Shown here: positions 1 to 64,000 of the stretch, one piece after another | Numbering within the stretch: the first letter of the stretch is position 1 | Layout: every line of letters begins with the position of its first letter | Assembly (NCBI GenBank): GCA_016699975.1 | Contig: CP064994.1 | Span: forward strand, 981,874-1,045,873 | Length of the DNA: 64,000 nucleotides | Reading direction: 5' to 3' | From: Candidatus Moraniibacteriota bacterium | Lineage (GTDB): Bacteria > Patescibacteriota > Minisyncoccia > Moranbacterales > UBA1568 | Position numbers and translations under genes: made by a program | Notes under the pieces: generated by a model | Databases searched by the model: none | What the model was told of the DNA's origin: nothing | What the model saw: only the letters and a program-made list of their open reading frames with translations

Positions 1-1
1 G

Positions 2-1530
2 ATGTTCAAAGACAACGTTTTTCTTGTCCGCATTCAAACAGCCGGAAAAACGGCAAACGAAGATAGAATTGAAATTCGAAACGAAAACGACTGCGCGCTT
101 GATCTTTCCGACTGGAAACCCGGAAACGAACAGCGAGTGGAAGTGAGTCATCAATCAAGACAATCTCCGATGGGACAATCGTTTCGGGCGGCGCATCGAT
201 CTTCTGGGCAAACAGCGACCAAGGACTGAGCGACACGCTCCTCGCCAACGAGAAAAGCACGGCGACCCTCGCAAACGACAACGCGGTTGCCCTCTTCGAT
301 CAAGACGATCACCTTATCGATTCGCTTTCGTGGGGATCGGTTTCCAAACCCTTTCGCGAAGACGAGCCCCATACCGACAACCCCCACAAAGGGGAGATAA
401 TTGTGCGGAAAGACAAAAATTCCGCAGAGAAAGAAACTGCCGAGTTTCCTTCCATCACACACACGGAGACCAAAAAATACGACCGCTGCGGCGCTTCGAA
501 AGACACAGCGAAAGCAGGTGTGGTTTTTTCAGAAATCCTTTCGAATCCGAAAGGCGATGAAGATGCCGAAGAATATATCGAGCTCGAAAACACGAGCGAC
601 CGTTTGGTTGATCTCTCGGAATGGAAACTCCGCGACGCGTCGAAAACCGGGAAATACACATTCCCCAACGGATTGAGCATACCAGCGCACGCGTTCCTCG
701 TCCTCGCACGATCCGATTTCTCCTTTTCCCTCAATAACACCAACGAAACGCTCACCCTCGAAGACCCCCGCGGCGAAACAGCCGACACCGTCTCATGGAA
801 AACATCCAAAGAAAATATCGCGCTTGCGCGCGACCAAAAAAGGTGGCGCTCAACATCATTTCTCACTCGAGACAAAGCGAATCAATTCGGAAGTGACCCC
901 ACCCTCGCCACCACTTTCCCAAAAAAAGCTGTGGTTGGCGTCCCACTCGAATTCTCCGCCTCCCTGAGAAACGGCGAATCGAAAAAGACGAAAGTTGCCT
1001 GGAATTTTGGCGACGGCAAGAAGAGCTACAAAGGAACAACGACACACACGTTTGCCAAGAAAGGCCGCTACACAATAACCGTGACAGGAACAGATGGTGT
1101 TTCGGATCTTGTGAAAACGAAAACACTTTCAGTGAAAAAATATGAAACCCCCACAATTCGCATTGTCGCTCTCATGCCGAATCCCGCGGGAAAGGACACG
1201 AAAGTGGAGTGGATCACCATCGAAAACCGCTCCAAGAAGTCCGTTGATCTGAAGGGATGGAGTATCGCCACAAAATCAAAAACACAGACAAAAAATTTCA
1301 CGAATCACCTTATCACAAAATCCCTGACGATAAAGCCAGGAGAAAAAAAGCGTCTCACCAAGAAACATGCAGCCTTCACGCTCGGAAACACCCGCCAATA
1401 TATTGAGCTTCGCGATCCCCGAAAAAAGACGCTGCAGAGCATTCGCTATAAACTCGAAAAGAGCGCTCCCGATGATGCTGTCTACACCAAAACACCAGGG
1501 AGACCCTGGACATGGTCGAGCGCATCTTGA
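2..1530 (+). CDS. Lamin-tail-domain (LTD) x3 plus PKD-domain surface protein, 5'-partial (continues upstream of window); frameshift near 145-150
   Basis: Three LTD-like segments with the GxD...EWIEL.N...VDLSGW.L...F.FP pattern (aa from nt 2-400, 540-840, 1150-1450). A PKD-like segment (VAWNFGDGKKSYKGTTTHTFAKKGRYTITVTGTD) lies between them. The reading frame switches from frame 2 to frame 1 inside the first LTD. Confidence 0.6.
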
Positions 1531-1770
1531 CGACGATTCTGAAAACGGCTACAAAGGAATCACGTTCCTTCACAACTCATCTCGATTCTCGATTGATTGA
1601 TAGTTGAAAGGAGCGACGCCCCCAAAGGGACATTGTAGGCTTCCTTCGAGGAGCCGCGTTTTTCTTTTGGGAACATTCGCCGATAAATTCGGAGAATCGG
1701 AGAAGGAAAATGAAAGTACCAATTTTTTTTAGTAGCACAAGCTGACCCCTGAGACGCCCCTCCCCCAAAA

Positions 1771-1795
1771 GGCTAAGGGGCTAAGGGGCTAAGGA
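1771..1795. repeat. Tandem ggctaagg x3 micro-repeat
   Basis: Direct reading: ggctaaggggctaaggggctaagg. Confidence 0.7.
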
Positions 1796-2043
1796 GTGGC
1801 AGACTCCCTATGGGTCAAAATCTGCCACCTTCCCGAAAGGATCCCAACCTTTCGGCGGAACAACTTTTTACCTCCGGGCGGCGGAAAAACCAGGGTGAGG
1901 AACCCTCACCAAAAAAGTTTTCCGTCCGCCCGACCAATTTCAAGAAAAGAAAGAATGAAAAAAAAGTCCGGAGAATCCGGACACAGAATAGAATATTGAG
2001 CTTAGAATAATTTTCGCTAGGGGGCCAACCCTCCCCCTCTTTA

Positions 2044-2090
2044 CTTCCGAAAACGATTGGTGGCGTTTTCGGAAGTTTTTTTATTTCCGT
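2044..2090 (+). terminator. Rho-independent terminator (12-bp stem cttccgaaaacg/cgttttcggaag plus T8)
   Basis: Perfect inverted repeat followed by tttttttatttcc on the + strand. Confidence 0.6.
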
Positions 2091-2342
2091 CTTTGTACCA
2101 TGCTCATTTTTCGTACCACATTCAAGGGAAGCGCTGCCCCCGCAGAAGAACTTTTTTCGCTTGACGCCTTCCTACTAGAGCGCTTATTCCAAAAAAAACA
2201 GTACTCACATGGAAGGATAAAAGAGAATGCGCAGAGAAGAACACCCCAAAGGAAGAAAACCCCTTGCGCGGAGTAGTTTCACAACTTTCAGAAAAGCTAA
2301 GACTTAAAGAAGGACCTTTTAAGACGAATTTTTCTCAGCTCT

Positions 2343-2639
2343 TTACCGGCGAACAATATCCGCAAGCGCTCTTCGACTATCCTGGTCGTCGAGACGATTC
2401 CGTTTCTCGTGTCCGCAAACAAGACAACGGTGAAGAACGCCCCATATTCCATGGTCGAGAAACAGTGAGGCAGGTTCCATCATACCGAGACATTCGGCGG
2501 CGCGATCCCCAGGAAAAATATCCACGTGCCGACTCCACAGACACGCCGGGCAATGATTCGTGTAGCCGTTTCCGAAAACGTCGACACCGCAGTGAAGACA
2601 GGTAAAATTTTCTCGGAAGCGTTTAAAAAGGGGTGACAT
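2343..2639 (-). CDS. RNHCP-domain zinc-ribbon protein (98 aa)
   Basis: Three CxxC pairs and the motif YTNHCPACLWSRHVD, recalled as the RNHCP signature; isolated ORF in a gene-poor stretch. Confidence 0.45.
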   Translation of the reverse strand: MSPLFKRFRENFTCLHCGVDVFGNGYTNHCPACLWSRHVDIFPGDRAAECLGMMEPASLFLDHGIWGVLHRCLVCGHEKRNRLDDQDSRRALADIVRR

Positions 2640-3185
2640 GGGTAAAAAGAGAAAAGAAAAAATAGAAGAAAAAAAGGAGAAACAAGAATGGAAATAGCGT
2701 CAGAAAGAAAGTGTTGAACGAAGTAAAAATAAGATCAACTTCCAGGAGGAGTGAAAGCGGTGTTCGCTCGCGGCTCTTTTTTTGTCTTCCCTTCACTCCC
2801 GCGCTTCTCCTCCATTCTCTCCCAGAGCCGCATAGCATAAGATGGGGACTGAGGGATATTTCCAGCCATCACTCCCTCGTGCTCGCGCGACGATCGTTGA
2901 GCGCTTTCCCTTGACAGGAATTCGCGCTTCTATCAAAATAGACCAACCGTGCCGATTCTTCAACCCCTGAAAATATTCAAAACACGCTCCAAAAAAACGA
3001 GTAATCAAAGGCTTTTGGGTTTCTGTGATCCTCTCTTGTGAACCAGCCTCTTTATCATATTAAATGAGGGCCAACTAACTACACGATTCCGAAAAATACT
3101 TTCCTGCGAACTCTCCCTCCTCGGTTCTCTGCCAAAACTCGTAGATTCATCGCTCAAATTTCTTCATCATTTTCCCGTTTTCGTT

Positions 3186-4280
3186 ATGACTCGCACTCGA
3201 CTCATCATCACCGTACTCGTAGTGATTGCCCTGGGCACATCGGTATTCTGGTTCGCGAAACGCCCTTCCAAAACTCCTGAGGAATCTTCCGTAAAAGATT
3301 CCAATCATGCGACTCCAGAAATCGTCACCGCAAAAGCGAAGGATCTCGCGGCGCGCGTAACCGAAGAGCGTATCCCCGCGATCGTCGCCGCGGAGAATGA
3401 AACAGCGATCGTCGCTCAAACGAGCGGCACCGTCACTTCGGTCTCATTCTCTCTCGGCAAAGCGGTTTCGATCGGAACGCCCCTTGTTCGAATCGCCGAC
3501 CCCGCAAGTTCTGTTGCCTCCAAAAGCGGAATACGTTCCGACACGATTCGCCAAGCCGAAATAGATGCTTCACTCGCTCGGAAATCCTACAAAGAAGCGA
3601 AGCGCCTCGCTGAGAAATACACGAATAAAGAGAGCTACTCCGCCCGAGATGTGGCAAAGCTCCGTCTCGAAAGCGCCGAAGTCGCACTTACAAATGCACT
3701 CGAAAGCTCAATCGTCCGCTCTCCCGCTTCGGGAACGGTGATCGAAAAATCGGTGGGAGTTGGGAGCTCCGTCGCTCCAGGAACCGTCCTCGCAAAAGTC
3801 GCCTCGAAAAGCGAGCCCGTCGTTCGTTTCCATGTTTCAAGCGACACGCTTGCTTCGCTTGAACTCGGACAAGAAATTTCTGTACAAAAAGGGACAGGCG
3901 GAGTAAATGGAAAACGCGCCTCCATTACTGCAATAAGCCGAAACGCTGATCCTTTGACGGGGAAATTCCCCGTTGAGGCGACACTTTCGGGTGCAACATT
4001 TTCACCCGGTACCGTGGTGAGCGTTGTTCTTCCGATTCGCTTGGTCGCAGAGGCAGAAGGGTTTTCGCTTGCACTCCCGCTCTCCGCCGTCACTACCTCT
4101 CAGGAAGGCTCGTTCTTCTTCATCGAAGAAAACGGAAAGGCCACAAAAGTTCCGGTAAAGAATATTTCCGTTTCCGGCGAATCCGCCCTCGTCTCTGCCG
4201 ATATTTCAGACGATGCAAATGTGATCGTTGAGAGCGGCGCAACTCTTGAAGAGGCCCTCCCCGTACGACACAAAGAGTAA
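3186..4280 (+). CDS. Efflux RND transporter periplasmic adaptor subunit (HlyD/MFP family)
   Basis: N-terminal TM anchor, lipoyl-like hairpin, coiled coil, beta-barrel (IVRSPASGTVIEKSVGVGSSVAPGTVLAKV); immediately upstream of the RND pump. Confidence 0.75.
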   Translation: MTRTRLIITVLVVIALGTSVFWFAKRPSKTPEESSVKDSNHATPEIVTAKAKDLAARVTEERIPAIVAAENETAIVAQTSGTVTSVSFSLGKAVSIGTPLVRIADPASSVASKSGIRSDTIRQAEIDASLARKSYKEAKRLAEKYTNKESYSARDVAKLRLESAEVALTNALESSIVRSPASGTVIEKSVGVGSSVAPGTVLAKVASKSEPVVRFHVSSDTLASLELGQEISVQKGTGGVNGKRASITAISRNADPLTGKFPVEATLSGATFSPGTVVSVVLPIRLVAEAEGFSLALPLSAVTTSQEGSFFFIEENGKATKVPVKNISVSGESALVSADISDDANVIVESGATLEEALPVRHKE

Positions 4281-4295
4281 TTTCAATTGACTGAG

Positions 4296-4340
4296 AGTGT
4301 ATTCGATTGAATGAGAATGTATTCGATTGAATGAGAATGT
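4296..4340. repeat. 20-bp tandem repeat (gtattcgattgaatgagaat x2 plus partial)
   Basis: Direct reading in the MFP-RND intergenic spacer. Confidence 0.7.
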
Positions 4341-4551
4341 GGGGATAAGAAACAATTCCGTATTTTTCCGAAAAATTTGTGCGACTGCCACTCATTGCGT
4401 ACAAAAGAAGAGTCTGAAAAAGAAGTGCTCACAGAAGGAAGAGTGCGATATCGCGAAGAACTGAGATCCTCCCGAACACGCTCGCAAGAAAGACAAAAGT
4501 CGAATTTTACAAGAAGACGATATCACGTCATCAAAATTCCCAGGACAGAAA

Positions 4552-7500
4552 ATGCTGCACTTTTCCGAGAACAAAACGTCCGCACAATTCCTGACAACAT
4601 TCGCCATGACTTCCAACAACACCACACCGCCGCGTTCCTCCGATTCCGAATACCTCGAACACCTCGAGTTTGATCCCACGCTTCGAAAAAGCGCTTTCAA
4701 TTTTTTCGTAACGCGCCCTCGGGTCATTCTCCTTCTTATCGCTGCGATTTCGATGTGGGGAATATGGTCTTTTCTTCGACTCCCGCGCGAATCGAATCCG
4801 GAAGTGAAAATTCCCATTGCCGTCGTCGCGACACCCTTCCCGGGCGCGTCGCCCGCAGACGTCGAAGAGCTCGTTACCAAAAAAATTGAAACGAAAATAA
4901 GCGGCCTTTCGGGTATCAAAAAAATAACATCGACGTCTGCCACTTCCCTTTCCGCAGTCACCGTCGAATACGAAGCGAACGAGCCGCTCGATGATGCCAT
5001 TCGCCGCCTTCGCGACGCCGTCTCGGAAGTAAAAAACGAACTTCCCGACAACGCGGAAGATCCTTCCGTCAAAGAGATTTCATTCGATGACCAGCCAATC
5101 CTGACGATCGCCCTCTCCGGAACAGTTTCGGGACTCTCCCTCCGTGATCTCGCCGACACCATACAAGACGAGCTCGAAAAAATTCCCGGTATTCGCGAAG
5201 TGAACATTTCGGGCGGCGACGAACGGGAAATAGAGGTCGCCTATGATCCTGCGAAACTTTCCGCCCTCAACATTTCCGCCGACGAGGCAAACCGTGTCAT
5301 TGCCGCGACGAACCGCGCTATCCCGGGAGGCGCGAAAGACGGTGAACGATTCTCTTACCCGATCCGTACGGACGCTCGCTTCTTTACGGCCGAGGAACTC
5401 GGGAATCTTCCCGTTCGATTCTTTGAAAATGGCGGCACGATTCTCCTCAAAGACATCGCCGACGTACGCGAACACGCGATCAAGCGCACCGTTCTTTCGC
5501 GCCTCTCGGCAAACGGTTCGACCCCGCAAGAATCAATTACGCTCGATGTCGTGAAACGAACCGGCGGTTCCATTATCGAGACCGTCGACGAAGCAAACGC
5601 TACCATGAGTCGTCTCGAAAAAACTTTCCCCACAGGCACCCACCTGGACCGTCACTGTCGACTTCGCGAAAGAAATTCGAAAAAATTTCGACGAGCTCAC
5701 GCGCGACTTTTTCATAACCGTGGGGCTCGTAATGGGCACTCTTCTGCTCATTGTCGGACTCAAAGAAGCAATCATTGCCGGCATGACGATCCCACTCGTT
5801 TTCTTCATCACATTCGGCACGATGCTCCTCTCAGGGATTTCGCTTAACTTCTTATCGCTCTTTTCACTCCTCCTCTCGATGGGACTTTTGGTCGACGACG
5901 CGATCGTCGTCGTTTCGGCGACGAAGCAGTATTTGCGAACCGGAAAATTCACCCCCGAAGAAGCGGTTCTTCTTGTCCTTCGCGATTTCAAGGTTGTCCT
6001 CACCACAACCACTCTCGACCGTTTTTGCATTTCTTCCGCTCCTCCTTGCAACAGGCATCATTGGCGAATTCATCAAATCGATTCCGATCACTGTTTCCGT
6101 GACACTCATCGCTTCGCTCCTCATCGCGCTCATGATCAATCACCCGCTTGCCGCGGCACTCGAGCGCATTCGCTTTACACGAACTTGGTTCTTTCTCTCA
6201 ATCGTGTCGCTCGGCGCACTCGGAATTCTCGGTATCTTTCTCAAAACATTTGCAGGGTACGCGCTTTCTGGTGTTGCCGCTCTTCTTATCGTGCGACTCG
6301 TTTTCTGGTTCTTCATTTCACGGGGTCGCGAAGCGCTCGCCCAAAACAAAGCGCTCGTCGAAGCCGAATGGGCAAGCGACGAACGAATAAAAGCGAGACT
6401 CAAAGCAGCCGGAAACCATGAGGACAAAACCTGGAAGGATCGTCTGATTCACGGCATGATTCATTTTGATCGCATCATTCCTCCGTATGAGCGGCTTTTG
6501 CGAAGCATTCTCGTCAGTACCAAAAGAAAGTGGCTCGTCTTACTGGGAACAGGCGCGCTCTTCGTCGGCTCTGTGCTCCTCCCCGTTTTCGGGATCGTGC
6601 CCACTGAGTTTTTCCCTCCGTCGGATGAAGAGCTCATTTTCGTCAATCTCGAAGCGCCCGTCGGCTTGAAGCTCGAGGAAACTGACAAAATCGTCAAGAA
6701 AATAGAAGACAAGCTTCTCCTCTATCCGGAAGTGATCGACTTTTCGACCGTCGTCGGAAACGCAGGCGTTTCCCAAGACGGCACGGGCGGATCGGGAGGA
6801 AGCGGCACGCATCTCGCAGGCATTGTAATCAAGTTGTCCGACAAACACGATCGCAATCGCACATCGGTCGAACTCGCCGATACGATGCGTGATGATTTTG
6901 CGACGCTCTCGGGAGGCACGATCACGGTTGCGAGTCTCGCAGGCGGTCCGCCATCAGGAGCTTCGTTTGAAGCACGTATCTCCGGTGATGACCTCCGCGA
7001 ACTTGAAAAAATTTCAAATGACCTCAAGAAAATCCTCGCGGATATTCCCGGAACAACGAATATTTCGACATCCCTCAAAAACGCTCCCGCCGATTATACC
7101 TTCTCCCTTGACCGAGCAAAGCTCGCCGCATACGGACTCGATGCAACAAGCGTCGGCTCGACACTCAGGATGGCGATTTCCGGGACGACGGTTACCACCA
7201 TTCTCCGCAACAATACCGAAATCAATGTGAATGCGACCCTCAGTGACGTCGCAGTCCCCACCCTTGCGGATCTCAAAAATATTGAACTCACAAATGCGTC
7301 GGGAAAACGTATTCGCCTGGGAGATATCGCGACGATTGAGCTCAAACCCTCGCTCGACTCCATCACACGAATCGACCAAAAGCGAACGGCTCGCCTCTCG
7401 GCAGGTGTCACCACGGGAACACGACCCAACGAAGTGCTCGCTACCTTCCAAAAAAATGTGCGTGAGACGTACTCGCTTCCCGAGGGATATACACTTTCCT

Positions 7501-8033
7501 ACGGCGGCGAGAACGAACAAAACGAGGAATCCGTCGCTTCGATTCTTCGCGCCCTAGTGATTGCGATTGCGCTGATCGTCGCAACCCTCATCATTCAGTT
7601 CAACTCCGTACGCCAAGCAGTGATCGTGCTTGCGACACTTCCACTTGCAATGATCGGGGTCTTTATCGGCATGGCGATATTCGGCATCGCTCTTTCTTTC
7701 CCAGGACTGATCGGCATTCTTGCTCTCTTCGGCATTGTCGTAAAAAATGCGATCATCTTGATCGACAAAATGAATCTGAATTGGAAGAGCGGCCTCGAAT
7801 TTACGGAAGGAATTGTGGATGCGGGAAAGTCCCGAATCGAGGCGATCTTCATTACCTCGTTCTCCACCATCCTCGGTCTCATTCCGATCACCCTTTCCGA
7901 TGCTCTGTGGCGCGCCCTCGGCACCGCCATCATTTTCGGACTCGCCGTTTCTTCGTTCTTTACGCTCCTCATTATTCCAATTCTCTCTTCCATGCTCTCA
8001 AAGAAGCATCACGAAAGCACTCCAACCTCTTGA
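4552..8033 (+). CDS. RND efflux pump (AcrB/HAE family), about 1150 aa, two frameshifts (~5640 and ~6012) in this assembly
   Basis: N-terminus FNFFVTRPRVILLLIAAISMWG...IPIAVVATPFPGASP and the AcrB-like C-terminus are both present. The three ORFs 4552-5650, 5650-6015 and 5973-8033 join into a contiguous AcrB-like sequence across the frame switches. Start may be the ATG at 4606. Confidence 0.8.
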
Positions 8034-8127
8034 CAATTGTGCTACAATAAAAAAAGAAAAATGACCCGCCCCTCTGAACGAAACTGTCCGCGCCATTGTC
8101 GAAATCCTGATCGGAAACGGCATCATC

Positions 8128-8592
8128 TTGGTAGTGGTGGCGCTCATTTTTCGTTTCGGCGGTTTTTACGCTGATATCCGCCGCGCGATTGCTGATATCC
8201 GAATCCTCAAAAACAACGTTCGCGCGATTGCGAATTCTCTCGCCAAATCCCCGAATATCGAATTTGATCACTCGCTTCTCAAAGAATACAGCCCACTCCA
8301 ACTGACCGAGAAAGGCGAAGAATTTTTGGAAGCGAAAGCGTTCGATCACATCTTCCGCGACAACAAAGACGTCTTCTTCGCCTCCATTTCCGCCGACAAG
8401 CCGAGCTCAAAATACGATGTCGAGACAAGCGCCTACAAAACGATCTTTGCACTCCTCGAACAACCCTTCTTCAATCCGGTGAAAAAATTCTACTACGAAC
8501 ACCCGAACGAATCGATCCAATCGTTCGCGAAAGTCGGAAGCATTTTCCTGCGCGATCGGTATCTCGAATCCCATCCCGAAATCACCGAATAA
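8128..8592 (+). CDS. Hypothetical protein (154 aa, possibly TTG start)
   Basis: ORF only; downstream terminator at 8765-8796. Confidence 0.3.
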   Translation: MVVVALIFRFGGFYADIRRAIADIRILKNNVRAIANSLAKSPNIEFDHSLLKEYSPLQLTEKGEEFLEAKAFDHIFRDNKDVFFASISADKPSSKYDVETSAYKTIFALLEQPFFNPVKKFYYEHPNESIQSFAKVGSIFLRDRYLESHPEITE

Positions 8593-8764
8593 ATCGCAAG
8601 GGAACGATGCCGTGGCTCACAATAATTTTCAGAAAATGAGAAGAACTTTTCAACTGAAAATACGAAAAGCCAAAGAGGGAGAAGGTCTGTTTCGATTCGG
8701 AAGACCAGAATCCCAAGAGACAAGAGTGTGTTGTGCTCGATGTACCATGATCGCGAAAAACAAA

Positions 8765-8796
8765 AACAGCTCCACCCTGGAAGCTGATTTTTTTAT
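8765..8796 (+). terminator. Intrinsic terminator (cagctccaccctggaagctg plus T7)
   Basis: Hairpin followed by atttttttat. Confidence 0.5.
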
Positions 8797-8901
8797 TGGG
8801 AGCGGTTCGAAAAAGTTCCGTCAGAAAACTGTTTCTCAATTCTCCCAATACTGAAAGTCGAACCATTCGGTAGCACGGGCCGAATACTTCGCTTGACTCT
8901 C

Positions 8902-8942
8902 CCGAAAAAAATTCAAGGGCGAAATGGATTTCCATTTCGCCC
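8902..8942 (-). terminator. Intrinsic terminator for minus-strand small gene (12-bp perfect stem gggcgaaatgga/tccatttcgccc)
   Basis: Perfect hairpin followed on the minus strand by a T-run (plus-strand aaaaaaa at 8904-8910). Confidence 0.55.
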
Positions 8943-8951
8943 TTCCTCAGA

Positions 8952-9179
8952 TTAATGAGCAGGACTCATCCCTCCGTGACGGACAATTTTGTTCGCAAGG
9001 GGACGCCGGGAAACACCCGCACGCTGAAAATTTCCCACTCGATTCCGGTCTCGCGTCGCTCCTTGACGATCATCACCAATCGTCAATAGGTAGGCTTTTG
9101 GGGGAGACCGATGAATCGATCCATCAGCCCCTTCTTCTTTTTTAAGTGAGTTTTTAACTATAACGAGAACTTGTTTCAT
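8952..9179 (-). CDS. Small hypothetical protein (75 aa)
   Basis: ATG preceded by GGAGAGG 5 nt upstream; followed by the perfect-hairpin terminator. Confidence 0.4.
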   Translation of the reverse strand: MKQVLVIVKNSLKKEEGADGSIHRSPPKAYLLTIGDDRQGATRDRNRVGNFQRAGVSRRPLANKIVRHGGMSPAH

Positions 9180-9308
9180 TTTCCTCTCCTGTGGTGTAAC
9201 TTATGAGATCAGAAAACTTTCCAAACAATCGCCGCTGCTCCAGCATGAAAAAAATGGCAGCTGAGTTGGCCTTATTATCAATCCCTTCCTTATCAGTAAG
9301 GATTTCTT

Positions 9309-9626
9309 TCAAAGATCTCTATCCTCTCGATTTTCTTCACTCGGATGTCCATCCAGGAAATCAATCAATGCCTGCACTAGCTCCTTAGTTACCACGATGC
9401 GTTGACTCGCTCGCACTGCAGGAAAAGACCCCTTCCCTTTCTCAAAGCTTTGCGCTGTGATTGTATCGCAAACTATCTTTTTTCTACTCACCGTTTCCGG
9501 CGGCATAATTCTATTCTTTGACTCCACAGCATCGATTCCATTGATTTCTTTTTCTGAACTCTCTTTTCTATCCAGAAAATTCAATTTTGCAATCATCTCG
9601 ACTATCAAGCTTTCGATTCTTTCCAC
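9309..9626 (-). CDS. Hypothetical protein; may join overlapping ORF 9568-9813 through a frameshift
   Basis: Two overlapping minus-strand ORFs in different frames downstream of typA; no recognisable domain. Confidence 0.2.
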   Translation of the reverse strand: MERIESLIVEMIAKLNFLDRKESSEKEINGIDAVESKNRIMPPETVSRKKIVCDTITAQSFEKGKGSFPAVRASQRIVVTKELVQALIDFLDGHPSEENREDRDL

Positions 9627-9900
9627 TTCCCTTCGGAGAGGTCATCAGTCTTTCCAACTCTCTCTTCAAAGTTTCCAGTGCTTTAATTTCTTGAGAAATT
9701 TTTTGAGAAGAAGCCACTGTTTTTCTCCTTTGAGAATTAGTTTTTAATGATCTTTTCTCATCGTTGGGGAGAGAAAAGTATTTCTCAGATGCAACGACAA
9801 AAAATACTAGCAAAACTCCTAAAATTTGTCAAGGATAACCGACACTCGAAAGGAGGAGGTTTGGAGTGGCGCAGGGGAAAGCGGAAATTGGTGGTGATAT

Positions 9901-11688
9901 TTACTTCTTTCGGCTCATTTTGACGCGTTCATTTTCGGTAAGATACTGTTTCCGCAGCCGGACCGATTCCGGTGTAATTTCGAGGTACTCGTCATCAGAC
10001 ATCACTTCAAGACCGCGCTCAATAGAAAGAGTCCACGGCGGCGTGAGCTGGATCGCGTCATCCGAGCCAGATGCGCGCATATTGGTCAGTTGCTTCCCCT
10101 TCGTTGGGTTCACACTCATATCATCGCCCTTCGAGGCGTTCCCGATCACTTGTCCCTCATACACATCGGTCGCCGCGGCGATATAAAGCATCCCGCGATC
10201 CTGCAAATTAAAGAGGGAAAATCCAAGCGCTTTCCCAGTCGCCATCGAAATCATGGAGCCGACACTCCGGTGTTCTATGGTGCCCGCAAAAGGACGAAAT
10301 TCCAAGAACCGCGACGAAAGAATACCCTCGCCCTTCGTATCAACCGTAAACTGTCCTCGGTATCCTAAGAGTCCGCGGGTCGGAATTTCGAAAATGAGTC
10401 GCGAGTCGTTCCCCTGGCCCTGCTTCATATTGGTGAGAATTCCCTTTCGTTTTCCCATGCGTTCAATGACGGCGCCGGAATATTCCGTGGGCACATCAAT
10501 AATCACCTCTTCAAACGGCTCACACTTCGTTCCGTCAATATCCTTCAGAATAACTTTCGGTTGCGACACTTGGCACTCGTACCCTTCGCGGCGCATCGTT
10601 TCGAGGAGAATTGCAATGTGAAGTTCCCCGCGACCCGAGACCAGGAAATGTTCCCCCGAATCGAAATCGACTTTGAGACCGACGTTTATTTCGAGTTCCC
10701 GCCGAAGTCGCTCGCGCAGTTGCTCGCGCGTGACAAATTTTCCTTCCCGCCCAGCAAAAGGCGAATCATTTACGAGAAAGTGAAGCGTGATCGTCGGTTC
10801 ATCGATGGCGATCGACGGCAAGTTTTCCACGTCTTTCGAATGGGCAAGCGTATCACCAATATACACATCGGCGATACCCGCAATCATTGCAATATCCCCG
10901 GCATGCACTTGGGTTACCTCTTCACGACCCATGCCACGGAACGTATACATTTTGGTGACGCGTCCCGAAGCAATTTCTCCGGATGGCTTTTTTGAAACGA
11001 GTGCATCTCCAACCGAGACGGAACCTTCGTACACGCGACAAATCGCGAGGCGTCCCAAAAAATTATCGTATCCCAAATTAAACGGCTGCGCCCGAAATGG
11101 AAGTGCCGTATTATTCCCCGCAGACGGCACCGCTTCGAGAATGGTGTCAAGAAGCGGGGAAAGATTCGACGATTCTTCGTCGAGAGACCGTTTCGCGATC
11201 CCCTGCTTTGCAATTGCATAGACGGTCTTGAATTCAAGCTGTTCATCGGTCGCGCCCAAATCGAGAAACAGTTCGAATACTTGGTCTACCACCCACTCGA
11301 CACGCGCAGCGGGCTTGTCTATTTTATTGACAACTACAATAGGAACAAGACCAAGTTCCAGCGACTTCTTAAGGACGAATCGTGTTTGCGGCATGGGCCC
11401 TTCTTGGGCATCGACAACAAGGAGAACCGAGTCGATCGAGCGCAGCACGCGCTCTACCTCGCTCCCAAAGTCCGCGTGTCCTGGGGTATCAACAATATTG
11501 ATCTTCGTATCCTTGTAGAAAAGCGCGGCGTTCTTCGAATAAATCGTAATACCTCGTTCCCGTTCAAGCGCATTCGAATCCATGCTGACGCCTTCTTCGA
11601 TCATGCCCGTCTCGCGCATGAGAGCATCGGTTAGTGTTGTTTTCCCGTGATCGACGTGTGCGGTAATCGCGATATTTCGGATGTCCAT
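9901..11688 (-). CDS. typA: Translational GTPase TypA/BipA
   Basis: [32 protein letters not shown]; full-length match to BipA architecture. Confidence 0.9.
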
Positions 11689-11986
11689 ACAAAATTTCGT
11701 ACAAAAAGAGCGGCTCATCGCCGTCCTGAATCATGCCGTATGATACCGGAGTCGCCAAAAAATGTCAAAACCTTGGACAGAAAAAGAGGGAAATACGTCC
11801 GAAATTCCCCTCACAAAAGGACAGCAGAAGGATGGCGGAAATGTTGTGCGCGGGAAAATTGAGAGAAGGCCCGTTCGTGTTCCAGGATCGTGAAGAAAGT
11901 GAAGAACACGAAAACTTCCGAAAGACCAAGAGCCGGGGAGCTGAAGACCCTGATTCTCTCATCAGGAAATATTCGTGAAACACGCT

Positions 11987-12637
11987 CTAATCAAAATGAA
12001 AACTTCTCTCGGTGTCGATTACATTCCCTCCCTCATCATAACAAACCGAGGAAAAAAGCCACGCAAAATCAAGGAAATACGCCATGAGGGCGCCGTCGCC
12101 AGTCTGCTGTTCGCACTCGGCCGTTTTATTTTTTTTCGCTTCCTCGTTTTGTTTCGCAATCTCTTCGGGCGGCTTTCCGATAAGCGCCTCGACTTCGGCC
12201 CGCGTCATCCCCGCTTGAATACGATCAAATTTTTCGAGACTGAATTCGGGAGATTTTGTGGTATCAAGAAGAGGAGCAAACACAAACATCTGCTCCGCTG
12301 GCGCAAGAAAGAGTGCCGGCAAAAGAAAGAGAAGGGCAAGTCCCGATCCCACCTCTTTGCGAAAGAAAAAGAAAAGCATGAGAGCGAAAACGGGAATAAT
12401 CAAAAGAACCGAAAGGCTCGCGAAAAATTGGGGGGAGGAATCGGCAAACGATTGAGATGTTCCCAAGAAAAGCATCGCGCCAGAAAGAAAGGGTCCCAAG
12501 AACCATCCGCACAAAAAATTCCAGTATCCGAGAGCAAAAAGAGCGCCTAGCAAAAACATGCGTTTCCACAAAAGAAAAACGAGGAGAAAAGGACCAGCTA
12601 TCAAAAACATCAAGAATATTCCGAAAAAAGGTGTCAT
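11987..12637 (-). CDS. Membrane protein with C-terminal BamE/SmpA_OmlA-like domain
   Basis: Four predicted TM helices, then FDRIQAGMTRAEVEALIGKP. Confidence 0.4.
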   Translation of the reverse strand: MTPFFGIFLMFLIAGPFLLVFLLWKRMFLLGALFALGYWNFLCGWFLGPFLSGAMLFLGTSQSFADSSPQFFASLSVLLIIPVFALMLFFFFRKEVGSGLALLFLLPALFLAPAEQMFVFAPLLDTTKSPEFSLEKFDRIQAGMTRAEVEALIGKPPEEIAKQNEEAKKNKTAECEQQTGDGALMAYFLDFAWLFSSVCYDEGGNVIDTERSFHFD

Positions 12638-12747
12638 AGAAAAGAAATCAAAATTGAGTCGGAAGCACAGTTGAAAAACCTAGTCCATCGCTACTTTATG
12701 GAAGAATCGAGCATTTTTCCCCAACACATTCAAGCGCCATGCTTTCT

Positions 12748-13395
12748 TCAGCGGTTGCCGAAGGGGCAAAGGTCGAGAAGAACACACGATTCGCATCGCG
12801 GTGTGCGCGGAATGCACACCGCGCGCCCGTGCGTAATAAAGTGCTCATTTACAGAGAGATAGTCTTCTTTGGGAAACAGCGCTTCCAAATCTTTCGCTAT
12901 CTTTTCTTGCTCCGCATGCTTGGTGAGTCCAAGGCGCGGCGCGATACGCAAAACATGCGTGTCGACCGGAACACCAGTAAAGACACGAAATGCTTTCGCC
13001 ATAATGATGTGCGCGGTCTTTCGGGCGACTCCCGGAAACGCAAGAAGCGCTTCGAAATCATTCGGTACTTCTCCGGCGTATTTTTGGACGAGAAGTGCGC
13101 CGGTTCCTTTGAGGTATTTTGCTTTCGATCGATAAAAGCCCGTTTGGTAAATATCCTGCTCCAATACTTCGAGAGAAGCATCGGCGTAGTCCTGTGCGCT
13201 CCGATACTTGTGAAAAAGACGCTTCGTCACTCGGTTGACGCGTTCATCGGTACACTGCGCCGAGAGAATCGTACCCACCAACAACTCAAGCGGTGTCGAC
13301 CACTCGACGAACGGACCCGTTTTCTTATACTCGACTTTGAGCCGTCGAAGGACTTTCCTGGCGCGCGCCTTCTCTTGTGATTGCACACTTCGCAT
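12748..13395 (-). CDS. nth: Endonuclease III (DNA glycosylase/AP lyase, HhH-GPD, 4Fe-4S)
   Basis: LVGTILSAQCTDERVN, FPGVARKTA, VDTHV, C-terminal C-x6-C-x2-C-x5-C. Confidence 0.85.
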   Translation of the reverse strand: MRSVQSQEKARARKVLRRLKVEYKKTGPFVEWSTPLELLVGTILSAQCTDERVNRVTKRLFHKYRSAQDYADASLEVLEQDIYQTGFYRSKAKYLKGTGALLVQKYAGEVPNDFEALLAFPGVARKTAHIIMAKAFRVFTGVPVDTHVLRIAPRLGLTKHAEQEKIAKDLEALFPKEDYLSVNEHFITHGRAVCIPRTPRCESCVLLDLCPFGNR

Positions 13396-13426
13396 AGTAA
13401 TTCTGTTTGAGAGTGCTCTCGATTCT

Positions 13427-14698
13427 TTATTTGCCCAGAGATTGAAGCCAAACGAGAAGTGGCGTGAACCACGAGCTGTCGGTTGATTGAAGCGAAACAC
13501 GGATCACCTCTTCACTTATTGGCACCGTTTTCGGAGCGAACTTTTCGGCCGAAATGGTGAGACGAGACTCTGACCCTTCTTCCCGCGGAAGAAGAAGCGA
13601 AAAGTTTCCGGCCGTATCCGTTGTCGTTTCGAAAGACGTTCGCCAAAAGACACGCGCCGAAGGAATGCCTCGTCCCCATTCGTCCCGCACCGAACCCCGA
13701 AGAAGAATAGGGCGATAGAACGCCCGAAGAACCGATGCCGCCTGTCGCGGTTTTCCCGAGTCGTCCCAGAGTGCCGTCGAACTCCCCGCGTGTGTCCAAT
13801 AATTAAGGCCCGCAATGGAAGGCGTGTTCTGAAGCGCAGTGAGTGCAGCACGAAGCCACTCGGCCTGGGCAGCCTCCGTCATCTTTCCATGAATGTCAGG
13901 TATAGGCGCGCCGAATTCTCCCAAGACAACACTTCCTCCGCTTTTTTGGGAAAGCGCTTCTGCATCTCGGGCAAGCGCCTCGGGAGAACGAACATAGTGA
14001 TCGATCGTCACCGTGTTGTCGAGGCGCCGAGTCGTCTCGGGATCAAAAATGAGGCGCGCCACATCCGCGTTCATGGAAAACCACGCGGTTCGCACATTTT
14101 TTCCTGTTGTGCGAAAAAATTCCTGCGCAACATCGTTTTCAGCAAGAAGAAAGTTACGAAATCCTTCAACATCTCCCGTTTGCCGCGGATCGCCGGGGCC
14201 ACCGTTTTCGCATTCGGGACACGATGTAAACACATCGCCGTCCTCGAAAAGAGACGGGTGAGTATTCAAAAATCGTCGGAGGTTTTGGAGATGCGTTTCG
14301 CGGTCGATACGCGGAACATCAAACCATCCTTCCCATCCCGAAAAGTTTCCCCGGAACCACACCTTGAGCCCGTGTCGCCGCGCCGCCTCGACCCATCGCG
14401 AAAGATACGGAACAAATTCTTCGTCATACGGCGTTCCAATCGCGACATGGGTCGCGCCACTCTCAGCGATCGCCGCTACCTCTTTCTCTATCACCGCGTC
14501 GTACGACGGGCTTCCCTGTTTTTCGCGCGCGAGGTCACGTGAGTGCTTCATGGTATCGATCGACCGAAAATCCCAAAACGCCACTCGAGAGCGGTTGGAT
14601 GAAGAAGGCGAAGCAGCCACAGCCGCCTCCAATCGAAGCGCAAAGCCTCCCATGCTTCCACAAAAAAGAATCAAAAAGAGAAGAAATTTTTTTCTCAT
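13427..14698 (-). CDS. Secreted clan GH-A-like glycoside hydrolase with C-terminal carboxypeptidase-regulatory-like domain
   Basis: Signal peptide; GEFG nucleophile-like motif; NFSGWEGWF; C-terminal ...TTDTAGNFSLLLP beta-sandwich. Confidence 0.4.
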   Translation of the reverse strand: MRKKFLLFLILFCGSMGGFALRLEAAVAASPSSSNRSRVAFWDFRSIDTMKHSRDLAREKQGSPSYDAVIEKEVAAIAESGATHVAIGTPYDEEFVPYLSRWVEAARRHGLKVWFRGNFSGWEGWFDVPRIDRETHLQNLRRFLNTHPSLFEDGDVFTSCPECENGGPGDPRQTGDVEGFRNFLLAENDVAQEFFRTTGKNVRTAWFSMNADVARLIFDPETTRRLDNTVTIDHYVRSPEALARDAEALSQKSGGSVVLGEFGAPIPDIHGKMTEAAQAEWLRAALTALQNTPSIAGLNYWTHAGSSTALWDDSGKPRQAASVLRAFYRPILLRGSVRDEWGRGIPSARVFWRTSFETTTDTAGNFSLLLPREEGSESRLTISAEKFAPKTVPISEEVIRVSLQSTDSSWFTPLLVWLQSLGK

Positions 14699-15130
14699 AA
14701 AAGTGGTGAGAGAAGATGCCTTCCCAATTACTTACGATGCTCACGAAAAAAATTCGCTGAGAAAAAATTCATTCTGAAGGGAGAACGTGAGTGCGCGCTG
14801 CCTTCCTTTGCGCTCCTTCTCGATCCCATTGTTTTGCATGACTCTCAGGTGAATATATTCGAGTGAGAAGAAAAGCAGTGCGGTTTAAAAAATCTCTCTC
14901 CAAACTAAAGAAAGCAAATCTCTCTCAGAGGAAAAAATCTCAGCCCTTCTCTTTCTCGTCATTCGAAAAGGAAGACACAAAAGGACGATTACTTCCGAAC
15001 ACGCCGCCACAAACAATACGCTCCTCGCACGCCACAGGCAACCCCTCTCCGCAAAGAGCTCCACGAAAGCATTCCGAGAAAAAGGTGCGCTCAAAATGAG
15101 TCTCAAGAAAACGAACGCTGACGTGCATGG

Positions 15131-17283
15131 TTACGACGAAGGCGAAGAAATTTTTACCCGACCATCGACAACCAAAACACCTGGAGACTTTTCTCTTTCC
15201 GGATACACGAGGATTGGATTGAGGTCAATCTCCACAATATCGGGAATGTCCGAAAGAAGTGTGGAGAGACGAATGAGGCATTCTTCCACTCCAGAAATTG
15301 CAAAGGCTTCGCCACCGCGTGCGCCCAGAAGGATCGGAAACACGCGAAGCTTTTCGAGCATGCCCTTCGCGCGAGCGCGTGAGACCGGCAGAAGCGAAGA
15401 GGTAGAGTCTTGAAGAATTTCTGTGTAAATGCCCCCGCTTCCGACAAGAACCGTGTGCCCGAGATGGGGATCACGAACGCTCCCTGCAATAAGCTCTCGT
15501 GCCCCGGGAGGCGCCATATTCATAACGAGCACTCCATCAAGAGACGCCTGGGGCGCCATCTGTCGAACACGATTCAGCATGGTGCGAATCCCTTCTGCCG
15601 CTTGTTCCCGCGGCACATCAAGGAGGACGCCACCCACATCCGTCTTGTGCGAAATATCGTTCGAAAGAATTTTGAGGGCCAACCGATCGCTGAAAGAGGC
15701 AAGAATATCGCTTGTCTTTGACTCTTCACCTTCAGTAATCCGTGAAAATCGAGGGGTGGGGAAGCCGTAGGCACAGAGGAGTTCCAGTGTTTCGAAAGGC
15801 GAGAAGAGATTTCTGTGAGCGGTGCGTACGTCGCGAAGAATACGCTCCGCGCGCGGGCGATCGATCAGTGATTCCGGAGAAAGAAATGAAAATGTGAGAG
15901 GAACTGATGGCTGAGGAGAGACCTCCCGTGATATTTCCGAAAATCGAGCCACAGCCGACAGCATACGAACACCATCTTCGGGAAAACGTACCACCGGAAT
16001 CTTTTTCCGAATGAGGAATTTCTCTCCTTTCTTGATGAGCTTCCCTCCCATAAAAACGGCGACGACGGGTTTCTTGAACGCTTTCGCTCGAGAGGCGATT
16101 GCCTCTGCCGTTCCCGAAACATCCGTCATCGACTGCGGTGTCAGAATCACAAGCACCATATCGACTCCTCTGTCGGGGAGCACTTCTGTGAGCGTCTCTT
16201 CGTAACGATCCTTCTTCGCATCACCGAGAATATCGATCGGATTTTCGACGCTCGCAGAAGGAGGCAAGAAGGAACGAAGTGTCGCTTTCTTTCTTCTGAA
16301 AGGACCGCGAGCGAAAGGCCGTCGCGAACGAGCGCGTCCGCTGCAAGAACACCTGGTCCTCCGGCATTCGTGACGACTGCGACTCTTTTTCCGGCAGGAA
16401 GTGGCAGAATTGAAAGCGCGCGCGAAAAAAGAAAAAGTTCTTCGGCACTTCGCGCACGCAGAATGCCCGCTTCCTCAAAAAGCGCTTCGTAACTCGCATC
16501 ATTGCCCGCAAGCGAACCCGTATGCGAAGACGACGCATGCGCCCCCGCTTTCGTCGTACCCGACTTGAGCACAATAATTGGCTTTGGGCGTTTGAGACGC
16601 GCCATGCGCCGTGCCGCTTCGCGAATCACAGTTGGATGCTCGAGCTCCTCGGCATAGAGAGCAATAACAGCCGTACGGCGGTCACCTTCACAATACGCAA
16701 GAAGTGCCGATTCATTGAGCACTGCTTTGTTACCGAGACTCGCAAAAAAAGAAATGCCCATCCCAAATTCTCCCACCGTATCGAGAATTGCTGTTCCCAA
16801 AGCTCCGCTCTGGGACAAGAATGCCACCTTCCCTTTTTTCGGAAGCGTCTTCGCGAAAGACGCATTCATCGAGCTATGCGGGTTCACAATCCCGAGACAA
16901 TTCGGTCCCAAAAGAGCGATATCGAATTGGCGAGCAATCGAAACAATTTCTGCTTCGAGCGCATCGTTCCCCGTTTCCCGAAAGCCGGCCGAAATGACAA
17001 TGGTAGCGAGCGTGCCGCGCTCGCCTGCTTCTCGAAGAACCTGAGGAACAATTTTGGCGGGCACGACAATGATGGTGAGGTCGACCGGTTCGGGAATATC
17101 AAGAACCGAACGAAAACACGGAAGCCCGTACAGAGAAACGGTTTTCGGATTCACCGGAAAAATACTCCCGCGAAATTTTTGTTCAACCAAATTCCTCAGG
17201 ATATCGTTCCCAACACTTCCCGTTTCGGTTGAGGCGCCGACGACGGCAATTGATCGCGGTTCGAACAAGGCAGAGAGGTTCAT
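15131..17283 (-). CDS. Acetyl-CoA synthetase (ADP-forming), fused alpha/beta; frameshift near 16285-16300
   Basis: CoA-binding domain (SIAVVGAS...GPNCLGI...), then LPPSASVENPIDILGDA and an ATP-grasp domain. The two ORFs join in the purine run gaagaaagaaag. Confidence 0.8.
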
Positions 17284-17784
17284 AGGCGTTGTGGTGACGA
17301 CTCACATTATGCCCGCAGTATAGCATTCTTGCCCATAGTAAAGGAAACTTTACGGCACAGTGCCTTTGCGAGATAATGGGAGTGCGACGAAGATTCGTCG
17401 CACTCCGTGGGGGAGTCAATGGTCCACGGTTTTTGTTTTCTCGAAAACCGAAATTCGTTCCCCTGGTTCCCGGTCAATTGCAAATTCCTCACATCGACAT
17501 CATCTTTCGTTCTCGCCGTCTTCTCGAGGTCGGTCGAAAAGAAACTCTGAAGTGAAAGGAAAACAGTTGAGGATTTTCTTCGAAAAATTTTTCATGTCCC
17601 TCTCGTATACATCAAGGAAGCACGAGCACCACAATTGTCTGTCCTGGAAAACGAGTATCCCCAGAAACTCCCAGCGCTTTTCAGGAAACTGATGTTCGAG
17701 CCGCGACCGAGAAAACTCAGCAACGTTCGATCGTGTGCTCTCCCTCTTCTTTTCCCTCTCTCGCAACACCAGAAAACACGCTCT

Positions 17785-19864
17785 ATGAAAAATGCAGCGA
17801 AAAAGAATGCGATTTCCATTCAATCGGTCAAAAAGCGAAATGGCCGGACTGTCGTTTTCAATCCGTACAAAATTCGGGCAGCGATTGAGAAGGCGCTCCT
17901 CGCCACACAGGCAGGAGACGAAAAAGACGCGACGCGTCTCGGCAAAAAAGTAGTTTCCCTGCTCGAAAAGAAAGCGTGCGAGTACCGCAAAGGAAAACTG
18001 GGAACATTTCTTCCGAAAATAGAAGAAATTCAAGATCTCGTGGAAACCGTCCTCATGTCGGAAGGATTTCACGAAACTGCGAAGGCCTACATTCTCTACC
18101 GCGAACAACACCGTGAAGTTCGGGAAACTGAAGAGTCGCTCGTCAAAGCCGTGCACCTGGTCGACAAATACATCGGCAATCTTGACTGGCTCGTCAAAGA
18201 AAATGCAAACATGGCTTACTCCCTCCAGGGACTCAACAACTATATTTCTTCGGCGATCAGCACGAAGTACTGGATGAACAAAATTTATTCGAAAGAGATT
18301 CGCGATGCCCACGAATCGGGAGACTTCCACATTCATGACCTTCAACTCATTTCCGCTTACTGTTGCGGCTGGGATCTTGAGGATCTCCTGCGACAAGGAT
18401 TCACCGGTGTTCCCGGCAAGGTATCTTGTAAACCCGCGAAGCACTTGAGCTCTGCTCTCGGACAAATGGTGAACTTCATCTATACCTTGCAAGGGGAAAT
18501 TGCGGGCGCCCAGGCTTTCTCGAATTTCGACACTCTCCTCGCACCCTTCGTTCGAAGAGACGGCCTTTCCTACGAACAGGTAAAACAAGAGATACAATCG
18601 TTCGTCTTCAACATGAATGTCTCGACGAGGGTCGGCTTTCAAACTCCCTTTTCTAATATCACCCTCGACCTCATTCCTCCCAAAATCCTTGCCGGAGAAT
18701 CTGTTATTATTGGCGGCAAACCGCAAAAAGAAACCTATGGAGAGTTCGCCACGGAAATGGCCATGATTAATCGCGCTTTCGCAGAAGTGATGTGCGAGGG
18801 CGATGCCTCGGGCGCATCTTCACCTTCCCCATCCCGACCTATAACATCACCAAGAACTTCGACTGGGAAAATCCGGCGTACGAACCCCTCTGGGAAATGA
18901 CGGCGAAGTATGGGATTCCGTATTTTGCAAATTTCGTAAACTCCGATATGAGTCCCGACGATGCGCGCAGCATGTGCTGCCGACTCCGGCTTGATAATCG
19001 CGAGCTTCGGAAAAGAGGTGGTGGCCTCTTCGGCGCCAATCCCCTGACGGGTTCAATCGGCGTCGTCACGGTCAACCTCCCCGCATCGGCTATCTCGCAA
19101 AAAATGAGAAAGATTTTTTCACACGACTCGACCGCCTCATGGATCTCGCGAAGGACAGCTTGGAGGTAAAAAGAAAAGTGGTCGAACAGCTGACCGAGAA
19201 AGGCCTCTATCCCTATACCAAGTTCTACCTCGGAAACATCAAGAAACGCTTTTACCAGTATTGGAAAAATCATTTCTCGACGATCGGCCTCGTCGGCACA
19301 AACGAAGCGCTCAAAAATCTTCTCGATACCGATATCACGACCGAAAAGGGGCAAGCATTCGCAAAGAAAATACTTACTCACATGCGCGAGCGGATCGGCA
19401 CGTACCAAGAGAAAACGAATACGCTTTACAATCTCGAAGCGACTCCCGCCGAGGGAACTGCCTATCGCCTCGCCCTCCTCGACACGAAACGATTCCCGGA
19501 TATCCGTGTCGCAAATGAGCGAGACGTACGTGAAAAACACGCGGAACCGTACTATACGAATTCTTCACACCTCCCTGTCGGCTTTACGGATGATATTTTC
19601 GAAGCGCTTGATCTGCAAGATCATCTCCAAACGCAGTACACCGGAGGCACGGTCCTCCATGGCTTCATTGGCGAGCGCATCACAGACACCGTTTCGGCTC
19701 GCACTCTCGTTCGGCGCATCGCGGAAACCTATCATCTCCCGTACTTCACCCTCTCTCCCACACTCAGTATTTGTCCCTCTCACGGCTACCTCCCCGGCGA
19801 ACACACTCATTGTCCTTCGTGTATTGTGGTCCCTGTTCAATCAGAATACAAAAAAGTATCCTAG
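17785..19864 (+). CDS. nrdD: Anaerobic ribonucleoside-triphosphate reductase NrdD body; two frameshifts (~18808 in a G-run, ~19080 in a C-run)
   Basis: ATP-cone (ISIQSVKKRNGRTVVFNPYKIRAAIEKA) and NrdD core motifs. The three ORFs 17635-, 18792- and 19139- join into one contiguous NrdD-like sequence across the frame switches. Confidence 0.8.
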
Positions 19865-20039
19865 CAATTCTTCTCGCAACTTTCGCAAAAAAGTACCCAA
19901 AGATTTCCAGAGTAGAAAGAAGACCAAGAGCTCTCGGATCGTCGAACAGAGGAAGAGACGGGGAGGGAGAGCATTTTTGGAAACTCGTGATAACGCATTA
20001 AAAGAGAACAAAGTAAAAATAAATCGTAAGAAATAATGT

Positions 20040-20378
20040 ATGTGTACCATCACGTGCTACGACTGCAAGAAAGTGCTCGAAAAAGGAGCGGAGTACATGC
20101 CCTATGAAGTGCAGGGGGAAACACTTGCAAAATGCCGAACGTGTCACGAAGTCAGTCCCGCCCTCACCGGATTTCAGAAGGCAGAAGTGTATACACGCGT
20201 CGTCGGATATATCCGCCCGGTTGAACAGTGGAATAAAGGGAAGCAGCAAGAATACGCCGATCGCATGGAGTATGTGCCAGCGAGCAACAGAATTCGTTCG
20301 AAAATTTTAGAAGTATGGGCCTGGAACAACATCTTTCGAATTCAAATGAGAAAGACGACTCTCTGTCAGATTTTGTAG
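20040..20378 (+). CDS. NrdD C-terminal zinc-ribbon plus glycyl-radical domain encoded as a separate ORF
   Basis: CYDC-x16-CRTC, then YTRVVGYIRPVEQWNKGKQQEYADR (glycyl-radical RVxGY and WNxGK motifs). Confidence 0.6.
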   Translation: MCTITCYDCKKVLEKGAEYMPYEVQGETLAKCRTCHEVSPALTGFQKAEVYTRVVGYIRPVEQWNKGKQQEYADRMEYVPASNRIRSKILEVWAWNNIFRIQMRKTTLCQIL

Positions 20379-20427
20379 AAGTTCCCAGTCACGGTACCCA
20401 AATATCGAACACTTTCTTCGATCAAAG

Positions 20428-21690
20428 GTGAGAAACAGGCAAGCACTCGAAAGAATCGACATAGAAACGAAACTCTCTGAACAGAAGGAACAAAATGAAT
20501 TACAAAAACTCCTTGAAATCGCTCTTTCATCATCAGATACATCCCTACAAAGAACTGGAGCGCGTTTTATTTCATCCCTCGAAGAAGCTGCAAGGAGAGA
20601 GTTTTGTGAAAAACTCAGTAATTCTTTGGTAGAAATGTCTCTCTCATCGGATACAAAAAAACATTTGGTTCTCGCAGAAATTATTCGACACAATTCTGAG
20701 TATATCCCTCTCGAGAAAATAAAAGATAGACTAACCTCTCTTCTCGAGAGAGACCTCGGGAGCAAAGATATTTCAGTACAAGAAGTAGGAGTAAAAATTA
20801 TTGAACTTCTTCCAGAGAGTGCTGATAAAAGGCATTACGAGTCCAAACTGAGGGAATGGTTGCTCCAGAAGATTCTCTCACAAGAGAGTCAGGAACAAAT
20901 CAATGCCGCAAGACTTCTTGGATTTACTTCCCACGAAATTCTTTTTGAGTTAGGAGAAAAAATACTGCATGGAGACAATGAGGAAGCTAAAGAAATTACA
21001 GCAAGATATATAAAGAGACTTGATCCACTCAAATCAGTTCCCCTTCTGCGTCTCACGTTCAATACAAAAAGTTTGCAGCTTAAGAAAATTGGAGCCGAGG
21101 CAACAACCCGACTTTTTCGAACCCATAACAAACAACCCAAAGTTCCGCTATTTATCACGAGTGCAATCACAGAAACCGTCCGCGCTTCTCTTGAATCGGA
21201 TGATCGAAATATTCAGAGAATCGGATCAGAGATGTTGAAAGATGTAACAAACACAAAAGACCTCATAGATCTTGTACGATTGGGAGTGAATTCCAATGAT
21301 AGGACAGTCAAATTGAATGCAATTGCAGCAATACGTTTCATCGACACCAGATTTGATTTCGGAAAAAGAGCAATGTCAGACTTTATAGAACAGGCGCTAC
21401 AATCAGAAGATACAAACATACAAAGAGTCGCTATCACTATATCTCGACACGTCCCGGAACCAGAAAAAGACAAGTGCATGAATCAGGCGTTTGCATTAGT
21501 CAGCAAACTTGTCAACTCAGAAAATAGAGCGAGTCAGAAGAGGGGGACTGAAATGATGTACTATATAAATCACCCAAAAATAGAAACTCTCTTCTCTGAA
21601 AAAATAGAGCCGGATCAGGAGTTGTTGAATATTCTTCTCTTTTCACGATTATACCCAGATCATGAGAGTGCCTCTAAATTTTCAGGGTAA
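20428..21690 (+). CDS. HEAT-repeat (PBS-lyase-like) protein, low-GC
   Basis: Repeated alpha-helical ~30-aa units (NIQRIGSEMLKD..., NIQRVAITISRH...); about 37% GC versus about 50% for the flanks. Confidence 0.5.
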   Translation: MRNRQALERIDIETKLSEQKEQNELQKLLEIALSSSDTSLQRTGARFISSLEEAARREFCEKLSNSLVEMSLSSDTKKHLVLAEIIRHNSEYIPLEKIKDRLTSLLERDLGSKDISVQEVGVKIIELLPESADKRHYESKLREWLLQKILSQESQEQINAARLLGFTSHEILFELGEKILHGDNEEAKEITARYIKRLDPLKSVPLLRLTFNTKSLQLKKIGAEATTRLFRTHNKQPKVPLFITSAITETVRASLESDDRNIQRIGSEMLKDVTNTKDLIDLVRLGVNSNDRTVKLNAIAAIRFIDTRFDFGKRAMSDFIEQALQSEDTNIQRVAITISRHVPEPEKDKCMNQAFALVSKLVNSENRASQKRGTEMMYYINHPKIETLFSEKIEPDQELLNILLFSRLYPDHESASKFSG

Positions 21691-22081
21691 ATCTCCCAAA
21701 AACAGGATCAAGGATGAGTATTCTTCGTGGTGGAACAATCGAGAAAAAATAATTATTCGGCACATAAAAGAAAAATCGTTTCGCGGATGGATGCGTGCAT
21801 ATGAACAACATGATAAATGGTTTGATTCCGGATTTGATTATGTTCCCATTGAACCGATTCAATCATTTGCATTTAGAGAGAATGCCGTTGATGTATATGC
21901 TGGCGTCTTCGATATCGATTTAAAGCATTGGCTCAGCCTATCCGGGCAAAGATTCAAGAATGAACTTCTAGAAATGAGGGAACGGATTACTTCTGTACTC
22001 CAAAGCATGAAGATACGGCATGGCGATCTCCATCTTGGAAATTTTTTCGTTGTTTTTGAAAGAAACGGAGGATCGACCTAA
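21662..22081 (+). CDS. Protein-kinase-like (APH/Kdo-kinase type) fragment, truncated after the catalytic loop
   Basis: HGDLHLGNFFV catalytic-loop motif near the C-terminus, no downstream metal-binding D motif; overlaps the HEAT ORF end by 29 nt in another frame. Confidence 0.35.
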   Translation: MRVPLNFQGKSPKNRIKDEYSSWWNNREKIIIRHIKEKSFRGWMRAYEQHDKWFDSGFDYVPIEPIQSFAFRENAVDVYAGVFDIDLKHWLSLSGQRFKNELLEMRERITSVLQSMKIRHGDLHLGNFFVVFERNGGST

Positions 22082-22183
22082 GCTGCCCTCGTCTCGAGGA
22101 GATTTTGATAAATCAACAGTAAAAAAATAATTTTCCAAGAAACCAGAGGAGACACACAATGAAATGCTGCTTTTGACTCTCGT

Positions 22184-22909
22184 TTGATGGAAGAACATAC
22201 CATGTACATCGCCGGGTACCAACCACTCACACTTCTCGACTACCCCGGAAAACTTGCGGCCGTTGGATTTACTTTCGGGTGCGTGCTTCGGTGTCCGTTT
22301 TGTCACAATCCGGAACTCGTGGAAAGAGATGAGTCATTTCTTCATCGCTCGGGCGGCAACAAGGCCGAAGCATTCCTTGCGTTCCTTGCAAAAAGAGTCG
22401 GAAAGCTCGACGGCGTCTGCATTACGGGAGGCGAACCGACACTGCATGCGGATCTTCTTGACTACCTTCGTGCAATAAAGGCAATGGGGTTTCTTGTGAA
22501 GCTCGACACAAACGGCGCCTTCCCCGAAACAGTACGAGCTATTTTGCAAACGAATCTTGTTGATTTTTGGGCAATGGATATCAAACACGCGCCGGAAAAA
22601 TATTCGCTCGCTTCCGAAAGCGATACTCTCTCGATCGAAAATTTCCGGGAAAGTGTTCGGCTCCTCTTCGCAAGTGGCGTGTCGTTCGAATTTCGAACAA
22701 CGGTCGTACCAGGAATTCATACCGAGGAAGATTTCGAAGAAATTGGAAAATGGATCAAGGGCGCACCGTCCTACGCCCTCCAGGAATTCAGAGTGACAAA
22801 GCTCCTCAATCCTCGTCTCGCAGAAAAAAGCGCCGGAAAACACCTCTCGCTCGAGAGAATACAAACGCGAGTCTTGCCCTACGTCCAAAAGGTGACGATT
22901 CGCCGATAA
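22184..22909 (+). CDS. nrdG: Anaerobic ribonucleotide reductase activating protein (radical SAM)
   Basis: GCVLRCPFCHNPE CxxxCxxC radical-SAM motif; size and order relative to nrdD. Confidence 0.8.
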   Translation: MMEEHTMYIAGYQPLTLLDYPGKLAAVGFTFGCVLRCPFCHNPELVERDESFLHRSGGNKAEAFLAFLAKRVGKLDGVCITGGEPTLHADLLDYLRAIKAMGFLVKLDTNGAFPETVRAILQTNLVDFWAMDIKHAPEKYSLASESDTLSIENFRESVRLLFASGVSFEFRTTVVPGIHTEEDFEEIGKWIKGAPSYALQEFRVTKLLNPRLAEKSAGKHLSLERIQTRVLPYVQKVTIRR

Positions 22910-23229
22910 AGAAGAAAAAGATTTTTTCTTTCCAGCAAGATTATGTTCGATGCCTGCAATATTTGGAGGATTCCCTATGAAAAAAGAAAGGGAGAAAGAT
23001 ATCATCGGAAAAGAAAATTTTGATCGGATGCTCGTTTGATCGCTCCAACTCCTCCAAACACATCGTGACAAGCGCTCTCGAAAATCCGACAAGAAAAAAA
23101 TAGTTCTCCCTCACTCGATCCCAGCAATCGCTCCGTCAGGTGAACAGAGAGAACAAAAGAAGGCGCCTCGGAAAATTGAGGCGCCCCTTGTTTTCTTTGG
23201 GAAAAATGAAGAATGAATAGAGGAAAACA

Positions 23230-23760
23230 CTAGAGATACCGAATGAGGAGAAATCCCAGAATAAGGAGAGCAACAAAAAGAAGCGAGAAGACATCAATAT
23301 ATTTTTCAATCGAATCTTTGTATCGCTTCCCCAAGTGGTGCATCAGAAACGCTACCAAGAAGAACCGCGCGCCGCGTCCGAAGATGGAGGCGATCAGGAA
23401 AGCCGCGAAGTGAATGTGAAAGACACCGGCCGCGATCGTAATCAGCTTATATGGGATTGGTGTAAAAGCAGCGGTAAAGACAGTCAAAAAAGCGTTTTCT
23501 TCGTAGCGAGTTCCAATAAGAGCAAACGCCTCCTGCAAATGATACGTCTCGACGACCCACGCCCCGACACTCCCAAAGAGGAGAAGTCCGATGCCGTATC
23601 CAGCTACACCTCCCGCTACACTTGAGGCGGTACAAATCGCCGCATGACGAAGAAATTTCTTGGGGTTCGCCATGACCATGGCGATGAGCAGTGGATCAGG
23701 AGGGATCGGAAAGAAGGAACTTTCCGCAAAAGAAATTCCGCAAGCGCGCGCTCGGCCCAT
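23230..23760 (-). CDS. DedA/YqaA-family membrane protein
   Basis: SFAESSFFPIPPDPLLIAMVMANPKKFLRHAAICTASSVAGGVAGYGIG. Confidence 0.6.
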   Translation of the reverse strand: MGRARACGISFAESSFFPIPPDPLLIAMVMANPKKFLRHAAICTASSVAGGVAGYGIGLLLFGSVGAWVVETYHLQEAFALIGTRYEENAFLTVFTAAFTPIPYKLITIAAGVFHIHFAAFLIASIFGRGARFFLVAFLMHHLGKRYKDSIEKYIDVFSLLFVALLILGFLLIRYL

Positions 23761-23938
23761 TTGGTCTCCGCCCATCCGACTACCCAATTATAGAGTGCAC
23801 GAATTTTTTTTCTCGGCCAAGAAAAAAAAGAGAGGATAAAAAGAATCGGTTTCGATTCGATGAAAGCACGAAAGCGAGGTGCGCCGTTTTTCAAGCCGAA
23901 GAGCCAACCAAACATACACTAGATGTAAAAAAGAATCT

Positions 23939-26022
23939 CTACTTCTTACCGCCGCCCATTACTTCCTGCGCCACATTCGAGGGAACTTCCGCATAGTGGC
24001 CAAACTCCATGGAGTAGCTCGCCCGTCCCTGCGACATTGAGCGGAGCGCGGTCGCATAACCGAACATCGCGGCAAGCGGCACTTCTGCGAGAATCTCTTT
24101 TACGCGCGCATTTCCTTCGCCGCGATCGTTCATCTCTTTGATAATACCTCGCTTGGCGTTTACATCTCCGACCGCATCTCCCATAAATGCTTCCGGCGTA
24201 ATCACAACTACTTTCATGATCGGTTCAAGTATGATCGGCTTTGCTTTCCGCATTGCTTCTTTAAACGCCATTGAACCCGCTATTTTGAAGGCCGCCTCAG
24301 AAGAATCGACATCATGGTAGGAACCGTCGTAGACGGTTGCTTTCACATCGACGACCGGATATCCCGCGAGAACGCCGTTTTGCATCGCCTCCTGAATACC
24401 CTTGTCGATTGGCTTGATATATTCTTGCGGAATAACGCCGCCCTTGATTTCATCGATAAATTCGTATCCCTTCCCTGCCTCCTGAGGTTCGAGGCGAATC
24501 CAGCAGTGGCCATATTGCCCGCGTCCGCCCGACTGTTTGATGTATTTCCCTTCGGCTTCGGCAAGCATTTTTACTGTTTCACGATATGCTACCTGCGGGC
24601 GTCCAACATTGACGTCTACCTTAAACTCGCGTCGCATACGATCAACAATGATGTCGAGGTGAAGTTCACCCATACCTGAGAGAATGGTCTGTCCACTCTC
24701 TTCGTCAGTATGAACACGGAAGGTTGGATCTTCTTCGGAGAGTTTTTTGAGCGCGATACCCATTTTTTCCTGATCCGCTTTCGTTTTCGGCTCAACCGCA
24801 ATATCAATAACTGGTTCCGGAAAGACGATCGACTCAAGCACAACAGGATGGTCGGGATCGCAGAGCGTGTCTCCAGTCGTCGTCGCCTTCATTCCAACGA
24901 GCGCGCCGATTCCGCCCGCGGAAAGCTCAGAAATTTCTTCACGATGATTTGCATGAATTTGCAGAATGCGACCAATACGCTCTTTTTCTCCTTTCGTAGA
25001 ATTGAGAACATAAGAGCCCGCTTTCACTGTACCCGAATAGACTCGAAAGAAGGTGAGCTGTCCCACAAACGGATCGGTCGCCACTTTGAAAGCAAGGGCC
25101 GAAAACGGAGCGTTTTCATCAACCTTCACTTCCACCTCAGTATTCGTTTTGGGATCAATTCCCCGGGCCGCCGGAATATCAAGAGGCGACGGGAGGTACG
25201 AAATTACGGCATCAAGAACAAGTTGCACTCCTTTGTTGCGAAGCGCCGTTCCAACAAGTACCGGAATGAGCCGAGTGGAGATAACCGCTTTTCGGAGCGC
25301 CGCCTTTATTTCGGCGGAAGAAATTTCTTCTCCGCTCAAAATTTTTCAATAAGCACGTCGTCCGTTTCGGAAATTTTTTCCACCATGGTATCACGCCAGC
25401 GCTTTGCCGTCTCCAGCATATTTTCCGGTATCTCGATCGGCACAATTTTTTCTCCCATATCTCCCTCGAAGGTATACGCCTTCATCTCTATGAGATCGAT
25501 GATGCCCGAAAAATCAGACCGAACGCCGATCGGATACTGAATCGCAACAGCATTCGGTGTAAGACGATTCCAGATCGAAGAAAGAGCCGCTTCAAAGTCA
25601 GCACCTTCCTTATCTATTTTGTTGATAAAACAAACACGCGGGACACTGTACTTGTCCGCCTGGCGCCACACGGTTTCGGACTGAGGTTCAACCCCTTCCT
25701 TCCCGTCGAAAACGACTACTCCACCATCAAGAACACGAAGCGATCTCTCTACCTCGACTGTAAAATCGACGTGGCCTGGCGTATCGATAATGTTGATCTG
25801 ATGATCCTTCCAATAGCAGGTTGTCGCAGCACTCGTAATCGTAATGCCGCGCTCACGTTCTTGCTCCATCCAGTCCATGGTTGCCTCTCCTTCATGCACC
25901 TCGCCGATTTTATGCGTAATGCCGGTATAGAACAAAACGCGTTCGGTTGTTGTAGTTTTTCCGGCATCGATGTGGGCGATAATGCCGATATTCCGCAGTT
26001 TTTCGAGAGGCGTATGAGTCAT
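23939..26022 (-). CDS. fusA: Elongation factor G; frameshift in an A5/T4 run near 25347-25357
   Basis: [23 protein letters not shown], full EF-G domains II-V. ORFs 25336-26022 and 23939-25339 join as ...[23 protein letters not shown]. Confidence 0.9.
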
Positions 26023-26584
26023 AGGGTCGCAATTACAAAGTCTTCAAATCGTGAAAAATCCGAATGAAAAATGTTACTGAAACAACAAGGGACAGCAATG
26101 GAATGAGGAGAGCATTCTCGCACGGAAGAATATATGTACACCCGCCACCCTGTCCAAAATTGAGAGAAGTATTTTCACTTGATCTGGAAACCAAAACGGC
26201 GTTCGAATTCTTCCTTCCTACACATTAATCACGTTGTTCGTTCTCTTAACTCTTAAGAAGAGCAGGAACAAAAGGAGTGAATCGACAAACAAGCACCGGC
26301 ATCTCTTCTCAAATCAAATAAGACTCCACCAAAATATTACCATGAGAAATTCCTCAGAATTGGAGAGGTGCCGAATACTTTTTTGCCTCTCCCAGTCGTC
26401 CATGAGAGAAAATTTCACAATATCCCTCTCGGCAAAATTTCCGCTTATGCGTAACAGATCGCTTTTGAGCTCTCGAAGAAAAAGATTCTTATGGAGACAG
26501 AGGAGACAGAAATGAATCGAAAATCCCGAAAAAAAGAACGAGAATTTCTGCACATGAGATGCCGATCAAAAGCTCATGCGAATG

Positions 26585-27052
26585 CTAGGCGAAATGAGCA
26601 AACGCTTTGTTAGCTTCCGCCATACGATGCACATCTTCTCGCTTCTTCATGGCAAGCCCCATCTTATTCGAGGCGTCAAGAAGTTCATCAGCAAGACGCT
26701 CCGCCATCGGTTTCCCTTTCTTTTTTCGACACACGTCGCGAATCCAACGCATGGCGAGCATTTGGCGGCGCTCTCCGGAAACCGGAACCGGAACCTGGAA
26801 GTTTGCTCCACCGACCCGGCGACTTTTGAGCTCAAGAAGCGGAGAAACATTTTTGATCGCCTGCTCGAAGATATTGAGACCACCCTTCTTCGTACGTTCG
26901 CGAATAATTTCGAAGGCATCATAGATAATGTCTTCGGCGACGGTTTTTTTTCCGTCCCACATTATCATTCCCACAAAATGACCCACGAGCGGATTTCCGA
27001 ATCGCGAATCAATTTTCCACGTTTTATCGTACAGTCGTTTCCTTCGAGGCAT
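26585..27052 (-). CDS. rpsG: 30S ribosomal protein S7
   Basis: MPRRKR...GANFQVPVPVSGERRQMLAMRWIRD. Confidence 0.9.
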   Translation of the reverse strand: MPRRKRLYDKTWKIDSRFGNPLVGHFVGMIMWDGKKTVAEDIIYDAFEIIRERTKKGGLNIFEQAIKNVSPLLELKSRRVGGANFQVPVPVSGERRQMLAMRWIRDVCRKKKGKPMAERLADELLDASNKMGLAMKKREDVHRMAEANKAFAHFA

Positions 27053-27224
27053 AAATCGTCACTCAAAACTTACACGAATACAAAAGAAAAAATAGAGGCA
27101 ACCCCACTCTTGTTCTCAACAATTTTATCATTCCGTCCTTCCTCCCCAATTCATATAACTCTCCTCTCGAATAAAAAATGTGATCGATACTCGAGCCGGA
27201 CCATCGTATGGAAAGAGAGAAAGA

Positions 27225-27641
27225 CTATCCTTTCTTCGGACGCTTGGCGCCGTACTTGGAGCGACCACGGCGTCTTTCATTCACACCGGACGCATCGAGA
27301 ACGCCTCGCACAATATGGTAGCGCACCCCAGGCAAATCTTTCACCCTTCCACCACGAATCATAACAATGGAGTGTTCCTGCAAATTGTGTCCGATTCCCG
27401 GAATATAGGCGGTCACTTCCATACCGTTTGTGAGACGAACGCGCGCAATTTTTCGAAGTGCGGAGTTCGGTTTTTTGGGAGTGGTAGTCGAAACCTTGAG
27501 ACACACGCCGCGCTTATACGGTCCGAAAGTCTTGGTCGGGTGATTCTTAATCGTATTCAAAACAAATCCAAAAGCAGGAGACTTGGATTTTTTGGCGGAG
27601 GAGGTGCGCGGTCTTCGGACCAACTGATTGAGCGTAGGCAT
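27225..27641 (-). CDS. rpsL: 30S ribosomal protein S12
   Basis: [12 protein letters not shown]...[40 protein letters not shown]. Confidence 0.9.
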
Positions 27642-27828
27642 GGTAACGAAAGATAAAAGCGAATTTTCAATAACAAAAGGGTCTCTTTTCCTGGCTTCTT
27701 CGCATTCGAGATATCTCTGTGTCTCCAGAGTGAGCACTGAAGCAAAAGTTCCCCAAACAAAAAAGCGGGGCTTCGCTTGCTTTCCCGATCATAAACGAGG
27801 TCTCCCCGCTTGTCAATAATGACTCCTC

Positions 27829-28572
27829 CTACGTCGCAATGCCTAAAAAGAATTCGAGGAGAAAGAGAAATGGACGATGAATCACCACGTCTCCGAGGGG
27901 CGAAAAGATAAGGATGAGGAGAAAGAGAAAGCCGTACTGCTCAAGAAACATGATGGTCTCATTTCGAAGCGAAAGAATCGGATAGAGCAACTTGGAACCA
28001 TCGAGTGGCGGAATGGGAATCATGTTGAAAACTCCAAGAAGCACATTCCAGAAAATAAGCATGAGAAGAAACCCAAGAAATATTCCCGGGAGCGAGCCTG
28101 CCATTGAGTCGGCAAACCCTCCCCAGCGATCCGACCATTCTCCCACCCGAAACATAATATCGAGAAATCGATCGCGAATATCCTGCCGTTCCGCAAGACT
28201 GAGCGGCAAGAATCGCGCGCAAAGAGCAGCAATGAGAGCAATCAAAAAATTTATTCCCGGACCCGCGAAAGCAACGAGTACTGGTCCCCATCGCTGATTT
28301 GAAAGATTGTACGGATTATACGGGACCGGTTTCGCCCATCCAAAGGCAAGGCCCGTCGTGAAAAACATGGCAAGAGGCACGATGATGGATCCAACCATAT
28401 CAACGTGCGAGACAGGATTAAGGGTCAATCGCCCGGCATACTGCGCCGTCCTATCTCCGAGCCACAAGGCAACCACGCCATGAGAAATTTCGTGCACGAT
28501 CACTGTATAGAAGAGAAGCGCGAGATAAAATTCGACGAGAACAAATTCTTGAGGAGACATACGATCAATCAC
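27829..28572 (-). CDS. Site-2 protease family (peptidase M50) membrane metalloprotease
   Basis: HEISHG HExxH motif within a TM helix, multiple TM segments. Confidence 0.65.
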   Translation of the reverse strand: MIDRMSPQEFVLVEFYLALLFYTVIVHEISHGVVALWLGDRTAQYAGRLTLNPVSHVDMVGSIIVPLAMFFTTGLAFGWAKPVPYNPYNLSNQRWGPVLVAFAGPGINFLIALIAALCARFLPLSLAERQDIRDRFLDIMFRVGEWSDRWGGFADSMAGSLPGIFLGFLLMLIFWNVLLGVFNMIPIPPLDGSKLLYPILSLRNETIMFLEQYGFLFLLILIFSPLGDVVIHRPFLFLLEFFLGIAT

Positions 28573-28794
28573 GAATAAATATCGAAACAGAATGGAAAGA
28601 GCGCCATCACTCTTTTGTTTTCATTCACACCCTTCTTTGAATGCAGCCCCAGGAAAAACGATGAGCGATACCTCCCGCTTGAGAAAGAGCACCCCGCACT
28701 TCGGAAAGGAAAAGCAACACCGAAGAAACGGGAGTTGACTCGTGGGAAGCGCTATGATACCTTTTCTATCATAGTTTCGTTAAGGAATCAATTT

Positions 28795-28971
28795 ATGAGC
28801 AGAGTCTGCGCCTTCTCCGGCCGCGGCACTACTTCCGGAAATTCACGAAGCCACTCGAATATCGGAACGCGCCGCAAATTCAAGATCAACCTTCAAACCA
28901 AAAAGATAGGGGGGGTGCGAGTGAAATTGAGCACCCGAGCAATCCGAACACTTACCAAAACCGACAAATAA
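28795..28971 (+). CDS. rpmB: 50S ribosomal protein L28
   Basis: MSRVCAFSGRGTTSGNSRSHSNIGTRRKFKINLQ; AAGGAA 9 nt upstream of the ATG. Confidence 0.85.
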   Translation: MSRVCAFSGRGTTSGNSRSHSNIGTRRKFKINLQTKKIGGVRVKLSTRAIRTLTKTDK

Positions 28972-29107
28972 AGACTTGTAGCAGAGTCGCGTTTTTTTAG
29001 GTACAGACGTTTTCGAGAGCGAGATACGAGATATATTGCTGCCACATTCTTCCGGAAACACAAAAAGACGAACATCTTACCGAATCTTAACCTCTTTCTG
29101 TACGCTT

Positions 29108-29533
29108 ATGACAGGATTTATCAAAGAGTTTCGTGAATTTGCCATGAAAGGAAGCGTGGTTGATCTTGCAGTCGGTGTCATTATCGGAACAGCTTTCGGA
29201 AAAATTGTGAGCTCCCTCGTATCCGATGTGCTCATGCCGCCTCTTGGACTTATTTTGAACAAAGTTAATTTTTCGGAGCTGTACTGGAACTTGTCCGGAA
29301 AGGCCTATCCCACCTTGGAAGCTGCGCAAAAAGCAGGCGCGCCCACCATCAATTACGGACTTTTCATCACAAACGTCATCGCGTTTCTCATTACCGCTTT
29401 CGCTATCTTTATGGTGGTAAAGCAGCTCAATCGATTCCGTCCGAAGAAAGAAAAAGAGGAGAAACCGACGGAGCCATCGAAACAAGAAATGCTCCTCACA
29501 GAGATTCGCGACGCACTCCGAAACCGAAGATAA
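29108..29533 (+). CDS. mscL: Large-conductance mechanosensitive channel
   Basis: [44 protein letters not shown]. Confidence 0.85.
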
Positions 29534-29862
29534 GCGATTCTTGATACTAAACGTCGAAAATTGACAGCGTTCTCTCTCCAAAAACTCCCCTCTCGGGGAG
29601 TTTTTCTTGATCGAATTTCAAAATCATTCTCCAAAGATCTTTCAAGCAAACACAAACGGGTTACAGGAGAAAACTTTTCTTTCAACCTTTATTCCGATTT
29701 CGCGCGAAATACTGATAGCCCCACAAAGAACGAGACGTTCTCTTTTATTTTTATTACGAAAGTTGGTGAGATGAGTCAAGGGACAATAAGAGGACCGAAT
29801 CATACCGGCGCTCATCACTTCTCTCTTTGAGTTTCTCTAAGAGATATGGAAATCCGTGCGGC

Positions 29863-30456
29863 TCACTTTTCGAGGTGCTTCTCCCGAGAGACATGAGGAG
29901 AGGGACGTTCCTCCTGAAACGCTCGCGACAGAACCGTTCTCCGCGGACATTGCTGAGAGTGAGTTTCTGAAAAACGAGCTCCATGTTCCGCCAAAAGGCG
30001 AAGATACTCGGGATCGCTTTTTGCTTCCCGATAACGTTCGAAAAATATTCGTGCCGACTCTGCTTTCACGGCATCCTCCTGAAGCGGAAGAACACGCTTC
30101 CGCCGGGCAACCGCCGTTTCTTTGTCGGGGGCACGCTGAGGATTTTCCTGATATTTTTTTCCACTTGGATGATTGGCGTAGCGCCGAGAGCGCGTCCAGC
30201 CCATCTGTAAAAACTTCCGCGCCATGTCCATCCCCACAAAATCCCGCGCCGCCTTGTATTCGAGAAAAAGTGCAAAGATTTTTTCAGAAGATGCTCGAGC
30301 AACTTCTGGCGTCCGAAATCTCCAAAAAGGAAGAATTTCAGATTTGTAAGGTTCAACCAGAAGAACACCCTGCTCTCCTTTTCCCACGCGATACCACTCA
30401 GGGTGTTTTCGAAAGTCGATAGCAGAGAAGTCGAGAGAGTAGTCGAATGCTTGCAT
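29863..30456 (-). CDS. Conserved hypothetical protein (DUF4385-like by recollection)
   Basis: DFRKHPEWYRVGKGEQGVLLVEPYKSEILPFWRFRTPEVA matches my memory of that family; not verifiable here. Confidence 0.35.
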   Translation of the reverse strand: MQAFDYSLDFSAIDFRKHPEWYRVGKGEQGVLLVEPYKSEILPFWRFRTPEVARASSEKIFALFLEYKAARDFVGMDMARKFLQMGWTRSRRYANHPSGKKYQENPQRAPDKETAVARRKRVLPLQEDAVKAESARIFFERYREAKSDPEYLRLLAEHGARFSETHSQQCPRRTVLSRAFQEERPSPHVSREKHLEK

Positions 30457-30705
30457 ACGAGAAACGAACAATTTGATCTGCTGCCGGCGCTCCTTGTGCC
30501 CCGAAAACTTGAGAATATCCCATTTTCACTTTTTATTTCGGCATCGCCACTCTCCAGGGAGAACAGAGGTTCTCCCTTTCGTAATCATCTTGAGTGATTT
30601 TCACTGTGAATTTTTCTTCCCTACAGGGCAAACACAGAAAAAATTCACTGCTCCACAAAAAATTGTGAGGAAAAAGCTTTGAGAAGAAGAACTTGTCTCT
30701 TATAG

Positions 30706-30776
30706 TCGGGCTGCCGGGAATTGAACCCGGTCTACATCCACCCCATGGACGCGTACTACCGGTATACTACAGCCCG
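30706..30776 (-). tRNA. tRNA-Pro (anticodon GGG)
   Basis: Manual fold: 7-bp acceptor CGGGCUG/CAGCCCG, T-loop GGTTCAATTCC, anticodon stem CGUCC/GGAUG with loop AUGGGGU; no encoded CCA. Confidence 0.75.
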
Positions 30777-30868
30777 AAATCACGCTCTCGGGAAAAGCCT
30801 ATCACGGCGTTCATAAAAAATCAAAAGGCGATGTCGCGGCATCGCCTTTATAAACAATAAAAACTTAT

Positions 30869-31087
30869 TTACAAAGAGTCAGGGCTCCTTTCACTTTCTC
30901 CACTTTTTCCTCCACCCTTCTCTTCTCCAGGAGGCTCCGGAAAAGTTTCATCCAATAGAGACAATAAACAAGAAGCTTCCTTATAATTGCGGTGATTCCC
31001 TTCAAATCCAGATCCTTGTATATTTGGATTCACCAAATTCCCTTCGAGATAGCGCAACAGTGTCCCTGAACAAATTCTTCTTGCCAT
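30869..31087 (-). CDS. Small hypothetical protein (72 aa)
   Basis: ATG with GAGGAG 9 nt upstream. Confidence 0.3.
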   Translation of the reverse strand: MARRICSGTLLRYLEGNLVNPNIQGSGFEGNHRNYKEASCLLSLLDETFPEPPGEEKGGGKSGESERSPDSL

Positions 31088-31414
31088 GATTCAACTCCTC
31101 TGTTGGTTTCTGGAAGCAAAATAAATCTTTCTTGTGTTTCCGGAAGAGTCTTCGACAGACAAAACCCGTGCAGAGTCTTTCACACGTTCCCCTCCGACTC
31201 TATCTCGTACTGAAACAGCGAGTACGGGAGATACTCTCCTTGCTTGATTCTCTTTCACCGCTTGTGTCCTCCTTCGGTTTTTTAACGAACAAAATTTGGA
31301 ACGATATCGGGCATTCGAGGGAATTATCCCGATCTTTTTTAGTTTCCTCCAATTCAAGAACGAGCATAGTATGCCACGTGGGAAAGTCTTGTCAAGACGA
31401 AAGGACACGATCAA

Positions 31415-31439
31415 AAGCCGCCTCTTTCGGAGGCGGCTT
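31415..31439 (-). terminator. Hairpin aagccgcctc/gaggcggctt downstream of ndk (short U-tract)
   Basis: 10-bp perfect stem, 4-nt loop. Confidence 0.4.
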
Positions 31440-31480
31440 GACGAAAAACCCGATGAGACAAGGAAATGCTGCCAAGCTTA

Positions 31481-32083
31481 CTACTCAAGTATTCCATCCA
31501 AATTCACATCGTACAAAATCGCCTCTTGGATATGGCGGTACGAGAGCAGCTCTTCGGGACGAAACCAAATCAGAATTTCTTTCTCCGCTTCTCCCGGGTC
31601 ACCTGAGGCATGAATAAGATTACGAATGGAGCGGCTATCCACATCAGCAAGCTGATATGAGTCGACCGTCAAATCGCCACGAATCGTCCCAACATCGCTC
31701 GAAAGAGGCTCCGTTCCGCCGGTAATTTTTCGGACAATGCCAACTGCCTGATTCCCCTCCCACACCATGAGAATGACTGGTCCGGAAGAAAGGTACTTTG
31801 CATTCGATTGGAGAATCGCCATTCCATTTTCTCGAAACGTTTTGAATGGAGACTGTTGTCCCTTTTTCTCGTACGCTGCTGCCGCCTTTTTCCCCACGTT
31901 TTCGAGCCACTCTTCTCCTCCGACCATATAGTGTTCCGTGGCCATCTCGGGAGTCGGAATAAGCATTTTCATCGCAACAAGCTTGAGACCACTTCGTTCG
32001 TAGCGGCGAAGGATTTCTCCTATGAGCGAGCGTTGCACGGCATCCGGCTTCATAATAGCGAGCGTTCGTTCTTTCCGAATCAT
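31481..32083 (-). CDS. ndk: Nucleoside-diphosphate kinase (with internal insertion and C-terminal extension)
   Basis: TLAIMKPDAVQRSLIGEILRRYERSGLKLVAMKM; active-site His region ...IHASGDPGEAEKEILIWF. Confidence 0.8.
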   Translation of the reverse strand: MIRKERTLAIMKPDAVQRSLIGEILRRYERSGLKLVAMKMLIPTPEMATEHYMVGGEEWLENVGKKAAAAYEKKGQQSPFKTFRENGMAILQSNAKYLSSGPVILMVWEGNQAVGIVRKITGGTEPLSSDVGTIRGDLTVDSYQLADVDSRSIRNLIHASGDPGEAEKEILIWFRPEELLSYRHIQEAILYDVNLDGILE

Positions 32084-32164
32084 AATTCCGTTTCACAAAA
32101 ATTAATTCGAGCCGGCCTTTCCGGTGCTCCTCCTACTATCAGTATTTTCGGAGAAAGCAAGAGA

Positions 32165-32977
32165 TTACTGTCCTTTGAATCCAGAAAGTCGATACAATAT
32201 CTCGCCTTCGATGTACGAGATAAAGACAGGAGCACGGTGTCGGGAATCATCGGCCTGGTTTCGGTTATCACTCAGAACAAAATATTGATCAGGACCGAGC
32301 GTCATCGATACGTTGAAGTTTGTTTGCCCGTCACCGGAGAACTTCTGCAAAAATTGGTCGTTTATAAAAATACTTCCGTCGCGAATGTCGATTTTTTCGG
32401 AGGGTAATCCGACAACCCTTTTCACAAAGAACGATTTCGGTTGATTCTCATCTCGGAACACCACGACATCGCCGCGAGAAAATTGCTTTTTTAGTTTGTT
32501 CACCAAGAGATAGTCCCCCTCTTCATACGCCGGACTCATCTCAGACCCAACCATAAAAAATGGAGAAACCACAAAAAGACGAATGGGAACGACAACGACA
32601 ACAAAGAGGAGAAGGCTCACGATATTGAGAGCAAGGTATATTCCCAAAGACTTTGCCCAAGAAGTTCCATAATATTTTTTGTATACGAACGAGAAGAGAA
32701 AGAAGGCAACGCCGATCGCCACAACTGCCGAGAACGTCTCGGAAGCGACCGCGCCAAGAATGATATTAACGAAAAGAGTCGCCACTCCCGAAATACCGAT
32801 AATGAGAAGTGACTTCGTATACGTTGAATCTTTCACTCCAAAAAATTTCGAAATCAAATGGAGAAGACTTCCGCCGAGCAGGAAACTCAGGAGGAAAACT
32901 GCGAGAGTAAATGCGAGAAGCTCCATAGAGTACATAGAGTACGGAAGAAATTCGTATGCTGACAACAAAACAAACAA
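32165..32977 (-). CDS. lepB: Signal peptidase I with N-terminal membrane extension
   Basis: SPFFMVGSEMSPAYEEGDYLLVNKL, GDVVVFRD, FVKRVVGLPSEKIDI, YFVLSDNRNQADDSRHRAPV. Confidence 0.8.
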   Translation of the reverse strand: MFVLLSAYEFLPYSMYSMELLAFTLAVFLLSFLLGGSLLHLISKFFGVKDSTYTKSLLIIGISGVATLFVNIILGAVASETFSAVVAIGVAFFLFSFVYKKYYGTSWAKSLGIYLALNIVSLLLFVVVVVPIRLFVVSPFFMVGSEMSPAYEEGDYLLVNKLKKQFSRGDVVVFRDENQPKSFFVKRVVGLPSEKIDIRDGSIFINDQFLQKFSGDGQTNFNVSMTLGPDQYFVLSDNRNQADDSRHRAPVFISYIEGEILYRLSGFKGQ

Positions 32978-33479
32978 AGAGTATCCTCGTTAAAGTTTGC
33001 AAGTGTCGTTTCTGTATTCTGCATTCAGAGTATAAAATTCGAAGCATTTTTACAATCCTCTCTTGATCACTCGCATATTGATTTTTTGCCAACCATACGA
33101 GCGTTCCGGTTTTGCGGTGTGTAATATAGACAAAGTTCCAATGTATTTAATGTATTTATAGGTATATCTGAGCATTTTGCCAGTTTTACTCTTGCCATTT
33201 TCTCCGTGGTTTGCGTCGACATGAGGTGTTCCTGTCTCCGCTCGCAAACATTTCATACTGGCCACTCACATTCGTTTGCGATGACTGCTCGGTCTGGTTT
33301 CGTATTCGCTCGGTAGCTTCGGCGATGTTAGATGTTAGTGGTAGCTCTTTGTGCTTGCCCCACCCTCCCAGTGCGCACACAACAATAATCCCTTATATAC
33401 AAATATACATATACAAAGAAATGGCCCGCACAGTGTTTCCACCATGCAGGCCGATTGTTGAACCTAGGACCGGAACCGA

Positions 33480-34979
33480 TCAGCGGCCGTTGAACTTGCG
33501 TCGCAAATCGTCGAGTGTATATTTCCCGTCGGAGGGATTCGGTAAGGACTTCGGGAGAAGCCCCCAACCATCACCAACCGGTGGGCTCGGAATGCCGGAA
33601 GCGAGACCGCGTGCGCCTTCCCACTCGCGCTCGAGCTCGTCTTGAATTTCCCTGATCCGCTCGAGTTGAGCCTCGGTGAGAGACTCGGTAGGCAGATGAA
33701 CGATCTCGAAGTTGTGCGCCGCCGCGGAGCAAGACTTGCTCCACTTGAGCACCACTTCGCTGGGCAGAATCTGCTCCCAGATCATCTCACATTCGCCGTA
33801 ACGATGCAGTCGACGAGAGTTGAGATCGGTCCATCCGGTATTCGGTCTGTCGCCGCCGTCGGGTCCGATGACCCAACCGTCTCCGGCATTAGTACGACCT
33901 CCACGACGTCGCCAGATGCGAATGTCGGTCGGGAGTCCGAGGGCTACCGCTTCCGTCTTCCGTCGCTGGTACTCCGCTTCGGCTGTGGCTTTCGCCCGCG
34001 CTTTCGCGGCTTCGCGTTCCTTCTGGTCGAGACTTACGCAGAACGCTGCGAGCCCTTCCTCCGAATACGCTTGGCCGTAGTAGTCACCGCTGAGCTTGAC
34101 GCGGTCATCGGTGAACTCGATCGAGAGACTGATCGCTTCCGCTCGCGGCTTGAGGACCTCGAATTTCGGCTGGAACGCTTCACGCGCGAGGCGCTGACGC
34201 TCATGTTCAGTCTTCTGTGATTCGAGTTGCGCGACATGCCGTTCGAAGCTGACGACGTTCTGTTCGTTGTAAAGATGGCTCTGCCACCCCCACTTGAACG
34301 AAACTTCGCCCTGCTCCACAAGCTCGCGCCCGAGAGCCGTCAAACGGATGTTCAGTTCGTCGAGACGAATGCCGAGCCCGGCTTCCTTTGCCGCCTTGCT
34401 CGCGCCCTCGACTTCTTCCTTGGCCCGCGCTTCGCGGTCGGCTTTCGCTTTCCGCAGTGCCGCGCGCTCCTCATCCTGCCTCTTCATCTCCACCTCGAGA
34501 CGGGACTTGTCGGCTTCTGACTCCACGGACTTCTCCGCGTAGTCAATGAAGTACGCGCCACGGCAGTGGTAGGTGCCGGCCTTTTGGAAAGCCGCCTCTA
34601 CCGCCGGAACGAACTTCTCGTCGAGTGGAGTGTCCCACTCGCCACGGGAGAACTTGTTCACCGTCTCCACTTCAGCTGTGGCTTCCCATTTCTCGCCATC
34701 GATATCTTTGACGGTGACGGAAACGATCCGCTCGATCGTTCCATACGAGCGAGCCCCTCTCGACACTCCGGCGTGCACGATGTAGAAACCTTCGTGCACC
34801 GCAACCAGCGCGTGCTGGCCGCAAGCCAAGTGTCCACCGCGACGAACGTACACCGCACGCGGCTTGGTGCCGTCGCGCTTGGTGATGATCGTGGCGGAAC
34901 CGCCACTCGTCATGCCACCACCCGACTCCCAGAGCGCCGGAATACCTCGCTTGGTCGTTTCGATACTGATCTTTCTCAT
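33480..34979 (-). CDS. Hypothetical protein (499 aa), GC-rich (~60%), central coiled coil rich in E/R/A/K
   Basis: Long ORF with AGGAGG SD; composition differs sharply from the flanks; no recognised domain. Confidence 0.45.
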   Translation of the reverse strand: MRKISIETTKRGIPALWESGGGMTSGGSATIITKRDGTKPRAVYVRRGGHLACGQHALVAVHEGFYIVHAGVSRGARSYGTIERIVSVTVKDIDGEKWEATAEVETVNKFSRGEWDTPLDEKFVPAVEAAFQKAGTYHCRGAYFIDYAEKSVESEADKSRLEVEMKRQDEERAALRKAKADREARAKEEVEGASKAAKEAGLGIRLDELNIRLTALGRELVEQGEVSFKWGWQSHLYNEQNVVSFERHVAQLESQKTEHERQRLAREAFQPKFEVLKPRAEAISLSIEFTDDRVKLSGDYYGQAYSEEGLAAFCVSLDQKEREAAKARAKATAEAEYQRRKTEAVALGLPTDIRIWRRRGGRTNAGDGWVIGPDGGDRPNTGWTDLNSRRLHRYGECEMIWEQILPSEVVLKWSKSCSAAAHNFEIVHLPTESLTEAQLERIREIQDELEREWEGARGLASGIPSPPVGDGWGLLPKSLPNPSDGKYTLDDLRRKFNGR

Positions 34980-35184
34980 CTCATCCTCCTATTCGTGCTC
35001 GGGGGTCCGGCTTTGCCGTTCCCATGAGCGTGAATTACCCGCTAGTTCTGGCCGCGAGCTTCGCCATCCAATCTCAATTTACAAAGAGCGTATCCATTTC
35101 GTCCTTTCGGACTCATCGGGTAGGACACACATCCTACGATGGAGGGAGATTTTTTTAACGAAGTTCTCCCAAACTCCGAACCGA

Positions 35185-35709
35185 TTACGACACGAGATGG
35201 CGGTATACCGCCGCCGCGACGGCCGAGTCGTAGAGGGGATTGTGAGTCCCGCCCGCGAACTCGTCGACCAGCAGGTTGTGCTCGGCCGCGAACTTGTCCA
35301 CCGAAGTGGGGTCCGCGCCGGCGGCCTGCAGGTTTCCGCTCACATCGTAGAGCGGATACGGACCGTCCCAGTCACCGATGAGGCCCTTGTCGTGCAGGTC
35401 GCGGAGAATCCGCGCCTCCACAATGTACCCCATGTGCACGACCACATCCGCGCCGTCCTTGTTGGCCTTGTAGAAGGCCGCGAAGTCGGCGAGAAGTGCG
35501 TCGTAAGACTGGTGCGTGACGGGGATGTCGGTGATCTTCGGAAGGACGTTCTCCCGAACCCACCCGTCGGTCACTTCCGTGTCCGGCAAGCGACCGACGA
35601 AGCGACCGATCTCGGCGCCGTTCTCGTCGTAGACGAGCGCGCCGATAGCGAACGCTTGCCCCCACAGCCCGTTTGTTTCCGCATCGAAGCTGAACAGTTT
35701 CTTACTCAT
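35185..35709 (-). CDS. DEDDh-family 3'-5' exonuclease (DnaQ-like), standalone, GC-rich
   Basis: Exo I FSFDAETNGL; Exo III HNPLYDSAVAAAVYRHL; AAGGAG 7 nt upstream of the ATG. Confidence 0.55.
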   Translation of the reverse strand: MSKKLFSFDAETNGLWGQAFAIGALVYDENGAEIGRFVGRLPDTEVTDGWVRENVLPKITDIPVTHQSYDALLADFAAFYKANKDGADVVVHMGYIVEARILRDLHDKGLIGDWDGPYPLYDVSGNLQAAGADPTSVDKFAAEHNLLVDEFAGGTHNPLYDSAVAAAVYRHLVS

Positions 35710-35774
35710 GGTCTTTCTCCTTTTCTGTGCCTCACTAACCTGAGGCGCGGTTTCGGCGTTGTGCCATTTCCTCA

Positions 35775-35819
35775 ATATGAGGACTGTATTCTCCCCCTGG
35801 AAGCGCACAGTCCTCATAT
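35775..35819. promoter_or_regulatory. Perfect 13-bp inverted repeat atatgaggactgt-N19-acagtcctcatat, about 70-110 bp upstream of the exonuclease start
   Basis: Direct reading; candidate operator or 5'-leader hairpin. Confidence 0.4.
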
Positions 35820-35857
35820 TGAAGCGTGTCGTATTTACAAAGAACTTAAAGCTTGAA

Positions 35858-35897
35858 ACAAAAACAGTCTTTCCTGCAAGGAAAGACTGTTTTTTAG
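35858..35897. terminator. Bidirectional intrinsic terminator (acagtctttcc-tgca-aggaaagactgt flanked by A5 and T6)
   Basis: 11-bp perfect stem with U-tracts on both strands. Confidence 0.6.
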
Positions 35898-36477
35898 GCT
35901 CTCCTCTTTTCCCCCCGGGTTGGAACCACCGTTGCTTAGCTCGGTTGGTGGAGGTTCATAGCGCCAATTCGCTCACCTCACTCTTGATAACTGCTATTGA
36001 TTTTTCAAAGCTTTACCCAATAAGTATAGCAGATGCATTGATTTTGTCAATACGTGAGGATATATTTATTTTTTGGAACCCTTCTTTATTTGTTTTATTT
36101 AAGCTGAGGAAAATCAAATAGTGAATCTGGGCAAAACGGTATCCGGGTTAAAAATGTGGAATAATTTCATATTTGTCCACTTCTAAAAAAAACCCCCACC
36201 CGTAGAAAAAAGAAATATTTTACAAGAGATCACAATGCATTCCTGTTAAATTACAGTGCTAAGTGAGTTACACAAGAGATCGTGTTGATTTCTTAATTAA
36301 GAGACTCCCAACTTTCTTTTAAATTTCAAAAATGGGTATTTCCGAACTTCTCCATTACCAAAAATTGTTTTCGAAATTGTAAAGTTTTCTCAATTGCCAA
36401 TACAAGATTTTTAAAATTTAGGAAACCTTAATACCAAGAACGGTAAAAATAACACCTTCCGAATTTACTAAAAAAAA

Positions 36478-36757
36478 TTGGCGGAAAGGGGAGGGATTCG
36501 GTCGGGATAATTGATTCGTCGGCACCCGACCCCGCCTCGCGGTCAGGTGTACTCTTCGCCTGACACGTCTGCTTTCCCCCTCACAAAATGAACATCACTT
36601 TCTCCTCATCCTTGTTCTCCTCTGGCGGTGCGAAATGGTCGTCAGCCATCAAATGACCCTGCCTGCGGTCGGGTGTACTCGCCTGACATCGCTCGAAAGC
36701 ACCTACCCTCACCAAAAGTAGGCAGTTCACTTCTCCTCATCCTGTTCTCCACAATTT
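36478..36757. repeat. Three degenerate ~135-140-bp tandem units, each starting with a copy of the tRNA-Ser 3' end (att-like direct repeats)
   Basis: ttggcggaaaggggagggattcgg (36478-36501) is a 22/23 match to the tRNA-Ser 3' end at 36758-36781. Further shared segments are tctggcggtgcgaaatgg at 36621, cacttctcctcatcc(t)tgttctcc x2 and gcggtc(a/g)ggtgtactc...cctgaca x2. Confidence 0.6.
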
Positions 36758-36847
36758 TGGCGGAAAGGGAGGGATTCGAACCCTCGATCCCCTTTCGGAG
36801 ATACCGCTTTTCGAGAGCGGCGCCTTCAACCACTCGGCCACCTTTCC
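36758..36847 (-). tRNA. tRNA-Ser (anticodon CGA), class II long variable arm, CCA encoded
   Basis: GGAAAGGUGGCCGAGUGGUUGAAGGCGCCGCUCUCGAAAAGCGG...GGGUUCGAAUCCCUCCCUUUCCGCCA; anticodon loop CUCGAAA. Confidence 0.85.
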
Positions 36848-37049
36848 TCTATATCTCTATTGTATATCTTGCCGTTTCCACTTTTTCCATTATGTGCGGA
36901 AAATCAAACTTTTGTCCAACCGTACCTCGAGTACGAGGTGAGGAACACAAAAACAAAAGTCGAGGACGCACTTTGGGTCCCCGACCGAAGGAGAAGAGCT
37001 CTGGTTCCAAAGAAGGAATTTCGTCATCGGTCACCCGAGCTCAGTTTCC

Positions 37050-38480
37050 TCATGAAGTGATCTCACGCACGCCAACCAGTTGAAGCTGATCACTCTTTCG
37101 ATGGCGCCCAAGACAGAGAACCGCCCGCTCACCTTTTCGCACCTTCCCTTCTTCAAGAAGTCGCTCGGTAAGACGATCGATAATCTGGTCGAGGTCTGCA
37201 TCTTCCTCAAAAAGAAACGCGTCGACACCCCACATGAGAGCCATACGATTCCACGCGCGGCGATTGTTGGTTGCTACAAAGAGACGCGAACTCGGACGGA
37301 AGTGCGACATAAGTCGTGCTGTAAATCCGCTCTCACTCATGAGCAAAATGATGTCGGCCTCATAACTTTTTGCGAGTTCATAAACACTCCGCACCATCAC
37401 TGAGTATTCGGAGCGAAGATTCATGCCCATGGTGTTATACACGTTGTCGAACGGCGATTCTTCCGTATGCGCGATAATTTCCGCCATGGTGCGAATCGTC
37501 TCGACCGGATATTTCCCCATCGCCGACTCTTCGGAGAGCATAACTGCATCCGCATGATCGATAACCGCATTCGTTACATCGCTCACCTCGGCTCGAGTCG
37601 GACGCGGATTCTCCGTCATCGACTTCATCATTTGCGTCGCCACAATAACAGGGCGCACCGCCGAAAGACTTTCCGCGATAATTTCTTTCTGAAGAATTGC
37701 CACTTTCGTTTCCGGAAGTTCGATACCCAAATCTCCCCGCGCTACCATAACAGCATCCGCTTCGCGGATAATCTCCTTCAGATTTTTGACCGCCTCCTTG
37801 CGCTCGATTTTCACAACAACGCGCGGAAAGAGCTCTTCGGGAATCTCGGCTTCTGCGAAAAGCGCGCGCATGGATCGAACATCGTCGGCACTTCCCACAA
37901 AAGACATACCCACATAGTCCACTCTTTGGTCGAGGACGAAACGAATATCGCGCCGGTCTTTTTCGGTAATGACGGGGAGCGAAAGCTTTGAATCCGGAAG
38001 ATTGACTCCTTTTCTGTTCTTTACTTCGCCGTCATTCATCGCTTCGAGTTCAAGAAGCGCGCCTTCTTTTTTCATCACGCGAAACTGGAGTGTTCCATCT
38101 TCCACCAGAACTCCATGATCTACTTCGATATCACGCACGATTTCCGGCTGATCAAGAAAAAACAGGTGTCCGTGAAGATCAGGAACCTCTCCTTCGTGCG
38201 CACTATCGCTTGCGAATACATGTTCTCCGGTCGAAACACGGAACGGTTCTGCTACCCTGGTTCGAATGCGCGGACCCTGAATGTCAGCAAGAATCGCGAT
38301 CGGCATCTGAAGTTCTTCGGAGAGTTCACGGACACGGTTGATGATCGACTCGTGCCATTCATATTCGCCATGCGAAAAATTGAGGCGCACCACATTCATT
38401 CCCGCTTTCACCATTTCTCGGAGCCGCTCTTTCGACTCGGATGCCGGACCGATAGTCGCGACGATCTTTGTGTGTTTCAT
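37050..38480 (-). CDS. pyk: Pyruvate kinase
   Basis: MKHTKIVATIGPASESKERLREMVKAGMNVVRLNFSHG. Confidence 0.85.
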   Translation of the reverse strand: MKHTKIVATIGPASESKERLREMVKAGMNVVRLNFSHGEYEWHESIINRVRELSEELQMPIAILADIQGPRIRTRVAEPFRVSTGEHVFASDSAHEGEVPDLHGHLFFLDQPEIVRDIEVDHGVLVEDGTLQFRVMKKEGALLELEAMNDGEVKNRKGVNLPDSKLSLPVITEKDRRDIRFVLDQRVDYVGMSFVGSADDVRSMRALFAEAEIPEELFPRVVVKIERKEAVKNLKEIIREADAVMVARGDLGIELPETKVAILQKEIIAESLSAVRPVIVATQMMKSMTENPRPTRAEVSDVTNAVIDHADAVMLSEESAMGKYPVETIRTMAEIIAHTEESPFDNVYNTMGMNLRSEYSVMVRSVYELAKSYEADIILLMSESGFTARLMSHFRPSSRLFVATNNRRAWNRMALMWGVDAFLFEEDADLDQIIDRLTERLLEEGKVRKGERAVLCLGRHRKSDQLQLVGVREITS

Positions 38481-38742
38481 AAAAAAACAAGATTTCAAAA
38501 ATCAAACTTTCAAATTGAGTTATTGTACCAGAAGACCATGCGCGACACAAAGAAAAAAGGCCTCCGCCTTTCTGGTTCCGTTTCTTTAAGAAGGAAGGAG
38601 TTGCCTAGCCTGACCGAATCTCCAAAAGCTCTTCCAAAAACCTTTCAAGAGACGATGGAGAGCGAGGATATGAGGCTCCCTTTAATTGCTGCGCAGCAAG
38701 GCACTGAATATCAGCGCCCCTTTCCCTCGGAGCCCCTCTCTT

Positions 38743-39120
38743 TTAGAGATTGAGCTTTTTTGCGATACCCGAAACCAGTGGCATATCCCAGCGTTCTCCT
38801 TGAAGCGCCTTCACAAAACCGAGCACATTCAGAACGAACACGAAGACAGCGAGTCCCCATCCAAGTATCGGGAACCAGAAAACGAATGAGCCAAGAATCC
38901 AAACAACCAAAAGCGCCACTCCCTGTTTCGCATGAAATTGGCAATACGGACTTTCTCGCTTCAAAAAAAGCGGAATAAAAACAAGAACGCACAGGTAACT
39001 GAGCGCTGCCACAAAGCGGTGATCCTCCACATCTTTGGAAAGCGGAAGTGCCGGGCTTTCACTCACGGTTTCCCGTTCTTTCTCATGATTCGGTGTTTCC
39101 GTACCGGTTGTTTCATTCAT
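38743..39120 (-). CDS. DUF4870-family small membrane protein
   Basis: FVAALSYLCVLVFIPLFLKRESPYCQFHAKQG. Confidence 0.45.
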   Translation of the reverse strand: MNETTGTETPNHEKERETVSESPALPLSKDVEDHRFVAALSYLCVLVFIPLFLKRESPYCQFHAKQGVALLVVWILGSFVFWFPILGWGLAVFVFVLNVLGFVKALQGERWDMPLVSGIAKKLNL

Positions 39121-39283
39121 ACCAATGGCTATCAAGGATGATATTTTTATTCATTGTATCACATACGAAAATCCGCGCGACAGTCAGGCCAGAGATTTTG
39201 TTTGGGAAAAGAGAGGAGCGTTTTCCTGTGCGGGAAACTTCTTTCCGCTCCGAAGAAGTGTCCGAAACGAGAGAGGGAGAGAA

Positions 39284-39664
39284 TCAATCGGAAAGAGTTT
39301 CTCCGTCTTGTGAAAGCGCTTCCCAAATATGCGCCGGAACAGGATCACGCTCGGAACTTCTTCCGGGATAGCGCCAGACGCTGATGATGTTTACCCTGCG
39401 CTTCGAAACTAAATCAAGCGGCTCACGCTGTCTGGTCGAGGATTCTTTTTGGTACATTACCCACAATTCGTGAGGGCGTGCCCTCGAACCGAGCCGATGC
39501 ATGGCAGCAACGGTTCCAGGCAAAATACCAACTTCTTCCCGATCTGGACGACGCATCACCGCGAGCGCGCGCTGCCGACTCACTCGGTACTCCCGCATTT
39601 TATACTCGGCATGCCGAGTAAACGATATTCCTCCCCTCGTCTTCGCCTGAATCCGCAACATCAT
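39284..39664 (-). CDS. DUF4258-like protein (putative toxin-type small protein)
   Basis: FTRHAEYKMREYRVSRQRALAVM...HELWVMY...VNIISVWRY resembles the DUF4258 pattern from memory; partner not identified. Confidence 0.25.
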   Translation of the reverse strand: MMLRIQAKTRGGISFTRHAEYKMREYRVSRQRALAVMRRPDREEVGILPGTVAAMHRLGSRARPHELWVMYQKESSTRQREPLDLVSKRRVNIISVWRYPGRSSERDPVPAHIWEALSQDGETLSD

Positions 39665-39671
39665 ACCGCGT

Positions 39672-40586
39672 TTACGAAGGTTCTTTCATGGCATTTTTGG
39701 CATCGATATTGCGAAGGGCCGCGATACGCTGTTCGATCGGCGGATGTGTGAGAAAGAGCGAGGAAATCCGTTTCCCCTTGAAGGGATTCGAGATAAAAAG
39801 ATGCGCCGTCGCACGATTCGCTGCTTCCAAAGGCTCGGTATCGCCAGAAATTTTTTCAAGAGCGCTTGCGAGTCCTTCAGGATAGCGAGTGAGGAGCGCG
39901 CCCGAAGCGTCCGCCAAAAATTCTCGTTTTCGGGAAATGGCAAACTGCATAAGCATTGCCGCAATGGGCGCGAGAATCGACAGGACGATTGCGGCAATAA
40001 AGAAAATCGCTCGAAATTGACCGCCGCGATCCTCTTCACCTCGCCCCCCGAAGAACGCCGCATTTCGAAACCAGTCCGCAAGCAGCGTGATAAATCCCGC
40101 AAGCACCACTACCACAGTAGAAATGAGAATATCGCGGTTTCCGATATGCGAAAGCTCATGCGCTGCCACGCCTTCGAGCTCCGTTCGGTTGAGGCGATTC
40201 AAAATGCCGGTGGTGAAACATATCACACCATGCTTCGGGTCACGCCCTGTCGCGAAGGCGTTCATGGCGGAATCTTCTATAATGTAAATTTTCGGAACGG
40301 GAAGCCCTGCGGTAATACAAAGATTTTCGACGATATTATAAAGCTCGCGCGCATTCTCACGTGTCACTTCTTTCGCACCGCTCATCGAAAGAACAATTTT
40401 GTCGCTCCACCAGTAAGAACCAAAGCTCATGAGAACAGAGAAAATAACCGCGCCGTAGAGAATGAAACTGTTTCCAAGCGCCGTCGCAAAAACATAGCCC
40501 ACACCCGTTACCAACACCAAGAAACCGGTGATGTAGACCCAGGTGAGACGCGTATTCTTGTCGTACGAGTGGTAAAGTGTTGCCAT
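39672..40586 (-). CDS. htpX: Protease HtpX (peptidase M48)
   Basis: HELSHIGNRD HExxH in a TM-flanked context; C-terminal FLTHPPIEQRIAALR. Confidence 0.8.
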   Translation of the reverse strand: MATLYHSYDKNTRLTWVYITGFLVLVTGVGYVFATALGNSFILYGAVIFSVLMSFGSYWWSDKIVLSMSGAKEVTRENARELYNIVENLCITAGLPVPKIYIIEDSAMNAFATGRDPKHGVICFTTGILNRLNRTELEGVAAHELSHIGNRDILISTVVVVLAGFITLLADWFRNAAFFGGRGEEDRGGQFRAIFFIAAIVLSILAPIAAMLMQFAISRKREFLADASGALLTRYPEGLASALEKISGDTEPLEAANRATAHLFISNPFKGKRISSLFLTHPPIEQRIAALRNIDAKNAMKEPS

Positions 40587-40693
40587 AGTCAAAAAGTCGT
40601 TGAATTTGAAAATACACCAGAACAATCCTAATCGGTTTTAACAACAACAAAGTATACTCAAATTCTTTTCATATCTGTGTGTTTCAGGAAATA

Positions 40694-41293
40694 TCACTCA
40701 ATATTCAACTTGTTATACAAAGCACTCCGACGGCCTTCATTATCACGTTTTTTGCGCAACATATCCATACTTTCTGAAGATGAGGGCTGCTTATCCTTCT
40801 GAGCGTTCGGAGGATTTCGAAATTCCACTGAACTCACGGCTCTCTCTGGCGATATGTTCTTTGAACGAAGAAATTCGTTTGCTTTTCCGAGTATTTCCAC
40901 AACTTCAGCTCGATCGCAAGTAAGTTCCTTATATTTTTTCCCTCTGCGGACATGACCAAAGGGGACGACTCTATACACAAATAAGTTTTCCATAGATTCA
41001 TTACCCTTTCTCCCCTCTCTAATTAATACGGTGGAATGAGGCTCGGGACGATCTGTAAGAAAGACCGCGAGCCCAGATGATCCAGAGGAAATAGACTCGT
41101 TTGCGGGCATTTTTCCTACGAGTATATCGCCAATTGCAAGCTTGGAAGACGTCACATGATAATACTTCGGCTTCTCTTTTTGCTCTAAGTGAGAGTCCCT
41201 CTGACGAATCCGAGCTTTTTCACGTGCGGACAAAAGCATATCTTGGTGAATTTTGGGAGAATTGTTGTTGTTTAAAAAAGTATACTTTTCCAT
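40694..41293 (-). CDS. Hypothetical protein (199 aa), AT-rich locus
   Basis: ORF with coding-like composition; no confident domain. Confidence 0.3.
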   Translation of the reverse strand: MEKYTFLNNNNSPKIHQDMLLSAREKARIRQRDSHLEQKEKPKYYHVTSSKLAIGDILVGKMPANESISSGSSGLAVFLTDRPEPHSTVLIREGRKGNESMENLFVYRVVPFGHVRRGKKYKELTCDRAEVVEILGKANEFLRSKNISPERAVSSVEFRNPPNAQKDKQPSSSESMDMLRKKRDNEGRRSALYNKLNIE

Positions 41294-41729
41294 AATGATT
41301 ACCTTTTTGTTAGTTATGAGAGAAGAAAAAGGGAACCTCCTCGGTAAACATCAATCTTCCACTCCATCTGCATCGTACCTTCCACTCCACTCATGCACCT
41401 GCTCAACACAAAGTTTGCACCGAGAATTTAGACAATGAAAATTCCCACTCCTTTGCACACAAAAGAACAGAGAACATTGATCCGCTCACCGCAAGAATAC
41501 CAAGTGTGAAGAGTAATTGACCTTCGTCCTTTTGCATTCTTCTCCCAGAAATCCATCAGATACAAACGACCAGGTAAGTAGAGCAAGGAGATCAACACCG
41601 AGCGGGAGAAAAATTTTCGCGAACTCAATTAGATCAAGTCCCCTCTCTCAGCTTGAATGAGAGAGAAAATGATAGCTCAATAATTCAACGTGATCAAGAG
41701 ACGAGTTTTCAATCGAGAAGAGAAAACCA

Positions 41730-42284
41730 TTAAAACTCCACTTTCACTGGTTGCTTCGCCGCTTCTTCTTCAAGCTCAAAAAATTGTCGTTTGGAAAAAT
41801 TGAACAAATTCGCAATGATATTGGTGGGCACTGTCTCTATTTTCGTATTGAGCGCCAGAACCATACTGTTGTAGAAGCGTCGTGAAGCCTGAATTTTGTT
41901 TTCCGTATCAGAGAGTTCTCGCTGGAGTTCCAAGAAATTCGTATTGGCCTTGAGATCCGGATACGCTTCCGCGACGGCGAAGAGACTCTTGAGTGCTCCC
42001 GAGAGCATATTTTCCGAAGCAGCTTGCTCCTCCACGGTTCCCGCTTGCATCGCTTTTGTTCGCGCCTCGGTCACCTTTTCGAAAACACCGGATTCATGCG
42101 CGGCATACCCCTTCACCGTATTCACCAGGTTCGGGATGAGATCGTAACGACGTTTTAGCTGGACGTCGATATCGCTCCAGGCTTCTTCGGTTCTATTTTT
42201 GAGCGTAACAAGTCCGTTATAGAGAAAGACCGCTCCCACAACAAAGAGCGCAACCACTCCGAGGACGAGAAAAAGAGGTGACAT
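41730..42284 (-). CDS. lemA: LemA family protein
   Basis: N-terminal TM, then [27 protein letters not shown]...[12 protein letters not shown]. Confidence 0.75.
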
Positions 42285-42492
42285 AGAATTTGAAAAGTCA
42301 GATTCCGTCAGAATGACGAATATTTGGCTTCTGTAAAAGAAATTTAGTCTCTTAATCCGACTATAGCACAGCACCCACTCTCTGAAAAGCGCTGAAACGA
42401 AAAAAGGTATATACTAAATTCCGGGAGAGCTCTTGTCAAAACGGAGATACAAACCTCTTTTTCTTCAGAATTTTATTCGTAACTCACGCGCT

Positions 42493-43284
42493 ATGGTCCG
42501 CCAAAGCATTCTCATCTTTCTCATTCCGGTGTTGGTCGGCATTCTGACCGAAGCAATCAAGTTCGCGAATTACTGCAGAAAGTACGGCTGGGATATTCGC
42601 TATTCGATTGCCTACGGACATATGCCAAGCGCGCACACCGCTTTTGTCCTCTCTCTTGTCACCACCGTTTCTCTCGTCGACGGATTTACGACCACAAGTT
42701 TTGCAATCGCGCTCATTCTTGCCATCATCGTTATTTTCGACGCTCTGCGTTTGCGCGTCTATATGGGCGAACACGCACAATACTTAAACGCCCTTTCAAA
42801 GGAACTGAAGCTTGATGAAACACGATTTCCCCGCCTCAAGGAGCGCGTCGGGCACAAGCCCGAAGAAGTTGCCGTGGGCGCGCTTGTCGGCATTTTTCTC
42901 CACCCTGTTTCTCTTCGCGCTCTGGGGAGTGTAGGAAATTTTGAAGGTAAAACTCAGAGCGGCTCACTCGAGGAATCCGATTGTCGATTTTTTTATGCCT
43001 TCGATTGCGATATCCCTCTCCTACGTTTCGATTCCTTACCCTTCCCGAGCTCGCGAATTTCGTCGCGCAAAATAGCGGCGGTCTCGAAGTCGAGTACCTT
43101 GACCGCTTCTTTCATCTCGCGTTCCTTTCGACGAAGAAGGGCTTCGCGGTCTTTACCGAAGACGTTCGCATCGAGCGCCAAGTCGGCGCGAACCGTGCGA
43201 TCATGTTCGCTCTCCATGCGATCGGTAATGTCGCGAATTTCTTTTCGAATTGTTTCAGGTGTAATGCCGTGCGCTTCGTTGTAG
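42493..43284 (+). CDS. DUF212 (acid phosphatase/vanadium-haloperoxidase-related) membrane protein; annotated 3' end overlaps uvrB by ~290 bp and is doubtful
   Basis: YGHMPSAHTAFVLSLVTTV...DALRLRVYMGEHAQ; the C-terminal ~120 aa are low-quality antisense of uvrB. Confidence 0.4.
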   Translation: MVRQSILIFLIPVLVGILTEAIKFANYCRKYGWDIRYSIAYGHMPSAHTAFVLSLVTTVSLVDGFTTTSFAIALILAIIVIFDALRLRVYMGEHAQYLNALSKELKLDETRFPRLKERVGHKPEEVAVGALVGIFLHPVSLRALGSVGNFEGKTQSGSLEESDCRFFYAFDCDIPLLRFDSLPFPSSRISSRKIAAVSKSSTLTASFISRSFRRRRASRSLPKTFASSAKSARTVRSCSLSMRSVMSRISFRIVSGVMPCASL

Positions 43285-45053
43285 TCAAGCTGCTTTTTGC
43301 GTCGGCGATTTGTCTCGGCGATCGAGCGCTCGAGTGAACCCGTTACCGCGTCCGCATACAGTGTGACGCGTCCCGACACATTTCGCGCGGCGCGACCAAT
43401 TGTCTGAATAAGCGAGGTTTCTGAGCGCAAAAATCCTTCTTTGTCAGCATCGAGAATACCGATAAAAGTGACTTCCGGAAGATCGAGTCCTTCGCGCAAG
43501 AGGTTCACGCCAACCAAACAGTCGAAGTCACCCTTTCGGAAATTCGTCAGAATGCGAATGCGATCGATAGTTTTGATATCGCTGTGAAGATATTCTGCCC
43601 GCACGTTTTTTTCTTTGAGAAATGCCGCGAGATCTTCGGCCATTTTTTTCGTGAGGGTCGTCGCAATAACACGATTTCCCTTCGCTACTTCTGTTTCCGC
43701 TTCGCGAATAAAATCGCGAACTTGTCCGGGGTACTCGCCGCTTGAGCGGACGGGACGGACCGTGAGCACGGGATCAAGAAGGCCGGTCGGACGAATCACC
43801 TGCTCCACTATCCGCGCGCTCGTCGTCCGCTCTTCTTCGCCCGGCGTCGCCGACGTAAAAATAATTTGTCCCACGCGCTCACGAAACTCTTCGGCGCGAA
43901 GTGGACGGTTGTCGAGTGCCGAGGGAAGACGGAATCCGTGTTCGACAAGCGTTCGCTTTCGAGATTGGTCGCCCGCATACATCCCACGAAGCTGCGGGAG
44001 CGTCACGTGCGACTCATCGATAATCGTAAGAAAGTCAGGCTTTCCCTGCGCTGTTTTAGGAAAATACGAGAGGAGCGTTTCGGGAGGTTCGCCAGGCGCT
44101 TTCCCCGAGAGGTGACGCGAATAATTTTCGATACCGTTCGTGTAGCCGATCTCTTCAATCATGGAAAGATCATGTTTCGTTCGACGTTTGAGACGATCCG
44201 CCTCGAGAATTTTTCCTTCCGCATGAAGCACTTCGAGTCGTTCCTCGAGTTCAAGCCGAATAGAGTGGAGCGCGCGCTCCCGATCTTCATCGCTCGTCAC
44301 AAAGTGCTTTGCGGGAAAAAGAAAGAAAGCCGCTCTCTCTTCGAGCACCGTTTGCGATACGGGATCAATTTTTTTCATTCCGACAATCCGATCTCCTTCG
44401 AGCTCGATCGCCAGAATATTTTTTTCTTGAACGGGCATGACTTCGACACGATTCCCCATCGCGCGAAATGTGCCTGGCGTGAGGTCGAGAGTGGTACGCT
44501 CGAAAAACCGATCGACGAGTGCATGCAACAATTCCGAACGCGAGAGCGCCATCCCCGTTTCAAGACGCATGTTTTCTCGCTCGTATTCTTCCGGCGATCC
44601 CAACCCGTAAATACACGAGACCGATGCCACGATAATCGTATCGCGACGCGTGAGGAGCGCCTGTGTCGAGGCGTGCCGAAGCCGCTCGATTTCCACATTA
44701 ACCGCGGCATCCTTTTCGATATAGGTGTCGCTTGCTGGAATGTAGGCTTCGGGCTGATAAAAATCGTAGTACGAGACAAAATAGTGCACCGCCGCATCCG
44801 GAAAAAAATCCTGATACTCCTGCGCAAGCTGTGCGGCGAGCGTTTTGTTGTGAGCGATAACGAGTGTGGGCTTCCCCCACCGCGCAATCACATTCGCCGC
44901 GGTAAATGTTTTCCCGGAGCCCGTGACACCAAGGAGCGTCTCGCGCATTTCTCCGTTCGTCAGTCCTCGAAGAAGCGCCTCAATCGCCCCCGGCTGATCT
45001 CCGGCCGGCTCGTATGGCGCCTTCAGATGAAATCGGTTGTTTCCTCTTGACAT
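42993..45053 (-). CDS. uvrB: Excinuclease ABC subunit B
   Basis: GVTGSGKTFTAANVIA, helicase motifs, C-terminal UVR domain. Confidence 0.9.
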   Translation of the reverse strand: MSRGNNRFHLKAPYEPAGDQPGAIEALLRGLTNGEMRETLLGVTGSGKTFTAANVIARWGKPTLVIAHNKTLAAQLAQEYQDFFPDAAVHYFVSYYDFYQPEAYIPASDTYIEKDAAVNVEIERLRHASTQALLTRRDTIIVASVSCIYGLGSPEEYERENMRLETGMALSRSELLHALVDRFFERTTLDLTPGTFRAMGNRVEVMPVQEKNILAIELEGDRIVGMKKIDPVSQTVLEERAAFFLFPAKHFVTSDEDRERALHSIRLELEERLEVLHAEGKILEADRLKRRTKHDLSMIEEIGYTNGIENYSRHLSGKAPGEPPETLLSYFPKTAQGKPDFLTIIDESHVTLPQLRGMYAGDQSRKRTLVEHGFRLPSALDNRPLRAEEFRERVGQIIFTSATPGEEERTTSARIVEQVIRPTGLLDPVLTVRPVRSSGEYPGQVRDFIREAETEVAKGNRVIATTLTKKMAEDLAAFLKEKNVRAEYLHSDIKTIDRIRILTNFRKGDFDCLVGVNLLREGLDLPEVTFIGILDADKEGFLRSETSLIQTIGRAARNVSGRVTLYADAVTGSLERSIAETNRRRKKQLDYNEAHGITPETIRKEIRDITDRMESEHDRTVRADLALDANVFGKDREALLRRKEREMKEAVKVLDFETAAILRDEIRELGKGKESKRRRGISQSKA

Positions 45054-45121
45054 AAATTATATTTCTTGCTACTTTAGCAGGAAATTTGTTTTTTTACAAC
45101 CAGAAGCAAAGGAGAGATCTA

Positions 45122-45508
45122 ATGAACCGAGAAACCGCATTGCGTTTATTAAAAACCGGTAAGCTATCCCTTGAGCAGATGATGGAGGTTGGAACAATTG
45201 CCAAGGATCTTCTGGTTTGGAAGAACATTGGAGATCAGATTTATTGGGATAAACTCTCCTTCCAGGATAGGTTAAAAATTGGAAATACTGCTCGTAATAA
45301 CAGTATTTGGTGTGCAATTGTAAAAAGTAAGGGACTCTCCTTCGAAGAGATGCTCTCGATTGGAAAGATTGCTCAGAGCAACGATATTTGGTTAACAATT
45401 TTAGAAAATGAGGAACTCTCTATCGACAACCTATTTACAATTGGAAGAATTAACGAAAGTGATGAAATTTGGCTCAAGATTGCAGAAATAATCGAGGCAA
45501 AACAGTAA
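45122..45508 (+). CDS. Small repeat protein (three ~36-aa LS.E.M..G.IA...IW repeats), AT-rich
   Basis: AGGAG 7 nt upstream; followed by the terminator at 45522. Confidence 0.35.
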   Translation: MNRETALRLLKTGKLSLEQMMEVGTIAKDLLVWKNIGDQIYWDKLSFQDRLKIGNTARNNSIWCAIVKSKGLSFEEMLSIGKIAQSNDIWLTILENEELSIDNLFTIGRINESDEIWLKIAEIIEAKQ

Positions 45509-45521
45509 GTTAAGTATAGTC

Positions 45522-45556
45522 TCCCGGCACGCCCACAAAGCGTGCCGATTTTTCCT
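45522..45556 (+). terminator. Intrinsic terminator ccggcacgc-ccacaaa-gcgtgccg plus T5; copy 1 of a repeated element
   Basis: Perfect stem; a near-identical copy lies at 45907-45940. Confidence 0.55.
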
Positions 45557-45605
45557 TCCATATCACCACCCACTCATATCACAGCAAAACATGAGGAAGT
45601 ATGCC

Positions 45606-45881
45606 ATGAGAAACCTTAGTCTCGAAATTCTTGAAGTCCTCCGCGATACGCAAGAGCTAAACCTTAGTTCTTACGAAATAGCCAGAGAGCTTGCCTCAGA
45701 CAAACAAAAAACTATAAACACACTGAAAACGCTCGCGGAACTTGGCCTGGTATATCGAGTAAGAGAGAATACAAAAGGAACAAATCGGCACGAAAGTACA
45801 GACTGTGCACGCCGATTCCTCTATACCATCAGTCAAAATGGTAGAAATTTTTTATCCCAACCAAGGAGAAATAACCCATAA
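45606..45881 (+). CDS. Small winged-helix DNA-binding protein (MarR/ArsR-like)
   Basis: LEILEVLRDTQELNLSSYEIARELASDKQKTINTLKTLAELGLVYR HTH-wing pattern; GAGGAAG SD. Confidence 0.4.
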   Translation: MRNLSLEILEVLRDTQELNLSSYEIARELASDKQKTINTLKTLAELGLVYRVRENTKGTNRHESTDCARRFLYTISQNGRNFLSQPRRNNP

Positions 45882-45906
45882 TAATTAGCAGAAATAATTC
45901 AACCTC

Positions 45907-45940
45907 CCGGCACGCCCACAAAGCGCGCCGGTTTTTCTTT
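45907..45940 (+). terminator. Intrinsic terminator; copy 2 of the repeated element
   Basis: cccggcacgcccacaaagcgcgccgg plus tttttcttttt. Confidence 0.5.
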
Positions 45941-46148
45941 TTATCTTTTCCAAGATATTCTTCTTTTTCCACTCTCCGAATTTTGGTTTTCAAATTTCTG
46001 ACACTTCTTTCTCTTTCGCTCTTTTTCCTTCCTTGCTAGAGTACTCAGGTCGGTTCCCATTTCCGAAAGAGCCCAGCAAACGCGCTTCCTCTTCCTCCCT
46101 CTGCCAAAGGCAGACTAAATAATATTTTCGCTCTTCTCTTCTTTCCCT

Positions 46149-47303
46149 ATGCGCCTCTCGTACTCTTCCCTGGGCACCTACCAAACGTGCCCCCTCAAAT
46201 ATAAATTTAAGGAAATCGATCACCTCAAGGAGCCAAAGTCCAAAGAGGCGGTTTTCGGCACGCTCATCCACTCGACCCTCAAATTTCTGCACGAGCCTTC
46301 GCTCATTCCGCCAACGCTTGAAGACGCACTTCAGCACTTCTCGACCGGCTGGAATGATGCGGTTTACGACGATCCGAACGAGGAGCGCGCGGCTTTTTCG
46401 GCAGGCATCGATATGATTCGTCGCTACCGCGAAAAAAATGATCCGAAAGATACGACAATCATCGCCCTCGAAAGCCCTTTTCAAATAGAAATAGCTGATG
46501 CTTCCGGAAGGACACATGTCATAAAGGGTATTATCGACAGAATCGACAAAACATCGGACGGCTATGAAATTATCGACTACAAAACCGGCCGCAAAATGCC
46601 CTCGCAGGCGGATGTAGATGCAAATCTGCAACTCTCTGTCTACGCGAAAGCCTTCCTCGCGCGCTACCCCAAAGAAGCACAGCGGCTAGAACACCTCACT
46701 GTGAGTTTGTACTTCTTGAAACACGGAGTAAAACTTTCTTCCTCACGAACCGCGAAAGATTTGCAAAGAGTGGATGATCTCTTTCTTGAGACGATCGAAG
46801 AAATCGAAGCGGGCCATTTCGAGCCGCGCGTCAATCCGCTCTGCGACTGGTGCGGATTTCAAAAAATGTGCCCCATGTGGAAACATAAATTCCGCGACCG
46901 CCTCCCAGGAACAAACGAGGAAAAAGAACGAGCGGTCAGGGAATACCTCGACTCGAAACGAACGATCGAACTCGAGAAACTTCGCCTCATGAAACTTCAG
47001 GAAACAATTTTCGAATACATGGATGCCGAGGACGTCGAGCGCCTCTTTGGTCCTTCGGGCATTCTCGAGCGGACCCGCACCAAAAAATACGATTACGATC
47101 CCGAGAAGCTCCGCAACTTTCTGGAACCCCTCGGAAAGTGGGGAGATGTTCTTGCCATAAACCAAACACTCGTGAAAAAAACCCTCGCAACTCTTCCTTC
47201 TCACACGAGGAAGGTCGTAGAATCGGAGGCGAAAATTCCGGGAAAAGAAACGGTGACGCTTCGCGTCAAGAAAACACTTGCTGAGAAAGAAGAATCTCTC
47301 TAA
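46149..47303 (+). CDS. PD-(D/E)XK nuclease superfamily protein, Cas4/RecB-like with Fe-S cysteines
   Basis: N-terminal LSYSSLGTYQTCPLKYKF, IDYKTG motif, C-terminal CDWCGFQKMCP. Confidence 0.55.
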   Translation: MRLSYSSLGTYQTCPLKYKFKEIDHLKEPKSKEAVFGTLIHSTLKFLHEPSLIPPTLEDALQHFSTGWNDAVYDDPNEERAAFSAGIDMIRRYREKNDPKDTTIIALESPFQIEIADASGRTHVIKGIIDRIDKTSDGYEIIDYKTGRKMPSQADVDANLQLSVYAKAFLARYPKEAQRLEHLTVSLYFLKHGVKLSSSRTAKDLQRVDDLFLETIEEIEAGHFEPRVNPLCDWCGFQKMCPMWKHKFRDRLPGTNEEKERAVREYLDSKRTIELEKLRLMKLQETIFEYMDAEDVERLFGPSGILERTRTKKYDYDPEKLRNFLEPLGKWGDVLAINQTLVKKTLATLPSHTRKVVESEAKIPGKETVTLRVKKTLAEKEESL

Positions 47304-47477
47304 TGCAGAGAAAAATTCTTCGAAAAGAAAATCTCGAAGAAAAAACAACAAGAGCGCCTGTTCGGCGCCCTTCTTTTTGTCTGTCCTTTTTTGGAACGGT
47401 TCCGCAACAATTCTTTTCTTTGCAGCGGATCACTTTTCTTGTCCTCGAAACAATTGGGAGATAAGGAGGTGGACACT

Positions 47478-49994
47478 TTAGAAACCCCGCTCAATCCCTT
47501 CGGCAAGCTTGGTGCGCTCCATGATTTCACGATGCACAATATCGACATCGCGACCAAACCGAAGCCGCGAGAGCTCACGAAGATGAAGGGCTAATTCTTC
47601 GTCGCCCGATGTCGGCGGGGAGACAAGGAGATTAAACGGCTTCGACGATTGACTGTTGATGAGGAGTCGCACAAATGCCTTTCGGTTGTCCACATTGACT
47701 AAGTCTCGCGCGGTAAAGATCGGTTCGAATTGCTTCTCCAAAAATTCCGCATCTTCCGGCCCCACGCGAAATGCCACAAGCGACCCCACGTTCCCAAAGA
47801 CCGCCTTCGAAATATTCTCGGAGAGTTGCCCGATAAACTGGTGCGCAATAATAAGATTCAAGCGATATTTTCGCGCCTCCGAGAGAATCTGCGCAATCGA
47901 ATCAGTCGTCACATTTTGAAATTCATCAATGTAAAACGAAAAGTCACGGCGCGACTCCTCCTTCATGTCGGCGCGAGCAAGCGCTGCCATCAGTATTTTT
48001 CCCGCAACGATCATCCCAAGAAGATGGCTGTTCGTCTCACCGAGCTTTCCTTTGGAGAGATTAATGAGGAGAATTTTTCCTTCATCCATGATCATGCGGA
48101 AATCAATCGTGCTCTTTTGCTGTGCGATGATAGGACGCATCATATCGTTTGCAACAAACGGTGTAAGTTTCGACGTGATGTAGGGCACCATGTTGGCAAG
48201 CGCCGCTTCGCCGCCCGCTTTCTCCGCCTCTTTCACCCAAAAATCATAGACAATGGGGTTCTTGCACCGCTCGAGTTTCATGCGACGAAAGTCGGGATCA
48301 GCGAGCACCTTCGGGATTTCCATGAGCGTCGATCCACTTGCCGGATCCTCCATGATGAGGAGCATCGCATTTCGCATATACTGCTCGAACATCGGACCGC
48401 CCGTTTGCTTGAGATCGTAGAGCTTGTCGAAAATATTGATCATCTCGTTAATCACGAACGTTTTTTCCTCGGGGCGCGAAAATTCGAGCATGTTGAGCCC
48501 AAACGGCCGTTCGACATCCGACGGATCGAAGTAAACGATATCTTCGGCACGCTCCTTCGGCACCGCGGCGAGAATGTCCGAGACCGCATCACCGTGTGGG
48601 TCGATAAAACAAAGACCGCGTCCCGCACGCACATCTTGTTTCGCCATCTCCTGAAGAAAGACTGATTTTCCGACCCCCGTTTGTCCGATGACATAAAGAT
48701 GTCGACGACGATCGTCTTCGGCGAGACGAATGTCTGTTTTCATGCCGCGATAATCGTTGTAGCCCAACAGGATCCCTTCTTTTGGGATATCAGGCGGGGG
48801 CGGCGCCGCGCCCGCTTTCTGCCATTTTATGTTCGGCGTCTCGGTGGTTGAAATCGGAAAGTGAAAGAGACTCGCGATTTCTTCGACACCCAGAATAAAC
48901 GCGCTCTCCTCTCGAAACGAACGAAAAATATAATCGAAGATTACGGGCTTGCTTGACCGGCCGCGGGCGCGGCGCGTCCGGAACACATTTGCTTCCGGAT
49001 ACTCGAATTGCGCAAACGCATTTTCCATTTGCGCAAGTATTTGTCCGGCGCGCTCCTCGGTCGGCGCGGCAGCAAGAAGGCGCACGTTCACGTGAAACGC
49101 CGCCTTCGATACTTTGCGTTCAATCGCCTTCACGAGCTCTTGTTCCTCCGGCGTAAGCTGCACATGTTTTTTCTCTTCGGGCAATTCGTTCGACTTTCCG
49201 CTCCACGTCGAAATCGAAAGAAGCGAGGAAAGTGCTGAGCCGAGAAAATGAAGAAACGGCGATTCGTGATACACATCGGAGAGACGCTTCCCCTGCTGCA
49301 TCTCTCGCGCGATTCGTCGCCCTTCCGTGCGCCACGACGTTCCTGCAGGAGAGAGCACGATCTGTAGCGCGGCGCCTTCCCCCTCTTTCGAGAGTTTGCT
49401 CAAAGAATTGGAAATCTCATTGAGCGGATCTACATCCAAAGATTCGTAGGTGCGAATAGGAAGCGCGGTGCCGCGAGAGAGCGTCATGGTCGAGACCGCC
49501 GAAAAACCATTTGGGGAAAAGATAGTATAGTCTTTCACTTTCTCGATAGTTGCCGTTGGATAGAAACTGTGCACTTGCTTTTCGACACTCTCGCGAAATT
49601 TTTTCGGCATCGAAAGAAAAAACGTCATCTCTTCTTCCCCCTCCGGATTTGCAAGTTCAAAGACGAGCGCCGGCGGCCCATAGAAGAATTTTTTTATATT
49701 GCCAACGATGTCGATTCCGTGTTTCGCGCCGCGAAAAGACTGGAGCGACACAAGAAGTTGCTCCATCGCGCCAATTTTCTCCTTCCAGAGATCAGGGCGC
49801 GGCGCCTCGCCTTTTCGCTCAAGTGGCTTCGAAACACGGACGATCTCAAGATCCATGTTGAGCGAATGGTTGATGCGTCCGCGAAAAAAGAAGAAGAGGC
49901 GCACCAAAAGAAGCGCTCCCGTCGCCACGACTCCAATACCCAAAATTCCGAGTATCGGAAGAAAAATCGAATTGAGATCGAATGCGGATTCCAC
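47478..49994 (-). CDS. VirB4/TraC-like (FtsK-HerA superfamily) membrane-anchored ATPase, T4SS/conjugation-type
   Basis: N-terminal TM; Walker A YVIGQTGVGKS at ~aa 445; CFIDPHGD; Walker B FYIDEFQNV; LIIAHQFIGQL. Confidence 0.5.
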   Translation of the reverse strand: MESAFDLNSIFLPILGILGIGVVATGALLLVRLFFFFRGRINHSLNMDLEIVRVSKPLERKGEAPRPDLWKEKIGAMEQLLVSLQSFRGAKHGIDIVGNIKKFFYGPPALVFELANPEGEEEMTFFLSMPKKFRESVEKQVHSFYPTATIEKVKDYTIFSPNGFSAVSTMTLSRGTALPIRTYESLDVDPLNEISNSLSKLSKEGEGAALQIVLSPAGTSWRTEGRRIAREMQQGKRLSDVYHESPFLHFLGSALSSLLSISTWSGKSNELPEEKKHVQLTPEEQELVKAIERKVSKAAFHVNVRLLAAAPTEERAGQILAQMENAFAQFEYPEANVFRTRRARGRSSKPVIFDYIFRSFREESAFILGVEEIASLFHFPISTTETPNIKWQKAGAAPPPPDIPKEGILLGYNDYRGMKTDIRLAEDDRRRHLYVIGQTGVGKSVFLQEMAKQDVRAGRGLCFIDPHGDAVSDILAAVPKERAEDIVYFDPSDVERPFGLNMLEFSRPEEKTFVINEMINIFDKLYDLKQTGGPMFEQYMRNAMLLIMEDPASGSTLMEIPKVLADPDFRRMKLERCKNPIVYDFWVKEAEKAGGEAALANMVPYITSKLTPFVANDMMRPIIAQQKSTIDFRMIMDEGKILLINLSKGKLGETNSHLLGMIVAGKILMAALARADMKEESRRDFSFYIDEFQNVTTDSIAQILSEARKYRLNLIIAHQFIGQLSENISKAVFGNVGSLVAFRVGPEDAEFLEKQFEPIFTARDLVNVDNRKAFVRLLINSQSSKPFNLLVSPPTSGDEELALHLRELSRLRFGRDVDIVHREIMERTKLAEGIERGF

Positions 49995-50005
49995 AACGAC
50001 AAAAA

Positions 50006-50443
50006 CTAATCTTCAGAAAGCAAGCCTCGTTTTTTCAATTCCTCGGAAAGTTCATCGGCAAGCCGGTCATGTGTGCGGTCCAGTGTATACGCGTCGATAT
50101 GGCGGGCGACCGATACCGCATGAGGCACTCCTTTCACCAGAGCAAGGTCCAGCAATTTTTGTACCCGGCTCTCCGAATCCTGGACCGAAGCAATAGCACT
50201 CGCATCGAAAGAAATGGCGCGATCATCATCCGCTCCAGCTGATGTGGGCGGCGCGCTCGATGTCCATGAACGCACCGTCTCGAGCAATCGTTCGTAGAGA
50301 GAAGCGTGCTTTGCTTCGATTGGTTCGAAGCGTATTTCGGATTCCTTCCCTTCACCAGAGGTATCTGGGGATTGATCAAGTCCTTTTTCATTTCCTCTTT
50401 CCTTTCTTTCAGAGAGCGTCTCAAATCTTTCTTCGTTTGGCAT
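50006..50443 (-). CDS. Acidic hypothetical protein (145 aa), co-oriented with the ATPase
   Basis: ORF 12 nt upstream of the ATPase start. Confidence 0.3.
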   Translation of the reverse strand: MPNEERFETLSERKERGNEKGLDQSPDTSGEGKESEIRFEPIEAKHASLYERLLETVRSWTSSAPPTSAGADDDRAISFDASAIASVQDSESRVQKLLDLALVKGVPHAVSVARHIDAYTLDRTHDRLADELSEELKKRGLLSED

Positions 50444-50465
50444 ATGGGACAGCTTTTACGGATTA

Positions 50466-52949
50466 TCACCTCCCCGCTCCCTGCACCTGCCACAAGAAGG
50501 AGGAACAGGAAGTATCCCGACACCCACACTTCCAGGCACCGTTTTGTACAGAGCAGGTCATCCCGACAAAGGTAACGGGTGTCTGGGCACTCGTTGTATC
50601 AATATTCGCATGAGTCACCGTGGCAGAGGTGGATCCCTGGCACCAGTTTCCATTCTGTGTGCCACTACAAGCCCCGGTGTACTCAACCCAGCTACTGGTT
50701 CCAGGATTGTACCAATACCCCTTTGTGTACGAGACTCGTGTTTGATTTCCAGGAATCCCTATCGTTGCCTTCAGGGTATGGATGTCACTTGCAGTACACT
50801 CTGCGGCAACAAGAGGCGTATTTGAAAGAAAGAGGTCAAAGGGACTGCCATAGCCTCCGGGGAGAGAAGAAGAAGGAGTGAGAGTCGAGCAGGAAGAGAA
50901 GGTGGGGGTGGAAGAAAGAACCGAAAAAGAAACCGTGAAGTCAGTGGTGTTTGCATTGCCTGCCGTATCCTGACAGCGGATGTGATAGGTGTAGCTTTGT
51001 CCATTACTGAGACCCGAAATGGTTTGTGAGTGGCTGGTGCTGTTTGTGGTTGTGAAGGTGTTCGGGAGAGACGCGTAGGCTTGATCGGTGGTGCCGTACT
51101 TACAGGTTGCGGTTTCATTGGTGGTAAGCGTCATCGTGGTACTTGTGGTTCCAGCGGTGAGGCTTCCTGAGGGAGCGGGGTTGGAGCGAGTCGGCACTGT
51201 TGCGTCAATGGTAAACGTGTCTGTTGCTGCATTGGCATTTGTGACGACATTGCCGGAGCTATCTGTTGCTCGGACATACATGGTATGGGAGCCGTCAGTG
51301 AGGGCGGTATTCATGGTACAGGTAAAGGCTTCCGTTCCTGCATTAAAGGTGTCGTCATTGGGAGTACAGGCATTCCAGGTGCCTGCGGTGCTGTCCATCT
51401 GGTACTGGACAGAAGAGATGGTACTCCCCGCGTCCGTTGCGGAGCCTGTGAGCGCCGGGGTGTTGTCTGTGTTGGGATCAGGAGAGAGTGCGGTCAGGGT
51501 GAGGACAGGAGCCGTCGTATCTGCCGGGTTCGCTACTGAAAAAGAAACCGTGAAGTCAGTGGTGTTTGCATTGCCTGCCGTATCCTGACAGCGGATGTGA
51601 TAGGTGTAGCTTTGTCCATTACTGAGACCCGAAATGGTTTGTGAGTGGCTGGTGCTGTTTGTGGTTGTGAAGGTGTTCGGGAGAGACGCGTAGGCTTGAT
51701 CGGTGGTGCCATACTTACAGGTTGCGGTTTCATTGGTAGTAAGCGTCATCGTGGTACTTGTGGTTCCAGCGGTGAGGCTTCCTGAGGGAGCGGGGTTGGA
51801 GCGAACGGGAGGGGTGGTGTCGGAAGAGGAGGCACCTATGGTAACGGGGTAGCCAGAAGCATTCGGAGTGCCGGAAGCATCGATGACGTAGAGGTAGGCT
51901 GGTCCCGCCGAGAGGTGTCCGGGACGGACCGTGGCAGAGACACTCCCCGTAGCCCAAGCAGTAGGAATTTGAATTTCGCAGGCATTTCGACCACTCCAAG
52001 TCGCGCCGTCGCAGAGCTCCACTCGCTGCGGAGTACTGTCCATATAGATTTCATCGATATCGATAGTGGCAGGGTCATTCGCACAAAAGTCATAGTAGGC
52101 GCCTCCCATAGTAAACATCGAAATATCTTCTGCGCTTGTACGCATCACTTTGTTACGAAGGAGGATTTCTTCTTTCTGCTTGAGTACCGGGCGGTAAAAC
52201 ACACCATCCCACTGGCCATTGGCAACGCCCGGAGCAGATTGAACAAGATAATTTTCGAGACGATCCCATTCATTTTCAGTATCTCTTCCTCCATGACTGA
52301 AATATTCATCCGGAGGCGACTGACTCACATGGAGACGCCAGTTGGCGCTCGGTTCGCAAGAACTATTGTAGGCACTCGAGAAATAGAAGCGGTCACTCCA
52401 ATCACTCGTGTAGCCGATCAGCGCCTTTGATTGTCGGGGCCAGGTAGTTCCAAGTCGCTTCATTCTCCAGTAAAAAGAAATGTACAATTTTGATCCAGTC
52501 ACATACTGAGTATACGGAACAGCAAGATTGAGTCCCCAATACGTGTTATCGGTAAATGAGGCTCGCGCATGATTGCTCGAACCGGGAAGAGGAGAACTAT
52601 TGTTGAAGACGATCGACTTTGAACTGTAGGCACCGCCCCCATCCATGCTCCAGGAATTGTAGGAAGAAAGATTCCCTTGGTGAATAAGAGGAGTGGTGCC
52701 TCCCGACCAGTTTGCCACCACTCCCCCATTTGAAACGGTGTCGAACGTATCCCACAACATCGGTCCCGCATGAGCCTTCGTGTTAAAACCGCTTCCCGAA
52801 ACAGTAATAGTATTTCCGGAAGAAACTGTTCCCGAGACCGAAGAAATGGAAGGCGCGGCAAGGGTCCCTTGAGCCACGAAGAAACTTCCCGCAAGAAATA
52901 AAACTCCCGCGAATACCTTCGCGGAAATGATATGCCGATGTGATCGCAT
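50466..52949 (-). CDS. Secreted surface protein: signal peptide, jelly-roll/lectin-like N-domain, two near-identical FN3/Ig-like repeats, C-terminal Cys-rich domain
   Basis: Signal peptide MRSHRHIISAKVFAGVLFLAGSFFVAQG; the 90-aa unit PxRSNPAPSGSLTAGTTSTTMTLTTNETATCKYGTTDQAYASLPNTF...YTYHIRCQDTAGNANTTDFTVSFSV occurs twice. Confidence 0.55.
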   Translation of the reverse strand: MRSHRHIISAKVFAGVLFLAGSFFVAQGTLAAPSISSVSGTVSSGNTITVSGSGFNTKAHAGPMLWDTFDTVSNGGVVANWSGGTTPLIHQGNLSSYNSWSMDGGGAYSSKSIVFNNSSPLPGSSNHARASFTDNTYWGLNLAVPYTQYVTGSKLYISFYWRMKRLGTTWPRQSKALIGYTSDWSDRFYFSSAYNSSCEPSANWRLHVSQSPPDEYFSHGGRDTENEWDRLENYLVQSAPGVANGQWDGVFYRPVLKQKEEILLRNKVMRTSAEDISMFTMGGAYYDFCANDPATIDIDEIYMDSTPQRVELCDGATWSGRNACEIQIPTAWATGSVSATVRPGHLSAGPAYLYVIDASGTPNASGYPVTIGASSSDTTPPVRSNPAPSGSLTAGTTSTTMTLTTNETATCKYGTTDQAYASLPNTFTTTNSTSHSQTISGLSNGQSYTYHIRCQDTAGNANTTDFTVSFSVANPADTTAPVLTLTALSPDPNTDNTPALTGSATDAGSTISSVQYQMDSTAGTWNACTPNDDTFNAGTEAFTCTMNTALTDGSHTMYVRATDSSGNVVTNANAATDTFTIDATVPTRSNPAPSGSLTAGTTSTTMTLTTNETATCKYGTTDQAYASLPNTFTTTNSTSHSQTISGLSNGQSYTYHIRCQDTAGNANTTDFTVSFSVLSSTPTFSSCSTLTPSSSLPGGYGSPFDLFLSNTPLVAAECTASDIHTLKATIGIPGNQTRVSYTKGYWYNPGTSSWVEYTGACSGTQNGNWCQGSTSATVTHANIDTTSAQTPVTFVGMTCSVQNGAWKCGCRDTSCSSFLWQVQGAGR
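50922..51806. repeat. Intragenic ~265-bp near-perfect direct duplication (50922-51190 and 51541-51806)
   Basis: Only 2-3 mismatches between the copies (for example gccgtactt versus gccatactt). Confidence 0.75.
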
Positions 52950-53291
52950 AAATGAAGCGGTTCAAAATAATTAATTGAAATTGTCTCTCTCAGTATACTT
53001 GAGAGTACGGCAGAAAAGAAATCATTTTTCAAAAAAGTCAAAGCGCATCCTTTCTTTTCGAAGCTTGGCACTCCATTGTAATCATGCCCGAATATTCGCA
53101 CAGCTGCTTCCCCGCCGAAATGAAACTCCTCTCAGCCCAGCTTATTCTCCAGAATTTTTGGCGGCGATGTTCTCATAGACAAAATTGGATCTGCTGCACG
53201 ACTCGCTTCAGAGCGGCGCCAAGACCTGCGAGGCTCGCCATACAGTAAGAACTGCCATGCGAAAACACGAACACAAGAAAACATTGATTGC

Positions 53292-53600
53292 TTAAGATGG
53301 GATGCCGTCATTTCGCACCGCATCACGAAATTCTTCCACGATTCCCCGCACGAATGAATCCGGATCGGGCACAGATTGTTTGAGAAACGCTTCCACTTTT
53401 TCTTGATCACCCTCTTTGAGGAGTGCATCGAATTTTTCCGCGCCCTCATCTCCCATTTTTTCGGCAAGGGCGAGAAAAATTTGCTTCATGACGGTAGTTG
53501 TCATGAGATCGAGCAGCTCTTGTTTTTTTGGATCAACGAGAGACTCGATGCCGAATTCGCGCGCGAGATCGTCTCGAAGTTTTTCAATGGAAAGAGTCAT
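53292..53600 (-). CDS. Small hypothetical protein (102 aa)
   Basis: ORF downstream of the 1118-aa gene, same strand. Confidence 0.3.
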   Translation of the reverse strand: MTLSIEKLRDDLAREFGIESLVDPKKQELLDLMTTTVMKQIFLALAEKMGDEGAEKFDALLKEGDQEKVEAFLKQSVPDPDSFVRGIVEEFRDAVRNDGIPS

Positions 53601-53656
53601 AGGTGATTGTGGAGAAGGGGGTTAAGAAACGAAAAAGAGAACATGAAAAAGAAGGG

Positions 53657-56600
53657 TTAAGAAACAAGAGAGGATGGTTCAGGCACTTCGACAAACCGAT
53701 GAGTCACAATGTAGCGAGCCATTCCCGAAAGCCACTTCTCAACAGTTGGTTTTTCTCCAGTCGACATCACGTGAGAAATGCGAAGCGGGTCTCCGGCGAT
53801 ACGGACAAGCGCACTGTACGCCTCTCGACTCACAAGGTTCTGAACTTCATGCACATCACGGGAAAGCACAGTTCCCAAATCGGCAAGAGGGAGAAGAAGC
53901 CTGCACAGCTGTGCTTCTACCGAAGAAATCACGCTTTCACTCGGCTCACTCTCCGCAAGCGGAATACGCGCGCTAAAGATATTCTCGATCAACATTCTTT
54001 GATTTTCCGAAAGGGGAAAGTCTCCCAGTCGAGCATCCAAAAGTTGCCGCATCCCTTGAAGATAGGCATTTTCTGGAACCGAAAAGGCGGCCCCCTCTTT
54101 CCCAACCGACGGACTCGACTCATTTTCCAAAACAGGAAGAGTCTCATTCGAAGAAGGCAGGAATGTATCGAGCACTCGTTGTGATTCCTCTGGTATGCCA
54201 AGATCGGGAGGAAGTGCGGCACGCATCACAGCTTCGGGAGTTGCGGGAAGCGGCTCAGTTTGGAGAGAAGAAACCTGAGGAATATTAACCGGCTGAATTT
54301 CCGAAGCAGCCTCGAGCGTACTTGGCACGGGCGAATCTCCCTTCTCAAGTAGGCCTGGTTCGGAGGAAGCGAGATTCTCGTTTGAAGCGCTCACCTGTTC
54401 CATCGCGCCTTCAAAACCCGACACCACTTTTCTCCACACAAGCGCCCCGCCTTCATGGCGCTCTATGGCGACTATGCGGAACTGCCCATTGGGAGAGACT
54501 TCGGTACGAACAATATCTCCGGGATGCATCCTTCCTTCAAATATTCCTTTCCATTTTTCAAGATTTGTTTCTCCTTGCGCTTTGAGTTCTTCGAGAAATC
54601 GAAGGTATGCCCGATGAATATCGCCATCGGTACCGAGACCTTTGAGCACCCCTTCTATGGAGCCACCTTTTTGCAGGGTAAATTCTCGAATCGGCTGACC
54701 CGCCTGATGAATTTCTGCGCCCTCTTCGGGAAGGGGCGCGCTCGGCACCTGTGTCTCGGGGACCACTTCCTGAGAAATACTTTCTTCGCCAGAATAAGAA
54801 GCTGTGCTCTCCAAGTGATGAACTGGCGGCCCTTGCTGCGCGGCTGAAAGTTCCTTTGCAGCAGCAAGCATTTCTCGAGAATTTTCGGGCGGAGGAGAAA
54901 GTTCACGTGAAGCGAAAGATTCACTCTCCGCCAAAGGCGGCTGCGGCACTTCCGAAACAGTTCCCGCAAGAGAAAGAGGAGCATTCTCAAAATTCTCGAA
55001 GCCTAAAAGAATTTTGAGTTGCACGAGAGACTGGGTAAATCCGGCAGCCACCTTCGCCCCGACATCGTGAATCGCATCTCGATAGGTAAAGGCTGTCCCG
55101 CCTGCGAAGAGGAGCATGCCCGCCGCCCCGCCCGCCGCGATTCGTCGCCGATTGGCCTTTATATCCACATCAAGGTTTTTCTGAACCCGGTCGGCATAGT
55201 TTTTTATGCGTGCTTCGAGTACAGAAAAATCTTCTTTTGTTTCAACATACGACAAGGCAGCTTCATGGTACCGCCCCATCTCCCTATTTTTTCTTCCTTC
55301 CAAAAATTCATATAAGCCGCGCCCCGCACCATACGAACCCAAAAGACGCAGAGCGAACTTCCCGCCGAATCCTACCGCAACAAGACCCGTAGAACCAAGG
55401 ACTATTCCTGCAGCGCCAACCCCAAAAAGAGCACCAGAAATTGCAAGGCGCTTTTTCCAGTCGAGCGCGCGATACGACTCCGCCCAATTCTTCGCCCGCC
55501 CGAGCGCTCGCAGAAAAGCAGAATCTTTTCTTTCACCCCAAGCTGCGTCTTTGTAGGCATTATAGTTTTCAACTGCCATTCGAAGGTCCAGCTCCCGAAG
55601 CGTCTCGGCCATAATTTCCCCTGTCGGGCGATTCACGCCGCCCTTTTTCGCTTCTTCTTTGGCGAGAAGAACACGCGCCTCCTGATACTCGGTAAGTTTA
55701 TGCTGCCAATCAATTTTCAGCGATTCAATTTCATTCGAGAGATGCGCGGGCGCCGGAGAAGAACGAAGGCGTGCAAAATACTGCTTCAACGCTCGCCACC
55801 GTGATTCAATTCGGTAACGCGCCGTAAGATACGTATCTCTCGCCTGATCTGCCGCCTGTTTACACATGGCAACACGTGCACGAATTTCCTCGATCGTCTC
55901 TTGCTCTTCGCCCGATCTTTGCATTGCGCCTTCTCCTCGAAACGACATCATTTCTTTGGATTCTTGGGAGATTCCTTTTTCGCCCACTTCAAAATCAGGA
56001 AGAATTTCAGGAGCTTCTTCTCTTTCATCAACTCTTCCGAATCCTTCGACTATACCGTCGTCGCTCATGTGAGCCACCGTTTCAGGGGCATTCTCCACCA
56101 CCGCTTCACTTCGAGAAAGGTCATTTTTTACAGAGGCGCTCGATGATTTTTCATCTCGAAGCAATTCTCCATCAAATATTCTACCTTGAGCCGACTCTTG
56201 CCTTCTCTGACTTCCTCCTGTCGTCTCTCTCGGAATATACTCAGCTTCAAGCACCACTTCTTGAGGAGCCTCCTCTTTTTTTTGATTCTCTTCAAGAGAA
56301 ATTCGAGAAGTATCATTGACCGACACGACATCTGCATCATTTCGAGGCGAAGGAGGAGGTGTATCCGACAATGAATGTGGAAAAATGAACGGCGCCTCTC
56401 TCGCGGTATTCAGGTTCTGAGAAGAACGACGAGAGTTTTCAGAAGATTTTCGTTCTGTTCTTAATTTATTTCTCCTCATTTCCTCTCTCGTTTCTCCAAG
56501 CTCTCCTGGCTTTGCACCAACAACATGCGCTCCAGCGTCAATTTCATCTTCAATCCGCTTATTTGAAAGTCGGGGACTTCCTTGTGCTCTGGACATCCCT

Positions 56601-57013
56601 TTCTGCTCGTGAGTCGAATCTGGTTCTTGTTGGGAATAATTATCGCGATCGGAAGGATTGACGCTCTCAGAGGGGGATAATTCACGCATAGTTGATTCTC
56701 CCCCGGGCAAGTTTTCCAGAGGAAGCGAGGCTGGGAATAATTCAGAAATAGGAACGATTTTTTGATCCTGATCAGTATTTTGCGAAAGATGAGCGGGATC
56801 TTCATTTCCAGATGGTAATATTTTTTCTTCTTTATCCTCCTGGAAATTTAGCCCTTCGCGAACTTTTCTTTTCCAGTCATCTTTTTTTTCTTGAGAAAAT
56901 TTCCGCGAAGAATCTCCCTTTCTTTGTTTAGTTCCTGTTTCGCGATTTTTTCGGGTCCCGCGAACATCAGCTTTGGATGTTGGAGGATATTCAGTAGAAT
57001 TACGTGAAGTCAT
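53657..57013 (-). CDS. Very large (1118 aa) low-complexity charged protein with a central TM/glycine-zipper segment
   Basis: Continuous ORF; K/E/R/S-rich N-terminus; AISGALFGVGAAGIVLGSTGLVAVGFGG hydrophobic core. Confidence 0.45.
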   Translation of the reverse strand: MTSRNSTEYPPTSKADVRGTRKNRETGTKQRKGDSSRKFSQEKKDDWKRKVREGLNFQEDKEEKILPSGNEDPAHLSQNTDQDQKIVPISELFPASLPLENLPGGESTMRELSPSESVNPSDRDNYSQQEPDSTHEQKGMSRAQGSPRLSNKRIEDEIDAGAHVVGAKPGELGETREEMRRNKLRTERKSSENSRRSSQNLNTAREAPFIFPHSLSDTPPPSPRNDADVVSVNDTSRISLEENQKKEEAPQEVVLEAEYIPRETTGGSQRRQESAQGRIFDGELLRDEKSSSASVKNDLSRSEAVVENAPETVAHMSDDGIVEGFGRVDEREEAPEILPDFEVGEKGISQESKEMMSFRGEGAMQRSGEEQETIEEIRARVAMCKQAADQARDTYLTARYRIESRWRALKQYFARLRSSPAPAHLSNEIESLKIDWQHKLTEYQEARVLLAKEEAKKGGVNRPTGEIMAETLRELDLRMAVENYNAYKDAAWGERKDSAFLRALGRAKNWAESYRALDWKKRLAISGALFGVGAAGIVLGSTGLVAVGFGGKFALRLLGSYGAGRGLYEFLEGRKNREMGRYHEAALSYVETKEDFSVLEARIKNYADRVQKNLDVDIKANRRRIAAGGAAGMLLFAGGTAFTYRDAIHDVGAKVAAGFTQSLVQLKILLGFENFENAPLSLAGTVSEVPQPPLAESESFASRELSPPPENSREMLAAAKELSAAQQGPPVHHLESTASYSGEESISQEVVPETQVPSAPLPEEGAEIHQAGQPIREFTLQKGGSIEGVLKGLGTDGDIHRAYLRFLEELKAQGETNLEKWKGIFEGRMHPGDIVRTEVSPNGQFRIVAIERHEGGALVWRKVVSGFEGAMEQVSASNENLASSEPGLLEKGDSPVPSTLEAASEIQPVNIPQVSSLQTEPLPATPEAVMRAALPPDLGIPEESQRVLDTFLPSSNETLPVLENESSPSVGKEGAAFSVPENAYLQGMRQLLDARLGDFPLSENQRMLIENIFSARIPLAESEPSESVISSVEAQLCRLLLPLADLGTVLSRDVHEVQNLVSREAYSALVRIAGDPLRISHVMSTGEKPTVEKWLSGMARYIVTHRFVEVPEPSSLVS

Positions 57014-57098
57014 ACGAAAACAAAAAAGAATCGTGATATAATTATATCATATTCAAGAGATTTTTTTGCGACTTCATTTCGAAGTCGCGCTCGCTCTC

Positions 57099-58740
57099 AT
57101 GAAAAATTTTTTCGAGCACTCTGTTGTGACAAAAAAATCCTTGGGGATCGTCATACTCGGCACACTCCTCGTCATCGGATTTTTTTTGCGCTTCGCAAAT
57201 ATCGAACACATTCCCGCCGGACTCTACCCCGACGAAGCGATGAATGGCGTTGATGCGCTTCGCGCAATCGAAACAGGCGAATTTCAATGGTTTTATCCGA
57301 ACAACAATGGTCGCGAGGGACTCTTCATCAATCTCCAGGCGCTCGCCATCATGCTCTTCGGTGCCACGATTCCCGCGCTCAAGTTTTTTTCAGCGCTCTT
57401 TGGAACACTCACAATTCTCGGCGTTTTCCTCCTCGCAAAGGAGCTCTGGCACCAGCGCAGTGTCGCACTTTTTTCGGCGTTTCTCGTCACATTTTCGTAT
57501 TGGGGAATCAATTTTTCTCGTATCGGATTCCGCGCCATCATGGCGCCCTTTCTTCTCTCCTTTTCTTTCTGGCTTTTTTTCAGAGGACTGCGCACCAAGA
57601 AACTCCGTGACTTTTTTCTCGCAGGACTCGTCTTCGGACTCGGCTTTCACACCTATATCGCCTTCCGCGTCGCACCGCTCATTCTTATTCTTCTCGCAAT
57701 TGGCGGATACTTTTCTTACAAACATTTCTTCGCATTGTTTTGGAAACCCGCGCTCGTCTTCGTCTTCGCAATGACGATCACCGTGTTACCGATCGCTCTT
57801 ACCTTTTTCGAGCATACCGAATATCTGTCGTCGCGCTCCGCATCAATATCCATCTTCTCGCCCGAAGTAAACCATGGAAATCTTCCGCTCACCTTTTTGA
57901 AGACACTCAGCCTGTCCGTCATCAAATATACTTTTGTCGGCGACCAAAACTGGAGACATAACTACCCGCCCTATCCACTCCTCGATTTCATAAGCGGCAC
58001 GCTCTTTCTCTGTGGTTTCGTGTTCCTCATAATGCGCCTGTTTCTTCTGGCGAGAAGGCGCTTTGAGAATGACGATCGAAATCGTGAGCTCTTGATAGCT
58101 CTTTCTTCTCGGGGGATTCGCCGTTATGCTTCTCCCGGAATTCTTGACCGAGGAAGGACTGCCCCACGCACTCCGCGCGATCGGCACTCTCCCATTCGTC
58201 TTCCTGATCGCAAGTATGCCACTCCTCTTTTTCGCTGAGTGGCTGAAAACAAGACGAGTTGGATCGAAAGTCGGCATTCTCTTCCTCGCCGGCGCATTCC
58301 TGGCCGCGATACCGATTTGGAATACGGCGAAATATTTTTTCTTTTTTGCAAAGAATCCGAACGCGCATGGCGCTTTTAACGAAAACTTCACGCGCATGGC
58401 ATCTGTCATCAACGAGCTCCCCGACACCATGCATATCTATGTGCTCCCGAATGCGGGCGGCACCATGATCGACAATGGTCTTCCCATTACCGCACAGCCG
58501 ATCGTTTTCCTCACGCACGACCGCAAAAAAGATCGCGTGACGTTTCTTGAAAATGACACTCCGATCACAACGCCAGCAACCATTCTCTTTCAAGCGCGAG
58601 ACGACACGCTCACTGAGAAAATCATCCACGCCTTTCCGAACGCCGTCATCACTCCCGTTTTCTCAGAAGGCACGCGTGACGAAATTTTTCGGATAATTAC
58701 CATCGAAACAAGCGGGAGAGAGAAAGGCTCTCGCGAGTGA
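57099..58740 (+). CDS. Glycosyltransferase family 39 (ArnT/PMT-like); frameshift near 58095-58115
   Basis: GLYPDEAMNGVDALRAIETGEFQWFYPNNNGREGL with multiple TM helices; ORFs 57066- and 58126- join. Confidence 0.65.
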
Positions 58741-59104
58741 GATGCCTTATTGATCCCAGAAAAATCGTTTCGCTTTCGAGAACAGTGCCCGAGTCTCACT
58801 CAAGTTTTGCATGAGAGATCTTCCAAGATCGAGGACATTGAAAAGCAAAGCCACCGAAGAATGCGCTCTTCAAAAAAACGCTCTTTCTCTCATTTTCCTC
58901 CAACAAATACGTTCAAATAAAAACATTCGAAGAAATTTTGCGAAGCCCAAGGACACAACCAGCACAGAATACGGTGGCAAGAAACTTGAGAGAAAGAGAG
59001 CTCGCGTTCAAACGCAAAAGGAAGCAAGCAAAAATAATACCAAATCTCGTGACCGAAACGAGAAACACAAAACCGATTCCTCTTAAACCGTTACTGAAAC
59101 CGCT

Positions 59105-61084
59105 ATGGATGTTCTCAAACGAAATGTTGCGCTCCTCGTTACTGTCATGCTCCTTCTCTTTGCGGCGGTATCGATACGTCTTGCATGGGACGACTCCACC
59201 ACCATGGACGAGAAAGCGCACATTCCCGCTTCCTATAGTTACGTCAAATATTTGGACATGCGCATCAACCCGGAGCATCCCCCTCTTATCAAGGATCTCT
59301 CCGGGCTTGCCATAGCATTCGCGCTCCCCAACGTGAATTTTCCGGTCCCGAGTCCCCTTTGGGAACACGGCGACGAGAATGTGGATCCCGCCAACCACCC
59401 GGAAGGTCCCGCAAAAACATGGGGCCTCGCTCAGTGGAGTTTCGGCGACCAATTTCTCTTCGGCATGGGCAATAATCCCGATACGATCACTTTCTTCGCG
59501 CGACTTCCGATTGTTCTCATTGCCGTCCTTCTTGGTCTTGCCATTTTCCTCTGGACAAGAGAGCTCTCAGGAACGCTCGCCGGACTCTTCGCGCTTCTCC
59601 TCTTTGTGGCGGACCCAAATATCATCGGACACAGTCACTACGTCACGACCGATATCGGTATTGCCGCCTTCATTTTCTTTTCGACATATTTCTTCGTCGC
59701 CTTTCTCAAAAACCCGTCATGGAAGAGTGTCATGCTCTCGGGATTCTTCTTGGGGCTTGCAGAGCTTGCGAAATTTTCCGCCGTCATTCTCTTTCCACTT
59801 TTTGGCATCATTCTTCTTCTCTTTGTCTGGTCTCTCAGGAAACCCGAAGAGAGCGAGGAGACTCATTTTTCTTGGAAACTCAAAAAATTTTTTGAATACC
59901 TGTCGAAATTTTCTGTTTCGATACTTGTCTGTTTCGCGACTATCTGGGCACTCTATGTGCCAAACGTTTGGAACATGCCTGTCGAGACCGTGCAAGAAAT
60001 CGCGCGCGCCCAATTCCCGAACGATCGCGCCGTGGGTCGCCTTGCAGAATCCACCATCATAACGATGAGCGAACTCCCGCTCATGAAGCCGCTCGCCCAC
60101 TATTTCCTGGGTGTTTTTATGGTCTTTGCGCGTGTCGCAGGTGGAAATACCTACTACTTTCTCGGCGAGGTCTCGAATCAAGCGTCTTCCTGGTACTTTC
60201 CCGCCGTCTTTGTCATGAAGTCGACGCTTCCCTTCTTGGCACTCCTTGGTTTCTCTCTCGTCTACGCGATCGTTCGATTCGCAAAAAGTTTTGGAAAAGC
60301 CCGAGAAACAAACGAATCCTTCTTTTCGAGAAGAGCGCGATCGTTCGAAACGCATGTTGCCGAATATACCATGGGGAGTTTCGTAGTGCTCTACAGCTAT
60401 CTCAGTATCACCGGAAATTTGAATATCGGTTTTCGCCATCTCTTTCCGATTCTCCCCTTCTTGTTCGTGCTCGTAACCGAAGCTCTCTTTACCTACTGGA
60501 GGCGTCACCAAGGAAATAAAACCGTGTGGTCAATCTGTCGAGCTCTCATTTTTTTTCTCACGCTCTGGATCGCACTTATTCCGATCTTTGCGTATCCAAG
60601 CTATCTCTCGTATTTCAATACCGCGATGGGCGGACCAAAAAACGGATATCGCTATGTTACCGACTCAAACTACGACTGGGGACAAGACGTGAAACGGCTG
60701 CGCGACTGGATCGAAACGTACAATCGGTGCATCGAGGTCGGATCGCAAAGTTCCGAAACATGTCTTCGCCTCACTGACGGACGGCCGTTCCCGACCGATA
60801 CGCCTCTCGAAAAAATCCGTGTCGACTATTTCGGCGGTTCGAGTCCGGAATACTTTCTCGGTGAAAAATATATTTCATGGCACAGTCACCTTCCCCCAGA
60901 AGCCGGATGGTATGCCGTTTCTGCCGGATTCTACCAAGAAAGCAGGTACCGAAAAGACACTCCTACGGGGAGCATCGATTACTCGTGGTTCCCGAAAGAT
61001 GCAAAAGTTGGCCGTGCTGGCGATTCGATATTTCTCTTCTTCGTCCGAAATGCGCCAATGCCTCCCCAAGAAGAGGGGCGCTGA
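59105..61084 (+). CDS. Glycosyltransferase family 39-like / DUF2723-type membrane protein (659 aa)
   Basis: MDEKAHIPASYSYVKY...INPEHPPLIKDLSGL, polytopic membrane topology. Confidence 0.55.
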   Translation: MDVLKRNVALLVTVMLLLFAAVSIRLAWDDSTTMDEKAHIPASYSYVKYLDMRINPEHPPLIKDLSGLAIAFALPNVNFPVPSPLWEHGDENVDPANHPEGPAKTWGLAQWSFGDQFLFGMGNNPDTITFFARLPIVLIAVLLGLAIFLWTRELSGTLAGLFALLLFVADPNIIGHSHYVTTDIGIAAFIFFSTYFFVAFLKNPSWKSVMLSGFFLGLAELAKFSAVILFPLFGIILLLFVWSLRKPEESEETHFSWKLKKFFEYLSKFSVSILVCFATIWALYVPNVWNMPVETVQEIARAQFPNDRAVGRLAESTIITMSELPLMKPLAHYFLGVFMVFARVAGGNTYYFLGEVSNQASSWYFPAVFVMKSTLPFLALLGFSLVYAIVRFAKSFGKARETNESFFSRRARSFETHVAEYTMGSFVVLYSYLSITGNLNIGFRHLFPILPFLFVLVTEALFTYWRRHQGNKTVWSICRALIFFLTLWIALIPIFAYPSYLSYFNTAMGGPKNGYRYVTDSNYDWGQDVKRLRDWIETYNRCIEVGSQSSETCLRLTDGRPFPTDTPLEKIRVDYFGGSSPEYFLGEKYISWHSHLPPEAGWYAVSAGFYQESRYRKDTPTGSIDYSWFPKDAKVGRAGDSIFLFFVRNAPMPPQEEGR

Positions 61085-61255
61085 CTACGAAGTCTCCTCC
61101 CGGCTGTAGGCAATACTCGATATTTCCGAGAGAATATCTGGCTTTTTTTCCTTTTCTGAAAAGATAAATTCCAACTTTACGACTTTCCCCCTGATACCCT
61201 GTTTTTTTATCGAACGACACAAAACAGTAATGTCCGTTATAGGGTTTACATCCTG

Positions 61256-61810
61256 TTGTGCGACCTCGACCACAAGACCGCCGAGCTCTTCAACCAGGGG
61301 CGCAAGTACCAGGTCGGGGTCACGGTCGCGCACCAGCACCTCGACCAACTGACGACCGAACTCCGGGCGACCCTTCACGCGAGCACGGCCGTAAAGCTCG
61401 TGGGCGGTGGGAACTACAAAGACGCGGCGAGCTTCGCCCGCGAGATAAACACGACACCGGAGTTTATCCAGGCCCAGAAGAAGCGCGCCCACGAAACCGA
61501 ATTCGCCTGCTTCGTGCGGCACCATACGCCGAGAGCGGTCTCGATCACCGTCCCCTTCGGGGTCATGGAGCGCGCCCCCACGATGAGCGCGCCCGATTAC
61601 CAAGCACTCCTCGAAGGAAACCGCGCCCGCGTCTCCACTCTGCCAAAACTCTCCCAAGAGACCCGATCCACGCCGGCAGAGCCGAACGCGAAACCGGAAA
61701 CCGAACCGGGCGGCGAACAGGCGGAAACGACTGTGTCGGCCGACACGCCACGGCCAGCCCCTAAGCCACATCGGCCGCCGAAGGACGACCTTAATTTCTA
61801 CATTGATTAA
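61256..61810 (+). pseudogene. TraG/VirD4/TrwB-type coupling-protein C-terminal fragment, GC-rich (~62%), no N-terminal ATPase domain
   Basis: VGVTVAHQHLDQL (AHQ motif) plus a P/E/A-rich tail; abrupt composition boundaries at ~61255 and ~61810. Confidence 0.45.
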
Positions 61811-61924
61811 TTTTTAATCTATACTTTTCAAAATTTGAGTGAGGAACCAAAAATTATTTTGCATTTAAGCCAGTTATTATCAATAGATTAGAGTTAAAAC
61901 TCTGTTCGTAAAGGAGAAATGGTA

Positions 61925-62671
61925 ATGAACAAAGAAAATTTTATTTCTTCTAGAAATACAATTCTAACCAATCATAAATTGGAAACTAGAGAATGGAATA
62001 AAGCAGTAGCGAAATTAGTTAGAGAGTTTCCAATTTATACAGGTAGAGAAAGAGAAAGATATGAGTGCGTTGCGGATGCTTTAGAAAAAATGGATGAACC
62101 ACTTCGTTCTGATATTATTTTAACCGTTGAGGAACCATATGCACTATGCTCGTTGACAAAAATAAAAGGGAGTTTAAGAATATTTGGAGCTAGTTTTTTA
62201 CCAAATGATATATGGTTCATGGATGAGTGGCTTGAATTCCCAAAATTTCCCTACTTTGTTACTGAACCAGCTACCTTTAAAAGTCTTAAAGAAAACAATC
62301 TGGTTCTATTTGCAGACCCATGTGGAGAAATTGAAGATGAACCCGATATTGCTGGAGCAGAAATAAATTTAGAAACATATAGAAGACGCCCTATTGTTAG
62401 CATAGAGATCGAACTTCCTCAAATAAAACAACAAGGCTGTCTTCTCTTAAATTTTTCAGCAAAGGGGTATTATGGAGCTAAAGTAAAAATATTCAACAAC
62501 GGTGAACTCGTATGCCCGTCATTTTCAGTACAAAGCACACCTGGAGATAGAACTCCTAATTTTTGGATATTTCCTGAATGGAAATCTGGATTGAACGTGA
62601 TTGATTTAAAATTTATAGGAAAAGGATATCTATGGTTTGATCACGTTGATATCCATCACGTGTTTTACTAA
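61925..62671 (+). CDS. Hypothetical protein (about 248 aa), very AT-rich
   Basis: AAGGAG upstream; no domain recognised. Confidence 0.35.
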   Translation: MNKENFISSRNTILTNHKLETREWNKAVAKLVREFPIYTGRERERYECVADALEKMDEPLRSDIILTVEEPYALCSLTKIKGSLRIFGASFLPNDIWFMDEWLEFPKFPYFVTEPATFKSLKENNLVLFADPCGEIEDEPDIAGAEINLETYRRRPIVSIEIELPQIKQQGCLLLNFSAKGYYGAKVKIFNNGELVCPSFSVQSTPGDRTPNFWIFPEWKSGLNVIDLKFIGKGYLWFDHVDIHHVFY

Positions 62672-62695
62672 GACTCTAATAAGAATTATGACGTT

Positions 62696-63013
62696 TTGCT
62701 TATGCGTTATTCATACGATTTGGAGAGTTTTTATAGAGCATATGGCAATTTCTCTTATAGCCAAGCTCTCCTGATATTTTTTGCCTACGTTATCGTGGAC
62801 GCATTGTTTGCGAAGTACACTATTGATGTTTCTCATTTAAATGAGTACAAGGCTGCTTTTACGGGAATGCTCACTCATGTGCTCCTCGCATTTGGAGTCA
62901 TAAATTACACCCAAAATTGGCTTTATATCTTACCCCTCATACTCGGTTCATGGATAGGCACCTTTCTCATGATCAAAAGAGAAAAATCGCTTTGCAGTAG
63001 AATCAGCAAATGA
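62696..63013 (+). CDS. Small hypothetical membrane protein (105 aa)
   Basis: Two or three hydrophobic helices. Confidence 0.25.
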   Translation: MLMRYSYDLESFYRAYGNFSYSQALLIFFAYVIVDALFAKYTIDVSHLNEYKAAFTGMLTHVLLAFGVINYTQNWLYILPLILGSWIGTFLMIKREKSLCSRISK

Positions 63014-63379
63014 CGTAACCAACATTTAGTATTATGCTTAACTCATGCGCCACCTTCCCCGACACGGCACCACACGCATGGCGAAGGAGTGGCAAGCGAA
63101 GGAGGAACTGCTTTCGGGTATGCGCTGGAATACCCGCTGTCCTCTCTCCGCACCACGGCCGCGAGGCCAACGAAACCGGCACTCCAGCCGTGCCGCCGCC
63201 TCACTGCTTGGCACACGCGGAAAACCGCCACCGCAAGGCGGTTTTCTCGTGAGAGCGATGAAAAGGACGCCAATGAAAAACGGCCCATGCGCTCATGAGC
63301 CGTAAAATGCTTCCCGTATCGGTCCCCGTTCTTCAAAAAACAACAACAGGCCCCGTACCCGTATCCCGCATGGCGTTTA

Positions 63380-63961
63380 CTACGAAGGTTCGGGCTTCAC
63401 CCACGAAAGGCCGACTTTCCGCATATCCACCACGAGTAAAAAGGCCGGATCGAGCTGGTTAACGAGAATGAGGCGAGAAGCGAGATTCATGTCCATGATG
63501 GCCGGAGAGTCGTCGTCAGTCTCTGAAGTACCTGAAGGAGCTTCTGGCAATGCTTCCCCAACTGTTTCCGAAGCCACTCCCGACGCTTCTCCTACATTAC
63601 CACGCTCCTTTCCGTAAGGGCGGCCGCTCGACTTTCCGTGCGCTCTTCCCTCGCCCATGATGAGGCCGAGCGTCTGCGCCGCTTCCCGCAGCGTCGCGTT
63701 TTCAAGCTTAGCGACAAGATCGAGGAGACTGCCCCGCGCCTTACAAGCAAAACACTTGAATACCCGTTTCTCGACGTTGACCGAGAAACTATCGTCTTTA
63801 CCGTGCTCGCTCCCGAAGGGACACCAGCCCACGAGCTCCGCACCCCGCTCTTCGAGGTGTTCTAACAGGTGATAGTGGGAAAGAACTTTGTGGGGATCAG
63901 CGGTTTCTTTGATTGCTTTGAAGTCGAGCCATTCTTCGACGGTTTCTCTGCTTTCTTTCAT
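63380..63961 (-). CDS. CHC2-type zinc-finger protein (primase N-terminal zinc-binding domain only, plus low-complexity tail)
   Basis: GWCPFGSEHGKDDSFSVNVEKRVFKCFACKARGSLLDLVAKLENATLREAAQTL matches the DnaG/phage-primase zf-CHC2 pattern. Confidence 0.55.
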   Translation of the reverse strand: MKESRETVEEWLDFKAIKETADPHKVLSHYHLLEHLEERGAELVGWCPFGSEHGKDDSFSVNVEKRVFKCFACKARGSLLDLVAKLENATLREAAQTLGLIMGEGRAHGKSSGRPYGKERGNVGEASGVASETVGEALPEAPSGTSETDDDSPAIMDMNLASRLILVNQLDPAFLLVVDMRKVGLSWVKPEPS

Positions 63962-64000
63962 GGTTTCAGCTCTCTCGCTTGGTTTTTGTGCTCGACTGGT

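What the first reader, a model, noticed from the sequence alone, without database searches (positions are those of the whole stretch)
17785..22909. Unusual nrdD locus: zinc-ribbon/glycyl-radical domain as a separate ORF, with a low-GC HEAT-repeat plus kinase-fragment module between nrdD and nrdG
The NrdD body (17785-19864) ends right after ...HCPSC. A new ATG-initiated ORF 175 bp downstream (20040-20378) encodes a complete CxxC-x16-CxxC zinc ribbon plus the glycyl-radical motif (YTRVVGYIRP...WNKGKQQEY), which normally forms the contiguous NrdD C-terminus. The 175-bp gap has stops in all frames. This could be a genuinely split NrdD, a scar of a lost intervening element, or a partial C-terminal duplication. 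Group I introns are known in phage T4 nrdD; that part is speculation. Downstream, a 37%-GC HEAT-repeat gene and a truncated HGDLHxGN kinase-like ORF separate nrdD from its activase nrdG.
Basis: partly seen in the sequence, partly recalled or inferred. Interest (0 to 1): 0.6.

Follow-up and report, generated by a model that had tools for sequence, protein, structure and literature searches.

The report
Two-piece anaerobic ribonucleotide reductase
In this tiny-genome (CPR) bacterium the radical-carrying tip of the oxygen-sensitive enzyme that makes DNA building blocks is encoded as its own 9-kDa protein, one of a widespread and apparently undescribed family of detachable, probably replaceable radical modules for this enzyme class.

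Summary
The core observation is real. The large nrdD ORF (17785-19864) keeps its ATP-cone, barrel and zinc site but stops about one residue before the radical glycine. A separate ORF at 20040 encodes a four-Cys zinc ribbon plus the complete glycyl-radical loop (RVVG56Y).

It is not an assembly artefact, intron or intein. Two 99.8%-identical contigs from other sequencing runs and many Patescibacteria genomes show the same layout. The small protein belongs to a conserved family:
- Among 80 species-level loci, 27 have a full-length NrdD with its own glycine loop, then the small ORF, then nrdG.
- 20 have a truncated NrdD, as here.
- About 13 carry the small ORF unlinked.
- Truncated forms fall in at least six places on a rough tree, so the built-in loop was probably lost repeatedly.

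Best reading: the family is a GrcA/YfiD-like "spare part" for class III RNR, and it has become the obligate radical subunit in this lineage. I found no description of this in the searchable literature.

- The two frameshifts in nrdD are probably assembly indels.
- The small ORF is 83 aa in two near-identical contigs, not 112.
- "HEAT gene plus kinase fragment" is one 613-aa strain-specific gene broken by seven frame changes, and it is unrelated to nrd.

The parts
17785..19864 (+). nrdD large ORF ('NrdD-L'): ATP-cone, class III RNR barrel and zinc site, but no radical glycine. In this assembly it is split over three frames by two 1-nt deletions (about 18812 and 19081).
   Evidence: Pfam ATP-cone plus NRDD positions 1-196, 197-301 and 308-527 on the three pieces. 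tblastn with the L001 body gives 83-86% aa identity in three frames. The deletions sit next to GGG and CCC runs. The corrected ORF has 693 codons and only the terminal stop.
19772..19822 (+). Zinc-binding motif kept in the large ORF (CPSH-x9-CPSC).
   Evidence: Aligns to the T. maritima NrdD (4coi) and P. copri NrdD (8p23) zinc site. Conserved in all relatives.
19823..19864 (+). Decayed remnant of the strand that leads into the glycine loop (IVVPVQSEYKKVS*). The ORF stops about one residue before the position of the radical Gly.
   Evidence: The phmmer alignment to TmNrdD runs through ...CPVCGKAKVD. Continuing it by eye with the chain sequence shown, SEYKKVS* lines up with DEYMRIVGY. Clearer remnants occur in relatives: EVFLKVGEEEL, EVFFRVADETKQK, TETYLKFGEEG.
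19865..20039 (.). 175-bp spacer with stops in all frames and no structured-RNA signal. The last ~23 nt (AAATAAATCGTAAGAAA[T/A]AATGT) form a conserved leader of the small ORF.
   Evidence: Three-frame translation. Rfam negative. Folding z=0.17. The leader is identical in L003 and nearly so in L015. L003 carries 366 extra bp here with a 121-aa ORF.
20040..20278 (+). Small ORF ('NrdD-S'), conserved part (aa 1-80): zinc ribbon C6/C9/C32/C35 and glycyl-radical loop with Gly56 (codon 20205-20207). As assembled the ORF runs on to 20378.
   Evidence: Pfam NRDD 45.8 bits, profile 511-562. 100% identical to the 83-aa P0001 over aa 1-80. The family alignment has invariant C6, C9, C32, C35, R53, G56, Y57, W64, N65, K68, E71 and R75. 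Median dN/dS is 0.167 over 32 pairs among 46 family members; every pair involving the window had saturated dS.
20279..22200 (.). Strain-specific low-GC insert between the small ORF and nrdG. L003/L004 carry a different 484-bp segment here with a 106-aa ORF.
   Evidence: blastn break points against L003, the L003 sequence and the G+C profile.
20315..22130 (+). One 613-aa gene (weak HEAT-like repeats; C-terminal HGDLHLGN...GDFDKS motif), read by stage 1 as two ORFs. It is broken by seven frame changes in this assembly and is not part of the RNR system.
   Evidence: P0308 (QQS20891.1) is the 420-aa annotated piece. The intact P0314 (613 aa) is 100% identical over aa 32-459. Homologues of 614-626 aa cover 99-100% of the joined query and lie away from nrd genes. 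Pfam gives sub-threshold HEAT_2 only.
22187..22909 (+). nrdG, the radical-SAM activase (start at ATG 22187 or 22202).
   Evidence: Pfam Radical_SAM E=2.2e-18 and Fer4_12. 64% aa identity to L001 NrdG. The L003 junction lies at 22201.

Best explanation
The locus encodes a class III (anaerobic, glycyl-radical) ribonucleotide reductase made of two polypeptides plus its activase.

NrdD-L (693 aa after correcting two assembly indels) provides the ATP-cone, the catalytic barrel and a zinc site. It has lost the glycine loop. NrdD-S (83 aa in near-identical contigs) is a free-standing copy of the whole NrdD glycyl-radical domain: a zinc ribbon, the RVVG56Y loop and the WNxGKxxE tail.

Proposed mechanism (inferred, not shown):
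1. NrdG uses S-adenosylmethionine to abstract a hydrogen from Gly56 of NrdD-S.
2. The activated small protein inserts its loop into the barrel of NrdD-L, next to the catalytic cysteine loop.
3. The thiyl radical for NTP reduction is generated there.

Evolutionary reading: the small protein began as an operon-encoded spare glycyl-radical domain. It is analogous to GrcA/YfiD for pyruvate formate-lyase and lets a cell replace the oxygen-cleaved tip without remaking the 80-kDa enzyme. In several Patescibacteria lineages, including this one, the built-in loop then decayed and the spare part became the only radical carrier.

Shown: the sequences, their conservation, the gene order, and the three genomic configurations. 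The patchy distribution of truncated forms rests on one rough tree. Inferred: activation by NrdG, docking in trans, and the repair role.
For: 1. The split is real and conserved. It has the same stop and the same small ORF in independent assemblies and in relative L001. Loci L008-L011 also show a 695-720-aa body, an 81-96-aa ORF and nrdG.
2. All 37 word-indexed homologues of the small ORF are 64-113 aa. With a family profile, the best 150 of 1.84 billion representative proteins are all 42-159 aa.
3. The functional residues are invariant and median dN/dS is 0.167.
4. Among 80 species-representative loci:
   - 27 have a full NrdD with an intact loop, then the small ORF, then nrdG. This group includes cultured Minisyncoccus archaeiphilus.
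   - 20 have a truncated body plus the small ORF.
   - About 13 have the small ORF unlinked.
   - Genome OZ246412.1 has an unlinked small ORF and a canonical nrdD-nrdG elsewhere.
5. Truncated bodies carry decayed loop remnants. They fall in at least six separate places on an NJ tree among full-length forms. This suggests repeated loss of the cis loop; every locus in that set was retrieved through a GRD match.
6. Within a genome the small protein's loop resembles that genome's own NrdD loop more than others: 87% against 77% aa, and it is the best match in 16 of 27.
7. The small ORF has its own ATG and a conserved leader.
8. AlphaFold2 of NrdD-S alone gives zinc-ribbon hairpins and a low-confidence Gly loop. 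That is compatible with a segment that orders only on docking, but a low-confidence model carries little weight.
Against: - There is no biochemical, expression or structural evidence.
- NrdD-L keeps its own zinc ribbon, so the complex would hold two per protomer. Where the second one sits is unknown.
- In this assembly nrdD-L carries two frameshifts. I attribute them to assembly error by analogy with the neighbouring gene. No read-level or same-strain data cover those two sites; the hits are distant NrdDs that only show the conserved frame.
- Only 64 kb of a roughly 1.05-Mb genome was inspected, so a second, complete nrdD elsewhere cannot be excluded.
- The NJ tree is rough (BLOSUM distances, no support values).
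- The higher within-genome similarity of the two loops could reflect gene conversion rather than a shared docking site (third-position identity 0.61 against 0.43).
Confidence: 0.7

Rival explanations
1. The small protein is functional but is not the catalytic radical donor in trans. It might be a radical reservoir or decoy for NrdG, a regulator, or an assembly factor. The truncated large subunits would then be inactive or do something else.
For: In 27 genomes the large subunit still has its own intact loop, so the small protein is not strictly needed for catalysis there. The extra zinc ribbon has no obvious place in the known NrdD architecture. The model of the small protein alone is low-confidence.
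Against: Every residue of the canonical loop and tail that contacts the barrel in NrdD is invariant in the small protein. Truncated bodies remain intact ORFs across 20 species-level genomes; the window body is 83-86% aa identical to L001 at 79% nt identity, and in most loci where downstream sequence was retrieved the body is still followed by nrdG. That makes little sense for an enzyme with no radical source.
Confidence: 0.13
2. The locus is decaying. nrdD is a pseudogene (truncated and frameshifted), the small ORF is a leftover duplicate, and the organism obtains deoxynucleotides by salvage from a host or by another RNR.
For: There are two frameshifts in nrdD-L in this assembly. CPR bacteria are reduced-genome symbionts (general knowledge). 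A foreign gene is inserted in the operon.
Against: The adjacent gene needs seven frame changes relative to a sequence 100% identical over aa 32-459, which points to assembly indels. A CoA-ligase gene nearby is frameshifted too. Outside the two 1-nt gaps the body has no internal stops. The truncation point and the small ORF are conserved across many species under purifying selection.
Confidence: 0.08
3. The two ORFs are joined after transcription or translation into a canonical single-chain NrdD, by a group I/II intron, an intein or split intein, ribosomal bypass, or stop-codon readthrough.
For: Some relatives do carry large LAGLIDADG-type insertions in nrdD (L071 is 1163 aa and L090 is 1111 aa).
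Against: There is no Rfam hit at gathering or permissive thresholds, and spacer folding gives z=0.17. Spacer length varies from -21 to 517 nt and the spacer sometimes encodes unrelated ORFs. Relative frames and stop codons differ between relatives. A joined product would carry two zinc ribbons and a decayed loop remnant. Pfam finds no Hint or intein domain in the pieces. Unlinked small ORFs exist.
Confidence: 0.02

Closest known systems
GrcA/YfiD of E. coli and Y06I of phage T4: autonomous glycyl-radical 'spare part' proteins for pyruvate formate-lyase
   Same: [quoted passage not shown] Both coexist with a full-length enzyme (here in 27 related genomes). Both are presumed to be activated by the enzyme's own radical-SAM activase. 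The truncated large subunit here ends almost exactly where oxygen cleaves such enzymes.
   Different: The small protein is homologous to NrdD (Pfam NRDD), not to the PFL-type Gly_radical domain. It carries a zinc ribbon, which GrcA lacks. It is usually encoded inside the nrdD-nrdG operon. In this and many other lineages the enzyme's own loop is gone, so it would be obligatory rather than a repair part. Reviews state that spare parts are known only for formate lyases (PMC13450708; PMC8683613).
Canonical single-chain class III RNR (NrdD of T4, E. coli, T. maritima, P. copri) with NrdG
   Same: It has an ATP-cone, a barrel, a C-terminal zinc site, a Gly loop with a WNxGK tail and an adjacent radical-SAM activase. 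The loop sequence of NrdD-S is nearly identical to that of single-chain NrdDs of the same clade.
   Different: The glycine loop is on a separate polypeptide with its own second zinc ribbon. The large chain stops just before the radical glycine.
Split class II RNR NrdJa/NrdJb (Pseudomonas aeruginosa)
   Same: An RNR catalytic component is encoded as two adjacent ORFs, with a C-terminal zinc-finger-containing part on the second chain (PMC9669993).
   Different: That enzyme is a different class (B12-dependent, no glycyl radical). It has a different split point, and the second chain there serves reduction and turnover, not radical storage.
Group I intron in phage T4 nrdD (sunY); homing-endonuclease 'genes in pieces' RNR (Aeh1 nrdA, from memory)
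   Same: An RNR gene is interrupted by non-coding or foreign DNA.
   Different: There is no intron model match and no endonuclease, and each ORF has its own zinc ribbon. The arrangement is ancient and conserved rather than a recent insertion.

Membership tests
Class III RNR catalytic subunit (NrdD) | [quoted passage not shown] | tested here: met
   Pfam NRDD (E=6e-70, 3e-26 and 5e-70 on the three frame pieces) and ATP-cone (E=1e-20). Aligns to solved NrdDs 8p23, 4coi and 1h78.
Class III RNR catalytic subunit (NrdD) | C-terminal zinc-binding site | tested here: met
   The body has CPSH-x9-CPSC aligned to the Tm/Pc NrdD zinc site. The small ORF has four invariant Cys.
Class III RNR catalytic subunit (NrdD) | Radical glycine (RVxGY) on the same polypeptide as the barrel | tested here: not met
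   The body ends ...SEYKKVS*, about one residue before the Gly position. The motif lies only in the separate ORF at 20040. There is no other copy in the 64-kb window.
Class III RNR catalytic subunit (NrdD) | Cognate radical-SAM activase NrdG encoded nearby | tested here: met
   22187-22909 has Radical_SAM (E=2e-18) and Fer4_12, with the CxxxCxxC motif (CVLRCPFC) in the translation.
GrcA/YfiD autonomous glycyl-radical cofactor (IPR011140; Pfam Gly_radical) | Sequence homology to the PFL-type glycyl-radical domain | tested here: not met
   Pfam at E<=0.1 gives NRDD only and no Gly_radical. NCBIfam gives only sub-threshold full-length NrdD models.
GrcA/YfiD autonomous glycyl-radical cofactor (IPR011140; Pfam Gly_radical) | Small free-standing protein carrying the radical-glycine motif of its parent enzyme | tested here: met
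   83 aa in the near-identical contigs (112 as assembled here), with RVVG56Y and the tail invariant across the family.
GrcA/YfiD autonomous glycyl-radical cofactor (IPR011140; Pfam Gly_radical) | Coexists with a full-length parent enzyme that has its own glycine loop | tested here: not met
   Not met in this window because the body is truncated. Met in 27 related genomes and in OZ246412.1.
GrcA/YfiD autonomous glycyl-radical cofactor (IPR011140; Pfam Gly_radical) | Activated by the parent enzyme's activase and restores activity to oxygen-cleaved enzyme | not testable with these tools
   Needs anaerobic biochemistry and EPR.
Self-splicing intron in nrdD (as in phage T4) | Match to group I/II intron covariance models; exons join in frame to a canonical NrdD | tested here: not met
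   Rfam finds nothing at gathering score over the whole window and only noise at E<=10 over 19500-20500. z=0.17. A joined product would duplicate the zinc ribbon.
Protein kinase-like fold (for the 21662-22081 ORF) | Match to a kinase family model | tested here: not met
   No Pfam, NCBIfam or PADLOC kinase hit, even with the intact 613-aa P0314. Only the HGDLHLGN...GDFDKS motif is seen by eye.

The most novel reading that the evidence does not exclude
Patescibacteria (CPR) carry a previously unrecognised family of autonomous NrdD-type glycyl-radical proteins. This would be the first 'spare part' for a glycyl-radical enzyme other than formate lyases. In multiple lineages, including this Moraniibacteriota genome, it has become the sole radical-bearing subunit. 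That would give the first naturally two-subunit glycyl-radical enzyme in which the radical domain is a separate, exchangeable polypeptide. A second, independent route to the same end appears in other CPR lineages: 47-50-aa Gly-loop ORFs without a zinc ribbon.
Probability: 0.6. Interest if true: 0.85.

Novelty: new variant of a known kind. Interest (0 to 1): 0.74.

Why it matters
Glycyl-radical enzymes are destroyed when oxygen cleaves the chain at the radical glycine. The only known countermeasure is the GrcA/YfiD spare part for pyruvate formate-lyase. The field has explicitly asked whether other glycyl-radical enzymes have spare parts (PMC8683613; PMC13450708).

These loci make that question testable for the essential enzyme of anaerobic DNA-precursor synthesis. 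They also supply natural controls:
- genomes with a full NrdD plus the spare;
- genomes with a truncated NrdD plus the spare;
- genomes with an unlinked spare.

One of these genomes belongs to a cultured organism, Minisyncoccus archaeiphilus.

The family would also show that the radical domain can work in trans. That bears on how activases reach the buried glycine. It may further explain how ultra-small symbionts with minimal protein-synthesis budgets tolerate transient oxygen.

For annotation, hundreds of 50-115-aa ORFs now labelled 'anaerobic ribonucleoside-triphosphate reductase' or 'hypothetical', and the truncated large subunits next to them, should not be read as fragments or pseudogenes.

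Tried and rejected
- **Intron or structured RNA in the spacer.** Rfam over the whole window at gathering score gave two tRNAs only. A permissive scan of 19500-20500 gave noise only. Folding z was 0.17. Rejected.
- **Stop-codon recoding.** Body stop codons are TAG, TGA and TAA in different relatives. Rejected.
- **Promoter or terminator in the spacer.** No sigma-70-like site was found. There was only a weak minus-strand terminator-like hairpin. Uninformative.
- **Defence-system or other identity for the HEAT/kinase gene and the L003 cassette ORFs.** PADLOC, NCBIfam and Pfam gave nothing above threshold.
- **A MazG-like guess for the 92-aa ORF in the L015 spacer.** No Pfam hit. Dropped.
- **Exact look-ups.** The window's 112-aa ORF, P0308 and P0314 are not on record. 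I therefore could not recover a short-read contig across the two nrdD frameshift sites.
- **Metagenome pattern scans for the two indel sites.** The first found nothing. The second found only distant NrdDs at 65% identity. These carry the extra base and show the conserved NLPRIGY frame, but they are not the same strain.
- **A weak tblastn hit of the Gly loop at about 52.7-52.9 kb.** It lies in an unrelated secreted-protein ORF. Noise.
- **AlphaFold2 of the small protein alone.** pLDDT was 62.6, too low for a fold search.
- **Literature.** Eight full-text searches (split NrdD; NrdD plus Patescibacteria; spare part plus NrdD; autonomous glycyl radical plus RNR; and others) found no description of a split or spare-part class III RNR.

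Full report
**1. What is in the window**

On the + strand, 17785-19864 encodes a class III ribonucleotide reductase catalytic subunit. It has an ATP-cone and Pfam NRDD profile positions 1-527 of 562. As assembled it is spread over three frames.

Alignment to a 79%-identical relative (L001) shows two single-base deletions in the window, at about 18812 (TCGGG-CGC) and about 19081 (CTCCC-CGC). Putting one base back at each site gives 693 codons with only the terminal stop.

The ORF ends ...SICPSHGYLPGEHTHCPSC-IVVPVQSEYKKVS*. A 175-bp spacer follows, with stops in all three frames. An ATG ORF then starts at 20040. It encodes C6-x2-C9-x22-C32-x2-C35 followed by AEVYTRVVG56YIRPVEQWNKGKQQEYADRMEY. 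This matches NRDD profile positions 511-562, which overlap the zinc-site positions already present in the large ORF.

The activase nrdG lies at 22187-22909. Between the small ORF and nrdG, G+C falls from about 0.50 to 0.37-0.41.

**2. The split is not an artefact**

Two contigs from unrelated sequencing runs (L003, L004) match 19534-19946 and 19974-20278 at 99-99.8% identity. They have no gap across the stop codon and they encode the small protein as an 83-aa ORF, P0001.

A Moraniibacteriota MAG (L001) has the same neighbours and the same layout. Its 692-aa body ends ...CPQCITISTTKEYQKV*. A 168-bp spacer, an 83-aa ORF and then nrdG follow. More distant contigs have bodies of 695-720 aa, small ORFs of 81-96 aa and nrdG, with spacers of 27-68 bp.

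The body stop codons are TAG, TGA and TAA in different genomes, and the relative frames differ. Rfam finds no intron or other RNA family. The spacer folds no better than shuffled sequence (z=0.17). Splicing, bypass and recoding are therefore not supported.

**3. Where the large subunit stops**

The phmmer alignment to T. maritima NrdD (4coi) pairs YFTLSPTLSICPSHGYLPGEHTHCPSCIVVPVQ with YFAFNTKISVCEDGHAFYGE--RCPVCGKAKVD. The T. maritima chain then continues EYMRIVGYLVPV, whereas the window continues SEYKKVS*. Lining these up by eye, the chain ends about one residue before the radical glycine.

Other truncated bodies show the decayed loop more clearly. Examples are CPKCVVEQKTEVFFRVADETKQK...EVFLKVGEEEL... 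and CPKCIIEQKTETYLKFGEEGMYVKNKIN*. The clade's canonical form is CPKCVVEQKTEVYSRVVGYIRPVEQWNKGK. These large subunits therefore descend from ordinary NrdDs that lost the loop.

**4. The small protein is a family**

All 37 homologues found by the word-indexed search are 64-113 aa. In their alignment the four Cys, R53, G56, Y57, I58, R59, P60, Q63, W64, N65, K68, E71 and R75 are invariant.

A profile search of 1.84 billion representative proteins returned 636 hits at E<=1e-10. The best 150 are all 42-159 aa. Median dN/dS of the 70-codon core is 0.167 over 32 pairs with dS<1.5. Pfam assigns the protein to NRDD and not to the PFL-type Gly_radical family, and no dedicated NCBIfam model exists.

**5. 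Three genomic configurations**

I scanned one genome per species (GTDB) with the family profile and kept the best 80 loci. They come from Moraniibacteriota, Parcubacteria, Komeili-, Staskawicz- and Nealsonbacteria, Paceibacterota and the cultured Minisyncoccus archaeiphilus PMX.108. Re-analysis of those loci gave:

| Configuration | Loci |
|---|---|
| (a) Full-length NrdD with an intact Gly loop, then the small ORF (-21 to 245 nt between reading frames), then nrdG; includes Minisyncoccus | 27 |
| (b) Truncated body plus small ORF, as in the window | 20 |
| (c) Small ORF with no nrdD or nrdG within 4 kb | about 13 |
| Canonical NrdDs matched only through their own loop | 17 |
| Not classifiable (contig edge, very short contig, or body not recognised) | 3 |

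The complete chromosome OZ246412.1 has both an unlinked small ORF (L060) and a canonical nrdD-nrdG (L087). The same holds for L073 and L091.

On a neighbour-joining tree of the barrel region, truncated bodies fall in at least six separate places among full-length ones. For example, L045 sits inside a tight group of full-length forms, and L053 is next to L055. This suggests repeated loss of the built-in loop. The tree is rough and has no support values. Every locus in this set was retrieved through a glycine-loop match, so a truncated body without a small ORF could not have been detected.

Within configuration (a), the small protein's loop is closer to its own genome's NrdD loop than to those of other genomes. 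The figures are 87% aa and 80% nt against 77% and 69%. It is the top match in 16 of 27. This indicates concerted evolution or gene conversion.

**6. Interpretation**

The simplest account is as follows.
1. The whole glycyl-radical domain (zinc site plus loop plus tail, the unit defined structurally in P. copri NrdD; PMC11226230) was duplicated behind nrdD.
2. The copy was kept as an autonomous radical carrier, activated by NrdG and able to occupy the barrel.
3. That made the built-in loop dispensable, and it decayed in several lineages, including this one.

This mirrors the GrcA/YfiD spare part, which replaces the oxygen-cleaved tip of pyruvate formate-lyase. The large subunit here ends almost exactly at the position where oxygen cleaves glycyl-radical enzymes (general knowledge of GRE oxygen cleavage; PMC8683613).

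The sequences, conservation and configurations are shown. The repeated-loss pattern rests on the rough tree. Activation by NrdG, docking in trans and the repair role are inferred.

AlphaFold2 of the small protein alone gives zinc-ribbon hairpins and a low-confidence Gly loop (mean pLDDT 62.6). That is compatible with a segment that orders only on docking, but it proves nothing.

Open problems:
- The large subunit keeps its own zinc ribbon, so the position of the second ribbon is unknown.
- Only 64 kb of the genome could be checked for another nrdD. None was found.

**7. Literature**

Eight full-text searches found no split or spare-part class III RNR.

A 2026 review states that formate lyases are the only glycyl-radical enzyme class with identified spare-part proteins (PMC13450708). 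Andorfer et al. note that only YfiD and Y06I are validated and that spare parts for other enzymes are possible (PMC8683613).

Split class II RNR (NrdJa/NrdJb) is known (PMC9669993). The library does not cover subscription journals, so prior description elsewhere cannot be ruled out.

**8. The 'HEAT plus kinase-fragment module'**

The 420-aa ORF is QQS20891.1 (IPL87_05110) of a Candidatus Moraniibacteriota MAG with a 1,048,819-bp contig. That identifies the source genome.

Its 90%-identity cluster also holds a 613-aa protein from a Logan run assembly (P0314). P0314 is 100% identical to the window over aa 32-459. The window follows the rest of it only through seven frame changes, 2>0>2>1>0>2>1>0.

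Homologues of 614-626 aa in Magasanikbacteria and others cover 99-100% of the joined sequence and end ...GDFDKSMVK..., as the window does. So 20315-22130 is one gene and is not truncated. The fragmentation most likely reflects homopolymer indels in the assembly. I recall that this locus-tag series comes from long-read activated-sludge MAGs, but I did not verify that.

The same kind of error probably explains the two nrdD frameshifts and one in the neighbouring CoA-ligase gene. The second nrdD deletion breaks the conserved NLPRIGY motif, which distant NrdDs encode with one more base.

The gene's homologues are not next to nrd genes. In L003/L004 a different 484-bp segment with a 106-aa ORF occupies the same slot, 20279-22200 in window coordinates. 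It is therefore a strain-variable insertion and not part of the RNR system.

Pfam supports HEAT repeats only below threshold (21-25 bits against a cut-off of 27.7). No kinase model matches.

The insert begins inside the last codons of the small ORF. This, together with the indels, produces the artefactual 112-aa reading.

**9. Verdict**

This is a naturally two-piece class III RNR, and it is one state of a widespread, conserved and apparently undescribed family of autonomous NrdD-type glycyl-radical proteins in Patescibacteria.

I rate it a new variant of a known kind (spare-part or split glycyl-radical enzymes and RNRs), with interest 0.74. The main uncertainty is the absence of any functional or structural test of action in trans.

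Noticed in passing
L014:5786-5938 and L012:6160-6303 (related loci): This looks like a second route to a two-piece NrdD in other CPR lineages. The bodies end ...CPKCD(E/Q)EIGY... with no Gly loop. They are followed 35-67 bp later, behind strong AGGAGG ribosome sites, by 47-50-aa ORFs that encode only the Gly loop and have no zinc ribbon (e.g. MTPTEMNATRTKCEVYSRVVGYIRPVSQWNEGKQSEYADRVEFRVCGCGE). nrdG comes next. 46 of the 120 closest homologues of the window's body C-terminus have this tail type.
   Followed up: partly
L003:414-779 and L003:1088-1571, against window 19947-19973 and 20279-22200; L015:3690-4000: Both intergenic slots of the nrdD-L / nrdD-S / nrdG operon vary between close strains. 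L003/L004 carry a 121-aa ORF in the first slot and a 106-aa ORF in the second. L015 has a 92-aa ORF in the first slot. None has a Pfam, NCBIfam or PADLOC match.
   Followed up: partly
window 15149-17283 (-), 18812, 19081, 20315-22130, 23939-25339 (-): The assembly appears to carry many single-base indels. There are two in nrdD, one in the CoA-ligase gene (about 16275) and seven frame changes in the 613-aa gene. The EF-G-like ORF is only 466 aa. ORF-based readings elsewhere in this window should be treated with care.
   Followed up: partly
L071:821-4309 and L090:881-4213: The full-length NrdDs of a Staskawiczbacteria MAG and a Paceibacterota MAG are 1163 and 1111 aa. Each has a roughly 400-aa in-frame insertion that looks like a LAGLIDADG-type intein. 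The insertions sit at different positions in the barrel.
   Followed up: no
L001:7930-8015: The body-to-small-ORF spacer of L001 contains a near-perfect 27-nt AT-rich inverted repeat (CTGTTTTTCAGAAAAAATTGTTTTTTT ... AAAAAAACAATTTTTTCTGAAAAACAG). It is absent from the window's spacer.
   Followed up: no
small ORFs in L016-L050 (e.g. L021:3965-4252, L024:3989-4255): Many small proteins end in Cys-rich tails (...ACC, ...CGC, ...ACTSC, ...GACGACC). The adjacent full-length NrdDs mostly end in Lys-rich tails, a few with one or two Cys. The window's clade ends ...VPQGA or ...APSAA. A redox or metal role for the Cys tail is conceivable but was not tested.
   Followed up: no
L012:6160-6303: The 47-aa mini-ORF of L012 has a variant loop (YSRVCGWYTGTRCWNKGK) instead of RVVGYIRPVxQWNxGK. 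Its large subunit gene is also interrupted by a run of N.
   Followed up: no
window 20315-22130; P0309-P0312, P0314: This is a conserved CPR protein family of about 613-626 aa. It has weak HEAT-like repeats and a conserved C-terminal segment (IRHIKxxSFxGW ... DYVPIEPIQSFAF ... IRHGDLHxGNFF ... GDFDKS) that recalls a minimal kinase catalytic core. It matches no family model.
   Followed up: partly

Follow-up and report, generated by a model that had tools for sequence, protein, structure and literature searches.

A GC-rich accessory operon with a predicted hammerhead ribozyme between its two genes near a tRNA-Ser of Candidatus Moraniibacteriota

Results

Organization and composition of the locus

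We analyzed a 64-kb stretch (64,000 nucleotides) of contig CP064994.1 from Candidatus Moraniibacteriota bacterium, referred to here as the window. Two genes on its minus strand encode a DEDDh exonuclease and an orphan protein of 499 amino acids (Table 1). Together they read as a single minus-strand operon, from ~36050 to 33423, in which a promoter-like site is followed by a structured leader, the exonuclease gene, a predicted hammerhead ribozyme, a conserved leader motif, the 499-aa gene and a terminator. The flanking genes in the window are housekeeping genes.

Table 1. Features of the operon and of the adjoining tRNA-Ser region, in order along the minus strand
Feature	Position	Strand	Basis and remarks
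tRNA-Ser(CGA)	36758-36847	-	ARAGORN; Rfam tRNA, 61.9 bits
Copy of the 3'-terminal 22 nt of tRNA-Ser	36478-36500	-	22/23, one gap; E 0.006
Two degenerate tandem units	36478-36623 and 36624-36757		block alignment; unit 1 starts with the tRNA-end copy
AT-rich gene-free spacer	36053-36477		425 bp, GC 0.31-0.39
Sigma-70-like promoter, TTGACA-16 nt-TG-n-TATACT	36023-36050	-	consensus match only
SAM-I-like aptamer candidate	35904-35993	-	RF00162, 36.2 bits; gathering score 44.4
16-bp hairpin with U run	35860-35894	-	inverted repeat, fold
Perfect long hairpin in leader	35772-35822	-	16-bp exact core, 19 bp in fold
DEDDh 3'-5' exonuclease, 174 aa	35185-35709	-	start MSKK behind AAAAGGAG is the best reading
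Type III hammerhead ribozyme (predicted)	35090-35145	-	RF00008, 35.4 bits, E 2.5e-5
Conserved leader motif of the 499-aa gene	34985-35062	-	comparison of homologous leaders
499-aa orphan protein	33480-34979	-	ORF
Intrinsic-terminator-like hairpin with T run, operon end	33423-33452	-	13 pairs

The composition of this block is unlike that of the host in GC content, GC3 and tetranucleotides. Every 500-nt segment of 33500-35749 has a GC content of 0.58-0.62, against 0.40-0.52 in the flanks, and the 33.5-35.75 kb stretch is the only one in the window to attain at least 0.58. The exonuclease gene has a GC3 of 0.83 and the 499-aa gene one of 0.70, compared to 0.45-0.55 for nine neighboring genes, and the tetranucleotide distance of 33.5-35.5 kb (z=3.7) ranks second in the window. 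The initial annotation had judged the block, at ~60% GC in flanks of ~50%, to be foreign; the measured contrast (0.60 versus 0.40-0.52) and the outlying GC3 and tetranucleotide values bear this out. At the other end of the operon the GC content falls at the terminator, and nucleotide homology to a related locus (L048) stops at 33415.

The predicted promoter matches 11 of the 12 consensus positions and has an extended -10 element. The leader that follows is strongly folded (z-score -5.1) and holds a candidate SAM-I-like aptamer, whose E value of 3.9e-6 applies to a 1.4-kb search and whose score lies below the Rfam threshold. Its likeness to the SAM-I riboswitch (RF00162) resides in the core segments of P2 and P3, both of which form well, in the junctions, and in the strong terminator hairpin directly after the aptamer, which begins 10 nt past it, the right position for an expression platform. 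It differs in that P1 is weak (5/8 pairs form) and P4 is truncated. SAM-I riboswitches usually precede genes of sulfur or methionine metabolism, whereas the genes downstream here are of neither type. Nor does the candidate recur at other exonuclease loci: the aptamer search found nothing ahead of this gene in L052, L054 or L056, and the homology of the window to these three loci begins only 13 nt ahead of the start codon. The terminator hairpin at 35860-35894 had been described earlier as a bidirectional terminator that follows the block. Because both genes lie on the minus strand, this hairpin and the spacer are upstream of the operon's genes, and the hairpin belongs to the leader.

The two proteins

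Both open reading frames reported initially are real. Across 23 sequences, the exonuclease shows no variation at D9, E11, D104, H156 and D161, the residues of its motifs DxE, D and H-x4-D. Its structural model (pLDDT 92) was compared to the PDB with Foldseek, and the matches were Orn, RNase T, ExoX and the epsilon subunit of Pol III, with a probability of 1.0 and TM scores of 0.6-0.67; the best was Orn bound to pGG. On this model the fold is RNase H-like, of the RNase T/Orn/ExoX kind. The protein shares with these enzymes the fold (TM ~0.65) and the five catalytic residues D, E, D, H and D, but it is only ~16% identical to the solved structures and has no Pfam match, and nothing relevant was found in NCBIfam. 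It counts 887 cluster relatives, and it has phage relatives. The match to phrog_2259 ('Rnase H') is weak (E 9e-4), and a phage homologue is located in the early region of a temperate phage.

The 499-aa protein is composed of an N-terminal beta domain, three long helices and a C-terminal beta domain. No solved or viral structure resembling it was found. Its N-terminal domain has phage relatives. Comparison of the homologous leaders revealed a conserved motif ahead of the gene, in the order hairpin, UUCAC-GCYC, variable hairpin, GRGC-ACGAA and Shine-Dalgarno sequence, in which one pair changes from C-G to U-A in four of nine sequences. Our model of this leader (R2) matches only upstream of the 499-aa gene family, and there is no Rfam match for the motif.

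A predicted hammerhead ribozyme between the cistrons

A feature that the initial annotation had missed, a hammerhead expected to be self-cleaving, separates the two genes. Its RF00008 score falls short of the gathering score of 48.5 and sits among those of the related instances (33.4-41.5), while our own model (R1) gives the window copy 78.5 bits. The RNA is laid out as a three-way junction, with loops closing stems I and II and stem III open; cleavage is predicted 3' of C35138 (35138/35137, minus strand). We compared the core at CUGANGA, GAAA, the A15.1-U16.1 pair and the non-G at position 17. The window core reads CCGAUGA, the U4C variant, and all remaining core positions are present. U4C is a known natural hammerhead variant, active in vivo and of lowered activity in vitro. 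Among 12 hammerheads, position 4 is U in seven and C in five, including that of the window. In the alignment of these 12 sequences, 99.4% of cells pair, and compensatory changes occur in 12 of 15 pairs. The covariation score is 0.82, compared to 0.19 in shuffles, none of 500 of which reached it; the alignment was fitted to the model, which favors this score, and controls with slid partners gave at most 0.12. An attC-type repeat was considered for this junction element and rejected on account of the catalytic core and the covariation of an RNA.

The genes on either side of the ribozyme vary from locus to locus. In several junctions the exonuclease precedes it, followed by the 499-aa gene or by genes for proteins of 237, 252 or 412 aa; in others the pairs are 266 aa with the 499-aa gene, the 499-aa gene with 290 aa, 133 aa with the 499-aa gene, and a Csx3 homologue with the 499-aa gene (L008). 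The homology breakpoints hug the ribozyme, such that exonuclease-type units correspond to window positions 35722-35093 and 499-aa-type units to 35174-33415. Hammerheads went undetected at 10 of the 16 loci that carry the 499-aa gene and at three of the seven close exonuclease loci.

Distribution of the two gene families

Homology searches recovered both families in Patescibacteria, as GC-rich islands in hosts of 31-57% GC. Protein identity across classes is 50-90%, and GC3 stays high in homologues even though DNA identity is down to 65-75%. In 13 of 14 distinct loci the 499-aa gene has a GC content of 0.60-0.71, versus 0.41-0.57 in the flanks, and the exonuclease gene is GC-rich also in L052, L054, L059, L060 and L061. 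The 499-aa gene of L012, with a GC3 of 0.26, shows that this protein can do without GC-rich codons. A pattern scan, whose sensitivity is limited, confirmed the 499-aa family at 12 loci in 185,579 species genomes; the family was also confirmed in 109 protein clusters. At the 17 other loci that carry the 499-aa gene, the exonuclease gene is never its neighbor; that the two are not a conserved pair had, like the operon layout, escaped the initial annotation. The neighborhood and partners of each differ in nearly every genome.

The integrated-element context that had been proposed finds a counterpart in other genomes. The 499-aa gene of L016 is located between a large serine recombinase and tRNA-Ser(cga), a tyrosine integrase is beside the family gene in L003, and the block of L001 is between copies of a tRNA-Leu 3' end, with no integrase inside. 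The statement that no integrase remains at the present locus also stands: no recombinase domain was seen in the ORFs at 26.6-40.6 kb, and tblastn of a serine recombinase, a tyrosine integrase and an IS66 transposase against the 64-kb window gave nothing significant (best E 0.11). Integron cassettes were discarded on the same tyrosine-integrase search.

The tRNA-Ser region and closely related strains

The tRNA-Ser(CGA), the duplication of its 3' end and the AT-rich spacer were all confirmed. The gene order pyruvate kinase to tRNA-Ser is kept in 23 of 30 related loci, and the copy of the tRNA end is the sole significant match in the window; an 8-T run comes after it on the minus strand. Three tandem units, each opening with the tRNA end, had been described. 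On alignment the tandem units are real, but they number two. They have two short blocks in common (16 nt at 94%, and ~20 nt), and unit 2 opens with TGGCGG only, not with the full tRNA end. Tandem Repeats Finder reported no array among the units 3' of tRNA-Ser. The stretch 36501-36757 has a folding z-score of -0.28 and no Rfam family at gathering score, the only matches being sub-threshold ones that extend from the tRNA. Taken with the copy, it looks most like the decayed scar of an insertion at the tRNA 3' end, rather than a structured RNA.

The tRNA end (36758-36778) and its copy bracket 280 bp only. The GC-rich block is outside, beyond the distal copy and the spacer, though near the tRNA (tRNA end at 36758, block promoter at 36050). 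No significant third copy of the tRNA end exists in the window on the far side of the block; the candidate at 33531-33548 is inside the 499-aa ORF and matches at chance level. In two strains whose sequence is 99.2-99.6% identical to the window (L062 and L063) the block is still joined to lepB. Their homology to the window stops exactly at 36052, upstream of which they carry other genes and an IS66 element with a target-site duplication, not tRNA-Ser; the -35 hexamer of the predicted promoter begins 2 nt inside this breakpoint (36052/36053). The presence of the block in these strains without a tRNA-Ser neighbor, together with the short interval enclosed and the missing third copy, speaks against the earlier proposal that the att-like repeats are the block's edges. 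Relatives with 53-88% pyruvate kinase identity have nothing downstream of the tRNA in common with the window. An empty site was found neither among them nor in L062 and L063.

Discussion

Origin of the operon

We lean toward reading the GC-rich block as an accessory operon gained by horizontal transfer, as opposed to an att-delimited remnant at this tRNA. The data support its foreign origin but lend no support to att sites at this tRNA as its limits. Since no close relative shows an empty site, the case for acquisition is built on composition and patchy distribution. By comparison across genomes, both genes appear to come from a pool of GC-rich accessory genes that is patchy in Patescibacteria. 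Its members are joined in varying combinations, and a hammerhead of the same family often separates them. The lasting high GC3 of diverged homologues could reflect selection or biased gene conversion, as opposed to recent transfer.

An island that integrated into tRNA-Ser, with the duplicated tRNA 3' end as its ends and an integrase lost later, is an unlikely origin, although several observations fit it. The block is ~1 kb from the tRNA 3' end, the 22/23 copy is real, synteny with relatives stops right after the tRNA, and the loci L016 and L001 offer precedents; one may also envision an older, outer island that has lost its distal repeat through decay. As in known islands at tRNA 3' ends, the foreign composition, the duplicated end and the variable content downstream of the tRNA are all seen here. 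The repeats, unlike those of such islands, do not bracket the block, no third copy or recombinase remnant is seen in the window, and the tRNA-side junction is not kept even in 99%-identical strains, which retain the block with lepB and lack the tRNA-Ser side beyond 36052. We infer instead that the 280-bp segment is a separate small insertion scar and that the region beyond the 3' end of tRNA-Ser rearranges readily. A tRNA end can be duplicated next to a foreign block without being the limit of that block.

Native, vertically inherited genes, their high GC due to mRNA selection or biased gene conversion, are less probable still. The protein identity across classes, the high GC3 despite the divergence of the DNA, and the housekeeping flanks in the window accord with inheritance. 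The exonuclease could even act in housekeeping, as an RNase T/Orn, or in proofreading; a housekeeping role is conceivable because its gene follows dnaE in L060 and is near dnaB and recR in L052 and L054. These points are countered by the patchy 499-aa family, a neighborhood that changes in nearly every genome, the recombinases, IS element and tRNA repeats nearby in several genomes, the existence of phage homologues, and the low GC3 of L012, which shows that GC-rich codons are not needed.

That the block is a defense or counter-defense module, with the 499-aa protein as sensor or effector and the DEDDh nuclease attacking invading nucleic acid or signaling oligonucleotides, is improbable: the match to Orn bound to pGG, the Csx3 homologue ahead of the hammerhead and 499-aa gene in L008 (Csx3 has ring-nuclease activity), the HTH and SocA_Panacea gene near the exonuclease locus in L061, and the early-region phage homologue point that way, but neither protein has a PADLOC match, the two genes are no conserved pair, and the functional links come from neighborhood alone.

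Proposed role of the ribozyme

In the accessory operon that we favor, one transcript would span the exonuclease and 499-aa genes and the hammerhead would cut it after C35138. The exonuclease mRNA would be left with a 2',3'-cyclic phosphate end, and the 499-aa mRNA would start with a 5'-OH and still carry the ribozyme body, in folded form, along with its own leader motif. With separate mRNA ends and leaders, the two cistrons could be unequal in stability and in translation. Should the ribozyme be active, the operon is a simple natural case for testing the effect of self-cleavage between cistrons in bacteria.

Hammerheads that flank single genes or short blocks of varying identity, in prophages and near integrases, have been described, and they have been proposed to divide long transcripts into mRNAs for single genes (Perreault et al. 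2011, PMC3088659). The present family resembles them in its co-directional genes around the ribozyme, whose identity differs between genomes; integrases are often near, and L061 has an array of three such ribozymes. It differs in its Patescibacteria host, in the single ribozyme of the window, in cargo genes that are GC-rich relative to nearly every host examined, in the U4C cores of five of 12 members, and in a window devoid of prophage genes and integrase. A full-text literature search found no paper that links hammerheads to Patescibacteria.

Patescibacteria have small genomes, with few recognized mobile elements or ribozymes. Here, hammerheads of one family, predicted to be self-cleaving, separate accessory genes whose composition is foreign to nearly all hosts examined. 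One of these genes encodes a well-folded protein with no match to solved or viral structures and has a conserved leader RNA of its own, and the shuffling of partner genes has its breakpoints directly at the ribozyme. It is conceivable, as a long shot, that a gene-shuffling system operates across Patescibacteria with the hammerhead at its joints, its units being GC-rich single-gene modules with breakpoints hugging the ribozyme. Exchange would then proceed by recombination at the conserved ribozyme DNA or via an RNA intermediate that self-cleavage sets free, the uniform high GC would follow from frequent recombination or from a common mobile reservoir, and the 499-aa protein, with its own leader RNA, would represent a new cargo class or a mobility factor.

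Composition and organization of the block

We lean toward reading the GC-rich two-gene block as an accessory operon acquired from a pool of GC-rich genes that integrative elements spread among Patescibacteria, lying here beside tRNA-Ser in a rearrangement-prone stretch. The duplication of the tRNA end would be a separate small insertion, and the hammerhead ribozyme between the two genes most likely splits the transcript. The acquisition is inferred, since our comparisons with loci from other genomes (L001-L063) turned up no empty site (tRNA-Ser directly followed by lepB and ndk).

The block had been noted by eye in the initial annotation, and a sliding 500-nt profile bears it out: GC is 0.58-0.62 across 33500-35749, compared to 0.40-0.52 in the neighboring genes and 0.31-0.39 in the spacer at 35.75-36.5 kb, and nowhere else in the 64-kb window does it reach 0.58. 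GC3 reaches 0.83 in the exonuclease gene and 0.70 in the 499-aa gene, compared to 0.45-0.55 in nine neighboring genes. Tetranucleotide z-scores, proposed earlier as a check, rank 33.5-35.5 kb as the second-strongest outlier in the window (z = 3.7). Further outliers are seen at 50500-52500 (z = 3.9, GC 0.51-0.56) and, AT-rich, at 20000-22000 (z = 2.8, GC 0.39-0.44).

Both genes are on the minus strand, hence the spacer and the "bidirectional terminator", once placed after the genes, are upstream of them. From the order of its parts on this strand, the block reads as a single operon, and its two genes are presumably co-transcribed.

Coordinates of the features of the operon and of related elements (window positions unless a locus is named)
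Feature	Position	Strand	Remarks
Promoter-like site, TTGACA-16-TGnTATACT	36050-36023	minus	11 of 12 consensus positions
SAM-I aptamer match (candidate)	35993-35904	minus	36.2 bits, gathering score 44.4; E 3.9e-6 over 1.4 kb searched
16-bp hairpin and U run (strong terminator hairpin)	35894-35860	minus	directly after the SAM-I match
Perfect long hairpin	35822-35772	minus	16-bp exact core, 19 bp in fold; between terminator and exonuclease start
Shine-Dalgarno and 174-aa exonuclease ORF	35709-35185	minus	
Type III hammerhead ribozyme	35145-35090	minus	Rfam Hammerhead_3
Conserved leader motif of the 499-aa gene	about 35062-34985	minus	own model (R2)
499-aa ORF	34979-33480	minus	
Terminator-like hairpin	33452-33423	minus	13 pairs
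tRNA-Leu repeats	L001: 4137-4241, 7110-7134, 10820-10924		two tandem segments, 2.9 and 3.7 kb
IS66-family element	L062: 2177-3709		single transposase gene; terminal inverted repeats GTAACTCCTCACTGACCCCC; TTTTCGG duplication; adjoins operon promoter

The SAM-I-like aptamer is preceded by the near-consensus promoter and followed by the terminator hairpin. We treat it as a candidate only, because the match is below threshold and unique to this lineage, and because an exonuclease and an orphan gene are unusual downstream genes for the class. An Rfam scan of the related pyruvate kinase loci returned only tRNAs, so these loci offer no sign that a SAM-regulated gene was displaced. The long hairpin overlaps an upstream ATG, at which some gene callers start, giving a 210-aa call.

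The leader motif of the 499-aa gene comprises, in order, a hairpin, UUCAC-GCYC, a variable hairpin and GRGC-ACGAA, with one base pair changing from C-G to U-A. It matched no Rfam family. The motif also stands upstream of the 499-aa gene in L001, L003, L006-L011 and L048, and was found only before members of this gene family. L007 has the motif once more (60-153), ahead of a further gene.

A hammerhead ribozyme between the two genes

The ribozyme reads CCUCCAUC / GUAGGA-ugugug-UCCUAC / CCGAUGAG / UCC-gaaa-GGA / CGAAA / UGGA, with predicted cleavage after C35138. Its Rfam score of 35.4 bits (E 2.5e-5) is under the gathering score of 48.5. We built a covariance model from three instances, which matched in L001, L003, L008, L016, L048-L051, L054, L056 and L057, and three times in L061. 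In an alignment of 12 sequences, 99.4% of the pairing cells are paired, 12 of the 15 pairs show both-sided changes, and the covariation score is 0.82, compared to 0.19 for shuffles and at most 0.12 for slid partners; the alignment was fitted to the model, which favors the structure, and the margin is large nonetheless. The core is CUGAUGA in seven instances and CCGAUGA in five, the window's among the latter. This U4C change is a known natural hammerhead variant that lowers activity in vitro and still supports viroid infectivity (PMC3088659). No hammerhead was detected in 10 of the 16 loci that have the 499-aa gene or in three of the seven close exonuclease loci.

The ribozyme is predicted to cut the shared transcript into two messages. 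The upstream exonuclease message would then end in a cyclic phosphate, and the downstream message would start with a 5'-OH and retain both the folded ribozyme and the leader motif of the 499-aa gene. The block thereby matches the transcript-splitting pattern that Perreault et al. described for hammerheads in prophages (PMC3088659), whereas the host phylum here is Patescibacteria, for which our literature search found no report of such hammerheads. The three hammerheads of L061, a Taylorbacteria contig (1632-1687, 3540-3586 and 5620-5672), lie in one array of co-directional small genes, among them a STIV_B116-like gene, an acetyltransferase and the exonuclease gene, followed by an HTH plus SocA_Panacea gene.

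The two copies of the tRNA-Ser end do not enclose the block

ARAGORN and Rfam both confirm tRNA-Ser(cga) at 36758-36847 on the minus strand. Its last 22 nt are repeated, with one gap, at 36478-36500, the sole significant copy in the window (E 0.006). The copy noted initially is real; the three tandem units said each to start with such a copy are less clear-cut than claimed. There are two units, of 146 and 134 nt, with two short blocks in common, the second starting with only TGGCGG, and Tandem Repeats Finder reported no array in 35.5-37.2 kb. We also considered the 280-bp segment as a structured RNA or an array of pseudo-tRNAs, and rejected both since it folds no better than shuffled sequence (z = -0.28).

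The initial annotation took the att-like duplication as the footprint of an integrated element, either a decayed island or scars of repeated integration and excision, with no integrase left. The integrase is indeed missing, with no recombinase remnant detectable in the window. The tRNA end and its copy, however, enclose the 280-bp repeat segment only; beyond the copy come a T run, the AT-rich spacer and then the GC-rich block, which lies outside the duplication. The search for a third copy at the far side yielded just one short match, exact over 13 nt and 16 of 18 on extension (33531-33548), inside the ORF and at chance level. The order pyruvate kinase then tRNA-Ser is kept in 23 of 30 related loci, and nothing downstream of tRNA-Ser in these loci is common with the window. 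In three related genomes (L035 2986-3027, L037 4824-4865, L038 11740-11789) the stretch between pyruvate kinase and tRNA-Ser contains a copy of the first 43 nt of the tRNA, 375-400 nt ahead of the gene itself; this resembles a further small insertion at tRNA-Ser, on its 5' side.

The most telling evidence on the tRNA question comes from L062 and L063, contigs from other samples that are 99.2-99.6% identical to the window. Their homology takes in the block, lepB, ndk and further genes on that side, down to window positions 24116 (L062) and 29784 (L063), where the contigs end. At its other end it breaks off exactly at 36052, just 2 nt before the -35 hexamer. On the far side of this point both contigs have an IS66-family element, flanked by a TTTTCGG target duplication and bearing inverted repeats, and past it a 517-aa gene and an HTH gene, with no tRNA-Ser. 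Even minus the element, this flank of L062 is unlike the window. Within the species, then, the block keeps a stable link to the lepB side, and the tRNA side is variable.

The two gene families in other genomes

Named matches of both proteins are nearly all from Patescibacteria (Parcubacteria, Taylorbacteria, Campbellbacteria, Yonathbacteria, Saccharibacteria); most matches are nameless, and a few have other MAG labels. The 499-aa protein has matches in 109 clusters and the exonuclease in 887 (50-90% identity). Only the window and its near-identical strains have the two genes side by side, with no exonuclease within 8 kb of the 499-aa gene in any of 17 other loci, and the neighborhoods of both families vary in nearly every genome. 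Of 14 distinct loci, 13 show the 499-aa gene as a GC island (GC 0.60-0.71, GC3 0.67-0.92, flanks 0.41-0.57), the exception being L012 (GC3 0.26, in a host of 31% GC). The exonuclease gene is likewise GC-rich in L052, L054, L059, L060 and L061. Recent transfer alone does not account for a high GC3 kept across diverged homologues.

Where GC-rich genes abut, the hammerhead is often in between, and the partners vary. At such junctions the exonuclease gene is paired with genes of 237, 252 or 412 aa, and the 499-aa gene is preceded by a 266-aa, a 133-aa or a Csx3-like gene, or is paired with a 290-aa gene. The 237-, 252-, 266-, 290- and 133-aa proteins show no mutual BLASTP similarity at E <=1e-3 and no Pfam domain; a DHH motif suspected by eye in the 266-aa protein was rejected for want of Pfam support. 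DNA homology to the window spans 35722-35093 in exonuclease-type units and 35174-33415 in 499-aa-type units, which puts the breakpoints on both sides of the ribozyme no more than 30 nt away from it. In L054 (4021-4284), a match to the T-box leader, at 65.5 bits under the threshold of 93, directly precedes a tRNA-His gene and not an aminoacyl-tRNA synthetase gene.

Several loci link the 499-aa gene to mobile elements. In L016 a large serine recombinase and tRNA-Ser(cga) come after the gene, which is frameshifted, and in L003 a tyrosine integrase is about 3 kb away. In L001, tRNA-Leu(taa) is present twice in full, as a 105-nt repeat with 95% identity, and its 3' end occurs a third time. The second segment, between copies 2 and 3 of the 3' end, contains nothing but the 499-aa gene, a hammerhead and the 290-aa gene, with no integrase inside. 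The L016 gene (7995-9429) is split over three reading frames between an AAA_33 kinase gene and the recombinase, and is either a pseudogene or an assembly error.

The encoded proteins

By modeled fold and motifs, the 174-aa protein is a DEDDh exonuclease. Residues D9, E11, D104, H156 and D161 are invariant, the model is confident (pLDDT 92), and structural comparison ranks Orn, RNase T, ExoX and Pol III epsilon highest (TM about 0.65, about 16% identity); no Pfam or NCBIfam profile matched. For the 499-aa protein, sequence searches of Pfam, PHROGs, PADLOC, NCBIfam and PDB returned nothing, as did BFVD at E <=0.001 and a scan of IMG/VR with the family. Its N-terminal 144 residues share 34-36% identity with hypothetical proteins from large phages of Fusobacterium (E 2e-12), and the exonuclease shares 38.5% with a protein encoded in the early region of phiFN37, a temperate phage (E 2e-23). 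In L060 (1638-5549) the exonuclease gene is directly 3' of dnaE, which encodes the Pol III alpha subunit, a hint that in some Patescibacteria this DEDDh family may serve in proofreading.
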